Source: Clostridia bacterium
Lineage (GTDB): Bacteria > Bacillota > Clostridia > Oscillospirales > CAG-272
Direction of reading: 5' to 3'
Assembly: GCA_017483195.1 (NCBI GenBank)
Contig: JAFULR010000010.1
Span: forward strand, 12,673-76,672
DNA: 64,000 nt
The translations under genes and the position numbers were made by a program. This document shows positions 1 to 64,000 of this stretch, piece after piece; position 1 is the first letter of the stretch, and each line of letters starts with the position of its first letter. Under the pieces are notes generated by a model. It was not told the DNA's origin, did not search any database, and worked only from the letters and a program-made list of their open reading frames with translations.

Positions 1-540
1 GTTATTCACGGAATACCTTCCGCAAAAAGATTTTTGCAGGAGGGAGATATAGTGAAGATCGACGTTGGAGCTTGCATTGGCGGCTACCACGGCGACAGCG
101 CTCGCACCATTCCTGTAGGAAGGGTGAGCGATGAGGCTATGCAGCTTATAAAGGCTACAAGAGATAGCTTCTTCGCAGGCGCGAAAATGGCGGTTGCGGG
201 TAATCGCATAGGCGATATCGGCTCCGCGATCTCAGAGTCCGTCAGTCCCTATGGCTACGGAGTGGTGAGAGAGTTTATCGGACACGGAATTGGACGTAAC
301 GTTCATGAGGAGCCCGACGTTCCGAACTACGGTACGGCAGGGCGCGGTGTTCGCCTTTGCAACGGAATGACGCTTGCTATCGAGCCCATGATAAATCTGG
401 GCACGGCAAAGGTCATTATGTTGCCGGACGGCTGGACGGTGAAGACCGCAGACGGAAAGCTCTCTGCTCATTACGAGAATACTGTTGCGATCACTCCCGA
501 GGGAGTTCAGATACTAACGCTGATTGATAACGATTTTTAA
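1..540 (+). CDS. map: methionine aminopeptidase type I (C-terminal part; start lies outside the window)
   Basis: ORF runs in from the window edge; translation has MetAP-I core motifs (GYHGD, HGIG..HEEP, AIEPM); lies directly upstream of infA as in the conserved cluster. Confidence 0.9.
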
Positions 541-572
541 GCAAAAGCAAATATTTCAGGAGGAAAAGAATC

Positions 573-791
573 TTGGCTAAAGATGATGTAATCGAATTTG
601 AAGGCACGGTCGTTGAGGCTCTTCCCAACGCAACCTTCAAGGTTCAGCTTCCCAATGGGCACATCGTAACTGCTCATATTTCGGGTAAGCTCAGAATGAA
701 CTATATCAGAATTTTGCCCGGTGATAAGGTTACTATTGAAGTATCCGTTTACGACCTTAACAAGGGCCGTATCACATGGCGCGCAAAATAA
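573..791 (+). CDS. infA: translation initiation factor IF-1
   Basis: 72-aa S1-like protein [13 protein letters not shown]...; GGAGGA RBS upstream; canonical position. Confidence 0.95.
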
Positions 792-882
792 ATAATAAAA
801 GCTGACGGTGCTTAATGAGAAAGCGCCGTTGGGTGACTCATAAAACCAATAAAACCATAATAAAGAAAGGAATGGTAGTACA

Positions 883-996
883 ATGAAAGTTAAACCATCC
901 GTAAAGAAGATCTGCGAAAAGTGCAAGATCATCAAGAGAAAAGGTAAAATCATGGTAATCTGTGAGAACCCTAAGCACAAACAGAGACAGGGTTAA
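883..996 (+). CDS. rpmJ: 50S ribosomal protein L36
   Basis: 37-aa [40 protein letters not shown] (below the ORF-track size cut-off); AAGG RBS; lies between infA and rpsM. Confidence 0.9.
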
Positions 997-1047
997 TCAG
1001 AAACCAACCACACACTAAAAATAACCGAATTAAAGAGGTGAAATGAA

Positions 1048-1416
1048 ATGGCTCGTATAGCTGGTGTTGATATTCCAAACGCAAAACGCGTTGAAATCGC
1101 TCTTACCTACATTTACGGTATCGGCCGCAAGAGTGCAAATGACATTCTTGCAAAGACAGGCATCAATCCCGACACTCGCGCTAAGGATCTTACAGAGGCT
1201 GAGATCGCAAAGCTCCGTGACGAGATCGAAAACTTCTACACTGTAGAGGGTGATCTTCGCCGTGATGTTGCAATGAACATCAAGAGAAAGATCGAAATCA
1301 ACTGCTTCTGCGGTATCAGACATAGAAAAGGTCTTCCCGTAAGAGGTCAGAGAACAAAGACAAATGCAAGAACTCGTAAAGGTCCTGCAAAGACAATCGC
1401 TAACAAGAAGAAATAA
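1048..1416 (+). CDS. rpsM: 30S ribosomal protein S13
   Basis: [10 protein letters not shown]... typical S13 N-terminus; operon context. Confidence 0.95.
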
Positions 1417-1430
1417 AGGAGTAGCATAAG

Positions 1431-1820
1431 ATGGCTGTTAAAAAAGTAGTCAGAAAACGCCGCGAACGTAAAAATATTGAAAAAGGCGCGGCTCATATCA
1501 GTGCAACTTTCAACAATACTATTGTAACCATCACCGACGTTAACGGAAACACAATTTCTTGGGCTTCCGCAGGTGAGCTTGGTTTCAAGGGCTCCAGAAA
1601 GTCCACTCCCTTTGCAGCTCAGTCTGCAGCAGAGACAGCAGGTAAGGCTGCTATGGAACACGGACTCAAGACTGTTGAAGTGTTTGTAAAAGGTCCCGGT
1701 TCAGGACGTGAATCCGCAATTCGTGCATTGGAAACAGTTGGTCTTCAGATCACAATGATCAAGGACGTAACTCCTATTCCTCACAACGGTTGCAGACCGC
1801 CTAAACGCAGAAAAGTTTAA
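1431..1820 (+). CDS. rpsK: 30S ribosomal protein S11
   Basis: 129 aa with the S11 signature (...[11 protein letters not shown]...); operon context. Confidence 0.95.
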
Positions 1821-1838
1821 TTCAGGAGGATTTACAAA

Positions 1839-2465
1839 ATGGCAAGATATACAGGTCCTGCATGTAAGCTCTGCCGCAGAGAAGGCAAAAAGCTTTATCT
1901 CAAGGGTGAGCGTTGCACATCAGGTAAATGCGCACTTGACCGCCGCCACAGCGCTCCCGGTCAGCACGGTGCAAATAATAAGAAACTTAGAGAATACGGA
2001 CTTCAGCTTCGTGAGAAGCAGACTGCAAAGAGATACTACGGCGTTCTTGAAAAGCAGTTCAAGAACTACTACGTTGAGGCTGCAAGAAAGCCCGGTATCA
2101 CAGGTGAGAATCTTCTTTGCTTGCTTGAAAGAAGACTTGACAACGTTGTTTACAGAATGGGCTTCGCAGAGAGCCACAAGGAAGCTCGCCAGATCGTTCT
2201 TCACGAGCACATCGAGCTTAACGGCAAGAAGGTAAACGTTCCTTCTATTCTCGTTCGCCCCGGCGACGTTATCACAGTTCGTGAGAACTTCAGAAATTCT
2301 GAAAAGTATAAGGCACTCGCAGAGAGCGCACAGACAAAGTCTGCTCCCAAGTGGCTTGAGGTTAATAAGGAAACAATGAGCGCAAAGGTTCTTACTATGC
2401 CTGCTCGTGAGGATATTGACTTCCCCTTCGAAGAACAGCTTATCGTCGAACTTTATTCCAAGTAA
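1839..2465 (+). CDS. rpsD: 30S ribosomal protein S4
   Basis: [15 protein letters not shown]... S4 N-terminal zinc-ribbon-like region plus S4 domain. Confidence 0.95.
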
Positions 2466-2586
2466 TAACCCGGGTACCGTATATATCGTACCCGCGGTTG
2501 CTTGGCAAATGCGGATGACGGTTTTAGTACGGACGAATTATCCCCTGTAAAAACAGTGAAAATTTATTAATGGAGGAATATTTGGA

Positions 2587-3561
2587 ATGATTGAAATAGA
2601 GAAACCTAATATAACAACGGTTGACTTAAGTGAAGACGGAAGATTTGGTACGTTTATCGTTGAGCCCCTTGAAAGAGGCTACGGTACAACACTCGGAAAC
2701 TCCCTTCGCAGAGTGCTTCTCAGCTCTCTCCCCGGCGTTGCAGTAACAAGCATCAAGATCGATGGTGTATTGCACGAGTTCTCCACAATTCCCGGTGTTA
2801 AGGAAGACGTTACAGAGATCGTACTTAACGTAAAGGGCATCACAGCAAAGCTTCACACAAACTCTCCCAAGACTGTAGTTATCGACGTGGTTGGTGAGCA
2901 GGTTGTTACTGCCGGCGACATCAAGCAGGATACGGATATTGAGATCCTTAATCCCGCGCACCACATCGCAACGGTTGCAGCAGGTGAGAGATTCTATATG
3001 GAGCTTACCTTTGATAGCGGACGCGGCTACGTGTCCCAGGAACGCAACAAGCAGATCCATACGGCTCTTCTTGGCGCAAGCGTTTCCGCTCCCATTGGAA
3101 CGATCTACACGGATTCTATCTACACTCCCGTTTATAACGTACGTTATACTGTTGACAGCACACGTGTGGGAACAGTTGCTGACTTCGATAAGCTCACGCT
3201 TGAAATCGAAACAAACGGCACTCTCTCCGCAAAAGAGGCGGTTTCCCTCGGAGCCAAGATTCTCAACGAGCATCTCAACTTGTTCGTCGATCTTTCAGAG
3301 GACGCAAGAAATGAAAGTATTATGGTCGAAAGAGAAGAGACCATCAAGGAGAAAGTCCTTGAGATGACCATTGAGGAACTTGACATGTCTGTTCGTAGCT
3401 TCAACTGCTTGAAGCGCGCAGGCATTGATACAGTAGAAGATCTGACCAACCGTACCGAAGAGGATATGATCAAGGTCAGAAATCTTGGTAAGAAGTCGCT
3501 TGAGGAAGTTATCCAAAAGCTTGCTTCCTTGGGTCTTACACTCAAAAAGGAAGAAGACTAA
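2587..3561 (+). CDS. rpoA: DNA-directed RNA polymerase subunit alpha
   Basis: 324 aa with RpoA N-terminal (dimerisation) and C-terminal ([17 protein letters not shown]) domain motifs. Confidence 0.95.
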
Positions 3562-3603
3562 TTCAAAAGTAAGATTTATTAATCAAAAGGAGGAAATAAA
3601 GCG

Positions 3604-3945
3604 ATGCTTAACAGAAAGCTTGGCAGAACATCTGCTCATAGAAATGCAATGCTTCGCGGTCTTGTAACATACCTTCTTGAAAACGGCTCCGTTGAGACAA
3701 CTCTCACAAGAGCTAAAGAAGTTCGTTCTGTTGCAGAAAAGATGATCACACTTGGTAAGAAGAATACTCTTGCAAGCCGTCGTGCTGCTCTTTCCTACAT
3801 CACTAAGGAAGACGTTGTTACTAAAGTGTTTAATGAGATTGCTCCTAAATATGAAGGTCGTAACGGTGGTTACACTCAGATTTATAAGCTTGGTCCCCGC
3901 CGCGGTGACGGAGCTGAGATGGCAATCATCAAATTGGTTGACTAA
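3604..3945 (+). CDS. rplQ: 50S ribosomal protein L17
   Basis: 113 aa, [18 protein letters not shown]...; terminal gene of the alpha operon. Confidence 0.95.
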
Positions 3946-3974
3946 TTTGATACCGCAATTAGCAATATAAATTT

Positions 3975-4008
3975 AAACTCCCAAGGTGTAAACCTTGGGA
4001 GTTTTTTA
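3975..4008 (+). terminator. rho-independent terminator of the alpha operon
   Basis: AACTCCCAAGG-gtgtaaa-CCTTGGGAGTT hairpin followed by TTTTTT. Confidence 0.8.
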
Positions 4009-4379
4009 TTGCTTAGTTAGTTTGACTCTGTAACACGTTCTTTTTTGAAAAAAAGAACCAAAAAACTTTTATAAGCTATCGCGGCAAAATCTTGCGCAAA
4101 TTGTACCAACAAGTTGGTACTGAAAATTTTTCTCGTCGCCTCGAAAAATTGTAATTTGCTATACAGTACAAAGCCCATTTGTGTGAGCCGATGGCTACAC
4201 TTTACACAAGCAAATTAAAGATTTTTAAAGCGCCTGTTAAAATGCTTTAAAAATCGTTATGTGTTGCTCCGCAACACAATTTGCGCAGAGTTAATTTGTA
4301 AAAACGTTTTAAAGTTTTTTAGGGGTTATAGGGGGCAATTTTTCAAAAATGCCCCCTAATCCCAAGTCAAACTACTAAC

Positions 4380-5534
4380 TTATTTACAAATAAAATTATT
4401 AATAGCCGATAAAAGCTTATCGATATCCGATTTTGTGTTGAAAATACCGAACGATACTCTGACGGTGCCGGTGTTATCGGTTTTCAGTGCCTTGTGAGCG
4501 AGTGCGGTACAATGAAATCCGCCGCGAACACAGATATTTGCATCGTCGAGAGCGCGGCAGACAGCTTCTGCAGAGTGATTGTTGGTATTAAAGGACAGGG
4601 TGTTGCCCTCAAATTCGGGTAGATGGACGGTTGAGCCTCCAATTTCAAGTAAACCGTCGCGTAGATAACGGAAAAGCTCACGCTCGTGATCTCTTATGGC
4701 ATCGACCCCAATGCTTTTTACGAATTTCGCACCCTCGTAAAGACCCACTATTGCGGGCAGGGGCAGAGTTCCCACCTCATAGCGCTCGGGCGAAAGATCG
4801 GGCATGCCGGGGAGGAGTGAGTCAACACCGTTGCCGCCCTCGATGAGAGTATCAAGGATCTCTGCGGAATTTATCGCCACAAATCCTGCTCCTTGAACGC
4901 CGTAAAGCCCCTTGTGAGCGGGTGCGGAAAGGAAGTTGATATTCATTTTTTGCATATCAATATTGTAATGACCTATACTTTGAGCAACATCAAGCGCAAA
5001 TAAAACGTGAAAATTCTTGCACAATTCTCCGATTTCGTGGATTGGCAGAGAATAGGAGCAAATATTGGATTGATGATTGCAGATTATGAGTCGGGTGTTT
5101 CTTTTGATTTTACCTTCTATTTCAGTTATAAGCTCCTTTTCGCTTCTGTTCGGTTGCGAGAGCGCGGAAAAGACGTCATAGGTGATGATCCCATCGTGAG
5201 CAAGCTTTACTATCGGGCGCCACACGGCGTTATGCTCCATATCGCTGAGGATGACGTGATCGCCCGGGCGCAAAATTCCCTTGATTATGAGGTTCAGACC
5301 GTAGGTGCAGGACGGGACGAAGGCGATGCTTTCGGGGGATGGGGCGCCTATCAATGAGCTGAGCAGCTCGCGGCATTCATAGATCTTTTGGGCGGCAAAA
5401 AGGGACATTTTGTGTGATCCGCGTCCGGCATTTCCACAATAATCCCTAAGGCAACGCGCGACCTCGCGTGTGACCGCCGAGGGCTTTGGAAAGCTTGTGG
5501 CGGCATTGTCAAGGTAGCAAATTCTATCATTCAA
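4380..5534 (-). CDS. cysteine desulfurase family protein (class-V aminotransferase)
   Basis: PLP-dependent class-V fold (ICYLDNAATSFPKP..., ...SAPAHKGLYG...); likely true start is TTG at 5534 preceded by GGAGGA with an 8-nt spacer (the ORF-track start at 5648 is probably an over-extension). Confidence 0.8.
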   Translation of the reverse strand: MNDRICYLDNAATSFPKPSAVTREVARCLRDYCGNAGRGSHKMSLFAAQKIYECRELLSSLIGAPSPESIAFVPSCTYGLNLIIKGILRPGDHVILSDMEHNAVWRPIVKLAHDGIITYDVFSALSQPNRSEKELITEIEGKIKRNTRLIICNHQSNICSYSLPIHEIGELCKNFHVLFALDVAQSIGHYNIDMQKMNINFLSAPAHKGLYGVQGAGFVAINSAEILDTLIEGGNGVDSLLPGMPDLSPERYEVGTLPLPAIVGLYEGAKFVKSIGVDAIRDHERELFRYLRDGLLEIGGSTVHLPEFEGNTLSFNTNNHSAEAVCRALDDANICVRGGFHCTALAHKALKTDNTGTVRVSFGIFNTKSDIDKLLSAINNFICK

Positions 5535-5770
5535 AGTGATTTTCCTCCGCTGAAGTTCAAAAATTGGGCGTTTTTTATGCCGTTTTGACGTAAAATTCGT
5601 CTGACTGTGGCCTCTTCGGCGCAGGAAAACTCGATTCCGTAGGCGCATCCTCGACGGGTGAGGGCGGGATCGATGCTGATGATTTTACTGAAGATTCCTT
5701 CGCTTGCAAGTGCTTTTTGGGCTTTTATCGATATATTTACGGTTTGCATTGTTGCAATACAGGTGTTCAT
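5531..5770 (-). CDS. small DUF3343-like protein (putative S/Se-transfer accessory), overlapping the desulfurase start
   Basis: 79-aa ORF with GGAGA RBS; sequence (IKAQKALASEGIFSKIISIDPALTRRGCAYGIEF) resembles the small proteins usually found upstream of csd-like genes in Clostridia; 4-nt overlap with the downstream TTG start. Confidence 0.5.
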   Translation of the reverse strand: MNTCIATMQTVNISIKAQKALASEGIFSKIISIDPALTRRGCAYGIEFSCAEEATVRRILRQNGIKNAQFLNFSGGKSL

Positions 5771-5876
5771 AAGATCTCCAAAAATGTGAATTTTTTATTA
5801 TATTATATGAAAATAAAAAGAATAATGCGTATTCCACCTGGGAATACTAAAATATCACTTTTAAAGGAGATTTTTT

Positions 5877-6488
5877 ATGAAAATAGAGAAGATATTAGTG
5901 CTTTTTTGCGTTTTTATGCTATGCGCGTCCGTTTGTGACGTGCTTCCCATCCACGGAGAGGAAAAAATTTACGGCAGCGTGGTGCGATTGCACGTTTTGG
6001 CAAATTCGGATTTGGAAGAGGATCAGGCGCTCAAATTAAAGGTGCGCGACGCGGTGCTTTCTTACGTTTCGCCCCTCGTTGCGGACTGCAAAAGCAGGGA
6101 AGAGGCGATAGAAATTTTACAGGACGAGCTTGAGAGCATCAAAACGGTGGCAGATGCCGCGGTGGATCGCGAGGGATACGATTATTCGGCGGACGTTACG
6201 TTGACGGTTGAGGATTATCCGACGCGAAATTACGAGGCGATGAGCTTTCCCTCGGGCGCTTACGTGTCGCTTCGTGTGATGCTTGGAGAAGCGGAAGGGC
6301 AGAACTGGTGGTGCGTGCTTTTTCCGCCGCTCTGCCTTGGTGCGGCGAGTGAGAAGCTTGAAAACGAGGAAGCATTCATCGCGGTGGGGCTCACGTCCGA
6401 CCAGTACAAAATAATCACCGAGACCGACGAGACGAAGTATTATCTGCGCTTTAAGATCCTTGAGGCGATAAGGGGCGCGGGGGAATAA
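5877..6488 (+). CDS. spoIIR: stage II sporulation protein R
   Basis: Signal peptide plus SpoIIR signatures (RLHVLANSD, WWCVLFPPLC). Confidence 0.85.
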   Translation: MKIEKILVLFCVFMLCASVCDVLPIHGEEKIYGSVVRLHVLANSDLEEDQALKLKVRDAVLSYVSPLVADCKSREEAIEILQDELESIKTVADAAVDREGYDYSADVTLTVEDYPTRNYEAMSFPSGAYVSLRVMLGEAEGQNWWCVLFPPLCLGAASEKLENEEAFIAVGLTSDQYKIITETDETKYYLRFKILEAIRGAGE

Positions 6489-6493
6489 ACAAA

Positions 6494-6527
6494 AAAGACC
6501 TTTATTGAAAAATAGAGGTCTTTTTCA
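6494..6527 (+). terminator. rho-independent terminator after spoIIR
   Basis: AAGACC...GGTCTT hairpin followed by TTTTT. Confidence 0.7.
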
Positions 6528-6664
6528 TTTTGGCGTGGGGTGTTGACAAAAATTTCAAAAGGTGATAGAATAAAATAGATAGATGTGTTTGGTGCATTTG
6601 GGACGCGAATTGGGTAATACAACGATCAATTAGCGGTTTTTACACCTGTGAAAGAGAGGTTTTT

Positions 6665-7135
6665 GTGATTGAATTTAAAGGTAAAGTTACAAGCAAAAAT
6701 GCTATTAAATCTCAAGGACGTATGCTGAAAACAATTTTTATAATTAGTGTTGCTATAGCTATGCTATTAATGCTTATTTTGCTTGGAGCCGCTTGGTTCT
6801 TTCGCACGCTTATCCTCATCATGATGCCTGTTGTGATTATTGGAATAATAATTATTCCAAATAGGTTCATAGCACCTCTCCCTGAGAGATTGTTGATAGA
6901 TACAGAGGAAAGAACAATAGTTTCTAAGATCAAAGGTGTAAACGAAACCTTTAAAATGTTGGATGATACTACCAAAGTTGAAGATCACGGAGATTATTAT
7001 GCTTTTTGTTTTAACAATCGCATTTCCGGACTTGGTTTTATTGCTCAAAAAGACCTCATAACACAAGGCACTATCGAAGAATTTGAAGAGATTTTTGAAG
7101 AAGTGCTTGTGCGCGTAAAAAAAAAGTCAAAATAA
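6665..7135 (+). CDS. hypothetical membrane protein
   Basis: GTG start with AGAGAGG RBS; two hydrophobic helices then an acidic C-terminal domain; AT-rich. Confidence 0.5.
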   Translation: MIEFKGKVTSKNAIKSQGRMLKTIFIISVAIAMLLMLILLGAAWFFRTLILIMMPVVIIGIIIIPNRFIAPLPERLLIDTEERTIVSKIKGVNETFKMLDDTTKVEDHGDYYAFCFNNRISGLGFIAQKDLITQGTIEEFEEIFEEVLVRVKKKSK

Positions 7136-7287
7136 ACAAGCCTGTTTTACCTTGTAGGGTGGGCTTTCTTGAAAATCGTTGGAATTTACAATAGATCCCA
7201 TAGCAATCTCTAAAGCCTTAATGCCGTGATAAGTTTAAAGTGTTTTAGCGATATTATTTTTGAGTCGGTTTTTGAGAGGAGAACAAA

Positions 7288-7722
7288 ATGAAAAAATTGA
7301 TAGCAACTATATTGATACTTAGCATCGCAAGTCTTTCTGGCTGTTATTTGTTTAAAATTGATTTGGTAGATGCGAGAGGAGCTGTATCCTTTGCGGAGGA
7401 GTTTTGCCTTGCTTTGGGGGAAGACATTGAATTGGCAAAAGAGTATTTAAGTTCCGATTCCACTCCAAGTAAAGATAATCTCCAAGATTTTATAAAAGAA
7501 ATTGAGTTGGAAAATAATGTGTGTTTTTCGGACGGGGTGGTACTAAAGGATCGAGATGGGTTTACATTCAATCCTAAGCCGTATGACTCACTTGTGTGTA
7601 CATATAAGTTTGGCTGTGAGCTTGTAATTGGAAATAGTGTCGTGAATCTTCTTTTTGCTGTTAGAAAAGACGAAAATGGTTATAGTATTGTTCATATTGA
7701 ACAGGGTAAATATCGAACATAG
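7288..7722 (+). CDS. hypothetical lipoprotein
   Basis: Lipoprotein signal (LSIASLSGC); GGAG RBS. Confidence 0.6.
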   Translation: MKKLIATILILSIASLSGCYLFKIDLVDARGAVSFAEEFCLALGEDIELAKEYLSSDSTPSKDNLQDFIKEIELENNVCFSDGVVLKDRDGFTFNPKPYDSLVCTYKFGCELVIGNSVVNLLFAVRKDENGYSIVHIEQGKYRT

Positions 7723-7740
7723 TAAATGGGTACCAGAATT

Positions 7741-8139
7741 ATGAAAAAGTTTTTAGTATTATTGCTTATATTTTCTACTATTTGCTTGTCGGGGTGCGAT
7801 TTTGACAAAGCAGAGACATACGGAAGTGAATTTTGTTATGCTCTAGCGAAGAGCAACGATGTGGCGAAAGAATACCTACACCCCGCTTCAAAGCTAAACG
7901 GAAAAGAATTTGAGAAATTTATCACTAAGCTTGAACAATTTAATGAAATTGATTTTTCAGAAGGGTTGGAAATAATCGACTCTTCATTCACCTCGTCCGC
8001 TTTGGGAGTCGTTTGGGACGGTTACAAATATGAGTATACTTATGAAATATTCGTAAGCGACAAAACAATCATGATATTTTGCGTTATTTTGGATGATAGC
8101 GAAGGATATGGCATTTATAGTTTTGGAATAATCGAATAA
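7741..8139 (+). CDS. hypothetical lipoprotein (paralogue of the preceding gene)
   Basis: MKKFLVLLLIFSTICLSGC lipobox; similar size and architecture to 7288..7722. Confidence 0.6.
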   Translation: MKKFLVLLLIFSTICLSGCDFDKAETYGSEFCYALAKSNDVAKEYLHPASKLNGKEFEKFITKLEQFNEIDFSEGLEIIDSSFTSSALGVVWDGYKYEYTYEIFVSDKTIMIFCVILDDSEGYGIYSFGIIE

Positions 8140-8184
8140 CATAACCCCTGCGGAGTGATTCCGCAGGGGTGTTTTATTTTTTCG

Positions 8185-8858
8185 TTATTTGGGGATCTTT
8201 ATTATTTCGCTTTCCGTTATGAGGATTTTGACGGGGGTATCGTGGGGGTCTGTTGGGAGCTGTTTTACGAGGAGGTCGGAGTAGGTGAGCCCGACCGATG
8301 TGCCCTTAAAGTCCCTCAAAAAGCGGTCGTAAAAGCCCTTGCCGTAGCCGAGGCGGTTTCCGTTTTCGTCAAATGCGATCGCGGGGACGATGCAGAGCGT
8401 TTTTTCGTCGGGGATGAGGGCGGGGCAGGTGTTATTTGGCTCGAAAAGACCGAATTTTGCGGGGGAAAGGTAGTCGGAAACAATCCCTCCGCCTCGTGCC
8501 TCGGCGCCTTCGCTTACACGGGGGAGGCTTTTGTTGAGGGGAGGGTTGTTTTCGGTTGTGTTATCATTTTTTTCGTGAAAAGCGGGGAGTTCTCTGAATG
8601 TGAGAGTCCCACTTTCGTGGTCGCAGACAGGAAAGGCGATCTTTTTGCCCCACTTTTGAGCCACATCGAGTAGAAAAAGCGGTGAAATTTCGTTATTAAT
8701 TGGGAAATAGAACAAAATTGCGGTCGCGCTCTTGAATTCGTCGAGCTGCGCGATCCTCTCACAGGCGGAGCGGCTTGCGGCGGCAATATAGTCACCGTCG
8801 AGGCTGTCTCGCAGGGCGCGAAGATGCGCGCGGAGGGTGGTTTTTTCGTTCATCATTT
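8185..8858 (-). CDS. 5-formyltetrahydrofolate cyclo-ligase
   Basis: MTHFS-family motifs (...GYGKGFYDR...); start MMNEKTTLRAHLRA overlaps the stop of the upstream gene (ATGA). Confidence 0.75.
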
Positions 8859-9395
8859 GTGGAAAACGCTTTCTGCGATCTCGTCCGCTTTTTCCTTGCC
8901 GAGAAGTGCTTCTACGATGGCGAGTCCGAAATCGTTTGCGCAACCCATACCCTTGGCGGTGATGAACTGACCGTCGCGGACGACCTTTTCATCCGTTACG
9001 ATCGCGCCCTCAAGATAATTTTCAAAGCCGGGGAAGCAGCTCGCGCGCTTTCCTTCAAGGAGTCCGAGCTTGCCGAGAATAAAGGGGGCGGCGCAGATCG
9101 CGCAGACAAGTCCGCCGCAGCCGAGGGCGTTCTGAATGGATACGGAAACGGTCGCGCTCTCGTCAAGATTGGATGCGCCGGGCATACCGCCGGGGAGGAT
9201 TATCGCCTCGGGCTTAGTGGTGCAAAGCTCACACTCGTTTATGTCCGCTATCACGGGGATTCCGTGTGCGCCGACTACCTTATTGTCGGTGCCGATTGCG
9301 ACGGTTCTTACCTCAAGTCCTGCGCGGCGCAGGATATCGACGGGCGCGAGCGCTTCGATCTCTTCAAATCCGTTTGCTAAAAATACGTAGATCAT
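8853..9395 (-). CDS. DJ-1/PfpI family protein
   Basis: 180 aa with a ThiJ/DJ-1 fold and nucleophile-elbow cysteine (AICAAP). Confidence 0.8.
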   Translation of the reverse strand: MIYVFLANGFEEIEALAPVDILRRAGLEVRTVAIGTDNKVVGAHGIPVIADINECELCTTKPEAIILPGGMPGASNLDESATVSVSIQNALGCGGLVCAICAAPFILGKLGLLEGKRASCFPGFENYLEGAIVTDEKVVRDGQFITAKGMGCANDFGLAIVEALLGKEKADEIAESVFHK

Positions 9396-9399
9396 TTTT

Positions 9400-10650
9400 A
9401 CCTCCTTGGGTGGTTGTTTTTATTGGTTTTTTGGGTTTTGTGTTTGGTGGAAGGTGATTTGGCTTTAGAACGGGAACGCCTTCCGTCCCGCTACGCCCCG
9501 CCCCCTCCCCTGCACCCCTCGCCGCCCCCGAGGGGAATGAGTGAGTGCGCTCTCGTAATGAGTGCGTAGCCGAAGGGTTTGCGGTGGGTGCCGATCCCTA
9601 CAAAAGTTAGTTTGGTTTTGGAGCGGACGCGCACAGCGCGCCCCTACGGGTTTGAGGAAAAAGCCGATTGTTTGTACAGACCGTGTTCCTCTCATCCACC
9701 TTGAAAACGCCGAAGGCTTTTTCTCAACCCCTTCCCCTCAGGGGAAGGCTTAGGTTAGTGCGCTTATGCACAAACTCGTAGGGGTCGGCGTCCTCGGCGA
9801 CCCGCGTTCGTGGGAAAGTAACTTTGCATTTGAAACTCTCCCACCACCACTTCGTGGTCCCCCTCCCTCGACAGAGGGAGGCAAGGGTTGTGCCGTTGCC
9901 CTCAACGTAGGGCGACTGTCTTGCTCCCGCCGGGTTGTAGGGAAAAGTACTTCACCTTTGGAAAGTCATAAAGACTCCTTCGTAGATCCCTGCGCGCCAA
10001 GGCGCTTGGTTTTGTCCGTTCCGCTTTGCTGCACTACCAAAACTTCGTCTCGCTGGCGCTCGCTCAGGATGACGTACAGACGGGGCGTTTGCGGTGGGCG
10101 GATGTTTGCTCGGGTCGTCGGGGACGTCGACCCCTACACAATATTAGTTTGCCTTGAAATCGGACGCGCACAGCGCGCCCCTACACGGGTAAGAGCGTCG
10201 CCGTGGGGTTTGTTTTTTGAATTTTGCATTTAGCGGGTGCACGGAGTGCCCCCCTACGAGAGCGAGAGCGTAGCCGAGGGGTTTGAGGTGGGCGGAGGGT
10301 TGCTCTGACGCGCACGAGAAACAAAGGTTAGTTGCCTACTTCGGCAAGAACGCGTCTTTGGTTGCGCCGGGGTTCCCCGAAGTGAGCAACGCGAGCTTTG
10401 GGGGTTCGCGGAAACGGAGTCGTAAGACGACGAGCGTTTTTCGACGGCGCGCCACTATTATTTTAGATAACCACAAAATTCCAAGCGCGGCGCGATGACG
10501 TATAGCCGTTTTGCTGGCGCGCCACTATTATTTGGGATAACCACAAAATTCTACGTGCGGCGAGGTGTCTATACAGGTTGGATATAGCTTTATAGTGTAT
10601 TAGTACGCAAAAAGCCGATATGGTATTAATATATCGGCTTTTATAGAATT
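9400..10650. repeat. mosaic array of GC-rich repeat modules (REP-like 24-mers, tandem 45-nt repeats)
   Basis: No coherent CDS; contains CGGACGCGCACAGCGCGCCCCTAC (x2); tandem GGCGCGCCACTATTATTTnnGATAACCACAAAATTC (x2); segments homologous to 12005..13120 in direct and inverted orientation. Confidence 0.8.
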
Positions 10651-11954
10651 ATTTATTGAAAAAGTCGGGAAGGGAGCTGATCTTGACCTCGGTCTCCTCG
10701 CGTGTGATGAGGTTTTTGACCTTTACGGTGCCGTTTTCAAGCTCGCTGCCGCCCATAATCACGATGTGGGTATAGCCCTCCTTGAAGGCATAGTCGATCT
10801 GCTTGCCGAATTTCTTTGTGCCAAGGTAGAGCGCGCTCGTTATTCCCGCCTCGCGAAGGGATGCGGTGAGTCCTATATATTCCTTATAGGGAACGTCGTT
10901 GAATCTTGCAACGAGCACCTTTGTGTTGCCCTCTGTAAAATCGGGGACGAGGTTATGTGTTACAAGGAAGTTTTCAAGCGTTACGTCGCCCATTCCGTAG
11001 CCAACGCCGCTGACCTTTGCGTTCTTTACGAAAAGTCCAACGAGGTTATCGTATCTGCCGCCGCCGAACATTGCGCGGTTGTTTTCGGGCGCTTCGTCGA
11101 ACACCTCAAAAACGGTGCCGGTATAGTAATCAAGTCCGCGGATGATTCCAAAATCGAATACGCAGTATTTTGCAAGTCCTGTTTCCTCAAGGAGTGCGAA
11201 AAGGTCGGAAAGCTCCTTGGCGCCAACGGAGTCGGGGCAGAGGGCTGTTGCTTCCTCGACGCTCATATTATAGAGCGCGTCGATCTTATTGATCTGCTCG
11301 TCACCCAAGCCGAGTGCCTTCATTTCCTTTTCATATACCTCGCGCGGGATTTTATTCTTTTTATCCACGATCTTTGAAACCTTCTTTGCGCCGTCGGCGT
11401 CGGAATTGCAGATCGCGGAGATAACGTCGTTGAAAAATCTGCGGTTATTGATATGCACCTTGAACATTGTTTCGTCCGCGCCGAAGCCGCGAAGAACGTT
11501 TATAGCGCTTTCGATGACGTCCATATCCGCCTCAAAGCCGTCGCATCCGAAAATATCAACGTTGAGCTGCCAGAATTCGCGAAGACGTCCGCGCTGGGGA
11601 GCCTCGCAACGGTACATATTGGGGATTGCAAACCATTTGAGGGGCATATTAAGGTCATAAATCTTTGCGGCAACCATACGCGCTACGCTTGGAGTCATTT
11701 CAGGTCTGATAGCAAGGTGGCGGTCGCCTCTGTCCATAAAGTTATAGGTCTGGGTGCTTGCAAGCTCCTCGCCGCTTTTTGCCGCGTATATATCGAAGGA
11801 TTCAAGCATGGGCGCGTTATATTCCTCATATGCGGATCTTTCAAGAACCTCGCGGATCTTTCCAAAGAACCAGTTGCGGAAGCGCATCTCTGCAGGGTAG
11901 AAATCTCTTGTGCCTTTATATGGCTGTGTTGATAAAAGTGTGTTGCTCAAAATA
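10649..11954 (-). CDS. hisS: histidine--tRNA ligase
   Basis: Class-II aaRS HisRS motifs (...YKGTRDFYP..., ...GGRYD..., anticodon-binding C-terminus); TTG start at 11954 with AGAGAGGA RBS. Confidence 0.9.
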
Positions 11955-11992
11955 TTTTCCTCTCTTAAAAGATAATAAACATATATACTCAG

Positions 11993-12030
11993 TTTAGTAT
12001 AACACATTTTTTCGCGTTTGTCTATAAGAA
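11993..12030 (-). promoter_or_regulatory. putative sigma-A promoter of hisS (TAGACA-17-TGnTATACT)
   Basis: Minus-strand TAGACA, 17-nt spacer, extended -10 TGTTATACT about 40 nt upstream of the TTG start; no T-box motif found. Confidence 0.3.
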
Positions 12031-13120
12031 TGGGGAAATTTGTTTTATAGATAAACTGTGATTTATCGGGGAGTTTAATAAGTTAGATTAGGTTTGGAAG
12101 GGGAACTCCCTCACCGCCTGCGGCGGAGCTCCCTCCTCGGAAGGAGCCTACTGTTAGGCGAACCTTTGCGTGTATCCGTGATGTTTTAGGTGGGCGGATG
12201 TTTGCTCGGACGCGCACAGCGCGCCCCTACGAGTTTGTTCACCGCGCAAGATCCTTCGGTCGCGTTGCTCCCTCGAGGATGACGCGCGGGTTCCACGAAC
12301 GCAAGCATTCGGCGCGGAGTCGAGGTGTCGCACACAACCCTCGCCTCCCTCTGTCGAGGGAGGGGGACCACGAAGTGGTGGTGGGAGAGTTTCAAATGCA
12401 AAGTTACTTTTCTACGAACGCGGACGCGCAAAGCGCGCCCCTACGAAGGTTGGCGGTGTTTTATAGCAGTGCAGTAGCCATAAATCAATCAAAACGGCTA
12501 CGCACAGAATGCCGCCTTACAGTAGCCCTCTTCCGCAGAAGAGGGTGGCATTGAACTCACGAGCTTGCTCGTTAGTTCCGGTGACGGGTGTAGTTCCCCT
12601 TTTAAAAGAAAAGTTACTTTGCCTTTGGAAAGTCACAAAGACCCCTTCGTAGATCCCTGCACGTTGTGCAGGTTTTGTCCGTTCCGCTTTGCTTCACTAC
12701 CAAAACTTCGTCTCGCTGGCGCTCGCTCAGGATGACGTGTTGAGGTGGGGGGTGCGGTGGGCGGATGTTTGGCTCGGACGCGCACAAGAAATAAAGGTTA
12801 ATTGCCTACTTCAGCAAGAACGCGTTTTTGCTTGCAAAACGGAGTCGTAAGACGACGAGCGTTTTTCGATGGCGCGCCACTATTATTTTGGATAACCACA
12901 AAATTCTACGCGCGGCGAGGCGCCCCTACGGGTTTGATGAGAAAGCCGTTTGTGAGTGCTGGTGCCGTTCCCCTCATCCGTCAGGCATCCGCCTGCCACC
13001 TTCCCCTCAGGGGAAGGCTAAGTGCGCGATAAATCAAAATTTGAACGTTGGGATAAAAGCATATTGAAATAATCGGCTATTTGTGATATAATGGGATAAA
13101 TACGAATGATGGTTGAGGTG
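12005..13120. repeat. second mosaic array of the same repeat modules
   Basis: Shares about 170-nt and about 60-nt segments with 9400..10650 (some direct, some inverted); REP 24-mers at about 12213 and 12424. Confidence 0.8.
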
Positions 13121-13125
13121 AAAAT

Positions 13126-13482
13126 ATGTTGAAATTTATATGTTATCCGAAATGCACGACCTGTCAGAAGGCTAAGAAGTGGCTTGATGACAACAAGATC
13201 GAATACGAGCTTCGCGATATCAAGGCGGACAAGCCCACGCTTGATGAATTAAAGCTTTGGCACACGGCGAGTGGTTTGCCTTTAAAGAGATTTTTTAACA
13301 CGAGCGGTCTTTTGTACAAATCGTTAGATCTCAAAAACAGGCTACCGTCAATGACCGAGGACGAGATGCTGCAGCTCCTCTCAGGCGACGGTATGCTTGT
13401 AAAACGTCCTTTGCTTATAGGAGAGGGATGGGTCCTTGTCGGATTTAAGGAAAGCGAGTGGGAGGATCAGCTAAAAGAATAA
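13126..13482 (+). CDS. ArsC/Spx-family (thioredoxin-like) protein
   Basis: 118 aa, N-terminal CTTC redox motif, KRPLL motif typical of the ArsC/Spx/YffB family. Confidence 0.7.
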   Translation: MLKFICYPKCTTCQKAKKWLDDNKIEYELRDIKADKPTLDELKLWHTASGLPLKRFFNTSGLLYKSLDLKNRLPSMTEDEMLQLLSGDGMLVKRPLLIGEGWVLVGFKESEWEDQLKE

Positions 13483-13727
13483 TAAAAAAGCCCGCAAAAG
13501 ATGGTGCAACTTACCTCCTTGATATCACTGTAAATATATTTTACCAAAGGATAGTCCGCTTTTAAAGATGCAGCTTGATTGATTTTGCATACGCATCGGA
13601 TCCTGCGCCCCAAAATTCGGAGAATTGCCAAAGCTATATAATATTTGCGCCATAATTTGAAAAATCTCTTGACAAGCAAACGAAAATATGGTAATATATT
13701 AGGGTCGTAAGACACTACGGTAAATAT

Positions 13728-13816
13728 GGAGGATTATCGAAGTGGTCATAACGAGGCGGTCTTGAAAACCGTTTGCCTTTACGGGCACGAGGGTTCGAAT
13801 CCCCCATCCTCCGCCA
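13728..13816 (+). tRNA. tRNA-Ser (anticodon UGA)
   Basis: Manual fold: 7-bp acceptor GGAGGAT/ATCCTCC; 3-bp D-stem; anticodon stem GCGGT/ACCGT with loop CTTGAAA; long variable arm; T-loop TTCGAAT; discriminator G plus encoded CCA. Confidence 0.85.
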
Positions 13817-13823
13817 AAACGGA

Positions 13824-13850
13824 AAAGCACCCATCAGGGTGCTTTTTTGT
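13824..13850 (+). terminator. rho-independent terminator after tRNA-Ser
   Basis: AGCACCC-atca-GGGTGCT followed by TTTTTT. Confidence 0.75.
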
Positions 13851-13924
13851 TTTGCGGAGGATATAAATATAATTCATCAAACTAATTTGATATACTATCT
13901 AATCGTTTTTATTGGTTTGTGTAC

Positions 13925-14338
13925 TTATTCTGTATAATATTTAATTTTCAATGTGGAGGAATATCCGCTTTCGGGAGAATAAATAACTACATCGCCGTGC
14001 TTCATGCATTGGCGCATGGCATTACACACCATAGGGTATCTTTTCTTTAGCTTTAAGCCATTGTGTACATCACGAGCAACGATTGTGATACTTGACTCAC
14101 CTTTGCTACGCGCATCTTCTATGAGCTGATTAATATAAAACCTAATAGCTTCTGTTGTCATTTTTTTCTCCTTAGGTTCGGGGGTGTTTGTGCTGATTTC
14201 TATATCCCAATCGTCATCGAAGGCATCATCTTCATCAAACACCCCTTCTTGAATGAGTCTTTTTTCCATTATCTTGACTCGCTTCTCTAAGATTTTTACT
14301 TTTGCCAATAATTCTACAATAATAGTATCGTAATTCAT
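13925..14338 (-). CDS. hypothetical protein (AT-rich, element remnant)
   Basis: 137-aa ORF adjacent to the tRNA; no recognisable family. Confidence 0.4.
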   Translation of the reverse strand: MNYDTIIVELLAKVKILEKRVKIMEKRLIQEGVFDEDDAFDDDWDIEISTNTPEPKEKKMTTEAIRFYINQLIEDARSKGESSITIVARDVHNGLKLKKRYPMVCNAMRQCMKHGDVVIYSPESGYSSTLKIKYYTE

Positions 14339-14530
14339 AGAATTCTACCTCCTTTTTTTATTATTCTACCACATACGATAGAATTTGTCAATAGAATTTT
14401 AGAATTTTGGTAGAATTTTTTAGATTGTGCTACTCTGTATCCTCGGTATTGAGACTGAGCACGCTCTCTATCTCTCTGCCGGCTTCGCTCTTGATCTGGA
14501 AATCAATGTGAGAATAGTATGTCTAAAAAT

Positions 14531-14749
14531 TTATCTCTTTTTTTGATAATTATTTTCATCGCATAAAAATTCTATCAAGCACACCTTGGGTACGATTATC
14601 TTGCCGCCTGCTTTGATAGAGTGCAGCGAGCCGCTTTTGATAAGGTCATAGGTTTTGTTCTTGCCGAGTCGCAATAGCTTCGCCGCCTCCACCACCGTCA
14701 GCACGTCGGGCGCACCCTTGAACATAGAATAGTAATCTCGCTCCGTCAT
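14531..14749 (-). CDS. excisionase/MerR-type HTH DNA-binding protein (Xis-like)
   Basis: 72 aa with DVLTVVEAAKLLRLGKNKTYDLIKSGSLHSIKAGGKIIVPK, a typical HTH_17/excisionase fold. Confidence 0.65.
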   Translation of the reverse strand: MTERDYYSMFKGAPDVLTVVEAAKLLRLGKNKTYDLIKSGSLHSIKAGGKIIVPKVCLIEFLCDENNYQKKR

Positions 14750-14905
14750 ATTTCCGCCTTTCTTATGTGTTTTCTGCCCCCTTGGGAGCTACACCTGTAT
14801 TATGATAGAGTGACATCAAATAATATGATCAGATTTTCAGAGAGGAAATATAATGCTCCGCGACAATGCTCTTGCGGTTGTGCCCGAGGCGCGGGAGGCG
14901 GCAAA

Positions 14906-14933
14906 GAGGGCTGACGAGAAATCGTCAGCCCTC
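14906..14933. repeat. GAGGGCTGACGA-gaaa-TCGTCAGCCCTC hairpin (copy 1)
   Basis: Perfect 12-bp stem; a second copy with identical stem lies at 20300..20329. Confidence 0.7.
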
Positions 14934-15201
14934 AATATTTACGTTGGAGGAAATAAAGAAAAGCAAAATCGGTTGAAAAGTTCATAGAAATATGATATAA
15001 CAATTTCACCAATAAGAATTTGATGAAGCCATCGAGAACGGTGGATTTTTTTCTTTTCGCTGAATATGTAACTCTGATTTAAGCATTCAAAATAAATCAT
15101 CTTTATACAATCTTAATACCGCGCGGTAGAGTGCTAACGCCGTCTTTATCTGTTTTTTGGTAAAATGTATATAGTAGAAAGAGTATAAGGAGAGGTGTAT
15201 A

Positions 15202-16533
15202 ATGCGGCCTTTACATAGATTTAAGCTGTCATCATTCCAAGTAATTTTACTTGGCTTTGCGGCAGTAATATTGATTGGAGCGTTTCTGCTGATGCTCCCC
15301 ATATCAAGCAAGGAGGGTGTCGTAACACCGTTTTCGGATGCCTTGTTTACATCAACCTCAGCAGTATGCGTAACAGGACTTATAGTACAGGATACGGCTA
15401 CCTATTGGTCGTATTTTGGACAAGCTATCATTCTCATACTCATTCAGATCGGAGGCTTGGGCGTTGTTACGGTTTCAGCTTCGGTATCTATTCTCGCAGG
15501 CAGAAAGATCGGGCTTGGACAGCGAAGCACGATGCAGGAGGCAATGTCAGCCCCAAGCGTTGGCGGTATCGTTCGTTTGACTTGGTTCATTCTCAAGGGC
15601 GTGCTTATTATTGAAGTGATCGGTATGCTCGCTATGCTTCCCGTGTTCTGTGTCGATCACGGAGTAAAAGGAATATGGATGGCGGTGTTCCACTCCATAT
15701 CGGCATTCTGCAACGCAGGATTTGACGTGATGGGAGAGGTCAGCGGACAGTATTCCTCGCTTACCGCCTATGCCGCGCACCCCATAATTAGCATTGTAAT
15801 TATGCTACTCATCATAATCGGCGGCATCGGCTTCTTGACTTGGGAGGATATATACAGGCACAAATGGCATGTCAAAAAATACCGCACGCAAAGCAAGATC
15901 ATACTTGCGATGACGGGGACACTGATATTCATTCCTACGCTGTATTTCTTCTTATGCGAGTTTGAAAGATATGCTATCGGTGAACGAATACTGCTATCTC
16001 TATTTCAAGCAGTAACGCCGAGAACGGCAGGCTTCAATACGGCAAATCTCGGACTTATCAGTGAGGTCGGTCTCTTGCTTATGATCTTCTTAATGCTTGT
16101 GGGCGGATCTCCCGGATCAACCGCAGGCGGTATGAAAACCACAACGCTTGCCGTTCTGGTTGCTTCTGCAACCTCGGTTTTCCGTAAGAAAGAGGGCGCG
16201 CAGATGTTTAAGCGAAGAATTGCAGATGATACAGTCAAGCACGCCTCGGCAATCTGCCTTTTGTATATCGTCCTGTTTTTGCTCGGCGGTGCAGTCATAA
16301 GTGCTGTTGAGGGATTGCCTCTTATGACCTGCCTTTACGAAACGGCTTCGGCAATCGGTACAGTCGGTCTTACGCTTGGCATAACTCCGTCACTTGGTAC
16401 TGTATCACGAATCATTTTAATTGCTCTGATGTTCTTCGGACGTGTCGGAGGACTTACCTTGATTTACGCCACCTTTGGCGGTACAAAGAAAAATATATCG
16501 AAGCTACCGATGGATAAGGTAACGGTAGGATAA
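15202..16533 (+). CDS. ktrB: TrkH/KtrB-family potassium transporter
   Basis: 443 aa, multi-TM, TrkH-family signature segments (GFNTANL, GGSPGSTAGG). Confidence 0.85.
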   Translation: MRPLHRFKLSSFQVILLGFAAVILIGAFLLMLPISSKEGVVTPFSDALFTSTSAVCVTGLIVQDTATYWSYFGQAIILILIQIGGLGVVTVSASVSILAGRKIGLGQRSTMQEAMSAPSVGGIVRLTWFILKGVLIIEVIGMLAMLPVFCVDHGVKGIWMAVFHSISAFCNAGFDVMGEVSGQYSSLTAYAAHPIISIVIMLLIIIGGIGFLTWEDIYRHKWHVKKYRTQSKIILAMTGTLIFIPTLYFFLCEFERYAIGERILLSLFQAVTPRTAGFNTANLGLISEVGLLLMIFLMLVGGSPGSTAGGMKTTTLAVLVASATSVFRKKEGAQMFKRRIADDTVKHASAICLLYIVLFLLGGAVISAVEGLPLMTCLYETASAIGTVGLTLGITPSLGTVSRIILIALMFFGRVGGLTLIYATFGGTKKNISKLPMDKVTVG

Positions 16534-16545
16534 GGAGAAAACACT

Positions 16546-17199
16546 ATGAAACATAAATCAATTCTGCTCGTAGGAGTTGGCAATTTTGGAAAGCATATTG
16601 CAAGAAAATTCAATGAGCTTGGACACGATGTGATGGCAATAGATCAGGATGAAGAACGCATCAATGATGTGATGCCACTCGTAACGAGTGCTCAGATCGG
16701 CGACAGTACCAACGAGGATTTTTTGCGCACACTCGGTGTGGATAATTACGACGTGTGTATTGTGACCATCGGCGGAGATTTCCAAAGCTCGCTTGAAACG
16801 ACTTCGCTGCTCAAGGAGCTTGGCGCGAAAAAGGTGGTTTCCCGTGCCGAGCGCGACGGGCAGGCAAAGTTCCTTCTCCGCAACGGCGCGGATGAGATCG
16901 TATATCCCGAAAAGCAGCTTGCGTCTTGGATGGGCATACGGTACAGCGCAGACCATATCTTTGATTATATTGAGCTTGACGGCGAACACGCAATATTTGA
17001 AGTCACCGTGCCGAAGGAATGGATCGGTATGACGGTAGGACAGCTTGATATCCGCAGAAAATACAAGATCAACATTATGGGAATTAAAAAGAACGGCAGA
17101 TTTTCCGTGTCTATTACGCCGGATACGGTGCTGACCGAGGACAAGAACTTAATGGTCGTTGGAGAATATAAGGCACTGCAAAAGTGCTTCCGCATATAA
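16546..17199 (+). CDS. ktrA: TrkA/KtrA potassium-uptake regulatory subunit (RCK_N + RCK_C)
   Basis: Rossmann motif GVGNFG at the N-terminus; 217 aa. Confidence 0.85.
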   Translation: MKHKSILLVGVGNFGKHIARKFNELGHDVMAIDQDEERINDVMPLVTSAQIGDSTNEDFLRTLGVDNYDVCIVTIGGDFQSSLETTSLLKELGAKKVVSRAERDGQAKFLLRNGADEIVYPEKQLASWMGIRYSADHIFDYIELDGEHAIFEVTVPKEWIGMTVGQLDIRRKYKINIMGIKKNGRFSVSITPDTVLTEDKNLMVVGEYKALQKCFRI

Positions 17200-17233
17200 G
17201 CGCAAATCGAAAATCTAAAAAGGAGGTGGCATA

Positions 17234-17518
17234 ATGGTAGTTCGGGATATTATATTGGTAGTCGCGGTTCTCGGAGTAATGGTTTTCGGCTTTTTTGTAA
17301 TGAAACGCCTTGACAAATTCCTTGACGAGAACAGAAAACGCATTGAACAAGAAGAAAAGGAAAAAGAGCCGTCCTGCGTTATGCTCGCCACCGATATGAC
17401 GGATGAAGAATTAATAAGGAATATTCGTACATATAAAAAACAGCGCGGAGATGCTTATATCACCTTATATCAGGACGAGGATGAGTTGTACGACGAGCTG
17501 TTTGACGGAAAACGGTAG
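17234..17518 (+). CDS. hypothetical small membrane protein
   Basis: 94 aa, one TM helix then an acidic tail; GGAGG RBS. Confidence 0.45.
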   Translation: MVVRDIILVVAVLGVMVFGFFVMKRLDKFLDENRKRIEQEEKEKEPSCVMLATDMTDEELIRNIRTYKKQRGDAYITLYQDEDELYDELFDGKR

Positions 17519-17702
17519 ATTTTTTCATAAATTTATGATATAATGTATGCAGAAAGTCTTGTAATGCAAGCCTTTGTGCTACGCACTACCGCACCTTGTG
17601 TGGCTGCATAATTGAATCAAGTCGTAAAAATGCCCTTGCAAGCAAGCATTTTTACTTGTGATATAATAATTAAAACCATTCTAACAGAAGGAGGAAGGGC
17701 TT

Positions 17703-19568
17703 ATGAAAAAAACGAATACGAAAGAGCATATTCTCGTGTGCCTTTCCTCAGCCCCGTCAAATGCGAGAATCATAGAAACAGCCGCAAAGATGTCAAAAGC
17801 CTTCGGAGCGAGCTTTACGGCATTGTATGTACAAACACCTGCCTCCGAGCTTATGCTTGATGCGGATAAGGCTCGTCTTGCAGATAATATTCGCTATGCC
17901 GAGTCACTCGGAGCGAATGTGGCGACCGTCATCGGAGATAACGTTGCATTTCAGATCGCCGAGTTCTCACGGCTGTCGGGCATCACCAAGGTCGTTCTTG
18001 GAAGAAGCGCGGCTCCTAAAAAAGGACTTTTCAAAAAGCAAACGCTTACAGATCAGCTTATCGCACTTGCCCCGAATCTTGATGTACATATCATTCCCGA
18101 TATGACGGTCAAGCAGAAGGAGCAAAAGGCTCGGTTGTTCGGTAAGAGAACACTCTTGTCTACGCTTAAGGACTTTGGAATCAGTGCGCTCATTTTGGCA
18201 ATCGCATCTGGAATATCCTTTGGGTTGCATTATATGGGCTTTACCGATGCCAATATTATCACGGTATATATTCTTGCTGTTCTCATTATATCAGTGCTGA
18301 CCGAAAATAGATTTTGTTGGGTTATCAGCTCTGCCGCAGGCGTTCTGCTGTTCAATTTCTTCTTTACCACCCCGAAGTTCTCTCTGATGGCTTATGACAA
18401 GGGCTATCCCGTAACATTCCTTGTGATGCTCGTTGCTTCATTGGTAACGGGTAGTATAGCCGCGAGAATGAAAAGCCACGCCAAGCAATCGGCGCAGACG
18501 GCTTACAGAACGAAGATACTGCTTGACACCAACCAAATGCTTGCTAAAGCAAAGAACGCAGACGAGATATTTGAAATAGCCGCCACGCAAACGAAAAAGC
18601 TGTTAGCACTTGATGCCTTTGCGATTCGTGATAATGACCTGTCAAAGCTCGGCATCACATGCACGAATCTATGCAAAACCGAGTCCTGCACCTATTATCC
18701 CATACACGCAAGCAATACGGTTTACGGAGCAATCGGAATACAAAGCGCCAAAACGGTCGATGCCTTTGAAAACAGTATTCTGCTTTCGATCCTCGGAGAA
18801 TGTGCCTTGGCACTTGAAAGCGAGAGAAACGCGCGAGAGAAGGAAGCCTCTGCGATCCTTGCAGAGCAAGAGAAGCTACGCGCAAATCTGCTCCGCACCA
18901 TATCCCACGACCTTCGTACACCGCTGACATCGATTTCCGGAAACGCAGGTAACCTTCTTGCCAATGATGAGATATTCGACATAGAAACGCGCCGTCAGAT
19001 CTATGCTGATATTCGTGAGGATTCCGAGTGGCTCATCAGCCTTGTGGAAAATCTTCTGTCGGTATCCCGTATGGGAGATGGCAAGAGCGACATACGGATG
19101 TCCGCTGAGCTTGTGTCCGATGTTATTGATGAAGCAGTCAGACGCACCGAGAAAAATGCAAGCGAGCATAATCTCACCGTCAAGGAAAGCGATGGAATAT
19201 TGCTTGCGCGGATGGATGCAAGGCTTATCGTTCAGGTGTTGATAAACCTTATTGATAATGCGATCAAATATACGCCGAGTGGTTCTGAAATAGATATTTC
19301 GGCAGTCGAGAAGGACAATGAAATTGCAATCACCGTAGCGGATAACGGACACGGAATTGCAGACGAGATAAAGCCCCGTGTATTCGATATGTTCTACACG
19401 GGTGCTGAAAAAATTGCCGACAGCCGCAGAAGTCTCGGCCTTGGACTTGCGCTCTGCAAATCCATTGTAAATGCTCACGGCGGTGAAATTACAGTAAGTG
19501 ATAACAAGCCGCACGGTGCGGTATTTACCTTTACATTACCAAAGGAGGAGGTGGAGATCAGTGAATAA
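17703..19568 (+). CDS. kdpD: KdpD-like sensor histidine kinase (USP-TM-GAF-HisKA-HATPase; lacks the N-terminal KdpD sensor domain)
   Basis: Starts directly with the Usp domain, then 4 TM helices, H-box (ISHDLRTPLTSI) and HATPase_c. Confidence 0.8.
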   Translation: MKKTNTKEHILVCLSSAPSNARIIETAAKMSKAFGASFTALYVQTPASELMLDADKARLADNIRYAESLGANVATVIGDNVAFQIAEFSRLSGITKVVLGRSAAPKKGLFKKQTLTDQLIALAPNLDVHIIPDMTVKQKEQKARLFGKRTLLSTLKDFGISALILAIASGISFGLHYMGFTDANIITVYILAVLIISVLTENRFCWVISSAAGVLLFNFFFTTPKFSLMAYDKGYPVTFLVMLVASLVTGSIAARMKSHAKQSAQTAYRTKILLDTNQMLAKAKNADEIFEIAATQTKKLLALDAFAIRDNDLSKLGITCTNLCKTESCTYYPIHASNTVYGAIGIQSAKTVDAFENSILLSILGECALALESERNAREKEASAILAEQEKLRANLLRTISHDLRTPLTSISGNAGNLLANDEIFDIETRRQIYADIREDSEWLISLVENLLSVSRMGDGKSDIRMSAELVSDVIDEAVRRTEKNASEHNLTVKESDGILLARMDARLIVQVLINLIDNAIKYTPSGSEIDISAVEKDNEIAITVADNGHGIADEIKPRVFDMFYTGAEKIADSRRSLGLGLALCKSIVNAHGGEITVSDNKPHGAVFTFTLPKEEVEISE

Positions 19569-20256
19569 ACCCTTTATACTCGTAGTCGAGGACGATGCGT
19601 CCGTTCGCAATCTGATTACAACGACCTTAAAGGCGCACGAATACAAATTTATAACGGCACAGAACGGAAACAACGCTATTATGGAAGCATCCTCGCACAA
19701 TCCCGATATCGTTCTGCTGGATCTCGGACTTCCCGATATGGACGGCGTTGAGGTTATTGATAGAATACGCACGTGGTCGGATATGCCGATCATCGTCATC
19801 AGCGCACGCAGTGAGGATAAGGACAAAATTGATGCCCTTGATGCAGGTGCGGACGATTACTTAACCAAGCCATTCTCCGTAGAGGAGCTCTTGGCGCGGC
19901 TTCGTGTTACGCAAAGAAGGCTATCAGCTAACCGTAACGAAAGCACAAGCTCTGTATTTATAAACGGTACTTTGCGAATCGACTATGCCGCAGGCTGCGC
20001 TTATCTCGGAGAGGAAGAATTGCATCTGACTCCTATCGAATACAAAATACTGTGCCTGCTTGCAGCAAACGTCGGGAAGGTCTTAACGCATACCTTCATT
20101 ACACAGAAAATATGGGGCGCGGCGTGGGAGAATAACGTAGCCTCTCTACGTGTCTTTATGGCAACGCTACGCAAAAAGATCGAGTCAACACCCGACTCAC
20201 CTCAGTATATCCAAACGCACATCGGAGTTGGATACAGAATGATGAGGGTAGAGTAA
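19561..20256 (+). CDS. kdpE: OmpR-family response regulator KdpE-like
   Basis: GTG start with AGGAGG RBS overlapping the kdpD stop; receiver domain (ILVVEDD...D) plus winged-helix output. Confidence 0.8.
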   Translation: MNKPFILVVEDDASVRNLITTTLKAHEYKFITAQNGNNAIMEASSHNPDIVLLDLGLPDMDGVEVIDRIRTWSDMPIIVISARSEDKDKIDALDAGADDYLTKPFSVEELLARLRVTQRRLSANRNESTSSVFINGTLRIDYAAGCAYLGEEELHLTPIEYKILCLLAANVGKVLTHTFITQKIWGAAWENNVASLRVFMATLRKKIESTPDSPQYIQTHIGVGYRMMRVE

Positions 20257-20299
20257 GGAGAAAAACAAATTCTAATTTGTCATAATGATGATAAAGAGC

Positions 20300-20329
20300 G
20301 AGGGCTGACGAAAACAATCGTCAGCCCTC
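20300..20329. repeat. GAGGGCTGACGA-aaacaa-TCGTCAGCCCTC hairpin (copy 2; probable bidirectional terminator)
   Basis: Same 12-bp stem as 14906..14933; lies between convergent genes. Confidence 0.7.
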
Positions 20330-20347
20330 AAAATATCTGAGAAGTTT

Positions 20348-20677
20348 TCACTTTCTCATATTATTGAGAAAATCTATAATAACACTGCCGACCTCGTCAA
20401 AAGAGAGGTCGATATTGCCCTTGAAATAATCCACCATTGTATCTACGCAGGCATTGGTAAGAAAACGTATTTGCGCGTATTTCTCGGCTTTATTTTTGGA
20501 AAATGGAAGCGCTGCACTATCCTCAAAAATCTTCTTGGATATTATTGCCTTCAGCTTTTCAATAAAAAATCTGACATCGGGTGATGTGACCGCATTACGG
20601 TAGATAACATTCCAGACAACCTCTTTCATTCCCTCTCTTATTCTCTCCAAAACAAAAAAAAGCCGCCCTGCTTTCAC
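20348..20677 (-). CDS. hypothetical protein (possible TetR C-terminal-like remnant)
   Basis: 109-aa ORF, helical; no N-terminal HTH; weak assignment. Confidence 0.3.
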   Translation of the reverse strand: MKAGRLFFVLERIREGMKEVVWNVIYRNAVTSPDVRFFIEKLKAIISKKIFEDSAALPFSKNKAEKYAQIRFLTNACVDTMVDYFKGNIDLSFDEVGSVIIDFLNNMRK

Positions 20678-20679
20678 AG

Positions 20680-21600
20680 GACGGGTAAACGTCAGATAAT
20701 TGAGGGAGATATGACGGAGAGCAAATTCCTCTCCCCCCTCTCTTTATTTCTTTCTGATTCGTGTATTCAAATGGATCAGTTCTTCTATACAGTTAGGACG
20801 GTTTAAAATAAAGAGATTTGAGAGAGATCTTGCTGAGAGGATCTTTGCCCCTCTTCTTTATTCTCTTTAAAGATGTGATGAACCGTTCTATGTAAACAGG
20901 ATAGGAACACAAAGACCGAAGGAGAATTTGAGAGAGGAAACACTCTCGCGTTCTCCTTCACATTCTCATTTTTCTCTCCATAAAAGATGTAATCAACTGT
21001 TCTATGCAAACAGTATAGGCACACAAAAACTGAAGGAGAGTTCGAGAGAGATTCTTAATTCAATAGATTAGCCGTCCTATCTGCTTAGGACAATTTTAAA
21101 AAGAAGCGTTGACGGAGAAAGCATCTCTCATATTCTCCTTCATATTCTCTTTGATTTAATTCGATGAGACTCAACGGAATGTATGAAGGAGATATCACTA
21201 AGACTCAAATCCAAAGCTTAAGAATTGTCCGCGAAGGAGAAAAGCCATCCTTCACATCCTCTATCAATCTCAATGGATTACCTCTTTCAAGCTATAGCAT
21301 TTTTGAATACTTCTCCAAAAATGTTATAGCATACTTACATTCTTGAAAAAGACTGACAAAAAAACACTTCGAAATAAAGACATATTTTTGAGGTGTCTTT
21401 GCAAAAATGTTATAGCATACTAACATTCTTGGAAAAGGCGACATTAATATTCTCCATATTGTTTTACTCATTATGGAAAATTGTGAAAGGAGATATCAGA
21501 AGGAAAAATGAAGGAGCGAGAGGAGAAAAAGAGCCCCGCTTCTTGTGAAGCGGGGTATGTGTGATGTTTGTATAGGTGAATAATAACTACGCCTTGTTTT
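20680..21600. repeat. non-coding region rich in direct repeats (2-3 copies of an about 78-nt unit, 2 copies of a 35-nt unit)
   Basis: 78-nt units at 20862..20940 and 20975..21053 are about 80% identical; AAAAATGTTATAGCATACTnACATTCTTG at 21318 and 21401; no credible ORF. Confidence 0.7.
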
Positions 21601-21606
21601 TTCTAT

Positions 21607-24600
21607 TTATGCCGCCGCATTGGCGTTGATTTGGTCAATTATACTTTTAATACCGAGCCAGACTGACATATCGGTGAACACATCTACGATACTTCCTCTA
21701 TCGGTGAAAGGAGCTTCCTGCAAAACTGACATATCCCTCATCACACCGTTATGCACAATGTATTCGATGATTTGATTCACAAAATATATTTGATCCGAAT
21801 CAAGATTTGTGTTGCTCAGATAATCCGCGAACGCAGCTTTTGCAGCTGCCATATCAAGACCAACGATCTCTCTTACAAATTCACCAAGAGGTTTATCACC
21901 GCATTCTGCCTGATAGTCTTTTTGGCTTCCGACTTCACTCCAAAGAATATTCTCCAAAACCGCTATATCCTCTTCGTTCAACGGGATATTATTTCTAAGC
22001 TTGGTAATTACGTATTCATCCTGATGCTGACGAATATAAAACTCTGCCTTTGCTCTATAGTTTTGAAGATCTTCGCTTTCGAGATCTGATTCGTTCCAAT
22101 CAACCGACAAAATTTCGTCATTAAAATTAGTGATGTATTTAACCTTGTGTCTTGGAAGATATTTCATCAAGTCACGAAGATTTTCTCTTATATGCTCAAA
22201 TTCATTGATGCCCGCATTATCGAGATAATCTGTGTGCAAAATTTTGTTAATTAGTTCCGATTGTGCCATAATTTCGGGAATATTTGCTACGCTCGCAATA
22301 CCCGAAATCTTTTTATAAAGATCTGTGCGTGCGCGAGAATACTTCTTGCCTGCGAGATATGCAAGCTCAATTCCATACATAAGCGCGTCAAATCTAACTG
22401 CAGATGCCTCATCCTCATCGGGTATAATAAGTGGCGCAAGTTCTTCCGCGATCAACAAAGTATCTTCATATGTAAGAGAATTGCAATTATCGGGATTAGA
22501 ATATTCCTCAACGTAACGCAAGTGCTGACGAACAGCAAAGTTTTCTTTATTAAGCTCGCGAACTTTTCGAACCATATCGTCAACCAAAGACTTACGAAAT
22601 TCAATAAGATCGTTAGTTTGATAAACAATATCCTGCAATTTATATGCTATTTGTGCTTTCAATCTGAATATTGCTCCCTGCAATGCAATCTGGTTAGCAG
22701 TAGGACGTCCGTTGTTCATACGGAAAAATTCAAAGTTCCCGCAAAAATCGAAAATATAGAATTTATCTTTATCTTTGCCGTCCATAAGCCCATCACAACG
22801 ACGTGTGCCACGGCCGATCATCTGCCAGAATTTCGCCTTACTCATTACCTTCTTAAAGAAAACAAGATTAAGCACTTCGGGCACGTCAATACCCGTATCC
22901 AGCATATCAACCGAAATTGCAATTTGAGGTAGCTTTTTGGGATCAGAAAACTCGTCAATAGCACTTTGAGCATAGGTCATATAGTTATCAATGACCTTGG
23001 TATATCCGGGCAAATGTGGATACTCTTTACCGAAAATTTCGTGGATTTTTTCAGCATGCTCGTGATTTTTAGCAAATATGATCGTTTTGCCGAGCTTTTC
23101 ACCGTAGTCAATGCGAAGACCGTCTTGCATAAGAATGTGCAATACCTGACGAATAGTGTCCTCATTGAACACCCATTCGTTAATGGCAGAAGAAGCTATG
23201 CTCTCGGGCAAATCTCCATTTTCATCCTCAAACGTGTTTTCATATGTCTCTCTGTCTTCTTCGGAGAGATCATCGTAAACAATGCCTTGCTCTATAAATT
23301 TGAGCTTACTTTCAACTGATGTGAAATCGACAAGGAACCCATCAGTTACCGCCTGTGAAAGCTCATATGCATAGGTTGGCACGTTGGTCTCAAGCTCGAA
23401 AATATCATAAGTATTCTTATCAATTTCATCCTTGGGGGTAGCAGTCAAGCCGACCAAAGGAGCATCGAAATAATTGAAAATATCTCTGTATTTATTGTAA
23501 ATGGAACGGTGCGCCTCGTCCACGATAACAAGGTCAAAATGCCCTGTGGTAAGGAGCTTTTTATTATTCTCATCCTTGACGGTATCAATACAATTCATCA
23601 TTGTCTGATAGGTCGAAAATACGCAACGGGAATCAAAATTCTCTTTATCCTCACAAAGATTAGTTACAGACAGATCGGGCAGCATATTTACAAAAGCACG
23701 CTTTGCCTGTGTAACAAGAGAATTTCTGTCCGCAAGGAACAAAATATTCTTAACCCAGCCGTGGTCAAGCAACACCTTGCAAAGAGCGATAACAGTTCTC
23801 GTTTTACCGGAGCCGGTTGCCATAACGAGAAGCGCCTTTCTGCGATTCTTCTTGTCAAATGACTCGCAAACCGCCTTTATTGCTGCTTCTTGATAATAGC
23901 GTCCTGCAATAAGCTTGTCCACCATCACGTTCTTCAAGCTTGTCCTCATCGTTTGAAGATTGAAAAGCTTTTCAAGGTCGCGTTTTGAGTAAACGGATGC
24001 CACCTTGCGCTCGGGATAATACTTATCGTTCCAGATGCGCGTGTCAAAGCCGTTGGAGAGGAAGATTATCGGTCTGCGACCGTATTTTTGCTCCAAAAGA
24101 TCGGCATAGAGCTTCGCCTGCTGTCTGCCCTTGGAAACGTCAACGCAGGTGCGCTTTGCCTCAAGAACTGCAAGCGGTTTGCCATCATCTCCGTAAAGAA
24201 CGTAGTCCGCATATCCAACCTCGCTCTTGTTGGGCATTCCGTAAAGCTCGACCTCGTTTATCCAGTCCTTGCCCTCGGTCCAACCAGCATCCTGAAGCAT
24301 AAAATCAATATAGATCTTTCTCGTTTTGTATTCGGAAAGATCAAGCGGCTTAGGAACGTAGGTCTGCTGCTGCTCGGTACGGCGCGCGGTAAGCTCGTCC
24401 TTGAGCGCCTTGTTTTCTTCTATTAACTTGTTTATGTCGATATCTGCATCGGGCACGAACGAAAGCGCCTCTTGTGTAGTGAGCTCAAGCAAAGATCTGT
24501 CAAACTGCTGCTCCTCATAATCCGCGGAATAATAGCATGCAAGACAGTCAAGGAACACAAAGAGATTTTCAATACAAAGCTCTGCCTGCTCTTGAGTCAC

Positions 24601-24903
24601 CTTTCTTCCACCGTGAGCCGCATTGTTGCCGACCTTGCGAATGAAATCAAGACGTCGCCAAATGTCGTTACCGATCAAACGCCTAAAGCTGTCCTCACTC
24701 ATCAAGCTGACAAGGTTGTCCTGATAAGGCATAGCAAGATCGCGGTCAACGGAATACATCCACTTGATCGCAAACTCCATCGCCCTGCGGCAATTGATAA
24801 CGCAAGAATCGACGTCTATATGTAATATTTTCTCCGCCGATATCGCCACGTCCGAAAACGCATCAAAATCGCGGTTCTTTTTTAAGAAATCGAAGTTGGT
24901 CAT
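21607..24903 (-). CDS. hsdR: Type I restriction enzyme R subunit
   Basis: About 1100 aa; DUF4145-like N-terminus, SF2 helicase motifs (ATGSGKT, DEAH) and an HsdR C-terminal domain; start MTNFDFL with GAGGT RBS. Confidence 0.9.
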   Translation of the reverse strand: MTNFDFLKKNRDFDAFSDVAISAEKILHIDVDSCVINCRRAMEFAIKWMYSVDRDLAMPYQDNLVSLMSEDSFRRLIGNDIWRRLDFIRKVGNNAAHGGRKVTQEQAELCIENLFVFLDCLACYYSADYEEQQFDRSLLELTTQEALSFVPDADIDINKLIEENKALKDELTARRTEQQQTYVPKPLDLSEYKTRKIYIDFMLQDAGWTEGKDWINEVELYGMPNKSEVGYADYVLYGDDGKPLAVLEAKRTCVDVSKGRQQAKLYADLLEQKYGRRPIIFLSNGFDTRIWNDKYYPERKVASVYSKRDLEKLFNLQTMRTSLKNVMVDKLIAGRYYQEAAIKAVCESFDKKNRRKALLVMATGSGKTRTVIALCKVLLDHGWVKNILFLADRNSLVTQAKRAFVNMLPDLSVTNLCEDKENFDSRCVFSTYQTMMNCIDTVKDENNKKLLTTGHFDLVIVDEAHRSIYNKYRDIFNYFDAPLVGLTATPKDEIDKNTYDIFELETNVPTYAYELSQAVTDGFLVDFTSVESKLKFIEQGIVYDDLSEEDRETYENTFEDENGDLPESIASSAINEWVFNEDTIRQVLHILMQDGLRIDYGEKLGKTIIFAKNHEHAEKIHEIFGKEYPHLPGYTKVIDNYMTYAQSAIDEFSDPKKLPQIAISVDMLDTGIDVPEVLNLVFFKKVMSKAKFWQMIGRGTRRCDGLMDGKDKDKFYIFDFCGNFEFFRMNNGRPTANQIALQGAIFRLKAQIAYKLQDIVYQTNDLIEFRKSLVDDMVRKVRELNKENFAVRQHLRYVEEYSNPDNCNSLTYEDTLLIAEELAPLIIPDEDEASAVRFDALMYGIELAYLAGKKYSRARTDLYKKISGIASVANIPEIMAQSELINKILHTDYLDNAGINEFEHIRENLRDLMKYLPRHKVKYITNFNDEILSVDWNESDLESEDLQNYRAKAEFYIRQHQDEYVITKLRNNIPLNEEDIAVLENILWSEVGSQKDYQAECGDKPLGEFVREIVGLDMAAAKAAFADYLSNTNLDSDQIYFVNQIIEYIVHNGVMRDMSVLQEAPFTDRGSIVDVFTDMSVWLGIKSIIDQINANAAA

Positions 24904-24917
24904 ATAATACCTCACTA

Positions 24918-25556
24918 CTATATTTTCATATTACTCTTTTTCGTTTTCAAATTATCTAACTCTTCTTGTATTTGTTCATAATTCTTAATAATTTCTTCTT
25001 TATAATATTCGTGAGAGTCTGCTAACAATATAGCTTTATTCTTTACAACACGCAACATTGGATTATCTATAATTTGCGATAATCCCTCTCTGTTGCTTCT
25101 TCCAGATGCTTTCACCATATCTGTCATTATACTCAAAACCGCTATCTGCAATTCTCCAGATGTCTTGCTTTTTGTTTTTGAAAACCATTCGAGATTTGAA
25201 AGTTCCGACGAGATTTTTTTGATTCCGTTATATGTTTCATCATAATAATACTCCCATAACTTATCCGGAGTTTCTTCATCGGGGTTCAAAGATAATACAA
25301 TCAACAAATAATCAAAAAAGAAAAAATGCACATTAGATAAAATAGATTTGAGAGTTTTTTCTTGTTCGTATTTAAATTGTAAATATGTTGTAATAATAAC
25401 TACAACGATGCTACACGCAATACCTATCATATACTCCGACAAAAAAGAAACGATATTAAGCTTGGATAAACAGCTAAACTCAAAAACAAAAGATAAGAAA
25501 ACGCAAGCAAAAAATACAACAACACTATATTTCAATGTATTTTTATACAGTTTCAT
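24918..25556 (-). CDS. hypothetical membrane protein embedded between hsdS and hsdR
   Basis: 212 aa, 2 N-terminal TM helices plus a cytoplasmic domain; AT-rich; no known family recognised. Confidence 0.5.
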   Translation of the reverse strand: MKLYKNTLKYSVVVFFACVFLSFVFEFSCLSKLNIVSFLSEYMIGIACSIVVVIITTYLQFKYEQEKTLKSILSNVHFFFFDYLLIVLSLNPDEETPDKLWEYYYDETYNGIKKISSELSNLEWFSKTKSKTSGELQIAVLSIMTDMVKASGRSNREGLSQIIDNPMLRVVKNKAILLADSHEYYKEEIIKNYEQIQEELDNLKTKKSNMKI

Positions 25557-25567
25557 ATTTACTCACC

Positions 25568-26590
25568 TCACCCAAAATATTTTTGCATCAATGCTTTTTT
25601 TAGTGTTTCGAGCTGATTTAAGCTCTTTTGAATTTCAATTTTCGATTTGTCGATCTGTTCGACGAATGCAGTATATTCATTTTGCAGTTCTATTGGTGGC
25701 ATAATGTAATTTAATGTTTCCAAAGGCTTCTGTGTAATTTTAGGCTGTCCAGAAAAATCTGCATACTGGTAAAAGTCCATCATTCGCATCAGTTCCGTCA
25801 AGAACTCCAATGTATATGCATTTGTCTTCTGCTCTTTAATGTATATGGCATTATCAGTAATCCACACAGGGGTTGTAACTGCATGGATATTGCCACATTG
25901 TGCGCCTACCCGTCCAATAATTATAGTTGAATAGTCAACAAGAGATTCGCTTGTGTACCATGCAATTCCATTTCCACCATACACAGGAATACCTTCGTTA
26001 AGTCTTTTTTCTTCGGGCAGGAACTTGCCAGAGGAAAACTTGAATAGTTCACTGCCTGTTTTGCAATCAAAGCCTTTTTCGTTAATTCTGTAATCCCCAA
26101 ACATCTCGATAAATCGGGATTTGACGAGCTCGTCCAATTTTGCAAGTTGCTGTTTGCGTAGAGAAATTACACTATCAACTCGTTCAAGTTGCGCAACTAT
26201 CTCGACTTGTTCTTCAGTCAAATAGTCGGGTATCTCTATCTCTTTTAGCCACTTGAAATGTCTATTGTATCCCGTATTGGGAATATCGGCATTACAAAGC
26301 GCATAATACAAATACTTATAGTTTGCACTTTTGTCTTTTGCTTTCAAGAGTTTCACACCGTCTGCTCCAAGAAAACAAGGATTATCAATATATTTAATTA
26401 CCCTTGTATGATCACCAAAAACTATTGCTGGAACATCGATAAATAGACCCTTTTCTTCATTGGTATATCCGGCTATTTCTGACTGCCCTTGATCTATAAT
26501 AGGGTATAAGCCACTATCTAAATACAGATTGGTGGGGATTTTTGTTCCGAGTTTTGTAACATCCTCAAAAACATCTATAAATTTTGCCAT
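25568..26590 (-). CDS. hsdS: Type I R-M specificity subunit
   Basis: Two TRD-like halves separated by a conserved central repeat; C-terminal LKKALMQKYFG typical of HsdS. Confidence 0.8.
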   Translation of the reverse strand: MAKFIDVFEDVTKLGTKIPTNLYLDSGLYPIIDQGQSEIAGYTNEEKGLFIDVPAIVFGDHTRVIKYIDNPCFLGADGVKLLKAKDKSANYKYLYYALCNADIPNTGYNRHFKWLKEIEIPDYLTEEQVEIVAQLERVDSVISLRKQQLAKLDELVKSRFIEMFGDYRINEKGFDCKTGSELFKFSSGKFLPEEKRLNEGIPVYGGNGIAWYTSESLVDYSTIIIGRVGAQCGNIHAVTTPVWITDNAIYIKEQKTNAYTLEFLTELMRMMDFYQYADFSGQPKITQKPLETLNYIMPPIELQNEYTAFVEQIDKSKIEIQKSLNQLETLKKALMQKYFG

Positions 26591-26600
26591 CTCTATCTCC

Positions 26601-27035
26601 TTAAAACAATGATACTAAAGAAATAATTAACGCTACAAAACTAATTATTCCAGAGAACAACGCAAGAATATAATGCCTATCTTTTTCGCGCTTGACATCA
26701 TTAGACATTACTTTAATTATTACCGATATAACAAAACAAAGCACACACAAAACGAATATCAATAATAGACTTACTATGTTTCCAATTAATCTTTCTATGG
26801 ACCAATCAATTATTGCAATTGCAACATATATACTTGATGCAAATAGCAAAACAGATCCTATAGCCATCGCCCAAGCAAGTATTGCAAACAACAATGATGT
26901 GAACTCTTGCATAATGACACTATTTCCGTTTTCATCGGGCATTATAACCTCATCATTCCACAACTTCCAAAGCAATTTTATCCCTTTGGGCTCATTGCTT
27001 ACTTTTTTATTCTTATATTTTCTTTTTTTAGCCAT
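26601..27035 (-). CDS. hypothetical membrane protein (3 TM)
   Basis: 144-aa hydrophobic ORF between hsdM and hsdS. Confidence 0.45.
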   Translation of the reverse strand: MAKKRKYKNKKVSNEPKGIKLLWKLWNDEVIMPDENGNSVIMQEFTSLLFAILAWAMAIGSVLLFASSIYVAIAIIDWSIERLIGNIVSLLLIFVLCVLCFVISVIIKVMSNDVKREKDRHYILALFSGIISFVALIISLVSLF

Positions 27036-27366
27036 TAAAAATCTTCTCCTTTAGCCAATGAATTCCATAAATCAACAATCCAATTGCCGCAAGAATTATA
27101 AGAACCCACCACCAAGCAAATGAGAACAAACTCATAAGCCAAAGAATTCCTATAACGGTACAATATACAAGCAAATATAGCAATGCTCCCAAAGGTGGAA
27201 ACGACCCTTTTGAATATATAGTTCCAACTAACTTATACACAAGCAAATGAATAGGCGCTTCCACCACAAGATTAATCAAAATGGCATAATCACCAAAACA
27301 CTCAAAAGGATCTGGCAAGCAAAAAGTTCTTATCAACAAACTAATTACAACCATTATTTTATACAT
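27028..27366 (-). CDS. hypothetical membrane protein
   Basis: 112 aa, 3 TM helices; overlaps its neighbours by a few nt (operonic). Confidence 0.45.
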   Translation of the reverse strand: MYKIMVVISLLIRTFCLPDPFECFGDYAILINLVVEAPIHLLVYKLVGTIYSKGSFPPLGALLYLLVYCTVIGILWLMSLFSFAWWWVLIILAAIGLLIYGIHWLKEKIFNG

Positions 27367-28862
27367 TACAGCATCCCCTCCAGCTCTTTAAGTCCCTGCT
27401 GGATCTGCGCTTCAAGCTCGTTGATCTCGGCAAGGATCTGCGACGTGGGAGCATACTCCACAGGCTTATATTCGGTCTTTTTATACTTATTTATTGAGAG
27501 GTCATAATCGTTTGAAACTATCTCGGATTTGGGAACGAAAAAGCTCTTTTCGGTGCGCGCGCGATCAATTTCGCCATCACGGTTACGGAAGCGCGCGATA
27601 ATATCGGGAATATCGTTTGCCGCCACGGGTGTGCGCTTATCGTCAAGACTGAATCCGTCCGCGGTCATATCATAGAACCACACTTTATCCGTACCACCGT
27701 GACCTGTCTTGGTGAAGATCAGAATTCCCGTTGACACGCCTGCATAGGGTTTGAACACGCCCGAGGGCATCGAGATAACTGCTTCAAGACGGTTTTCATC
27801 AACAATTGCCTTACGGATCGCCTTGTGCGCTGTGGACGAGCCGAAAAGAACGCCGTCGGGAACGATAACCGCACATCTGCCGCCCACGCGAAGCATACGG
27901 AGCATCAATGCAAGGAACAAAAGCTCCGTCTTTTTTGTTTTGCAAACTTTGAGAAGATCGGGGGCAACCGTATCATAGTCAAGACTGCCCTTGAACGGTG
28001 GGTTAGCAAGGATAAGCGAATACCTTTCCTTATCCGTATTCTGATCGGACAAGCTATCACGGTATTCGATATAGGGGTTGTCCACTCCGTGAGTCATCAT
28101 ATTCATCGCACCGATACGAAGCATAGTTCTATCCATATCGTAGCCGTGGAACATACCGTTCATATAGTGCGCCTTCTTTTGTCTATTGAAGAATATCTCC
28201 TCTTTGCGCTTTTCTTTCAAATAATCTCCCGCCGAAACAAGGAATCCCGACGTACCGCAGGCGGGGTCACAGATGATCTCGTCTGCCCCGGGGTCCATAA
28301 GCTCAACCATCATACGAATAATGTGACGGGGTGTGCGGAACTGACCGTTAAGTCCCGACTGCGCAATTTTAGAAAGCAAATATTCGTAAACGTCGCCACG
28401 GATATCGGTATCCTTTATCTGCGACATTTTCTCATAAATATCGTCAAGTATAGTTACTATTTTATCAAGGAGCAAGGGTGTGGGGATCTTGAAGATCGCA
28501 TCATCCATATATTTGGAATATGCGCTATCCTTATCATCGTGAAGATTCTTAATAAAGGGGAAAACCCACTCCTGCACGGTAGCATACATCTTTCCCGCAG
28601 GAAAATCGTGGAACACCGACCACTTTAGCTGCTGACCGTCAATCTCACGCTCGCCAACCTTAACTTTATCTGCAAAAATACTCTTATGAGAAAGTCCGAG
28701 CATTACCGCTTCCTTAGCGCGAAGGTTATCCGTTTCGTCAAGATCGTGAATAAACATCAAATATGTAACCTGCTCGATTACGTCCAGCGGATTTACAAGT
28801 CCGCCCGTTGCAAATACGTCCCAAAGTCCGTCAATTCTATTTTTAAGTTCGCCTGTAATCAT
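27366..28862 (-). CDS. hsdM: Type I R-M N6-adenine DNA methyltransferase subunit
   Basis: HsdM N-terminal domain plus N6_Mtase motifs (NPPF, FLV(S)AG..); start MITGELK with AAGGAG RBS. Confidence 0.9.
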   Translation of the reverse strand: MITGELKNRIDGLWDVFATGGLVNPLDVIEQVTYLMFIHDLDETDNLRAKEAVMLGLSHKSIFADKVKVGEREIDGQQLKWSVFHDFPAGKMYATVQEWVFPFIKNLHDDKDSAYSKYMDDAIFKIPTPLLLDKIVTILDDIYEKMSQIKDTDIRGDVYEYLLSKIAQSGLNGQFRTPRHIIRMMVELMDPGADEIICDPACGTSGFLVSAGDYLKEKRKEEIFFNRQKKAHYMNGMFHGYDMDRTMLRIGAMNMMTHGVDNPYIEYRDSLSDQNTDKERYSLILANPPFKGSLDYDTVAPDLLKVCKTKKTELLFLALMLRMLRVGGRCAVIVPDGVLFGSSTAHKAIRKAIVDENRLEAVISMPSGVFKPYAGVSTGILIFTKTGHGGTDKVWFYDMTADGFSLDDKRTPVAANDIPDIIARFRNRDGEIDRARTEKSFFVPKSEIVSNDYDLSINKYKKTEYKPVEYAPTSQILAEINELEAQIQQGLKELEGML

Positions 28863-28864
28863 TT

Positions 28865-29926
28865 TTATTCTCCTTTTTCGTGATTCCACATATACGTTGT
28901 ATATCTTCCACCGCCGATTTTGAGGATCTCTCTACTCTTCAATAAGTCATTAAGCGCTCTTTGCACCGTTACCTGACTTATATCGGGGCATTTTTTCATA
29001 ATTTCTGTTTTTGTAATTGTTCCAAGTTTTTCTTTAATGATTTCGCGTATTCTTTCGGGCTTTGATAAATCATTTGACGAAAGAAGCTTCACTCTCAATG
29101 AAAACTCACGGTATGCTGCAACGATTACTGCAAGGTTGTACTGAACAAAAGGAATGTAATCGTTATCTCCCTCGTGCCAATTTGCAGAGCTGTTTTGAAG
29201 TGCCTCATAGTACGTTTCCTTTGTGTTCTCAATCATTTTTTCAATACTGATATATTTACCCACGATATATCCTGCACGGTACAATAGCAATAACGTAAGC
29301 AAGCGGCTCATTCTTCCATTGCCGTCATTAAAGGGATGGATGCACAAAAAATCCAAAACAAACATAGGAATAAGAAGAAGCGGATCTGCCTCGTTTTTAG
29401 CCATCATTTCGTCGAAAGCTGCACATATTTCATCTATTGCACCGGGTGTTTCAAAAGCTGAAAGCGGTTGAAAGCGAACACGTCTGTTTCCGGCTTCATC
29501 CTCTTCCTCAATTACGTTATCGGATCCCTTATATTTTCCACCTATGGATTTACCGCTAAATTTATACAAATCTCTGTGCAACTGTAAAATAATGGAGGGC
29601 TTCACGGGGATATAATCGTGATTATCGTGTATTGTAGCTAACACATCACGATAGCCCGCAATCTCCTGCTCGTTGCGAGTGCGGGGCGTTGTCTTGTTCG
29701 TAACAAGACTTTTTAATCTATCGTCCGAGGTGTAAATACCCTCAATTTTGTTTGATGCCTCAGTGCTCTGTATTTTTGCAACCTCAACAAGCTGAGTAAG
29801 GGTATCCGCTTTTGCTTTTATAAACAAAGTTTGCTCGCCCTTGTATTCGTGAATTTTGGTGAGCAAAGATACAATTTCGGGTATCAAAAGCTTTTGCCAT
29901 TTATTCTCATAACTATAATTTCTCAT
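28865..29926 (-). CDS. Fic/DOC family protein with C-terminal wHTH
   Basis: Canonical Fic motif HPFNDGNGRMSR; 353 aa; first gene of the R-M operon. Confidence 0.85.
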   Translation of the reverse strand: MRNYSYENKWQKLLIPEIVSLLTKIHEYKGEQTLFIKAKADTLTQLVEVAKIQSTEASNKIEGIYTSDDRLKSLVTNKTTPRTRNEQEIAGYRDVLATIHDNHDYIPVKPSIILQLHRDLYKFSGKSIGGKYKGSDNVIEEEDEAGNRRVRFQPLSAFETPGAIDEICAAFDEMMAKNEADPLLLIPMFVLDFLCIHPFNDGNGRMSRLLTLLLLYRAGYIVGKYISIEKMIENTKETYYEALQNSSANWHEGDNDYIPFVQYNLAVIVAAYREFSLRVKLLSSNDLSKPERIREIIKEKLGTITKTEIMKKCPDISQVTVQRALNDLLKSREILKIGGGRYTTYMWNHEKGE

Positions 29927-30170
29927 AATAACCTCTTAAAATATATTTTTCTACATATATTATACCCTTATTATGATCATTTGTCAACATCAATTTAATC
30001 ATTTTTTGAATAATGATCAAATTGAAAAATTATGATAATATTATACTCCCTAATATATAATACCTGTTTTTTCGCCAAAATTCTTCAAAAAAACAATAAA
30101 AAATCTATTTTTTCAAAAAAGAAAGCACCGAACGAGATTTTGCTCTCGCGCGGTGCTTATGTTTGTGTAT

Positions 30171-31379
30171 TTATTCAGCTGCCTTGAAATTGTATATGGG
30201 CTTGATTCTGCGAACAATATCGGCTGTGGGGCCTATATTTTCGATGATCTCATCCATACTCTTATATGCCATGGGGGACTCGTCGAGTGTGTCGGGAAGG
30301 ACACAGGTTGAGTAAATGCCATCCATCTCCTTTTCGTACTCCTCCATAGTAAGGCGCTCAAATGCGGCGGTACGTGACATAAGACGTCCCGCACCGTGAG
30401 GTGCTGAAAAGTTCCAGTCCTCGTTGCCCTTACCAATGCAAATAAGAGATCCGTCCCTCATATTGATGGGAACGAGGAGCTTCTCGCCAAGCTTTGCGGA
30501 AACAGAGCCCTTGCGGAGAATCATCTCACCAACGTCAATATAGTTATGAATGGTCTGGAAAGTATCAACAGCGGTCCAACCACATCTATCAAGAATAATC
30601 TCCGCCATTTTTGCACGGTTTCTCTCGGCAAATTTTTGGCAGATATCTACGTCGTGAAGGTAGTCATCCATAAACGAGCTATAGAGATAGCAAAGATCGT
30701 GAGGCAAGGTGGGATTTTTCGCTTTAAAATCTTTATCAAGCATCTTTAATGCTGCTTGAATTTCAGCTCTTCTGCCCTCTTCCTTGTATGTACGTATGAT
30801 CTCTTCGCGTTGCTTAAAATATTCCTCTTTACCTATGTTAAGGTCAACTGCAAGTTGCTGATAAAAATCTGCCACCTGAGTGCCAAGGTTACGGCTACCC
30901 GAATGAATAACGAGATATTTACCGCCATCCTCATCGACGTCCACCTCTATAAAGTGATTTCCGCCACCGAGCGTGCCAAGCGATCTTTCAAGTCTTTTGG
31001 TATCCCTGAGATTTCTGTAGCAGCGAAGAGAGGTGAGGTCAAATCTCTCGTTTCTTCCTTCCCAAACGTTTCTGCCACAGGGGATATAGTGAGCCGCCTT
31101 GTCAAGCTTCTCAAAGTCAATATCTATCTTTCCAAGGTAAACGGTGTACATACCGCAGCCGATGTCAACGCCCACCATAGCGGGCACTATTTTATCGGTA
31201 ATTGTCATAGTTGTACCTATGGTACAGCCCTTGCCCGCGTGAACGTCGGGCATTATTCTTATTTTGGATGAGGCAAATGCCTCGGTATCGCAAACCGCCT
31301 GTATCTGCTCACGCACACCATCCTCAAGAGTTGTCGCAAAGCATTTTGCGGTGTTGAATTTGCCTATAATCTCTATCAT
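30171..31379 (-). CDS. rtcB: RNA-splicing ligase RtcB
   Basis: RtcB signature residues/motifs (DVHAGKGC, GGNHFIE, PHGAGR); 402 aa. Confidence 0.85.
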   Translation of the reverse strand: MIEIIGKFNTAKCFATTLEDGVREQIQAVCDTEAFASSKIRIMPDVHAGKGCTIGTTMTITDKIVPAMVGVDIGCGMYTVYLGKIDIDFEKLDKAAHYIPCGRNVWEGRNERFDLTSLRCYRNLRDTKRLERSLGTLGGGNHFIEVDVDEDGGKYLVIHSGSRNLGTQVADFYQQLAVDLNIGKEEYFKQREEIIRTYKEEGRRAEIQAALKMLDKDFKAKNPTLPHDLCYLYSSFMDDYLHDVDICQKFAERNRAKMAEIILDRCGWTAVDTFQTIHNYIDVGEMILRKGSVSAKLGEKLLVPINMRDGSLICIGKGNEDWNFSAPHGAGRLMSRTAAFERLTMEEYEKEMDGIYSTCVLPDTLDESPMAYKSMDEIIENIGPTADIVRRIKPIYNFKAAE

Positions 31380-31448
31380 AATCTTCTCCTATAAAAATAC
31401 GGTCGGGCATTATCATCTTATGACAACAATGCGCCGACCATATCTTAA

Positions 31449-32552
31449 TTAGGCATTATTGCCGTGAAGGATTGATGTAAGCTGCGTAAGTACGTCAGAG
31501 CCGGAACCAATGTTGATGTTGCCGACATTCTCACAAATGCGCTCAACATACTCAAGCTCCTTAAGCTTATAAAGGGTTTTGTTTTCGTCCATAAGCTTAG
31601 CTGTATTGAGCAAGGATCTGGTCGATGCGACCTCCTCACGTCTTGTGATTACGTTCGCTTGAGCTCTCTTCTCGGCAACGAGAACGGTATTCATAATATC
31701 GCGGATTTCACCGGGAAGGATAATATCCTTAACTGCTGCATCCGTAATCTCGATATAGAGATTTTTCTCCTTTGCCTTGAGCTTCTCAAATACGAATTTT
31801 GACATACCGTCCTTGTTCTCAAGAATCTCATCAAATTTGTACTTACCCACGTACTCACGAAGGGCGAGTTGGGCAGCTACGTGCAACTGCTCCTCGTAAT
31901 TATTGATCTCGGTGAAAACCTTGATACAGTCAGTTACTCGGTAATTGCACACAAAATTGATACGAAGTGATACCTTATCCGCAGTAAGCATCTCTTGACC
32001 CGTAATATCCATCTGAGTAAGACGTGTATCAACAATATCAACGTCAACCTTAACAGATGTTCTCCAGAAGTAGTAAACACCTGCGTCAAGCACCTTGGCA
32101 AGCTTGCGATTGAAATAGATCAATGCCTTTTCATACTCACCAACCTCAACTCTAATGTAATAGAGTGTAGGAATCTTTGAAAACAGATGCTCGGGTATGG
32201 ATTCATCTACCTCTGGTGTGGTAATATCAACAACTGTGAATTCGTGCTTATCAACATCATTCCAATAAGCATACTTACCTGTTTTAAGTACACCTGCAAA
32301 CTTTCCGTTAACATAGTGAAAAGCAAGCTCGGTGTCTCCCACCTCACACACTGCTACGCGAGTAGCAAGCTCCTTGTTCTGAAGCAAGGTCTCAAGAGCA
32401 CATCTGTTAGAAGTGATCTGCTGATCAAGAGCGAGCAAATCCACAAGCTTGCCGCCCATGAGCCAATACTTGCCTGCTTCAAGCATCTTAACAAATTTTC
32501 CGTTTTTGAAAAGCAATCCTCTCTGCTTCTCTGTGATAATGATTTTCTGCAT
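31449..32552 (-). CDS. SPFH/band-7 (stomatin/prohibitin-like) domain protein, soluble
   Basis: 367 aa; central SPFH-like beta-rich region followed by a long coiled-coil/helical tail typical of slipins; no N-terminal TM helix. Confidence 0.6.
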   Translation of the reverse strand: MQKIIITEKQRGLLFKNGKFVKMLEAGKYWLMGGKLVDLLALDQQITSNRCALETLLQNKELATRVAVCEVGDTELAFHYVNGKFAGVLKTGKYAYWNDVDKHEFTVVDITTPEVDESIPEHLFSKIPTLYYIRVEVGEYEKALIYFNRKLAKVLDAGVYYFWRTSVKVDVDIVDTRLTQMDITGQEMLTADKVSLRINFVCNYRVTDCIKVFTEINNYEEQLHVAAQLALREYVGKYKFDEILENKDGMSKFVFEKLKAKEKNLYIEITDAAVKDIILPGEIRDIMNTVLVAEKRAQANVITRREEVASTRSLLNTAKLMDENKTLYKLKELEYVERICENVGNINIGSGSDVLTQLTSILHGNNA

Positions 32553-32835
32553 ATATGTATTCCTCCTTAGAGTAATTTAGTCGTGCCAAACGCCGTTCAT
32601 GGGAAAATCACGGCCGAGGATTTAAGTGCATCGAGCAAAGCACGGAGCATATAGCTTGGCACTTATTTCAAATACACGGTATCCTTCCTCGGACAAAGCG
32701 ATAATCGCATTTGCTACTCACGAGAAATAATTTCTCGCTTTTGCCGAACGGCATCAGCCTGGATTCTCAAAGCACTTTTGCACTTTGTTTTGTAGTTCTT
32801 CCTTAAGAACATCAAGTACCATACCGCTGGCAAGC

Positions 32836-32862
32836 TATTTTCACAGCTCGGTGGGATTCGAA
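32836..32862 (-). ncRNA. tRNA-like T-arm/acceptor mimic (part of a putative structured ncRNA; not a full tRNA)
   Basis: Minus-strand GTGGGTTCGAATCCCACCGAGCTG: 5-bp T-stem, canonical TTCGAAT T-loop and 7-nt 3' acceptor-like strand; no matching 5' acceptor, D- or anticodon arm. Confidence 0.45.
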
Positions 32863-33053
32863 CCCACGATAATAGGGGTGAGTCAAAACATCTTGACACA
32901 TTTCACCTTAGCGCTACAACTTAACAGGTTGTGCTATCGCAAGAGATCTTCTGACATACGCTTTGGTACACCTCGCGCATCGCAGTGGTTTTTCATACAC
33001 TCGCTTGAAGTACCTTGCAAGCATATTTTACCACCCAAGAAAAGCTTTTTCAC

Positions 33054-33095
33054 GGAAAAAAAGCTGCGAAACCACATAATTTCACAGCTTTTTTG
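33054..33095. terminator. weak bidirectional hairpin flanked by A-run/T-run
   Basis: AAAAAAAGCTG...CAGCTTTTTT downstream of the WYL gene stop. Confidence 0.3.
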
Positions 33096-33103
33096 ATATT
33101 TTT

Positions 33104-34015
33104 TTACTTAATTTTGCAATCAAATTGCTTCTGCAGCTTATTTTTCATAAGCTCTACGAACGGCTCGGGCTCGATAACTTCAACGAGAGGTCCAAACGAA
33201 AGTATTCTTATTACCATTTCCATCTCGTCTGCGTGATCGTATTTGATATGAACGAGATAATGCTTTCTGTCAAGCTTTTCTGCCTGCTTTTCAAAATGGG
33301 CAAAGTGCAGCATCACTCTTTCAAGTGCATTTCTATCGTCGGTTATCTTTAATGTAACGGTATCCATTCTTCCTTGATGCCTATGCTCTTTGGGTGTAAA
33401 CTCACCATTACAACGTGCTACCGAAACGATCTTTGACAGATTGATGACTGTCAAAAATCTGCATCCACTTGTAATAAGACGGAATTTATCGTCTTTTTCT
33501 GAGTATTCAAGTCTTACGGGAAGGCACTTGGCGTAGATATTTTGCCCTCTTACATTTTTCATATTGATCTTAACGGGAGTTTTGTTTCTGATCGCGTTGA
33601 GCAGATAGCGAAATCTTCCTACGTATGTTCTGTCCTCATAGTTATCACCGTCATTATATCGGTCAAAAACATAGTAGTCCTCTTGTGTGAAAAGAGGTTC
33701 AACATCGTCAAATCCCTCAAATTTAACACCGAAAAGCTTGATTCTGGGATCAAGAGAGATCGACTTCAACCATCTTTTTTGTAGGGTTGTAAGAGGCATA
33801 GTAGGTTTATGCTCAATAGCAGTGGTAAAATCACGGGTCATTACCTGCCATTTTTCGCTCTTTATGGCATTCATAATAGTAAAGGCACTGTCGCCAAAGG
33901 CATTTTCCTCAACGATTTTTTGCGCTGTCTTGCTGTCAACGTTGCTCTCTACCATAGCGGAGAGTATTTTTGCTACCGTGTTATAGTAAACGGAGTAAAG
34001 CTCACTGAATATCAT
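33104..34015 (-). CDS. WYL-domain transcriptional regulator (WYL + WCX)
   Basis: 303 aa; C-terminal RILSFGPLVEVIEPEPFVELMKNKL resembles the WCX extension of WYL regulators (PafC/BrxR-like). Confidence 0.6.
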   Translation of the reverse strand: MIFSELYSVYYNTVAKILSAMVESNVDSKTAQKIVEENAFGDSAFTIMNAIKSEKWQVMTRDFTTAIEHKPTMPLTTLQKRWLKSISLDPRIKLFGVKFEGFDDVEPLFTQEDYYVFDRYNDGDNYEDRTYVGRFRYLLNAIRNKTPVKINMKNVRGQNIYAKCLPVRLEYSEKDDKFRLITSGCRFLTVINLSKIVSVARCNGEFTPKEHRHQGRMDTVTLKITDDRNALERVMLHFAHFEKQAEKLDRKHYLVHIKYDHADEMEMVIRILSFGPLVEVIEPEPFVELMKNKLQKQFDCKIK

Positions 34016-35271
34016 TCGCTTACCTCCTTCCCGATTCCGTAAATCTCATACATTCTCTTAAGGTCTCCCTTGAAGCGGTTCTCGGCTGTACGGTTTGAGA
34101 AATCCATTTGCGTTATGCGACAAATAAAGGTCCTTATCCACGGGACAAGCTCGGTCGTATCATAAACGTCAGCAGAAAATCTGTACGTGTGATCGTCAAG
34201 CTTTTCAACGTTGCCGATCCTCTTTTCTCTATAGAGGCGGCGGACGATATATTCCTCATTGTCGGCAACATTAATGATAAATTCAACGTGTTCAAGATGC
34301 TCCTGCTTATATGCATTTTGCCTTGTGTTGACTCCCCACATCTTGGTCTGCATATCGTCAAGACGGGCACGAAGGTCATCAAAATTATCACAAACATCAA
34401 GGGGCTTCACGTTGGAAAGATAATCCACACGGTAGGACGTGATGCAACTGAACTGCGTTTGATAAGCAAGAAGATACTGTCTGCCGTTCTGCACGCTTAT
34501 AAATATGCGAAGCGGCACTATTTCGGCAAGTCTTGGCTCATCGTGTTTACGGTTGAGGTTGTTTGCGGTGATCGCACGCTTTTGCCTCATCGCATCAAAA
34601 AGGCAAGCGAGAACATCGGAGTCCATGGCGCTCGTTATGTAATGATGCTTAAACGTGAATGAGCTATCCGTCTTTTCTTCCTTGTCAAGCAGGAAAGAGC
34701 CGACAGCACCGCAAGGAGCGATCTCCGAAAAGTAGTCAAGCGCGTCCTTAATATCAACGGTGTCGATATGCTCGCTTCTTGAGTACGTTACCTTTCTTCC
34801 TTGCTTACTTGTGATTATTAAACCCTCGCTGCAATATTCCTTCAGCTTCTTGCGAATGGTGGACTCATCGAACATCATAGGAGCTTCAAAGCCCGAAAGA
34901 TATTTTTCGTCGATTATTTCCATAATCTCGGCAAGGGTGAATTCGACGTCGGGAGAATGCAAAATGTCAAAAATGATAAAATGCAAGGTGATATCGCCAT
35001 CGGTAAAGCTCTTTGCCTTCAATGCCTTGTAAAAGGGATTGTGCACCGACGTGCGACTGTCTATGGAGAGAAATACGTTCTTGCCCTCGGGTGTGCGAAC
35101 AAAGCTCATATAATCGCCGAGAATACTTTCCATTCTGCGCTTTTCATCGTCATAAGAACGCGCGCTCTTTTTGTCATAGTCAGCGCGGCTCTTAAATCCG
35201 TAAACGTAGAATTCCCGCATATACGAACGCACTCGCTCAAAATTCTTTATAAGCTCGTTATATGATGACAT
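34012..35271 (-). CDS. WYL-domain transcriptional regulator (wHTH + WYL + WCX)
   Basis: 419 aa; N-terminal wHTH-like region, central YLLAYQ (WYL-like) region, C-terminal ELVPWIRTF..RMYEIYG WCX-like region; 4-nt overlap with the downstream WYL gene. Confidence 0.55.
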   Translation of the reverse strand: MSSYNELIKNFERVRSYMREFYVYGFKSRADYDKKSARSYDDEKRRMESILGDYMSFVRTPEGKNVFLSIDSRTSVHNPFYKALKAKSFTDGDITLHFIIFDILHSPDVEFTLAEIMEIIDEKYLSGFEAPMMFDESTIRKKLKEYCSEGLIITSKQGRKVTYSRSEHIDTVDIKDALDYFSEIAPCGAVGSFLLDKEEKTDSSFTFKHHYITSAMDSDVLACLFDAMRQKRAITANNLNRKHDEPRLAEIVPLRIFISVQNGRQYLLAYQTQFSCITSYRVDYLSNVKPLDVCDNFDDLRARLDDMQTKMWGVNTRQNAYKQEHLEHVEFIINVADNEEYIVRRLYREKRIGNVEKLDDHTYRFSADVYDTTELVPWIRTFICRITQMDFSNRTAENRFKGDLKRMYEIYGIGKEVSE

Positions 35272-35646
35272 GTTTTGCTTCTCCTCTCCAATATATCTAT
35301 ATTGCGATTATACCATATTTCTACATAAATATCAAGCATCGATGCAAACTTATTCAAAGACAAAGCAAGCGAGCACTTAGGTGCTCGCTTTTGTAGGTAT
35401 TATTTCTTCTTTCTCCCCGTGCCGCTTTGGTGAACGGGCGGGTCATCGGAGTGGGAGAGGATGTAAGATCAGATATGCATGATCTTCGTCACGTAATTTT
35501 CTAAGCCCACCATAAAAATCGAACATGTCGCAAATGATTTTATTATTTTCCCAATCATGCAGGATAATGCCAAATTCTGCCTTTTCATAACCCTGGGCTC
35601 TTAGTCGTTATTTGGTTGTTTATTCGTTGTTTTATTTACGCTTTCA

Positions 35647-35883
35647 TTAGAATTCCACCTGTATAAAGAAGAGTCCTTCCTTATTGTTACACGAAATATA
35701 TGCCACATTATCATCTTTTCCAAACACATATCTTAATCTTTTTTCAAAATCTGCTTGAGAAAGTGGAGTATCTAATTCATAAGTTGACTCTGTAATTCGT
35801 ACGCCTTTATATTGTTTCACAAAATCATAAAACTTTTGATAATCGTTACCTTGCCTAATATCATAAGTAACTATTCTTTTCAT
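35647..35883 (-). CDS. hypothetical small protein with Cas2/VapD-like sequence pattern
   Basis: 78 aa; MKRIVTYDI...GVRITESTYELDT...DNVAYIS parallels the Cas2 pattern (M.VLVTYDV...G.RVQNSVFEC...DSVRIY); no cas1 or CRISPR array nearby. Confidence 0.35.
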   Translation of the reverse strand: MKRIVTYDIRQGNDYQKFYDFVKQYKGVRITESTYELDTPLSQADFEKRLRYVFGKDDNVAYISCNNKEGLFFIQVEF

Positions 35884-35901
35884 ATATGTTCCTCCGCTAA
35901 A

Positions 35902-36504
35902 TTACTTTTTCGATCCTTTGCCAGACAGCTCCATAATTTTGGCGATAGATTCTACTCCGTTAGGCGATTCCATAGCTTTGAGCATAAATCTCATACCTAC
36001 TTCTTCGGCCGTCATCTGGCTTCGATTGCCTTGGTCTTGTTGAGCAACTGCGCTCGCTTGGGAGATTTGAGCCCTGCGAAGTGCAGTTTCTTCAAGTATT
36101 TTAGACGAAAGTCCTTGAGGGTAGTAATACTTTTTTATATTTTCCCAATCAATACCCTCACAACCGGTGCACTTTGCTATTTCTTCCAGCAATCTCAAGT
36201 ATTTATCATTGATATCGGTATCGTTGCTCGGATTATTAGGATTTTTTGCTGCATCGTCCGCCGCAGACAAAAACTTTTTCCAACACTCTCTAACTTCCTT
36301 GCTTTTGTAAAACACCACTTCGACACGGTTTAATGCTTCAACATTATCCTTATCAGATATCAAATATCTGTGCGACATCAAAATCTTGAAAATTTCCTTT
36401 TTGTCCTTTTTTGATTCGGAAATTTGCTGATAAATGATAGTTGTGATAGTTGCAATAAGTCCGGAAATAAGCGATGTAATAACTACTATCCATACGTTGT
36501 CCAT
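35902..36504 (-). CDS. hypothetical membrane-anchored protein
   Basis: Start MDNVWIVVITSLISGLIATI (N-terminal TM helix) then a helical domain; 19-nt gap to the upstream small gene. Confidence 0.45.
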   Translation of the reverse strand: MDNVWIVVITSLISGLIATITTIIYQQISESKKDKKEIFKILMSHRYLISDKDNVEALNRVEVVFYKSKEVRECWKKFLSAADDAAKNPNNPSNDTDINDKYLRLLEEIAKCTGCEGIDWENIKKYYYPQGLSSKILEETALRRAQISQASAVAQQDQGNRSQMTAEEVGMRFMLKAMESPNGVESIAKIMELSGKGSKK

Positions 36505-36823
36505 ATTTTTTGCTCCTTTTAATTTAATCCTAATTCTTAAAGACATTTTGTTATCTACTTCTCAATTTCGGCAATTTGAGTCTTGCCTTGATGTTTGTTT
36601 TAATTAGAAAATCTCTTTATAGGGCAACTCGGGGCGCAGTTTTGTACAGCGCCCGGAGTTGCCATGTGTGCGTTCAGCGATATGTTTTTAGTACGGTATC
36701 GGGAACGGGTTATTATGTGTAAAGCTCAACGAAGTGTTTTTATTACAGCTTCGGGAGCGTGGGCGCTCAGCGGTGGGCTTTTGGTGCGTCACCGGAGCGC
36801 GGGGGGGATTTTCTCAATTCGGA

Positions 36824-37246
36824 TTAGGTCGCGTTTTCTATAACACCATCAATAACATCAACCGTACCGTCAGTACCTGTTACTTCAAGCACAAAAGTTG
36901 CTCTATACGTACCTGCACCGGTAAGAGGCATTTCGTGGTAGTATCTACCAAAAACCTCTGTACAAGTTGAAGTCCACGTGCCCACTTCATCCCAGAAGAA
37001 AAATAAAAATTTCTTTTCAACCTTAACAGTCAATTTTGCACTAACAAAAGTGGTATCAACTGCCGTATAGGTTGAATCAATATATCCCACCGATGAAGTA
37101 GCATCAAAAGCAAATGTTGCATCACATGTGTGTGTTAAGCGAGGAGAAATAGTGCCTGATAATCCACTTGCGTAAACCGGAATGCTTGTCAAGCACATAA
37201 TCATTGCTAATGAAATCAACATAAGGGTTTTTACGATCTTTTTCAT
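36824..37246 (-). CDS. hypothetical secreted protein
   Basis: Signal peptide (MKKIVKTLMLISLAMIMCLTSIPVYA) plus a beta-rich Thr/Ser-rich domain. Confidence 0.5.
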   Translation of the reverse strand: MKKIVKTLMLISLAMIMCLTSIPVYASGLSGTISPRLTHTCDATFAFDATSSVGYIDSTYTAVDTTFVSAKLTVKVEKKFLFFFWDEVGTWTSTCTEVFGRYYHEMPLTGAGTYRATFVLEVTGTDGTVDVIDGVIENAT

Positions 37247-37391
37247 AATAAGTTCCTTTCAAAGCGTATAATTTTGAGTATTTATAAATACCCTATATAT
37301 TAATACCTCTATTTTAGACAAAATTCTTCAAAATTTTCATTATTTATAAATAGAAAAAGCACCCCAAATTTATATTTTGAGGTGCTTTTTT

Positions 37392-37985
37392 CTATTGTTT
37401 AACCTTTAATCCATTAGTTATTAATAATAATTCATTATCGGATAACTCTAATGCAGAATTGATTTTCAAGGCATATTTTCCATCGTTCCATAAATAGTAA
37501 TGCATATTTCCTGCTATGCGATAATAAACAGTATATTCTTCAATTTCAATTAGTATAGTATCGCTATGCTCGCTATCGACTGAAAAAGTGGCACTATCAA
37601 GGGGTTGTTGTATAAATCTTATGGATTCATTGCTTGAATTTGCGAACACGTATTCAACTCTCATACGAGTAATATATTCTTCTTTCAAGCCATAGCCTTC
37701 AGGTAAATACGTAAGCTCATATATTTCATCTATATTTTGGCTGTCATTTTCACCTTCATCAAACTTGACTTCAACAAAAAACTCTTTAATGTTGGTAATA
37801 AACTCTCGAATCTCATCACGGTAAATAATAGCACAACCTGCAAGGAGCAAGATTGCTGCGGCAACGAGAATTGCGATCATTTTAGTGCTGAGGGGCTTTC
37901 GTGGAGTCTTGCCGCTTATGATAGCGCGCATAGCTTTCCTATGGTGGCGGGAGCAGACGATTTCCTCATCACAAGCATCCGCCAT
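37392..37985 (-). CDS. putative anti-sigma factor / DUF4367-like membrane protein
   Basis: Single TM then a C-terminal domain; lies immediately downstream of the sigma-70-family gene, as is typical for anti-sigma factors. Confidence 0.4.
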   Translation of the reverse strand: MADACDEEIVCSRHHRKAMRAIISGKTPRKPLSTKMIAILVAAAILLLAGCAIIYRDEIREFITNIKEFFVEVKFDEGENDSQNIDEIYELTYLPEGYGLKEEYITRMRVEYVFANSSNESIRFIQQPLDSATFSVDSEHSDTILIEIEEYTVYYRIAGNMHYYLWNDGKYALKINSALELSDNELLLITNGLKVKQ

Positions 37986-38054
37986 ACGTTAAAATTTGTT
38001 GGTCAACGCCTCGTTTATCGCTTGCTTAAATAATTCTTCATTGGTTTTGTCCAT

Positions 38055-38622
38055 TTACTTATCCCCCTTTATAGAGTCTCTTAACATTTTCTTGCCTCTC
38101 GCAAGTCGAGTATAGACCGTCTTTGCGGGAACGTCCATCATTTCCGCAATCTCATTGACAGTCATATCCTTGCAATACACGAGGAACAAAGTGGTACCGT
38201 AGATGTCGTCCATTTGTTCTATTGCCCGAACGACCTCGTTATACTGCTCCCTTATGCAAATGTCCTCTATAAATTTATACCTGTTTTTTTTCGGGAAATT
38301 CTTCAACAAAATCAATATTTTCTGAATTTTCTTTCAAAATTCGGTCCATTTCGTGTGTCAAAATGGTTAAAGCGTAGTTTTTGAGGTGTGCTTTATTAGT
38401 GAAATCAAGCTTATCCGCATACTTTACCATTCTCAAAAAGCAGTTCTGAACGGCATCTTCCGCGTCAAGCACGGGATTGTATCTATCCAATAGCTTGAAC
38501 TTCGTAACTGCAATTTTTAGCATATCGTTGTAATAATTGTTATACATCCACTCTATTTGACTATGATACGCCTCTTCGCATATTGTTAATAGAAATTGTA
38601 ACATTGGTGTCTTTCCTTTCAA
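38055..38622 (-). pseudogene. ECF-type sigma-70 family factor disrupted by a frameshift in an A8 homopolymer
   Basis: Region-2 ORF (38275..38622) and region-4 ORF (38055..38315) overlap in different frames across CCGAAAAAAAACAG (plus-strand T8 at about 38284..38291). Confidence 0.7.
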
Positions 38623-38849
38623 TCAAGCTATATCAATTGTGAAAATTATAGCATAAAATGTCTTTTTATTCAATAGATACAACCACAAAAACAAAAAATG
38701 TGCACTTTTTTGCCGATTTTTGAAGAATTTTAAATTGAAAAATGGTATTAATAATATGCAATATTTTACAATTTATTAACAAACCGTCAGTCCGCTTCCT
38801 TAACAAATCTAACTTCCGCTCCTAAAATTTAGGGGAAGGGAGGTGGAAA

Positions 38850-39035
38850 ATGATGAATACCGCACATTTTGGCCGAATTATGCGAGAGCGCAGGGAGAAT
38901 TCTTACATTTCTCTCCGCGCTCTTTCTGATGTGGTGGATATGAGCGAGCACGCGCTGCGCAATATCGAGCTTGGGGACTCCGATCCGAAGCACCTCCTTT
39001 CTCAGACACAGAATTTTAACAATATTTTTTTGTGA
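38850..39035 (+). CDS. XRE-family HTH protein
   Basis: 61 aa with HTH_3 pattern (ISLRALSDVVDMSEHALRNIELG); strong GGGAGGTGG RBS. Confidence 0.6.
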   Translation: MMNTAHFGRIMRERRENSYISLRALSDVVDMSEHALRNIELGDSDPKHLLSQTQNFNNIFL

Positions 39036-39043
39036 AAAACGAA

Positions 39044-39072
39044 AAAAGCCCGAGAAAATCTCGGGTTTTTCG
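39044..39072 (+). terminator. rho-independent terminator
   Basis: AAGCCCGAGA-aaat-CTCGGGTTTTT. Confidence 0.75.
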
Positions 39073-39251
39073 GTTGGCATCTTTTTTGTCAACTCGTCTT
39101 GGATGTTATGGTCTTAAAAGATGCTTTACAAAGATCTCAGAAAACCGGAATTTATCTGTGATTATTGTCAGATAATGAAATCCTTATATTTGGATAATTA
39201 AACACAACCACATCATATACGCACTTCCTGACATTTTGATTTGCCGATATT

Positions 39252-39767
39252 TTATTTCTTTGTTCCCTCGTCTTCCCTCTTTTTCTCTGCCAACAGTTTC
39301 TCAATTTGCGACTGTCTGACAAGGATCGCATTCACCTTGTCGTAAAGATCCTCAATCATGATCTCGGTTTTCAGGTTGACCTTATAATCGTTTTCCGCGC
39401 GATGACGGTCTTTTTCCTCCTGCCGGTTCTGACTCATCATGATCAACGGTGCCTGAATGGCTGCCACACAGGACAAGACAAGATTCAGAAGAATAAACGG
39501 ATATGGGTCAAACGCTTTTGTCGCAAGAATTGCGTTGACGACCATCCACAGAATCAGCACGCCTGCAAACAAAAATATAAACGCCCAGCTGCCCGCAAAT
39601 TTTGCAATGGTGTCAGCTGCCCGCTGCCCGAGCGTGTATTTTTCCTTCTCTTTTTTGGGGCTGACGGAAATTTTACTGTCCGCCAAAAGATTCAGAACTT
39701 CTTCATCCGTCATATCGTGGCGGATTTCCTTCAGTACATCCTGCAATAATTTTCTGTTTTCTTTCAT
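39252..39767 (-). CDS. DUF1003-family membrane protein
   Basis: 171 aa; two TM helices plus a conserved cytoplasmic coiled-coil; matches the DUF1003 layout. Confidence 0.55.
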   Translation of the reverse strand: MKENRKLLQDVLKEIRHDMTDEEVLNLLADSKISVSPKKEKEKYTLGQRAADTIAKFAGSWAFIFLFAGVLILWMVVNAILATKAFDPYPFILLNLVLSCVAAIQAPLIMMSQNRQEEKDRHRAENDYKVNLKTEIMIEDLYDKVNAILVRQSQIEKLLAEKKREDEGTKK

Positions 39768-39794
39768 GATTTCTTCCTCTTATTCAATAAATTA

Positions 39795-41034
39795 TTATTC
39801 ATCATCCGTTTGCGGCATTGTCCGCAAAAAGAATTCCGCGCCTTCTTTTTGAAACAGCAGAATTGCAACGCCGAACAGCAGCTCGGCATGTCTTTCCGGA
39901 TCGTCCAGAGGGATCAGGAAGTCATCCCGGATTCTTTCGATACGGTACAGAACTGTGTTACGGTGGGTAAACAATGCGTCGCAGGTCTTTTTGAGCGAGC
40001 GGCTGCAAATCAGATAAAAATACAGTGTTTCACAGTATTGCGTTCCTTTTTTTCGGTCGTGTCTGGCGAGCGCCCGAAGCTCCGGTGAGATAAGATCGTC
40101 GCGGGAATCCAGATTTTTCAGAAGCAACGGCGTCCGCAATTGCGCTACAGAACAGACATTTTCACCGTGATGATTGCTTCCCACAATCATATCCAGCGCA
40201 TCGTGCGCGGCGCGGTAAAGTGACGGAAGGTCATACAAATTGCGAATCGCCTCTGAAACAATTACCTTCAAATCGAATTCTTTTGCCAGTTCCGTGAATA
40301 GATCTACATCACTGTCTCTATGCAGAAACAGAAATACGTCACCCTTGTAGAGAAAGGGATGAGAATCCGGAAAACGTTCGCCGATTTCTTCTTTCAGATG
40401 ACGCGCCCCGAGATACTGACTGTGATAAGCGGTCAGATCCATCAATGCAAAAGCGGATGGGTGAAAGTCTGCAAGATAAGTGCCTACTGCCCGGAGTCGA
40501 AAATAGGAGGCAGACGGAAATCCTCCGTCAAGCAAATGCATCAGAATATCTTCGGTTGTTTCAAATGGCTTGTCCTGACGGCTTGTTTCGATAAAAAGCT
40601 GTTTTGCGAGAATCAGATCAATTTGTCTCCAGATCTCCGCTGAAATTTTCGGAAGATGACCATCCGTGTCCACGCAGACAAGGTAGCCGAGTCGGACACC
40701 GGTACAGATGAGCGGTGCAAAGCGCCGGCGAAAGGGGCTTTCCCCCAATTTGATCATGTCAACGCTTCCTTCGCGGAGTGCCGGACTTTTGCTGATTACA
40801 GCGCTCGCCTCGTAAGTGATTGCGCCCTGCGATACCGCGCCACGGAACAACGGGTCGGAGAAACCGACCGGACAGAAATGCGCCACGACACGATAAGCAT
40901 CGTCGAGAACAAGCAGAGGACAGTCCAAAAAAATGCCGACATCAAGTGCAAGTTGCTGTAGATCATCCTGTTCAAAAAATTCTGTGATCAGAGCTGTTAT
41001 ATCTCCGGATCGCCATTGCGGTTGAGACAAACTT
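39795..41034 (-). CDS. PucR/CdaR-family transcriptional regulator
   Basis: C-terminal PucR-type HTH (TCDALFTHRNTVLYRIERI); probable TTG start at about 41034 with GAAGGTG RBS (the ORF-track start at 41195 is likely over-extended). Confidence 0.65.
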
Positions 41035-41281
41035 TCACCTTCTTTCAATATTAATTGTGCTGAAAGCACAACTGCGATTGCATTTATTATACCACAAAAA
41101 CATTGTTTTTTCAAGAGGAAACGAGTATAATATTGGCGTAAAAAGAAAAAAGGAAATGGAGTGATTCCGATGGGTGCCTTGACAATGTAGCCCAAAGGGC
41201 GAAGCGAAAACAGTGCGTTGATGCGGGCTGACCGCAGAACGCTGAATATAAAAACAGTTGATATAAATGGAGGAATTAATT

Positions 41282-41710
41282 ATGGTACCGAGCATTTTTG
41301 GTGAGAATATGTTGGATGATTTCTTTGACGGCGGTTTCTTTGGCGCACACAATCCGCTTTACGGAAAGAACGCAAGAAATCTGTTGAAGACCGATATTCG
41401 TGAGATGGATGACAGCTATGAGTTGGCTGTTGATCTGCCTGGATTCAAGAAGGATGATATCAACATTGATATCAAGGACGGGTATTTGACCGTCAGTGCA
41501 GAAAAAGGTCTTGACAAGAAGGAAGAGGACAAAAAGGGGCGCATTCTCCGTCAGGAACGTTACGCAGGCGTTTGTTCGCGTAGCTTCTATGTCGGCAATG
41601 TAAAGCCCGAGGATGTCAAGGCAAAATACGAATCCGGCGTTCTGTCGGTTGTTCTGCCGAAGGTGGATCAGAAGAAACTTGCTTCTGCCAGCAAAATTGC
41701 GATTGAATAA
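41282..41710 (+). CDS. Hsp20/alpha-crystallin small heat-shock protein
   Basis: ACD-domain motifs (DIREMDDSYELAVDLPGFKKDDINI...GVLSVVLPK); GGAGGA RBS before ATG 41282. Confidence 0.85.
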   Translation: MVPSIFGENMLDDFFDGGFFGAHNPLYGKNARNLLKTDIREMDDSYELAVDLPGFKKDDINIDIKDGYLTVSAEKGLDKKEEDKKGRILRQERYAGVCSRSFYVGNVKPEDVKAKYESGVLSVVLPKVDQKKLASASKIAIE

Positions 41711-41756
41711 TCCGCATAAGTAAGAGGCTGAGTCATTAACTTAGCCTTGAAAAAGA

Positions 41757-41806
41757 AAAAAGCGGATGTTCTTTACCGAAAGGTATTGAGCATCCGCTTG
41801 CTTTGT
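41757..41806 (+). terminator. terminator after hsp20
   Basis: AAGCGGATG...CATCCGCTT long hairpin. Confidence 0.6.
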
Positions 41807-42042
41807 TGTATAATTAAATCGCTAAAAATAACCAACAAGAAAGCGAGATAATTATACACCAATGAGAGAAAAAAATCAAGTAGTTTTGCCGTTAGATTTA
41901 GGAATTTGTATTCCCGAAGGAGATTTTGTATTCAAAGTAGCAGAAATATGCGAGAGCTTGGACTAATATAGAAACATGCAATATCTTTGTAAATGGCGAA
42001 TGGCAGAGCGCACGCCAAAAAGGCGATGCCTTTTTCGTAGGA

Positions 42043-42489
42043 TTGGACTTTGAAAATCGTGTTGAAAAAGTTAAACTCACTTTTGCAGACAATATTGTTG
42101 ATGATTATATTTTCTCTACTCAGTATGTAGAAGCAGATAAGGATTTGTATTATAAAAAGCAAGCAGACGCAAAAAGGAACACCTACATTGAAGCTGCGCA
42201 AATTAAGCATTCTATTGGGGCAGATTTGGTTAATATATATTTCCAACCCTGTTGTGATGAATATTGCAAAACTGAAATTACGCTGTATAAAGATAATATG
42301 ATGCTTGCAAAGTATAGAGTTGACGAGGAATGCTTTTTTAAGGCGATTATCGGACTTGCATATGGCAAATATGCTTTCGTTTTAAAACAGTTTGATTCTA
42401 ACGGTGAAGCACTCTTTGAAACGGACAAGATGGAGTTTTCTATTGCTAAACCTCAGCAACCCTTCATGGGACGGATAAACAGAATATGA
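42043..42489 (+). CDS. hypothetical protein
   Basis: 148 aa, TTG start; AT-rich; overlaps the next ORF by ATGA. Confidence 0.4.
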   Translation: MDFENRVEKVKLTFADNIVDDYIFSTQYVEADKDLYYKKQADAKRNTYIEAAQIKHSIGADLVNIYFQPCCDEYCKTEITLYKDNMMLAKYRVDEECFFKAIIGLAYGKYAFVLKQFDSNGEALFETDKMEFSIAKPQQPFMGRINRI

Positions 42490-43046
42490 CTGACAGCATC
42501 ATAAGCATTCAATACGATTCTAATATTGCCAAGGGCAACGAGGTTGTTCGAATTTCGTTTTATGCAAATATAGGCTTTTTCATCGAAGTTGCTCAAATGT
42601 TTGAGTTCAATTTGCGGAAACTGATATGCTATGAAAGATCTATCAAGGAGATAGAGCAAGGCGCGATCACCAAAGAAAATGTGGAACGTATATGCGCAAA
42701 GTATGATCAGTATTATGATAACACCTACTTGGGAAAGCCCAAGTTTACTTTAGGAAAGCTTATTAATGAGTCAAAAAGCGAGTCTTCAATTTCTAAAGAG
42801 TTCTTTGATTTTCTTGATGAGTTGAATGATTTTAGAGTTAATCTTGTCCATAAGATTTTTCAAAATAATATCATCAGACATGATTTCGATTCTGCAGAAT
42901 TTGTCCTTGAATATACTAATAAACGAATCATTCCTATGACGAACAAAGCGATTGAAATAAACAGGACAATCATAGTAATAATTGATTTGTATCGTTCAAA
43001 TTTGCATGATTATAAAGCGCAGGTAGGACTCCCCTTGCCATGCTAA
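42486..43046 (+). CDS. hypothetical protein
   Basis: 186 aa, predicted helical; translationally coupled to the preceding ORF. Confidence 0.45.
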   Translation: MTDSIISIQYDSNIAKGNEVVRISFYANIGFFIEVAQMFEFNLRKLICYERSIKEIEQGAITKENVERICAKYDQYYDNTYLGKPKFTLGKLINESKSESSISKEFFDFLDELNDFRVNLVHKIFQNNIIRHDFDSAEFVLEYTNKRIIPMTNKAIEINRTIIVIIDLYRSNLHDYKAQVGLPLPC

Positions 43047-43197
43047 AAATCATCTACACAGCCCCACCGCTATGGTGAGGCTGTGTTTTGCTTACTTTTT
43101 TTCTAAAAACATCAGTATTATTTCGTAAAAATTATTGAATTTTGAAATAATCGCGCGCGGGAGGGATATAATCCAATAAAAAAGAAAGGAGTTTTTT

Positions 43198-43353
43198 ATG
43201 AAATACGTTTGTGACGTTTGCGGTTGGGAATATGACGAGGAGAAGGGAGATCTATCGCTCGGGATTGCGCCCGGGACGGCGTTTGGCGATCTGCCGGAGG
43301 ATTTTGTGTGTCCTCTTTGTGGCGTTGGGAAGGAAATGTTTTCCCCTGCCTAA
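43198..43353 (+). CDS. rubredoxin
   Basis: 51 aa, [14 protein letters not shown]...CPLCGVGK: two CxxC pairs; AAGGAG RBS; below the ORF-track size cut-off. Confidence 0.85.
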
Positions 43354-43360
43354 TAAATAT

Positions 43361-43395
43361 GCACCCACCTGCTTTCGCAGGTGGGCTTTTTTTTA
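43361..43395 (+). terminator. rho-independent terminator
   Basis: GCCCACCTGC-tttc-GCAGGTGGGC followed by TTTTTTTT. Confidence 0.8.
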
Positions 43396-44190
43396 TGCCA
43401 ATTGGACGATGGTAAGATGCGCGGAGGTGGGCAGGGTACCTCCCGCGTTGGGGGTTACTGTTAATGCCGTTGTGTTGGAGGCGGGATTGCGGACGGTGAG
43501 TGTGGAATTTGCTACGGTTGTGGTAATAATGGTCGTTCCTGCGATATCCGAGGTTACGGTAGCGCGTCCGAAGACCGCATAGGGCACCTCCGCGCCGTTA
43601 AGCGTCAGGGCGAGCTGACCTGCCTCAGTGACGGGAACGTTGAAGGAAACGAGGTAAGTGCCCGTTGCTGAGAGCAAAAACGTTGTATCGTTAGTTCTGC
43701 CTATATTGGTATTCGCTACAACGCCGTTGCGAGGAAACGCGACGTCCTCGCCAATTCCAACCGTAGTTGCATTATCGGGGGGCATCAGCGCGTAAAAGTC
43801 CGCATAGGACAGTACGCCTCCCGGCAAGCCGCGAGGTCCTTGGGGGCCTGCTTCACCCTGAGGTCCCTGAGCACCGGTTGCGCCCGTTGCGCCCACGGGA
43901 CCTTGAGGACCCTGAACACCCTGCGGACCGGTAAGTCCGATCGGTCCCTGAGGACCTACCTCGCCCTGAGGACCTTGCGCACCCATAGGACCCTGAGGAC
44001 CGGTGGGACCCATTACGCCCTGAACGCCCTGAGGTCCTCTCGGGCCCGTTTCACCTGCGGGGCCTTGAGGTCCAACGGGTCCTTGCGGCCCTTCCGGACC
44101 CTGTGGGCAGATCACGATATTATCGTCGTCATCGCAGGGGCGACGGCAGGGACATCTATTGTTTTTATAATATTGGTTATCTCTATTCAT
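43393..44190 (-). CDS. collagen-like (GXX-repeat) protein with BclA/C1q-like C-terminal domain
   Basis: About 35 consecutive G-X-Y triplets ([22 protein letters not shown]...) then a Thr-rich beta domain ending ...HLTIVQLA, as in exosporium BclA proteins. Confidence 0.7.
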
Positions 44191-44293
44191 AGCTTCTCCT
44201 CTGAACGGTGAGCGGATTTTTTATCTCACCAATTACAGTATATGAGTCTACAAATAAAAAGTGCGACGTTTAAACGTCGCACTTTATGTATCA

Positions 44294-45964
44294 TTAATAT
44301 TGATTTGAGTCCTTTTGAGAGCCCGTGGGGTTTACAACGCTGTAGCCAACGTTTACAAGGTGGTCCGCTACACGTTCAAGTCCAACTACGACCGATGAGA
44401 AGTAGGGGCTCACGTCAACGTGGCAATTGCCCTCGGCAAGTCTTGCAAAGTGGCTTGCGATAAGCTCCTTTTTCTGGCTGTCAACGCTTTCCTCCAAGGA
44501 TGCAAGGCTTGGCAGATTATCCTTATTATGAGTATCGAAAACGTTTCTGGAAATTTCGAACATCCTTGAAATATTATCGAACATCTCGGCGATCTCCTGA
44601 CGGGCTGTTTCGGAGAACACGATCTTTTTATCCATCATTTCAAGTCCTATCTCGTGCAGGTTTTCCGCATGGTCGCCTATACGCTCAAGGTCATTCAAAA
44701 CGTGGAAATACGAACCGATAATTCTTTCGTCGCTATGCTCCATACAAACGGAGAGCTCTATCAAAAATTTTGTTAAGGCATTATTGGTAAAGTTGATGAT
44801 CTTCTCGTTATTTCTTATGGTTTTATTATGCTCGGAGGATCCTCTGTTCATCGCAACGAGGGAAAGGCGGGTGTTTTCCTCAACTAAGTCGAACATATAC
44901 TCGATCTCCTTCTTTACCTGCATAAGAGCGATGGACGGAGTTGACAAAAGTCTTTCGTCAACGTATCTGAAGGACATTTTTTCCGTTTCCTCTTGATCAT
45001 CCTTGATTACAAGGCAGGAATAATTAACAAGCTGCTTTACAAAGGGAAGAAGGGCAAGTGTTGTTGTAACGTTGAATATAACGTGGAAGAACGAAACCCT
45101 CATCTGGAGTGCCATTGCGTCGTCTCCCGGGAAAACCGTTGTCAAGAGATTTACAATGGGATCCTTGAAGATCCAGATTATCGCGGTAAACAAAACGGTT
45201 CCTATGAGATTGAAGGTGAAGTGTATCAAAGCCACGCGCTTGGAGTTTGCGTTTGCTCCTATACATGCAAGGAGTGCGGTTACGCAAGTACCGATGTTTG
45301 CGCCGAGAATAATGAAGAGCGCAAGGTCAAGGGGAAGAACTCCCGTGCCGACCATGGTTATTACTACACCGGTCGCAGCGGATGAGCTTTGAATAAGAGC
45401 TGTGAATATTATACCCACGAAAATCAGAAGAAGGGGGAAGTTTACGGTTTTGAATATTTCCGTGAACATATCCATAATGAGGGGGTTTTTGAATGCATCC
45501 TCACTACCCATAATATTCAGTCCGACGAAGATCAAGCCAAGTCCCGAGCAAAGAGTTCCCGCGAGCTTTACCTTTTCCTGCTTGAAGAATCCCATCATAA
45601 CGCCTGCGAACGCAAGCGCGTACATAGCCATATTGAAATAATCGTTTTTAAGGGCTACGAGTACACCCGTTATGGTTGTACCGATATTGGCACCCATAAT
45701 AATGGGCGTTGCCTGCATAAGTGTCATAACTCCTGCATTTACAAGACCGATTACCATTACGGAGGTGGCGGATGAGCTTTGGACTATTGCAGTTACTCCC
45801 GCACCGATGCAAACACTTGAAAATCGGTTATTGCTGATTTTTTCAAGCATTTTTTTCATTCCCGATCCGGCACTTTTTTCCAATGCGTCACTTAAAAAGT
45901 TCATGCCGACAATGAAGATGCCAACGCCGGCAAGCAGCCAGATCAAGCTTTGAATCAATTCCAT
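44294..45964 (-). CDS. Na/Pi-cotransporter family protein with PhoU-like C-terminal domain
   Basis: NptA/YjbB-type duplicated membrane repeats; start MELIQSL with AAGGAGAA RBS. Confidence 0.8.
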   Translation of the reverse strand: MELIQSLIWLLAGVGIFIVGMNFLSDALEKSAGSGMKKMLEKISNNRFSSVCIGAGVTAIVQSSSATSVMVIGLVNAGVMTLMQATPIIMGANIGTTITGVLVALKNDYFNMAMYALAFAGVMMGFFKQEKVKLAGTLCSGLGLIFVGLNIMGSEDAFKNPLIMDMFTEIFKTVNFPLLLIFVGIIFTALIQSSSAATGVVITMVGTGVLPLDLALFIILGANIGTCVTALLACIGANANSKRVALIHFTFNLIGTVLFTAIIWIFKDPIVNLLTTVFPGDDAMALQMRVSFFHVIFNVTTTLALLPFVKQLVNYSCLVIKDDQEETEKMSFRYVDERLLSTPSIALMQVKKEIEYMFDLVEENTRLSLVAMNRGSSEHNKTIRNNEKIINFTNNALTKFLIELSVCMEHSDERIIGSYFHVLNDLERIGDHAENLHEIGLEMMDKKIVFSETARQEIAEMFDNISRMFEISRNVFDTHNKDNLPSLASLEESVDSQKKELIASHFARLAEGNCHVDVSPYFSSVVVGLERVADHLVNVGYSVVNPTGSQKDSNQY

Positions 45965-46120
45965 AGGTTCTCCTTTCAAACACGGAAACGTGTAAAACTA
46001 TTGCTAAAGCTTATAATATGAATTATTCACATATAAAATAATTTTATCATTTTTTGTAGGAATAGTCAATAGTTAATTTTTTAAAAAAGCACCGCAAGAG
46101 CATATCTGCGGTGCTTTTTG

Positions 46121-47716
46121 TTATTGCTTGTGCTTTTCAAGAATTGCAAGGGCGGACAAAACTCCGTCATATGCGCTTGTTACGATGCCTCCCGCGTATC
46201 CCGCGCCCTCACCTGCGGGGTAGATATGCGGATTTCCGATAGCCTCGCGCGTTTGCTCGCTTCTGAGCATTCGTATGGGCGAGGTGGTTCTCGTTTCGGG
46301 GCCTGTAAGCACTGCATCGGGAAGGTAGAAGCCTTCCATCCACTCATCAAAATCCGAAAAGGACTGTGAGAGGGAGGAGGTTATATAGTCGGGAAGATAT
46401 TTCTTGGGGGATAGGGGGAGCGTTCCTCTTGAATAAGATGGCTTAACGGACGAATACGCGCCGCTCGGGATGGGATTTTCCCTGAGCTCTCCCATTTTCA
46501 CCGTGGGCGCTGCGTACGTTCCTCCCGTGAGCGCAAAGGCTTTTTGCTCGATGGTACGCTGAAATTCTATTCCGGCAAGCGGATGCTCGCTTCCGAAATC
46601 CTCGGGAGTGACGCTGACAAGGAGCGCGGAATTTGAATTGTCCGCGTTGCGATCGAAAACGCTCATGCCGTTGGTGACAACGCCGCCTTCTTCACTTGCC
46701 GCGGGGACCACCGTGCCGCCCGGGCACATACAGAAGCTATACACGCTTCTGCCGTTCTTAAGATGTGTGACGAGGTGATATGATGCCGTTTCGAGGCTAT
46801 TATCGTGATTTTTGCCGTAAACAAGGGTATTTATATATTCCCTTGGGTGTTCTATTCTCATTCCCACGCCGAAGCCCTTGGGGATCATTTGTATGCCTCT
46901 TTCATAAAGGCTTGCGATCGTGTCGCGCGCGGAATGGCCGATCGCAAGGATGACGTCGGTGCAGGGCAGGGTGTTTTCGCTTCCGTTCTTTATGTATTTT
47001 ACGGCATTCAGCGTGCCGTTTTTATACGAAAGCTCTGTGAATCTTGCGCCGAAGATGAACTCGCCGCCGTTTTTGATGATTTTTTCGCGGATATTTTTGA
47101 CTATTCCGCCGAGCTTGTCCGTTCCAAGGTGGGCGGTGGCGGAGTAGAGAATGTCGGGAGTCGCGCCCGCCTCGATAAATTCCTTAAGTATTTTATATTT
47201 GTATTTATTGAGCGAGCCGGCTTTGAGCTTTCCGTCCGAATAAGTTCCCGCGCCGCCCTCACCGAACTGTACGTTGCACTCGGGGTCGAGGATGCCGTCG
47301 CGCATAAAGTGAGCCACCTTTTTTTCTCGCTCGTCGATGGGCAATCCGCGTTCAAGCACTATGGGATGCGCGCCTGCTTCTGCTAAGATCAGTGCGGCAA
47401 AAAGTCCGCAGGGGCCCGCGCCGACAACAACGGGGCGGAGATCCTCGGTGTTATAGGAGCCGCATTCGAAGGAAAGAGAGGGAACGGGGCTGCACACTTT
47501 TTTGCGAAGCGCGAATTTTTCTTCGAGCTCGGATTCAAAGCAAGCTCCGATTGCGGCTTTATAGCAAATATTGCTTTTATCGCTCAGATCGAGCGCAAGC
47601 TTTAGTATTTCGATGGATTTTATATCCTCCTTGCAAATCGGAAACGTATCAAGTATTTTGCTTTTTATGTCATTTTCGGTGTATTGTAGGGGTAATTTGA
47701 CGTCTATTCGCAGCAT
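46121..47716 (-). CDS. FAD-dependent oxidoreductase (COG2509-like)
   Basis: GAGPCGLFAAL dinucleotide-binding motif; start MLRIDVKLPL with GGGAGGG RBS. Confidence 0.7.
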   Translation of the reverse strand: MLRIDVKLPLQYTENDIKSKILDTFPICKEDIKSIEILKLALDLSDKSNICYKAAIGACFESELEEKFALRKKVCSPVPSLSFECGSYNTEDLRPVVVGAGPCGLFAALILAEAGAHPIVLERGLPIDEREKKVAHFMRDGILDPECNVQFGEGGAGTYSDGKLKAGSLNKYKYKILKEFIEAGATPDILYSATAHLGTDKLGGIVKNIREKIIKNGGEFIFGARFTELSYKNGTLNAVKYIKNGSENTLPCTDVILAIGHSARDTIASLYERGIQMIPKGFGVGMRIEHPREYINTLVYGKNHDNSLETASYHLVTHLKNGRSVYSFCMCPGGTVVPAASEEGGVVTNGMSVFDRNADNSNSALLVSVTPEDFGSEHPLAGIEFQRTIEQKAFALTGGTYAAPTVKMGELRENPIPSGAYSSVKPSYSRGTLPLSPKKYLPDYITSSLSQSFSDFDEWMEGFYLPDAVLTGPETRTTSPIRMLRSEQTREAIGNPHIYPAGEGAGYAGGIVTSAYDGVLSALAILEKHKQ

Positions 47717-47897
47717 TTTGACCCTCCCTTCGTGTAATTGTAATAGTATTATACCACAAAACTTGTACAAAAGAAACAAAAATTTAAATAATTTTTTAAA
47801 ACACTTGATTTTAAAAATTAATAGTGTTAAAATATTGATATATTTTATAAAAAGTCTTTAATTTACTGATTTTTTATACACAAGGAGGAAAACATTT

Positions 47898-49658
47898 ATG
47901 AAATTCAATTTGAGACTTATCGCGTTGCTCATTGCAATGCTGATGCTTCTTACGTCCTGTGAATCCGTTCTCGAGCCCCTTTTCGGACTTATTCCCGGTT
48001 TGCAGACAAGTACAACGGAGACGACGACCACAACCCCGTCTTCATCTTCAACCACTAAAAAACCCGACTCTTCTACAACGAAAAAGCCGTCTATGCCGAC
48101 AATAGAGTTTGATGTAACTGACAATTCTCTATCCAAAGATGAGCTTTTGGCTATGTACACTCTTACTAAAGAAGAGGTTGATGCGGCATTGGCTCTTCTT
48201 GATGCAATGGTGGAAACGTCCAAGACCGCTTCAAATGTTGATGAAGTCAATGTTCTATATGAAGAGTTTGAAAACGTATTCTATCATATAATTCAGCAAA
48301 ATACGGTTGCTATGATCATTTATTACTATAATATGACGGATCAGGCGTCCATTGAGCGTCACCTTAGCACTCAAGAGATGGCATACAGCGTTCAGGATAA
48401 GTATAATCAGTCTTGCAGAACAATGTATCTTGAATCACCTCTCTCCGAGGAGCTCTTCTCCGATTGGAGTGAAGAGGAGGTTCAATCATTGCTCGATTAT
48501 GATCCCGCAATTATGGAGATCCAAAAAGAAATAGATGAGCTTATGGTTCAATATGACAACCTTAACCAGAGTGATCCCGGCTATAATGATGCATGTGTTG
48601 AGATATACAAGCAGACGATCGTTAAAAATAATGAGCTTGCAAGAATGCATGGATACGATAATTACTATGATTATGCCAGTGTAAATGTTTACGGCAGAGA
48701 TTATGCACCGGAGGACTTGAATACCTTCCGTCAGTATGTTGCTGAATATGTAGTTCCTTATGTTGCAAAGACGATGGGTGATTATATGTCATACCGCAGC
48801 TGGACATCCAAAACAAAGAAGGGAAGAGTTGATGAGTTTATTGAAGAATCCTTCTTTGCTACACCCAAGAGAAATTATCTTATGTCTTATCTCAATTCTC
48901 TTGAAGGTAGTATGGGAGAAAGCATGCGTCACGTATTTGAAAATAATAATTGTATTTTCTCTTTCGATGGCAACTCTCACCCCACTGCTTTCCAAACTTA
49001 TCTATATGAGGATGAAAAGCCGTTTTGTTTCTTTGGAAGTAACGGTCAAAGCGCGAACACAGTAGTTCATGAGATAGGTCATTACTATGCCGGATTGAAA
49101 AACCCTGACATTGACAACTACGATCTTTTAGAAACACATTCTCAAGGAAATGAATTTCTCTTTATAACATATTGCGAACAATTTATGGATGAAGACGTAT
49201 ATAAGGCGGTTAGAGCCTATAATCTTTTTAATGCTTGCTATGTTATAGTTATGGCATCCGTTATCGACGGATTTGAGCAGAGAGTATATGAGCTTGACGA
49301 TGATACAGTTATGGCTATGACGGGATCAGATTTTGACGCTATAATGTCAGATGTATGCGAGGTGTTCGGTGGATATGTGTGGGTGAAGAGCAACGGCTCG
49401 GATCCTTACGCATATTGGAGACTCGTTGCTATCAGCAACCCCGTTTACTACATAAGCTATGCTGTATCTGCAGTTGCAGCTCTTGAGGTTGGTGCTATGG
49501 CTGAGCAGGATTATGAGGCTGCTCTCGCGGCTTACACAACACTTGTTGAGGGTGTAACATACGAGGATGGATTCCTTGGCGCTCTTACAAAGGCAGGATT
49601 CACAACTCCATTTGAAGAAGAGACCTTCCAAAATATAGGAAACCTTTTGGCTGATTGA
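47898..49658 (+). CDS. M3-family (PepF-like) metallopeptidase lipoprotein
   Basis: Lipobox LLTSC, Ser/Thr-rich linker, HEIGH zinc motif (VVHEIGHYY); paralogue of pepF at 56428. Confidence 0.65.
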   Translation: MKFNLRLIALLIAMLMLLTSCESVLEPLFGLIPGLQTSTTETTTTTPSSSSTTKKPDSSTTKKPSMPTIEFDVTDNSLSKDELLAMYTLTKEEVDAALALLDAMVETSKTASNVDEVNVLYEEFENVFYHIIQQNTVAMIIYYYNMTDQASIERHLSTQEMAYSVQDKYNQSCRTMYLESPLSEELFSDWSEEEVQSLLDYDPAIMEIQKEIDELMVQYDNLNQSDPGYNDACVEIYKQTIVKNNELARMHGYDNYYDYASVNVYGRDYAPEDLNTFRQYVAEYVVPYVAKTMGDYMSYRSWTSKTKKGRVDEFIEESFFATPKRNYLMSYLNSLEGSMGESMRHVFENNNCIFSFDGNSHPTAFQTYLYEDEKPFCFFGSNGQSANTVVHEIGHYYAGLKNPDIDNYDLLETHSQGNEFLFITYCEQFMDEDVYKAVRAYNLFNACYVIVMASVIDGFEQRVYELDDDTVMAMTGSDFDAIMSDVCEVFGGYVWVKSNGSDPYAYWRLVAISNPVYYISYAVSAVAALEVGAMAEQDYEAALAAYTTLVEGVTYEDGFLGALTKAGFTTPFEEETFQNIGNLLAD

Positions 49659-49715
49659 TTCAAACAACAATAAAATAACAAATCACCACTCCTTCGGGAG
49701 TGGTGATTTTGTTTA

Positions 49716-50336
49716 TTATCTTACAAAATTAGTTCTTTGAGGTGCTTCCTTTTCGGGGAGGCCGTATTTTTCTTTGCCGAGGGCGATGCTCTTCATCAAG
49801 AACACCATATTGTTTGCAAGGGTGCGCATTGTCTGCAGCCCCTCAAGGTCGCCCTGCGCTTCGCCTGCGGCGGCGCCGTGGACGCTGTTCCAATACTGGC
49901 TGGATGCTATGGGCATGCCGCTTATGGTGAAGTATTTATTGAGCTGATCAAAGGTTGCGGAGCATCCGCCTCTTCTTCCGACCGCGACAGACGCGCCGAC
50001 CTTCATTCTTCTATCGAATTTGGTACTGTAAAAAAGTCTGTCAAGAAGGGAAATGAGTGTTCCGTTTGCGCTTGCGTAATACACGGGTGAAGCTATTACC
50101 ACACCGTCACATTCCTCAAAAACGGGAGCAAGCTCATTTACTATATCGTCGATAACGCAATTTTCACGTCCGTTATGACACGCGCCGCAGGCGAGGCATC
50201 CTCGGATCTGCATATTTCCGACCTGAACGTAGTGTATATCGATTCCGTTCTTTTCAAAAATCTTTGTCATTTCGTCAAGAGCGAGGCTTGTGTTACCGTT
50301 CGCTCTCGGACTACCGTTGATCATTAAGGCCTTCAT
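49716..50336 (-). CDS. flavodoxin-like NAD(P)H-dependent FMN reductase / iron-sulfur flavoprotein
   Basis: MKALMINGSPRANGNT N-terminus plus Cys cluster (CLACGAC). Confidence 0.7.
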   Translation of the reverse strand: MKALMINGSPRANGNTSLALDEMTKIFEKNGIDIHYVQVGNMQIRGCLACGACHNGRENCVIDDIVNELAPVFEECDGVVIASPVYYASANGTLISLLDRLFYSTKFDRRMKVGASVAVGRRGGCSATFDQLNKYFTISGMPIASSQYWNSVHGAAAGEAQGDLEGLQTMRTLANNMVFLMKSIALGKEKYGLPEKEAPQRTNFVR

Positions 50337-50350
50337 CTGACATTAACTCC

Positions 50351-51787
50351 TTATTCGGTTATAAAATCATATATATGCTGTGCTGTCTGGCGGATCTGAC
50401 TTTCGTTTGTTATCAACGAAGTCATTGCACTATCCTGACCGACATACATTCCAAAATATGAGTGATTACCGTCTTTTATTACTACTTCGGTAAGATCTCC
50501 GGGGAGATTGATCTTGTTCTGAAGGTATTTAGCCATATTCATAACCTGGTCCTTGTTTCCGTAAACGGAGAGGACGCGGAGGTCTGTGATATCGTTTATG
50601 GAATACGCCGCAAGGAGAACTACTCCCTTGAAGGTATCCTTATGAGTTGAAGCGCAGCTTGAAGCCATAGCGCCGCCGAGGGAATGACCGCCGATATACC
50701 AATTTTCAACCTCGGGGAAGTAATCGGTTACGCTTACGCCCTTATTTACTCCGAAGAATGCGAGGTTATAGGGCATTTTTACGAGAATGGAAACCACGCC
50801 CTTTTCAGCGCAGGCTCTGAGCAAGGGGTCGTAAGCCTCGGGCTCTACGAGAGCGCCGGGGTAGAATACAAATCCGCCCTGGATCTCTCCGTCGGGAACG
50901 TAAGCTACAAGAGATCCGTCCTCGTCAAGCTCCTTGACGGTAACGTTTTCGGTTACAAAGGAGTTGATCAGATTATCGTTTGCCTTATGGGGATTGCCGA
51001 GGAATGCCATTGAAATGAGCAATACTGCTACCACTACAAGGCTGATAACACTTCTGAACACTATGCCGCTCTTTGTTTTCTTGGCTGCTCTTTCTTCTAT
51101 CTCGAGCTTGCGCGCGATCTTTTCGTTGATCTTCTTTATATCGGACTTATAGGTTGAGCGCTTGCTTGGCATCTTTACGATATATTCCGTAATGGGGTTC
51201 GTTACCGTCATAATAAGAAGGGCAAACGCAACGGAGTAGATATCGGTATATGTAAGTGAGAAAAGAATAACGCTGAAGTCACGAAGGAAGTTTACCCAAC
51301 CGAAGTCAAGTCCGCCCTTTTTAACAAGCGCCATTGAGAGTGCGTGGTCGCCGTTGGGCGCGCTTCCGTATCTCAACGTAAGACCCGTACCGATCTCTAT
51401 GAACACAGAACCGACGAGAGCCGCCAAAAGCAGGTAGTGCTTTTCGGTTTCGGGGTTAAAGAATATATCCACGGGAAGAGTTTTGCTGAAAAGGAAGGAG
51501 AAGAAGGAAAATCCGACCGTTGCGATGGCAACGTTGAACATATATCTCGTTCCCATAAGTCTCCACGCGAGCAAGCAAAACGCCGCGTTGATCAAAAGGT
51601 TGACCGCTATGTAAGAGAATCCGAACAGGTTCTCTATAATAAGGGAAAGACCGATGATACCTCCCTCGGGAATGTCGGCATCGGCGTGGATATGAGTACC
51701 GAATGCTATTATTGCCGATCCGATAAGGGCGATCAATAAATTTTTGTAATTAATCTGCAGTAAAAAAAGTTTTATACGCTTGATCAA
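50351..51787 (-). CDS. YitT-family membrane domain fused to an alpha/beta-hydrolase
   Basis: N-terminal 5-TM YitT/DUF161-like region; C-terminal hydrolase with GHSLGG nucleophile elbow. Confidence 0.6.
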   Translation of the reverse strand: MIKRIKLFLLQINYKNLLIALIGSAIIAFGTHIHADADIPEGGIIGLSLIIENLFGFSYIAVNLLINAAFCLLAWRLMGTRYMFNVAIATVGFSFFSFLFSKTLPVDIFFNPETEKHYLLLAALVGSVFIEIGTGLTLRYGSAPNGDHALSMALVKKGGLDFGWVNFLRDFSVILFSLTYTDIYSVAFALLIMTVTNPITEYIVKMPSKRSTYKSDIKKINEKIARKLEIEERAAKKTKSGIVFRSVISLVVVAVLLISMAFLGNPHKANDNLINSFVTENVTVKELDEDGSLVAYVPDGEIQGGFVFYPGALVEPEAYDPLLRACAEKGVVSILVKMPYNLAFFGVNKGVSVTDYFPEVENWYIGGHSLGGAMASSCASTHKDTFKGVVLLAAYSINDITDLRVLSVYGNKDQVMNMAKYLQNKINLPGDLTEVVIKDGNHSYFGMYVGQDSAMTSLITNESQIRQTAQHIYDFITE

Positions 51788-51810
51788 AATTTATACCTCT
51801 CAATATTTAT

Positions 51811-52575
51811 TTATCCAAGTAATACGTCGGAAATGAGCATTATGCAAAATCCTACGAGCAGAGCATAGGTTGCGCCCCTCTCGTTTCCGTGCGCGTGAGT
51901 TTCGGGGATCATTTCATCGCTTATGACGTAGAGCATCGTTCCGCCCGCGAATGCGAGTGAAAAGGGTAGAATTACCTGCGCTATGCTGACTGCAAAATAG
52001 CCTATCATTGTTCCAATGACCTCAACAAGTCCGGTTGCCGCCGCGCAGAGGAAGGTCTTTTTAGGTGATATGCCGCTTGCGAGCATTGGCGCGATTATTA
52101 CCATACCCTCGGGGATATTCTGAAGTGCGATACCGCCCGCTATGAGAAATGCGCGCGAATAATCTCCGTCTCCCGCTCCAAAGCCCACGCCTGCGGCAAT
52201 TCCCTCGGGCAGATTGTGGATCGCAATAGCGGTAACAAAGAGCAGCACCTTGCTTAGATTTGCGTTCGGATGCTCCTCAACGTCGCCACCCACGAGCTTA
52301 TGAAGGTGGGGTACGAGCTTGTCAACGAGATTCAAGCAGAGCGCACCGACGAAAATTCCCGCAACGGTAACTATTATTCCGTACTTACCCCCATACTCAA
52401 GTGAGGGAAGGACGAGTCCGAGCACCGCCGCTGCGAGCATTACTCCCGCCGCGAAGCCAAGGGTTATATCCGTAAATTTATGTGATATTTTTTTAAAAGC
52501 GAAGCCGAGCAGAGCGCCAACGAGCGTTGCGCCTCCAACTCCTAACGCAGTAAGTAAAACTAAATCCATAGTCAA
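51811..52575 (-). CDS. zupT: ZIP-family metal transporter
   Basis: 8 TM helices, HNxPEG motifs (HNLPEGIA, QNIPEGMV). Confidence 0.8.
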   Translation of the reverse strand: MTMDLVLLTALGVGGATLVGALLGFAFKKISHKFTDITLGFAAGVMLAAAVLGLVLPSLEYGGKYGIIVTVAGIFVGALCLNLVDKLVPHLHKLVGGDVEEHPNANLSKVLLFVTAIAIHNLPEGIAAGVGFGAGDGDYSRAFLIAGGIALQNIPEGMVIIAPMLASGISPKKTFLCAAATGLVEVIGTMIGYFAVSIAQVILPFSLAFAGGTMLYVISDEMIPETHAHGNERGATYALLVGFCIMLISDVLLG

Positions 52576-52787
52576 ATTTCCCCATATACATAACTATACA
52601 TAGTATAGTATAACACAGATTTTTGTTATTTTCAAGAAATTTTAAATATTTATGAAAATATTTTTATTAACAGATGCGGATACACATTTAATAATATGTT
52701 GACAAGCGTTCGTTTGCTATGGTATAATATAAAAAAGCTTCTTTTTTTGAAGCCTTTTTTTATGACATTACTATTTGGAGGCACAAT

Positions 52788-54203
52788 ATGGCTAAAAACA
52801 CGAAAACTCCGGGCAGTCTTACCAAAAAGCATTGGTTCGGTTATATGTTCGGTGACTTTGGCGGATGCATGACATTCGCTCTTATGACCAGCACATTCTC
52901 TTTGTACTGCACCAAGCTCCTTGGTATCAACTCAACGATTATGGGTATTCTTACCGTTATCTGGACTATCTGGGATGCGGTGAATGACCCGATGATGGGT
53001 GCTTTGATGGACAAGGCTTTTGCCAAAAATCAGAACAAGCGCGGAAAATTCCGTCCCTGGATCCTTCGCGCGACACCCTTGCTCGCGATCACGGCTATCG
53101 CTCTTTGGACGGTTCCCACCTTCCTTGAAGGAATTCCGCTTCTCGTTGCGCTTTTCTCCTTCAAGATCCTTTACGAAGCATCCTATACGATGTTCAACAT
53201 CCCCATGGGCTCGCTTCTTTCCGCAATGTCCAAAAACGACGCTGAGCGCGCGTCCCTTTCTTCCGCTCGCGGAGTTGGTTCCATGTTCGGTAATATGATC
53301 CCCGGTATGATCGGCCCCGTTCTTTTGGGAATGTTCGGATCTGATAAATCCACTCCCTATATGATCACGGGTGTGGCTTGCGCTTTGGTTGGATTCGTTG
53401 TTTGCCTTCTTCACTATGCTCTTACAGAGGAGCGCGTTGTTGTAAATGAGCAGACAAATGCTGACGAGATCAAATTTACCGATATTCTTGACGTTGTTAA
53501 AAAGAACCGTGCCTTCGTGGCTCTTTGCATTCACGGCGTTTGCATCTGCACTATGCAGTATCTCTCGGAAAACATCAGCTTGTTTATGTTCGATGCCGTT
53601 TATCACGATCCTACGTATAAAACCATCGGTCAGGTGCTTTCCGCTCCCTTTATGGTGGGCTCAATGGCTATAGTTCCTTTCCTTTGCAAAAAGCTCGGAC
53701 TTGAAAAGATCATTCGTTACACCCTCCTCGCGGGTGGTGCTATCTGCGTTGGCTTGTTTGGCTTGCACGTTGTTATGGACGTTCATCCCCTTGTTCACGG
53801 TGTTGTTCTCGGTATCGGTACCGGAATGGCTATGGTATCCATTCAGATGCAGTGGGGTCTTGTCGGTGAGGCTATCGACTACAACGATTACGTTACCGGA
53901 AAGAGAACAGAGGGTTCAATTTACGGCACGTTCAATCTCTCCCGCCGTATCGGTCAGGCGATCGGTCTTGGATTCAGCTTCTTCGCTCTCGACTGGATAA
54001 AATACGATCCCGATGCCCTTGTTCAGACTGACGGAACAATCTTCGGATTTAAGGTCATCTGCGTGCTTATTCCTGCTCTCTGCATCGTTGGCTCCTGGGC
54101 TGCTTTCAAATTCGTTTGGAACATTACTCCCGAGATCCGCGCTAAGATGGCTGAGAGAAAGGCTACAGCTGTTGCTGCCACAGAAGCTCCCACAGAGGAA
54201 TAA
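52788..54203 (+). CDS. MFS/GPH-family glycoside:cation symporter
   Basis: 471 aa, 12 TM helices, GPH-family N-terminal signature. Confidence 0.75.
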   Translation: MAKNTKTPGSLTKKHWFGYMFGDFGGCMTFALMTSTFSLYCTKLLGINSTIMGILTVIWTIWDAVNDPMMGALMDKAFAKNQNKRGKFRPWILRATPLLAITAIALWTVPTFLEGIPLLVALFSFKILYEASYTMFNIPMGSLLSAMSKNDAERASLSSARGVGSMFGNMIPGMIGPVLLGMFGSDKSTPYMITGVACALVGFVVCLLHYALTEERVVVNEQTNADEIKFTDILDVVKKNRAFVALCIHGVCICTMQYLSENISLFMFDAVYHDPTYKTIGQVLSAPFMVGSMAIVPFLCKKLGLEKIIRYTLLAGGAICVGLFGLHVVMDVHPLVHGVVLGIGTGMAMVSIQMQWGLVGEAIDYNDYVTGKRTEGSIYGTFNLSRRIGQAIGLGFSFFALDWIKYDPDALVQTDGTIFGFKVICVLIPALCIVGSWAAFKFVWNITPEIRAKMAERKATAVAATEAPTEE

Positions 54204-54223
54204 TTTTTCGTTTTGATTTTATC

Positions 54224-54256
54224 ATCAAGTGGCACGCGCGTGCCACTTGAGTTTTA
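54224..54256 (+). terminator. rho-independent terminator
   Basis: CAAGTGGCACGCGCGTGCCACTTG hairpin followed by AGTTTT. Confidence 0.7.
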
Positions 54257-54560
54257 ATGAAGGTTTATTAAATTGAGATTTAGCGAGGGATTAGCACAAA
54301 CTCATTTTTAATTGAAGTAACCTTGTAGGGACCGGCGTCCTCGACGGTCCAATTCAAAAGCAAGGTAACTTTTGTTCAAAAATGTTGGATTTTGTTTGTG
54401 CGTAGCCGTGAAATTTGATGTTATTTCATCGTTATGGACCGTCGAGGACGCCGGTCCCTACAGGTTAGTACAGATTTTATTGGTATTGCCTCGAAGCTGA
54501 TTAAAGCTTTTTTGGTTACTTTTTTCTCGAAAAAAGTGACCGATAAATCAAAATTTGAAC
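54240..54560. repeat. about 320-nt palindrome-bearing repeat unit (copy 1, inverted relative to copies 2 and 3)
   Basis: Reverse complement of 55960..56350; contains 2 copies of GGGACCGGCGTCCTCGACGGTCC. Confidence 0.85.
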
Positions 54561-54571
54561 AGGAGATAGTT

Positions 54572-55930
54572 ATGGATAAATATATTGTTAAAACCCCTTG
54601 CGGTGAGGTGCGCGGCACGGACTGCCGTCTTGACGGAGTGATTGCGTTCAAGGGTATCCGATACGCGACCGCGGGCAGATGGGAATATCCCAAGCAGGTG
54701 ACTGCGTGGGACGGCATATATGATGCGACCGAATACGGTAATTGCGCTTATCAGCCGCGAGCATTTATGAACGAGGCAGAAAACCCCAGCAAGAAGTTCT
54801 ATTACAAGGAATTCAGAGAGGGAATTGAATACACCTATTCCGAGGATTGTCTTGTTCTGAATATCTGGAAGCCCGAAAATGCCAAGGATGGTGACAAGCT
54901 CCCCGTTCTTTTCTACATTCACGGTGGCGGATTTACGGGCGGATGCGCAAATGAAAAGCATTTTGATGATCCCATCTGGGCGCAGAAGGGAATTATAGCG
55001 GTGAGCATTAACTACCGCCTTGGCCCTCTTGGATTTTTGACTCTTCCCGAGCTTAAGGAAGAAGCAGGATGCACGGGAAACTACGGTCTTTACGACCAGC
55101 TTTGCGCTATGCACTGGGTAAGGGACAATATTTCCGCGTTTGGCGGCGATCCCGAAGCTATTACGATCATGGGTCAGAGCGCGGGCGCGATGAGTGTTCA
55201 GCAGCACTGTCTTTCACCGCTTTCAAAGGGACTTTTCCGCGGCGCGGTAATGAGCAGCGGCGGCGGTGTTCACAAGGTTCTTTCTGCGGATTCAGCTGAA
55301 AAGATGTACGATTTCTGGCACGCGGTAATGAAAAATTGCGGAGCGGAAAATCTTGAACAGTTCCGCGCGGTAGCTCCCGAAAAGCTTTTTGAGGCTTGGC
55401 AGAGAACACAGAAGGAGCTTAAAAAGCCTGCTTCGTGCTTTCCCTGCATTGACGGCGAGCTTGTGATCGGTACGGGTTGCGATCTTTTTGCAAAGGGAAA
55501 ACAGCACGATATACACTATATGGCGGGCTCAACGAGTCACGATATGATGCCTCCCTTCATCTATTCAATGTCACAAAAATGGTGTGAGGGTCAGAAAAAG
55601 AGCTCTTACGTTTGGTTCTTTGACCGTGTTTTGCCCGATGAAACCTATGGCGCTTGGCATTCGAGCGACCTTTGGTATTGGTTTGACACGCTTGATAACG
55701 GTTGGAGACCTTGGACAGAGAAGGACAGGGCGCTTGCTTCTCTTATGAGTGATTATCTTGTTAATTTTGTAAAAACGGGAAATCCCAACGGCGATGGTGC
55801 GCCTGAGTGGAAATCTGCTCAGGAGAGCAAAAGGGCACTTTTCCTTGGCGAAAACGAGCCGAAAATGTCCAAGCCCTCAAGCTTGAAGCTTTGGCACACA
55901 ATGATCACGAATAAAAACGTTGGATTTTGA
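54572..55930 (+). CDS. carboxylesterase type B (PnbA-like)
   Basis: COesterase-fold motifs (HGGGFTGG, GQSAGA); start MDKYIV with AGGAGA RBS. Confidence 0.85.
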   Translation: MDKYIVKTPCGEVRGTDCRLDGVIAFKGIRYATAGRWEYPKQVTAWDGIYDATEYGNCAYQPRAFMNEAENPSKKFYYKEFREGIEYTYSEDCLVLNIWKPENAKDGDKLPVLFYIHGGGFTGGCANEKHFDDPIWAQKGIIAVSINYRLGPLGFLTLPELKEEAGCTGNYGLYDQLCAMHWVRDNISAFGGDPEAITIMGQSAGAMSVQQHCLSPLSKGLFRGAVMSSGGGVHKVLSADSAEKMYDFWHAVMKNCGAENLEQFRAVAPEKLFEAWQRTQKELKKPASCFPCIDGELVIGTGCDLFAKGKQHDIHYMAGSTSHDMMPPFIYSMSQKWCEGQKKSSYVWFFDRVLPDETYGAWHSSDLWYWFDTLDNGWRPWTEKDRALASLMSDYLVNFVKTGNPNGDGAPEWKSAQESKRALFLGENEPKMSKPSSLKLWHTMITNKNVGF

Positions 55931-55959
55931 TTTATATTTGAAAACGGAAGGCGCGAGCC

Positions 55960-56350
55960 TTCCGTTTTTTTGTTTCAAATTTTGATTTATGGGTTACTTT
56001 TTTCGAGAAAAAAGTAACCAAAAAAGCTTTAATCAGCTTCGCGGCAATACCAATAAAATCTGTACTAACCTGTAGGGACCGGCGGTCTCACTGCGGTTCG
56101 GTCACGCTCAGGGAAAAACAACACACCGTGTTGTTTTTTAAGACCCTCGCGCCGCTTCGCTACCCCGACGGTCCATAACGATGAAATAACATCAAATTTC
56201 ACGGCACGCACAAACAAAATCCAACATTTTTGAACAAAAGTTACTTTGCTTTTGAATTGGACCGTCGGGGACGCCGGTCCCTACAAGGTTACTTCAATTA
56301 AAAATGAGTTTGTGCTAATCCCTCGCTAAATCCAGATTTATCTTGGGTTA
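55960..56350. repeat. about 390-nt repeat unit (copy 2)
   Basis: Inverted with respect to 54240..54560; direct with respect to 58280..58620. Confidence 0.85.
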
Positions 56351-56427
56351 TTATATATAAAGCCTTGACAAATCAAGGTTTTTGCTATAAAATGTATCTA
56401 TAATTATTTTGTTAAAGGAGAAAAACT

Positions 56428-58224
56428 ATGAAAGATAGAAAAGACATACCCGCAAAGTACAAGTGGGACTTATCCGTAATTTATGCGGACGATGCTGCTT
56501 TTAATGCCGATTACGCGAAGGCTGAGAAGCTTATAAAGGAGTTCCCCAAGCACGAAAAGACTATGACGAAGAGTGCAGAGGGACTTTACAACGTTCTTCG
56601 CGCAGAATGTGATATTGAGTCCATTATCGAAAAGCTCTGGAGCTATGCATCCCTCAATTTCTCGGTTGATTCCACAAACAATGCATTCCAGGCTCTTAAC
56701 GGACGCGTTCGCGCTCTTGCCGTTCAGGCAGGTGCTGCTTCCTGGTTCGTAAGTCCCCGTTTGCTCGCTCTTGACAACGACGTGGTTGAGGGCTGGTTCC
56801 GTGAGTATCCCGCTCTTGAGACCTTCCGCAGAACCGTTGACGGCATTATGAGAATGAAGCCCCATATGCTCAGCGACGAGGGTGAGCAGCTTATGTCCCG
56901 TCTTCAGGACGGCTTTGGCACGCACGGTGACATCAGAAGCATTTTTGCAAACAGTGATCTTCGCTTCGGAAAGATCAGAGACGAAGAGGGCAAGCTCGTT
57001 GAGCTTACGGACGTAAATTACGTTCCTTTCCTTATGAGCAAGGATCGCCGCGTGCGTCAGTCAGCATTCAGAAAGCTATATGAGACCTACGGTCAGTTCG
57101 GCAACACCTTTGCCACCATCTTCAACGCGATGGTTCGTGAAAGAGGAACGCTCGCAAAGGTTCGCGGATACAAGGATTCCATTACTGCGTCCACGTTCCA
57201 CGACGAGGTTACTCCCGAAATTTACAACAATCTTATAAACAGCGTTCACAAGGGACTTCCCGCGCTCTATGACTACTATGCTCTCAAGAGAGACGTTCTC
57301 GGCGTTCAGAAGCTCCATCTTTACGACGTTTACGCGCCCCTTATCGGTGAGCTTGACAGAGTTTACTCCTATGAAGAGGCGATCGAGGAGGTTCTTAAGA
57401 CCGTTGAGATCTACGGCGACGAGTATTACAATGCTCTTAAAGAGGGTCTTACAGAAAAGGGTTGGGTTGACGTTTACCCCTCAAGAGGTAAGAGAGGCGG
57501 CGCATTCAGCTCCGGTACTCCCGACACAGAGCCCTATATCCTTCTTAACTACACCGAGACACTTGATGACGTTTCCACACTCGCTCACGAGGCAGGACAC
57601 TCCATGCACACCTGGTTCTCAACTCACTACAATGAGCCCCATAATTCAAATTATACAATTTTCGTAGCCGAGGTTGCATCCACCGTTAACGAGCTTCTTC
57701 TGTTCCACAGAAAGCTCCGCGAATGCACCGACGACAATGAAAAGCTCTATATTCTCAATCAGCTTATGGAGACATACAAGGGCACGCTCTACCGCCAGAC
57801 GATGTTTGCAGAGTTTGAACGCGATATGCACGCGATGAGCGAAAAGGGAACTCCCCTTACCGCTGAGGTGGTTAACAAGCACTACTACAAGCTTGTTAAG
57901 AAGTACTTTGGCAAGGACGTTGCGGTTGACAAGCAGATCGCTATGGAGTGGATGAGAATTCCTCATTTCTATTCAAGCTTCTACGTTTACAAGTATGCAA
58001 CCTGCATTTCCGCCGCTTCCGCGATCGTTAAGAGAATTGAAAACGAGGGCGCGGCATACGTTGGTCAGTACATTGATTTCCTTAAGTGCGGCGGCTCCAA
58101 GTCTCCTCTTGACTCACTTTTGGTTGCGGGAATCGATATGAGAGATCCCGAGGTAGTTAACGGCGCGATCGAGGATTTCAAGAGCGCGGTTGCAGAGTTC
58201 AGAGAGATCTATAACAGAAAGTAA
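56428..58224 (+). CDS. pepF: oligoendopeptidase F (M3B)
   Basis: 598 aa, HEAGH zinc motif, PepF family N-terminus. Confidence 0.85.
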   Translation: MKDRKDIPAKYKWDLSVIYADDAAFNADYAKAEKLIKEFPKHEKTMTKSAEGLYNVLRAECDIESIIEKLWSYASLNFSVDSTNNAFQALNGRVRALAVQAGAASWFVSPRLLALDNDVVEGWFREYPALETFRRTVDGIMRMKPHMLSDEGEQLMSRLQDGFGTHGDIRSIFANSDLRFGKIRDEEGKLVELTDVNYVPFLMSKDRRVRQSAFRKLYETYGQFGNTFATIFNAMVRERGTLAKVRGYKDSITASTFHDEVTPEIYNNLINSVHKGLPALYDYYALKRDVLGVQKLHLYDVYAPLIGELDRVYSYEEAIEEVLKTVEIYGDEYYNALKEGLTEKGWVDVYPSRGKRGGAFSSGTPDTEPYILLNYTETLDDVSTLAHEAGHSMHTWFSTHYNEPHNSNYTIFVAEVASTVNELLLFHRKLRECTDDNEKLYILNQLMETYKGTLYRQTMFAEFERDMHAMSEKGTPLTAEVVNKHYYKLVKKYFGKDVAVDKQIAMEWMRIPHFYSSFYVYKYATCISAASAIVKRIENEGAAYVGQYIDFLKCGGSKSPLDSLLVAGIDMRDPEVVNGAIEDFKSAVAEFREIYNRK

Positions 58225-58279
58225 TAAAGCAACAAAATAAAGGAAGGGGAGCTTTTGAAAAAGCTCCCCTTTGCTTTTG

Positions 58280-58620
58280 GGTTCAAATTTTGATTTGTAG
58301 GTATGTTAGTTGAAACAAAACGGACAGTCGAGGACGCCTGTCCCTACGAGTTTGCAAATCATTTTTTAGTAAATTATAGCCATTTGTTGCTAATATGGCT
58401 ATTATCTTCGCAAAAAATTACCGCTGTCTGTTGTAGGGACCGGCGTCCCCGACGGTCCATAACGATGAAATGACATCAAATTTCACGGCTATGCACAAAC
58501 AAAATCCAACATTTTTGAACAAAAGTTACTTTGCTTTTGAATTGGACCGTCGAGGACGCCGGTCCCTACAAGGTTACTTCAATTAAAAATGAGTTTGTAC
58601 TAATCCCCCGCTAAATCCCA
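58280..58620. repeat. about 340-nt repeat unit (copy 3)
   Basis: About 95% identical over about 190 nt to copy 2; carries a variant palindrome GGACAGTCGAGGACGCCTGTCC. Confidence 0.85.
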
Positions 58621-58694
58621 ATTTATCTCTATCTATTGAATATTTTGATTGTCTGTGCTATAATTAATCCATCAAACACAAGGAGCGCGAGGAT

Positions 58695-59111
58695 ATGAAG
58701 GGTTACAACGTTATCGTGGTTTTTAGCAAGGAGGCTGACAGGATGCTGATGTGTAAGAGGGTGAAGGATCCTTACAAGGGACTTTCGAATTTTGTCGGCG
58801 GCAAGATAGAGGCGGGTGAGGACGGGCTTTGTGCCGCGTACCGCGAGCTTTTTGAGGAGACTGCGATAAAAAGGGAGGACATAAGGCTGACGCACCTGAT
58901 GGATTTTACCTATCATATGGCGCGCGAGTACGTTGAGGTTTACGTTGGCAGGCTTAATAAGGACGTTGAGATCAAGGGCGATGAAAATATCCTTTATTGG
59001 TCGGATCTCGATCACGATTTCTTTGATCCCGCCCTCTATGCAGGTGAGGGCAATATCGGACACATTATGATGCATATTGGGTTTGATAGGGAGAGGCTGT
59101 TGGAAATATGA
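58695..59111 (+). CDS. NUDIX hydrolase
   Basis: Nudix box GGKIEAGEDGLCAAYRELFEETA. Confidence 0.8.
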   Translation: MKGYNVIVVFSKEADRMLMCKRVKDPYKGLSNFVGGKIEAGEDGLCAAYRELFEETAIKREDIRLTHLMDFTYHMAREYVEVYVGRLNKDVEIKGDENILYWSDLDHDFFDPALYAGEGNIGHIMMHIGFDRERLLEI

Positions 59112-59638
59112 ATGATAATTTACCGAAAAGGAAGAATATACGGTTAAGAGAGCACGATTATTCCGCGCCTGGCGCGTATTTCATAACGATATGCACGAAA
59201 AATAAAGAAAAATTACTATGGAACGGTGAGCTCGATATACAAAATTTTGATTGGGAACTTGTAGGGGCGCGCTTTGCGCGTCCGCGGAATTTACCATTAT
59301 CAAAAATAGGTGTTGTAGTTGAAGAAAATTTGAACAAATGGAATGATACGTATGGAAATGCATATTTGTCACCGTATGTGATTATGCCAAATCATTTACA
59401 TATTATGGTTGTGATATTACCTGATGAAGAAGACGGACGCGCAAAGCGCGCCCCTACGGTTAGCACGATGATTAATCAATTCAAAGGAGCCGTAACGAAG
59501 CAATTAGGCGAAAATATATGGCAAAAATTGTTTTACGACCACATAATTCGAGATAAACACGATTATGAAGAAATATCGAAATATATTTACGAAAACCCAC
59601 TCAAATGGCAATTTGATGAATTGTATTTTGATGAATAA
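59108..59638 (+). CDS. REP-associated tyrosine transposase (RAYT, IS200-like TnpA)
   Basis: HxH motif (MPNHLHIMV) and catalytic-Tyr region (YDHIIRDKHDYEEISKYIYENPLKW); ORF contains two in-frame inverted copies of the genomic REP 24-mer. Confidence 0.7.
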   Translation: MNDNLPKRKNIRLREHDYSAPGAYFITICTKNKEKLLWNGELDIQNFDWELVGARFARPRNLPLSKIGVVVEENLNKWNDTYGNAYLSPYVIMPNHLHIMVVILPDEEDGRAKRAPTVSTMINQFKGAVTKQLGENIWQKLFYDHIIRDKHDYEEISKYIYENPLKWQFDELYFDE

Positions 59639-59652
59639 ATGTTGGGGGCATT

Positions 59653-59976
59653 ATGTTAGGAAAAATTGTAAGGGTCATAGTTGACAGGCCGATTGGCAGT
59701 CGTCATCCTAATTATGAGGATTTGGTTTATCCTGTGAATTACGGTTACGTTGAGGGTATTATTGCGCCCGATGGCGAGGAGCAGGACGTATATATTTTAG
59801 GGATCGACCGACCGATAAAGGAATACGTTGGCAAGGCCGTTGCTATCGTGCATCGCTTTGATGATATTGAGGATAAATGGGTGGTAGCTCCCGAGGGCGC
59901 GCATTACACAAGGGAAGAAATAATAGATCAAATTGAGTTTCAGGAAAAGTTTTTTAAATACGAGATCATAATGTAA
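59653..59976 (+). CDS. short inorganic-pyrophosphatase-like protein
   Basis: 107 aa; DRPIGSRHP...YPVNYGYVEG...DGEEQDVYILG resembles the family-I PPase core; much shorter than canonical Ppa. Confidence 0.35.
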   Translation: MLGKIVRVIVDRPIGSRHPNYEDLVYPVNYGYVEGIIAPDGEEQDVYILGIDRPIKEYVGKAVAIVHRFDDIEDKWVVAPEGAHYTREEIIDQIEFQEKFFKYEIIM

Positions 59977-59977
59977 A

Positions 59978-60012
59978 AAGCTCCCGACGGAAATTTCCGT
60001 CGGGAGTAATTA
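59978..60012. terminator. bidirectional terminator
   Basis: CTCCCGACGG-aaattt-CCGTCGGGAG, flanked by A-run and T-run. Confidence 0.65.
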
Positions 60013-60016
60013 TTAT

Positions 60017-61405
60017 TTAATTCTTGGATCTGATGTACTCATCCATCGCTTTAGCCGCGGTTTTGCCTGCGCCCATTGCGAGGATTACGGTTGCTGCGCC
60101 GGTTACGGCGTCGCCGCCTGCGTAGATGCCCTCGCGGGATGTGAGACCGTTTTCGTCCGCGATAAGGCAACCCCATTTATTTGTGTCAAGTCCCTTAGTT
60201 GTATTTCTGATAAGGGGATTGGGGCTCGTACCGATGGACATGATAACGCAGTCAACGTCGATGACGAATTCGCTGTCGGGCTTAACTATGGGACGGCGTC
60301 TGCCGGATGCATCGGGCTCGCCAAGCTCCATTTCAACGCACTTCATACCCGTTACGAGCTTATGCTCGTCACCAAGGATCTCCACGGGATTTGTGAGTGT
60401 CTTGAAGATGATTCCTTCTTCTTCAGCATGCTCAACCTCCTCTTTACGCGCGGGAAGCTCGCTCATACCTCTTCTGTAAACGATGTAAACGTTCTCCGCG
60501 CCAAGTCTCTTTGCGCTTCTTGCTGCGTCCATAGCAACGTTACCGCCGCCTACTACGGCTACGTTCTTACAATCCTTGATGGGTGTATCGGAGCCCTTCC
60601 GGTAAGACTTCATAAGGTTTACTCTTGTAAGGAACTCGTTTGCGGAGTAAACGCCCTTAAGGTTCTCGCCGGGGATATTCATAAAGTTGGGAAGACCTGC
60701 GCCGCTTCCGATGAATACGGACTCATAGCCCATCTCGAAAAGCTCGTCGATCTCAATGGTTCTGCCGATTACGACGTTCGTCTCGACCTTTACGCCGAGT
60801 GCCTTGAGGTTTTCGATCTCGTCTGCAACGATCTTTTTGGGGAGACGGAACTCGGGAATACCGTAAACGAGAACTCCGCCTGCAAGGTGGAGTGCCTCGA
60901 ATATTGTTACCTCATAGCCCATCTTTGCAAGGTCGCCAGCACAAGTAAGACCTGAGGGGCCTGCGCCGATGATGGCGCACTTATGACCGTTTGATTCGGG
61001 CTTTTGGGGCTTTTCCGTCGCGTGAGCGTTATGCCAGTCAGCAACGAAGCGCTCAAGACGTCCGATGGCAACGGGCTCGCCCTTAATTCCTCTTACGCAC
61101 TTGCTTTCGCACTGTGTTTCCTGGGGGCAAACGCGTCCGCAGACTGCGGGAAGGGCGGAGCTTTTTGCGATTATCTGATAAGCGCCCTCAAAATCGCGCT
61201 CCTTTATCTTCATAATGAATGCGGGGATATCGATAGCAACGGGGCAGCCGCCAACGCAGGGCTTATTCTTACAGTTAAGGCATCTTTCAGCCTCGTTGAC
61301 TGCCTGCTCCTCGGTGTAGCCGAGAGCTACCTCAAGAAAGTTTCCGTTACGGACCATTGGGTCCTGAACGGGCATTTCGTTCTTCTTAAGACTCATATTT
61401 GGCAT
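60017..61405 (-). CDS. nfnB: NADPH-dependent glutamate-synthase-small-subunit-like oxidoreductase (NfnB/SudA/GltD-type)
   Basis: Two 4Fe-4S Cys clusters plus FAD/NAD Rossmann motifs (IIGAGPSGL, VVGGGNVAMD); start MPNM with AGGAGG RBS. Confidence 0.8.
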   Translation of the reverse strand: MPNMSLKKNEMPVQDPMVRNGNFLEVALGYTEEQAVNEAERCLNCKNKPCVGGCPVAIDIPAFIMKIKERDFEGAYQIIAKSSALPAVCGRVCPQETQCESKCVRGIKGEPVAIGRLERFVADWHNAHATEKPQKPESNGHKCAIIGAGPSGLTCAGDLAKMGYEVTIFEALHLAGGVLVYGIPEFRLPKKIVADEIENLKALGVKVETNVVIGRTIEIDELFEMGYESVFIGSGAGLPNFMNIPGENLKGVYSANEFLTRVNLMKSYRKGSDTPIKDCKNVAVVGGGNVAMDAARSAKRLGAENVYIVYRRGMSELPARKEEVEHAEEEGIIFKTLTNPVEILGDEHKLVTGMKCVEMELGEPDASGRRRPIVKPDSEFVIDVDCVIMSIGTSPNPLIRNTTKGLDTNKWGCLIADENGLTSREGIYAGGDAVTGAATVILAMGAGKTAAKAMDEYIRSKN

Positions 61406-61406
61406 T

Positions 61407-62249
61407 TTACTGTACCTCCTTCTTGAAAAGGTTGCACGTTTCCTCGTGCTTCTGACGTTCAAAGCCGCGATACATTGAGGAGCGCTCTATTGCCTCGTCG
61501 AAATCAACAAGGTGGCCGTCGAAGTCGGGGCCGTCAACGCACGCGAATTTTGTCTGACCGCCAACGGTAAGACGGCATCCGCCGCACATACCTGTGCCGT
61601 CGATCATAATGGGGTTCATTGAAACCACTGTGGGAATTCCGTACTGCTTTGTAAGCTGGCAAACGAACTTCATCATCACAAGAGGACCGATGGCGATAAC
61701 CTGGTCATAGTTGTGTCCCTCCTCGATAAGACCGAGAAGAGCATTTGTTACAAGTCCCTTGGTTCCGTGTGAGCCGTCGTCGGTCATAAGCTCGAGAACG
61801 TCGGATACTGCTGTGAACTCATCCTCAAGGATAACGAGATCCTTGTTTCTGAAGCCGATGATGGTGTGAACCTCACAACCGAGGTTGTGGAGCTTCTTTG
61901 CGATGGGGTATGCTATAGCGCAACCAACGCCGCCGCCTACTACGGCTACCTTTTTAAGTCCCTCGGTGTGAGAGGGAACACCGAGAGGACCTACGAAATC
62001 GTGAATATAGTCGCCCTCGTTTAAGTGATTAAGCTTTTCTGTTGTGGATCCTACGATCTGGAAGATAATTGTGATCGTACCTGCCTCGCGGTCGAAATCG
62101 GCAACCGTGAGAGGAATTCTCTCACCGTTTTCGTCAACGCGGAGAATGATGAACTGACCGGGCTCTGCCTTCTTTGCAACGAGGGGCGCGTAAACGTCCA
62201 TAAGCGTTACCGTGGGGTTAAGAACCTCTTTTCTGAGAATCTTGTACAT
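61407..62249 (-). CDS. nfnA: ferredoxin-NADP(+) reductase subunit alpha (NfnA/SudB, PyrK-like)
   Basis: FAD-binding barrel, Rossmann motif (VGGGVGCA) and C-terminal 2Fe-2S Cys cluster; translationally coupled to nfnB. Confidence 0.8.
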   Translation of the reverse strand: MYKILRKEVLNPTVTLMDVYAPLVAKKAEPGQFIILRVDENGERIPLTVADFDREAGTITIIFQIVGSTTEKLNHLNEGDYIHDFVGPLGVPSHTEGLKKVAVVGGGVGCAIAYPIAKKLHNLGCEVHTIIGFRNKDLVILEDEFTAVSDVLELMTDDGSHGTKGLVTNALLGLIEEGHNYDQVIAIGPLVMMKFVCQLTKQYGIPTVVSMNPIMIDGTGMCGGCRLTVGGQTKFACVDGPDFDGHLVDFDEAIERSSMYRGFERQKHEETCNLFKKEVQ

Positions 62250-62468
62250 TTTTATACCTCTTTTACGTAAAAAATAATTTTCAAATTAATTATAAAACAA
62301 TCATCGCATATTATATCATAAGTAAGGAAAAAAAGTCAACGGTTTTCGTTACTTTTTTAACAATTTTTGAAAAATCGGCGTTTTTGGGGGCAAATTACAT
62401 ATTGAATGTTAAAAATATAGCGTAATTGCACAAAAAACAAGAGCCTTGCGGCTCTTGTTTTTTTGTAT

Positions 62469-62804
62469 TCAATCGTCGTCCTTATCGGTGTGCTTGAGCT
62501 CGAAGTGAATGAGGATGCTCATAAGCGCGCGAAGGATGAACACGGCGCCCAGCACCAGAAGCTCGTCGATATCCTCAACGAGAAGCGTTTTTAATATCTC
62601 CGCGCCGAGCTTGAATTCAAGTCCCGTTGCAAGTCCCTTTGCAAGGTGGGTCTGTATTTTGATATGCCTTTTCATAAAGGTGTTCTGAATGTATTCCCAG
62701 AATGCCTTGATGCAGGTCCAGAATACTACAAAAACGCCCATTATTTCCAAAATAAACACTATAATCGGCAAAAGAAAGCTGATGATGTCGTGCAAAAAGT
62801 TCAT
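62469..62804 (-). CDS. DUF1622-like small membrane protein
   Basis: 3 TM helices; start MNFLHD. Confidence 0.5.
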   Translation of the reverse strand: MNFLHDIISFLLPIIVFILEIMGVFVVFWTCIKAFWEYIQNTFMKRHIKIQTHLAKGLATGLEFKLGAEILKTLLVEDIDELLVLGAVFILRALMSILIHFELKHTDKDDD

Positions 62805-63057
62805 ATTTACTCTCCTGTGAAGCTTGATCATTAAATGCATTATATATCACGGGAGAAGAAAAGTCAATAATATTTTTGTAATTTCTGCCGAATACCGTCA
62901 TTTTTGGAAGAAATATAAAACTATTTATATAATTAATATGTTCGTTTTTATTGACAAATAAAATTTATCGTGATATAATTATCGATGATGCGCTTTTTTA
63001 GCGCGGTAGTTTCAGATAAGAAAAATGCTTATAAATACACAGAAAGGTAGGATGGCA

Positions 63058-64000
63058 CATGGCTTTTTTTCTGAACAGCATTCCTGTTCCGCTTAAAAAG
63101 AACACTGCGGACAAGCCCTCGGTGAGAATGACGGACGTTAAGACCGTTATGATCCCCATGCTTATGCATCAGGGTACTCCCGCAACTCCCGTGGTAAAGA
63201 TGGGTGATCTTGTAAAGGTCGGAACTAAGATTGCACAGGCAAACGGAGAGCTTTCCTCTCCCATCTACGCAAGCGTTTCGGGTAAGGTTACGAAGGTTTG
63301 CGATTATCTTACGGCTTCGGGCAAGTACGTTCCCGCAATCGTTATCACCGCTGACGGTGAAATGGCGACGGAGGAGGGACTTACTGCTCCCACAGTAAAC
63401 AGCAAGGACGAGCTTCTTGCTGCGATCCGCGAAAGCGGCGTTGTCGGTCTTGGCGGCGCGGGCTTCCCCACACACGTTAAGTTGAACGTTGATTTTGAAA
63501 ACGTTGAAACACTTATTGTTAACGGAACTGAGTGTGAGCCCTACATCACAAGCGATAACCACGTTATGAACGAAAGAGCAGGGGATATCGAATTTGCTCT
63601 TAGTGCTTTTAAGAAGCACCTCGGTATCAAGCACATCGTTATCGGCGTTGGTAACAACAAAAAAACATCCATTGAAAACATGAAGGAGCTTGCTTCAAGA
63701 ATTGAGGGCGCTGAGGTTATCGCTCTTCCTTCAACCTATTCTCACGGAAGCGAGGAAGCGATCGTATTCCACGCAACCAAGAAGGTATTGCCCCAGGGTA
63801 AGCTTCCTGTTGATATTGGCTGCGTTGTTTGTAACGTAACCACTATTGCCGAGATCGGAAAATATCTTAAAACAGGTATGCCCTTTGTTGAAAGATACGT
63901 TACGGTTGACGGCAGCTGCGTAAAGGAGCCCCAGTGTGTGATCGCTCCTATCGGCGTTTCTCTTGAGGAGCTTTTCGCGTTCGTTGGTGAGTTTGAGTGC
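63058..64000 (+). CDS. rnfC: electron transport complex subunit RnfC (N-terminal part; runs past the window end)
   Basis: Open frame to the window end; SLBB/NADH-binding motif GGAGFPTHVK; AGGTAGG RBS; absent from the ORF track because it has no stop in the window. Confidence 0.8.

Follow-up and report, generated by a model that had tools for sequence, protein, structure and literature searches.

A RAYT-type transposase gene of a Clostridia bacterium with an inverted pair of REP elements inside its reading frame

A RAYT/TnpA-REP-like HUH-Y1 gene in the window analysed here (the whole stretch of 64,000 nucleotides of Clostridia bacterium DNA) contains, within its own reading frame, two inverted copies of a REP element that is also dispersed intergenically. 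We propose, at a probability of about 60%, that this 176-aa ORF (59108..59638, + strand) encodes a functional RAYT/TnpA-REP-type enzyme that acts on single-stranded DNA and is resident in the chromosome, its predicted catalytic residues being H96/H98 of the HUH motif and Tyr159, and that the gene represents an "internalised REPtron", in which the cognate inverted REP pair lies inside the reading frame and substrate and recognition module are thus kept linked.

Results

The ORF had been called a RAYT in an earlier note made from the letters alone, and this call is borne out by a match to the TnpA-REP structure 4er8 (E=3e-7), whose alignment covers the HUH, WQ..F.DH.IR and Y..NP motifs and which is also the best structural match. 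H96-L-H98, the counterpart of E. coli H59-M-H61 in the alignment, lies in the modeled strand 96-103 and is invariant in 43 sequences; so are Y159, N163 and P164 of the Y-x-x-x-N-P signature, which is represented by YIYENP (Y159 codon at 59582..59584, +) and aligns to E. coli Y115/N119. The RAYT-specific WQ..[FY].[DE]H.IR block is present as IWQKLFYDHIIR, aligned to E. coli IWQPRFWEHAIR, with Q139, H145 and R148 invariant in the 43-sequence alignment. The AF2 model (pLDDT 83) adopts the TnpA-REP fold, its top PDB match by Foldseek being 4er8_A (E=4.9e-8, TM 0.55-0.58), followed by IS200/IS605 transposases. Curated profiles score below their thresholds, NCBIfam NF047646 (REP_Tyr_transpos) with 61.3 of the 80 bits required and over aa 85-167 only, and Pfam PF01797 (Y1_Tnp) with 16.7 against 23, because an extra N-terminal β-hairpin and the REP segments break the match. 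The ORF is under purifying selection (dN/dS 0.07-0.20 versus orthologs), and tblastn revealed no second, uninterrupted RAYT paralog in the window.

Upstream, the stop codon of a NUDIX hydrolase gene (58695..59111, +), a neighbor conserved in five related genomes, overlaps the RAYT start ATG by 4 nt (ATGA). Downstream, 14 nt past the RAYT stop, lies a 107-aa ORF with no Pfam hit (ORF107; 59653..59976, +), which is a conserved neighbor in most orthologous loci. A promoter-like site at 58636-58664 and a bidirectional terminator-like hairpin at 59980..60007, both coming from a consensus scan only, may respectively precede and close a putative NUDIX-RAYT-ORF107 operon. The order NUDIX-RAYT-ORF107-gltD recurs in five genomes with flank identities of ~80-98%; close RAYT paralogs also occur in other contexts, and several loci hold two genes.

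The 24-mer GTAGGGGCGCGCTTTGCGCGTCCG occupies 59261-59284 on the + strand (internal REP1, sense), where it encodes VGARFARP (aa 52-59), and its exact reverse complement occupies 59434-59457 (internal REP2, antisense, identical 24-mer), where it encodes (D)GRAKRAPT (aa 110-117). The earlier note had reported this pair correctly except for placing the second copy one base off, at 59435-59458, and the peptides it had listed, ..ELVGARFARPRN.. and ..DGRAKRAPTV.., are indeed part of the translation. Each 24-mer consists of a GTAG head followed by a hairpin whose 8-bp stem includes one G.T pair and whose loop is 3 nt long; as DNA it folds at -8.6 kcal/mol. It has the form of a GTAG-type REP, in which a hairpin of 20-40 nt is preceded on its 5' side by the tetranucleotide GTAG, and GTAGGG does not vary among 48 distinct sequences. 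The four recurring intergenic copies that had been placed approximately were all found, at 9624..9647, 10161..10184 and 12207..12230, each with one mismatch confined to the loop (TGT), and at 12421..12444 as an exact copy; all are on the minus strand, positioned either side of a hisS gene. Six matches with <=3 mismatches in the window compare with 0.00 expected from 100 dinucleotide shuffles. With these four intergenic copies in the 64 kb and 94 exact metagenomic copies in 80 stretches, none of them in a RAYT gene, the element is dispersed, multi-copy and mainly extragenic, as GTAG-type REPs are, and the proposed tie between this REP type and its RAYT is upheld in that the internal 24-mers are genuine REPs of the intergenic type. 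At metagenome loci of 55% GC, 91% of bases fall in stop-free stretches, so that asking whether a copy lies inside a long ORF is uninformative there. Outside the gene, head-out doublets of the 24-mer exist (76-99 nt) with unrelated spacers. Dispersed REP families include REP-A and REP-B (GTAGGGACCGGCGTCCTCGACGGTCC).

Two other origins or roles were rejected. The intergenic copies are not remnants of RAYT pseudogenes, as no similarity extends past the 24-mer and 94/94 metagenomic copies lie outside RAYT homologs; and REP1 is not an intrinsic terminator within the gene, as it lacks a T-run. In the terminator scan only REP2 fits, weakly and on the antisense strand. An Rfam search of the window returned a tRNA as its sole hit and no known RNA family at the REPs.

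The earlier note had envisaged a RAYT interrupted by REPs. A recent interruption of this particular gene is contradicted by its homologs in GTDB genomes (n=80, different species, 37-65% identity), 70 of which carry both REPs, nine one and one none, the paired elements being head-out, GTAG-headed hairpins at the same two positions with a head-to-head span of 194 nt in 37/69. Since orthologs at the same chromosomal slot carry the pair as well, it is an old, maintained architecture of the whole subfamily. REP density is 3.5/kb inside the gene, 1.1 in the 300-bp flanks and 0.10 elsewhere, i.e. 36x background inside. The window gene has no REP in its 4-nt upstream overlap or 14-nt downstream gap, and only 4/80 homologs have REPs in both 300-bp flanks; the pair that classically flanks the gene thus sits inside it here. 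Some ORFs contain extra copies (P0047, L012, L037), and L058 provides a bridge case, in which a RAYT with REP1 inside it is in addition surrounded by classical BIME arrays. Matches to a gene's own REP are found at 0.55 per 10 kb in its own flanks versus 0.12 across loci, but only 35/79 loci have a matching external REP within <=20 kb, and many genomes share REP types, so that any one-to-one cognate assignment is tentative. We did not find the internal arrangement in the literature searched.

Where the elements fall in the protein was mapped by sequence alignment and the AF2 model. As the earlier note had it, they occupy the intervals that separate N-terminal strand, HUH motif and Tyr region. 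β1 and β2 are separated by 49 residues here versus 22 in E. coli TnpA-REP, and REP1 falls in the extra segment, which forms a β-hairpin at 48-60 in the AF2 model; REP1 codes for its turn and second strand, just before α1 (E. coli αB). REP2 codes for the loop and N-cap before α3 (αC), aligned to 4er8 D72-E79, the loop being modeled with low confidence (pLDDT ~72). The suggestion that REPs had been inserted in-frame into loops is thus supported for REP1, whose segment is extra relative to E. coli TnpA-REP, but not for REP2, which replaces a loop of similar length with no net insertion. The 149 nt in between (59285..59433, +) encode α1, β2 and the HUH strand (H96 at 59393-59395, H98 at 59399-59401), and REP2 is followed by the codons of α3 and the adjoining IWQKLF segment (aa 118-141; 59459..59530, +), by alignment the equivalent of the E. 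coli TnpA-REP helix that recognizes the hairpin. In the E. coli enzyme, αB and αC hold the REP hairpin (PMC3479197, PMC8266576).

Selection acts on the DNA of the element, whereas the encoded peptide drifts. One could argue that VGA..RP and GR..APT are structural motifs under ordinary protein conservation, with palindromy as a by-product, and in the 43-sequence alignment G53, P59, G110 and P116 are indeed invariant and V52 and T117 nearly so. We nevertheless give this explanation next to no credence. First, the reading frame of the element varies (REP1 is in frame 1 in L024/27/29, REP2 in another frame in L061/74/75/80), such that the same DNA yields unrelated peptides (RRGELRSP; ..SPLR; ..PPLP); these frame-shifted cases rule out conservation at the peptide level. 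Second, the positions flanked by these invariant residues are hypervariable, yet always reverse-complement-compatible between the two sites; perfectly sense/antisense-compatible peptides occur in 36/79 distant cluster representatives versus ~5% in controls. Third, third positions are frozen, their identity reaching 0.94 within REP codons as against 0.63 elsewhere, and REP nucleotides remain identical at 47/48 positions at a dS of 1.4. What the alignment reveals are therefore not ordinary conserved residues, the outcome the earlier note had seen as speaking against its own reading, but segments conserved in position, hypervariable in sequence and tracking REP types.

The hairpins themselves are likewise preserved while their sequence changes. 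There are 78 distinct 24-mers among 147, and stems vary between genes with compensatory changes: 67 double-sided covariation cells were counted versus 18 expected, in a hairpin set chosen by a hairpin filter that nearly all genes passed, and slid controls were ~40% paired. The Y-Y preceding GTAG and the G trailing the stem are common to internal and external REPs. The two arms evolve in concert: those of one gene mismatch at 1.5/24 positions, those of different genes at 7.6/24. In the L001-L010 clade, two distinct arm variants are stably maintained.

These data bear on two further alternatives. The 24-mers could pair in the mRNA, either as a long-range duplex or as two local hairpins, and so throttle translation or invite RNase cleavage, which would keep a potentially dangerous nuclease at a very low level. 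Such expression control has been proposed earlier for REP hairpins lowering RAYT or IS200 expression (Di Nocera 2013, PMC3733652), the arms are nearly identical within most genes, and when 59240-59480 is folded as RNA, the two REPs join in a duplex of 24+ bp (MFE -83.6 kcal/mol, z = -6.5). However, in the 34 genes whose arms differ, 19 stem differences hit both partners, five give G.T and none is mispaired, so that each arm stays self-paired and local hairpins are kept at the cost of the long-range duplex. The two variants stably held by the L001-L010 clade also count against it, and an RNA structure needs neither an invariant unpaired GTAG head nor a trailing G nor identity with intergenic REPs. 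We consider expression control improbable as the explanation of the pair; mRNA hairpins or the long-range stem are likely to influence how the gene is expressed, but as a side effect and not as the primary one.

Alternatively, the perfect 24-bp inverted repeat could act as an intragenic inverton that flips its 149-bp core, phase variation in which a premature stop, which the inverted orientation would indeed bring in, turns the RAYT cleanly off. Against this, ~90 assembled loci with the gene contain no copy in inverted orientation, no invertase is adjacent, one clade stably keeps arms differing by 2-3 nt, and it is left unexplained why each arm should be a GTAG-headed hairpin matching dispersed REPs; we regard it as very unlikely. 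An alternative protein from the inverted segment was rejected, given a stop in the antisense frame.

REP type co-varies with the recognition helix α3 (partial Mantel 0.55-0.63, 0/300 permutations) and not with the HUH region. The NUDIX-RAYT-ORF107 slot alone is occupied by four REP types, the GTAGGGGCGCGCTTTGCGCGTCCG of the window and GAGCACTGTGTGCTC, GCGCACCGTGTGCGT and GGGCACTCCGTGCAC. A ~330-bp tract with both REPs and the DNA-binding core (approximately 59200..59530, +) was exchanged between alleles within one species, being ~70-72% identical to the L083/L084 allele of the same species within flanks of 93-100%. This was ordinary homologous recombination and not a REP-precise cassette exchange, as its boundaries (~59200, ~59530) fall in conserved coding sequence, some 30-70 nt beyond the REPs. 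The co-variation could be plain linkage within recombination tracts instead of co-adaptation, for REP2 adjoins α3 and, in genes with mixed arms, α3 follows REP2.

It is also conceivable that REPs simply landed in two permissive loops of an ancestral RAYT and have since been refreshed by REP-to-REP conversion or template switching, with no use to enzyme or host. Intragenic REPs are known (Di Nocera 2013, PMC3733652), the peptides map to the tip of a β-hairpin and to a low-confidence loop of the model, the reading frame is not fixed, some ORFs have extra copies, and one REP has been lost in nine genes and both in one. Neutral hitch-hiking does not, however, readily account for the retention of both sites and of the head-out orientation in 70/80 genes across 37-65% protein identity, for synonymous sites frozen at dS >1 or for an in-gene density 36x background; and neither placement directly upstream of two DNA-binding helices nor co-variation with α3 would be expected from random tolerated insertions. 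We therefore judge it a poor candidate.

Discussion

The internalised REPtron is our preferred explanation, and the following mechanism can be envisaged. The enzyme would bind or cleave the internal REPs as its substrates whenever the gene that encodes it is single-stranded. With a distance of just 0-70 nt between the REPs and the codons for the recognition helices, substrate and specificity module would be linked near-absolutely, a single recombination event would move a matched enzyme-target pair together, and the gene would always hold a seed copy of its own REP. Homogeneity with the genomic REP pool may reflect selection for recognition, recombination or template switching, or both.

A REPtron is a tnpA-REP/RAYT gene flanked by REP/BIME (Nunvar 2010 PMC2817692; Ton-Hoang 2012 PMC3333891; Corneloup 2021 PMC8266576), the gene being described in the literature as "always flanked" by REPs. 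The present case shares with it an HUH-Y1 enzyme with RAYT motifs, inverted GTAG-headed hairpin REPs that are also dispersed intergenically, and enzyme-REP co-evolution; the conserved chromosomal slot may likewise resemble that of a housekeeping gene. It differs in that the inverted pair is inside the ORF, translated, and fixed in position beside the codons of DNA-binding helices, in that non-coding flanks are practically absent around the window gene (a 4-nt overlap before it, 14 nt after it), and in that paralogs occur at other loci. The two inverted, head-out REPs and the external doublets of the 24-mer also recall BIMEs and REPINs (Bertels & Rainey 2011 PMC3116915); the two stable arm variants of one clade are reminiscent of units Y and Z in E. 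coli BIMEs, and in L058 two variants together make up a true BIME array. Here, however, the "linker" measures 130-240 nt and encodes the catalytic HUH core, whereas a REPIN has a short spacer, is repeated as a unit and can fold into one long hairpin; in the window gene the REPs are separated by 149 nt of coding sequence that is unique, and the whole unit is not repeated in the genome.

The intragenic REPs of Di Nocera et al. (2013, PMC3733652) are similarly GTAG-tagged palindromes that coding regions tolerate, and orthologs in some cases share the insertion site. Those are sporadic and in unrelated genes (replication and repair), whereas here the host gene is that of the REP's own enzyme and two copies are conserved throughout the family in a fixed inverted geometry. 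IS200/IS605 elements (IS608, ISDra2) have the related Y1 HUH fold, sub-terminal hairpins recognized in single-stranded form and, on the 5' side of the hairpin, a tetranucleotide that acts in cleavage-site choice. Their ends, however, flank the gene on the same strand and they are multi-copy and mobile as a unit, whereas the hairpins described here are on opposite strands within the ORF of a gene that resides in a fixed chromosomal slot, with no second copy in the window.

A bolder proposal, which we put forward tentatively and would not ourselves bet on, is that of a self-referential specificity cassette, in which the DNA target of the enzyme is interspersed with the coding sequence for the protein surface that reads this target and encodes part of that surface itself, so that one ~330-bp recombination would re-programme REP specificity and at the same time install the seed copy of the new REP. 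If true, it would offer a concrete mechanism for the birth of REP families and for lasting RAYT-REP matching. With respect to this proposal, it may be mentioned that REP1 leads into αB and that the α3 N-cap encoded by REP2 corresponds in position to R76-R78 of the E. coli protein.

There are also consequences for annotation. Tools that scan extragenic flanks alone (Bertels 2017) would miss internal REPs. Curated HMMs under-score these proteins, and wherever dispersed REP copies fall within spurious ORFs, peptides resembling VGA..RP or GR..APT would presumably result. RAREFAN probably considers extragenic flanks only as well, in which case it too would miss internal REPs.

Open questions in this field include by what route REPs spread and what keeps each RAYT matched to a REP family of its own. 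Close homologs of the present gene number ~2,300. In this subfamily, which has thousands of members in gut Clostridia, RAYT-REP co-evolution is directly testable, as one locus offers a natural allelic series of four REP types, each with its matching α3 variant, and the mixed-arm chimeras together with one classical/internal hybrid (L058) provide further material for such tests.

A RAYT gene with two REPs in its reading frame

The ORF at 59108-59638 (176 aa) had been called a RAYT, a REP-associated HUH-Y1 enzyme (TnpA-REP), in an earlier note, and this identity holds: it aligns with E. coli TnpA-REP (PDB 4er8, E=3e-7) in the HUH motif (H96/H98 to H59/H61), the IWQ..F.DH.IR block and the YIxxNP motif (Y159/N163 to Y115/N119), and the best solved-structure match of its AlphaFold model (pLDDT 83) is again 4er8, followed by IS200/IS605 transposases. 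Curated cut-offs are missed (NCBIfam REP_Tyr_transpos, 61 against 80; Pfam Y1_Tnp, 16.7 against 23). Catalytic residues without variation in a 43-sequence alignment and a dN/dS of 0.07-0.20 against orthologs mark it as a working gene. The RAYT start codon (ATG) overlaps the stop codon of a NUDIX gene, and the following 107-aa ORF (ORF107, 59653-59976) begins 14 nt past the RAYT stop. A promoter-like site lies 5' of NUDIX and a bidirectional terminator-like hairpin 3' of the third gene; the three genes are apparently co-transcribed.

Two inverted copies of the 24-mer GTAGGGGCGCGCTTTGCGCGTCCG lie within this frame and are translated: REP1 on the plus strand at 59261-59284 (VGARFARP) and its exact reverse complement, REP2, at 59434-59457 ((D)GRAKRAPT). 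Both had been described previously, the second one base too high. Four further copies with 0-1 mismatch, reported at the same time, were likewise recovered at 9624, 10161, 12207 and 12421; all are intergenic, on the minus strand and distributed on both sides of hisS, and shuffled sequence gave zero matches. A REP of the classical GTAG type, the unit consists of a GTAG head left unpaired, a GC-rich stem of 8 bp that includes one G.T pair, and a 3-nt loop.

On either side of hisS (10649-12007, minus strand) lie non-coding mosaics of ~1 kb (9400-10650 and 12010-13000), which are dense with several different GTAG-headed hairpins and resemble in layout arrays of BIMEs (inverted REP pairs with a linker); no Rfam family matched them. 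Approximately 400 nt of modules are duplicated in direct order on either side (9943-10365 and 12610-12835; 10412-10492 and 12837-12917), and a 91-nt inverted repeat (97%) joins 9802-9892 with 12333-12423. The sole Rfam match in the window, a tRNA gene (13728-13813), adjoins this region. A second REP family, GTAGGGACCGGCGTCC[T/C]CGACGGTCC, with a 9-bp stem and a 4-nt loop, forms head-out doublets of exactly 137 nt each at 54325-54461 and 58433-58569 and singletons at 56284 and 58347 (both minus); one of its clusters lies directly 5' of the NUDIX-RAYT operon. Since the internal REPs of a more distant RAYT subfamily (for example L041, L063, L070 and L079) have this 9/4 geometry, the genome probably contains another RAYT elsewhere.

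The internal pair across the family

In the best 120 of 2,288 homologous proteins, the peptides at the two REP sites co-vary as reverse-complement pairs (site 1/site 2: ARFARP/AKRAP, AHRVRP/TRCAP, EHCVLP/STQCSP, GHSVHP/CTECPP, ATCGRP/RPQVAP and others). A frame-agnostic hairpin scan covered 80 loci in the genomes of different Clostridia species (37-65% protein identity): 70 genes have a forward GTAG hairpin in their first half and a reverse one in their second, nine carry only one, and one carries neither. Measured from head to head, the pair spans 194 nt in 37 of 69 genes. In 36 of 79 cluster representatives (clusters at 50% identity, drawn from an exhaustive search with 18,273 matches at E<=1e-3), a single DNA segment together with its exact reverse complement could encode the two site peptides, as compared with 18/393 cross-protein pairs and 5/79 reversed sequences.

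Some members carry extra REPs within the ORF (P0047, P0119, L012 and L037): the REP1 segment of P0047 is tandemly duplicated (VGANCVRPQNSIDPQVFDWHSVGANCVRPQN), L037 has two adjoining REP2 copies (gene nt 323 and 347) and L012 an added REP near its 5' end (gene nt 34). Many of 150 cluster representatives are 200-250 aa long with split matches, perhaps as a result of extra internal REPs. In L036 (1606-2171) the homolog is broken into two ORFs by a frameshift exactly at REP2, which may reflect either misassembly at the hairpin or a true pseudogene.

Constraint acts on DNA

The 147 internal REP sites represent 78 distinct 24-mers. The 8-bp/3-nt class comprises 48 distinct sequences, which all have GTAGGG and whose inner stems vary with full compensation: 67 double-sided stem changes versus 18 in shuffles and 100% pairing versus ~40% with a slid partner, in a set pre-selected by a hairpin filter that nearly all genes passed. 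Third-codon-position identity in the L001-L010 clade is 94% in REP codons versus 63% elsewhere, and the window and L081 share 47/48 REP bases at saturated synonymous sites (dS 1.4). Internal and external REPs also agree in their unpaired surroundings, with pyrimidines at -1/-2 and a G following the stem in 81-92%. Plain conservation of the encoded peptide is refuted by REPs read in other frames, REP1 as RRGELRSP (L024, L027, L029) and REP2 as ..SPLR or ..PPLP (L061, L074, L075, L080). The conserved level is the DNA element and not the peptide.

The two arms of one gene differ on average by 1.5/24 positions, versus 7.6/24 between genes. Where they are unequal, 19 stem differences hit both partners, five are G.T and none is mispaired; because arm differences always leave each arm paired, the conserved object is each local hairpin and not the long-range REP1:REP2 duplex. 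Autoregulation at the mRNA level could perceivably employ that duplex, for which a long-range stem is indeed predicted (z -6.5); however, stem compensation is local, GTAG is invariant and internal REPs are identical with external ones, and we consider it unlikely that this is their main function. That the inverted arms constitute an intragenic inverton seems far-fetched. Template-switch mutation in quasi-palindromes may add to REP homogenisation under any reading.

Internal, flanking and dispersed REPs

The nearest established system is the REPtron, a RAYT gene that is "always flanked" by REPs according to the papers that defined it (Nunvar 2010, PMC2817692; Ton-Hoang 2012, PMC3333891). There the REPs flank by definition, whereas here the pair is inside the gene, in the manner of a BIME with the HUH core encoded in its linker, and both flanks are occupied in only 4/80 genes. 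REP density per kb is 3.5 within RAYT genes, 1.1 in the 300-bp flanks and 0.10 elsewhere. Intragenic REPs are already known in unrelated genes (Di Nocera 2013, PMC3733652), and Bertels 2017 analysed extragenic flanks alone. The RAYT/REP literature searched, a partial corpus with most subscription journals outside it, contained no account of REPs lying within RAYT genes, so that absence is no proof.

With REPs assigned to RAYTs by neighbourhoods of <=20 kb, internal REPs recur in their own neighbourhood 4.5 times as often as in other loci, and 35/79 loci hold at least one such copy. L058 is a bridge case, an array-surrounded RAYT that also carries an internal REP: BIME-like arrays on both sides (7491-8126 and 8655-8919; period 81-82 nt) alternate a GATC-type REP on the plus strand with a GACC-type REP on the minus strand, and the plus type occupies internal site 1, site 2 being decayed. 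Simple ORF calling misreads its array as an N-terminal extension (GDLRSPAEP.., GDHRSPLR..).

A metagenome scan found the exact 24-mer of the window 94 times in 80 stretches, six times as head-out doublets with unrelated spacers; none of the 94 copies lies inside a RAYT homolog. These JGI contigs (L090-L169; Ga0123352/53/55, Ga0131853, Ga0082212 and others) have ~55% GC versus 44% in the window, and one REP sequence is thus common to compositionally very different genomes, which suggests either that the RAYT-REP pair spread horizontally or that different genomes converged because few hairpins are workable.

Module exchange and the recognition helices

The order NUDIX-RAYT-ORF107-gltD recurs in L081, L083/84, L088 and L089, except that L088 lacks the ORF107 gene and the short L089 contig ends past its ORF107 homolog. 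ORF107 has no Pfam match and lies directly 3' of RAYT in most orthologous loci (L081-L084, L089). Four different REP types occur across these loci and the arms match each other in every case; one type, GGGCACTCCGTGCAC, is also intergenic in the window at 10235-10257. This element, GTAGGGGGGCACTCCGTGCACCC (minus strand), and the internal REPs of the L089 ortholog (P0029, VGGHSVHP/GCTECPPT) have identical sequences; therefore REP types of other RAYT alleles or paralogs are also present in this genome.

Between the window and L083, neighbouring genes are 95-100% and the RAYT gene ends 93-96% identical, versus only ~72% at gene nt 91-430 (about 59200-59530). Because this divergent core lies between flanks of 93-100% identity, a ~330-bp segment with both REPs was replaced by recombination within one species. 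Its breakpoints fall in conserved coding sequence, not in the REPs, and every stem change is compensated within its arm and recurs in the other arm.

Mapped by sequence alignment and the AF2 model, REP1 codes for the turn and the second strand of a β-hairpin (48-60), an addition compared with E. coli TnpA-REP (β1-β2 distance 49 vs 22 residues), and lies six residues ahead of helix α1. The REP2 peptide, a lower-confidence loop (110-117) that leads straight into helix 118-133, aligns to E. coli D72-E79, including R78. In the E. coli complex, αB and αC/α3 hold the REP hairpin, α3 in the minor groove, through R46, R78, K81, K82, Q83, T85, H86, K91 and R97 (PMC3479197; PMC8266576). In the alignment with 4er8, helix α1 corresponds to αB and helix 118-133 to α3. 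With N-/C-terminal divergence controlled, the partial Mantel correlation of REP-peptide distance is 0.55 and 0.63 with α3 distance (0/300 permutations) and weaker with that of α1 (0.22-0.38); no correlation was seen with the HUH strand region (-0.07, 0.13). Where a gene has mixed arms, α3 tracks REP2 and α1 tracks REP1. This co-variation fits either co-adaptation or simple linkage. Neutral hitch-hiking of REPs in permissive loops strikes us as improbable.

Taken together, the sequence comparisons show a functional RAYT-type enzyme whose gene contains, conserved and translated, a head-out pair of REPs of its own type. The pair is under DNA-level constraint, the REPs change in concert with the adjoining recognition-helix codons, and modules have been exchanged within a species. 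We favor, with a probability of about 0.6, an internalised REPtron, in which the internal REPs are genuine enzyme sites whose placement binds the target to the specificity module. They would serve as such in single-stranded DNA, where the sense strand would offer REP1 and the antisense strand REP2. Target and specificity module would then be inseparable, so that, as we propose, the matched pair may move in one recombination event and the gene would always carry a seed REP copy.
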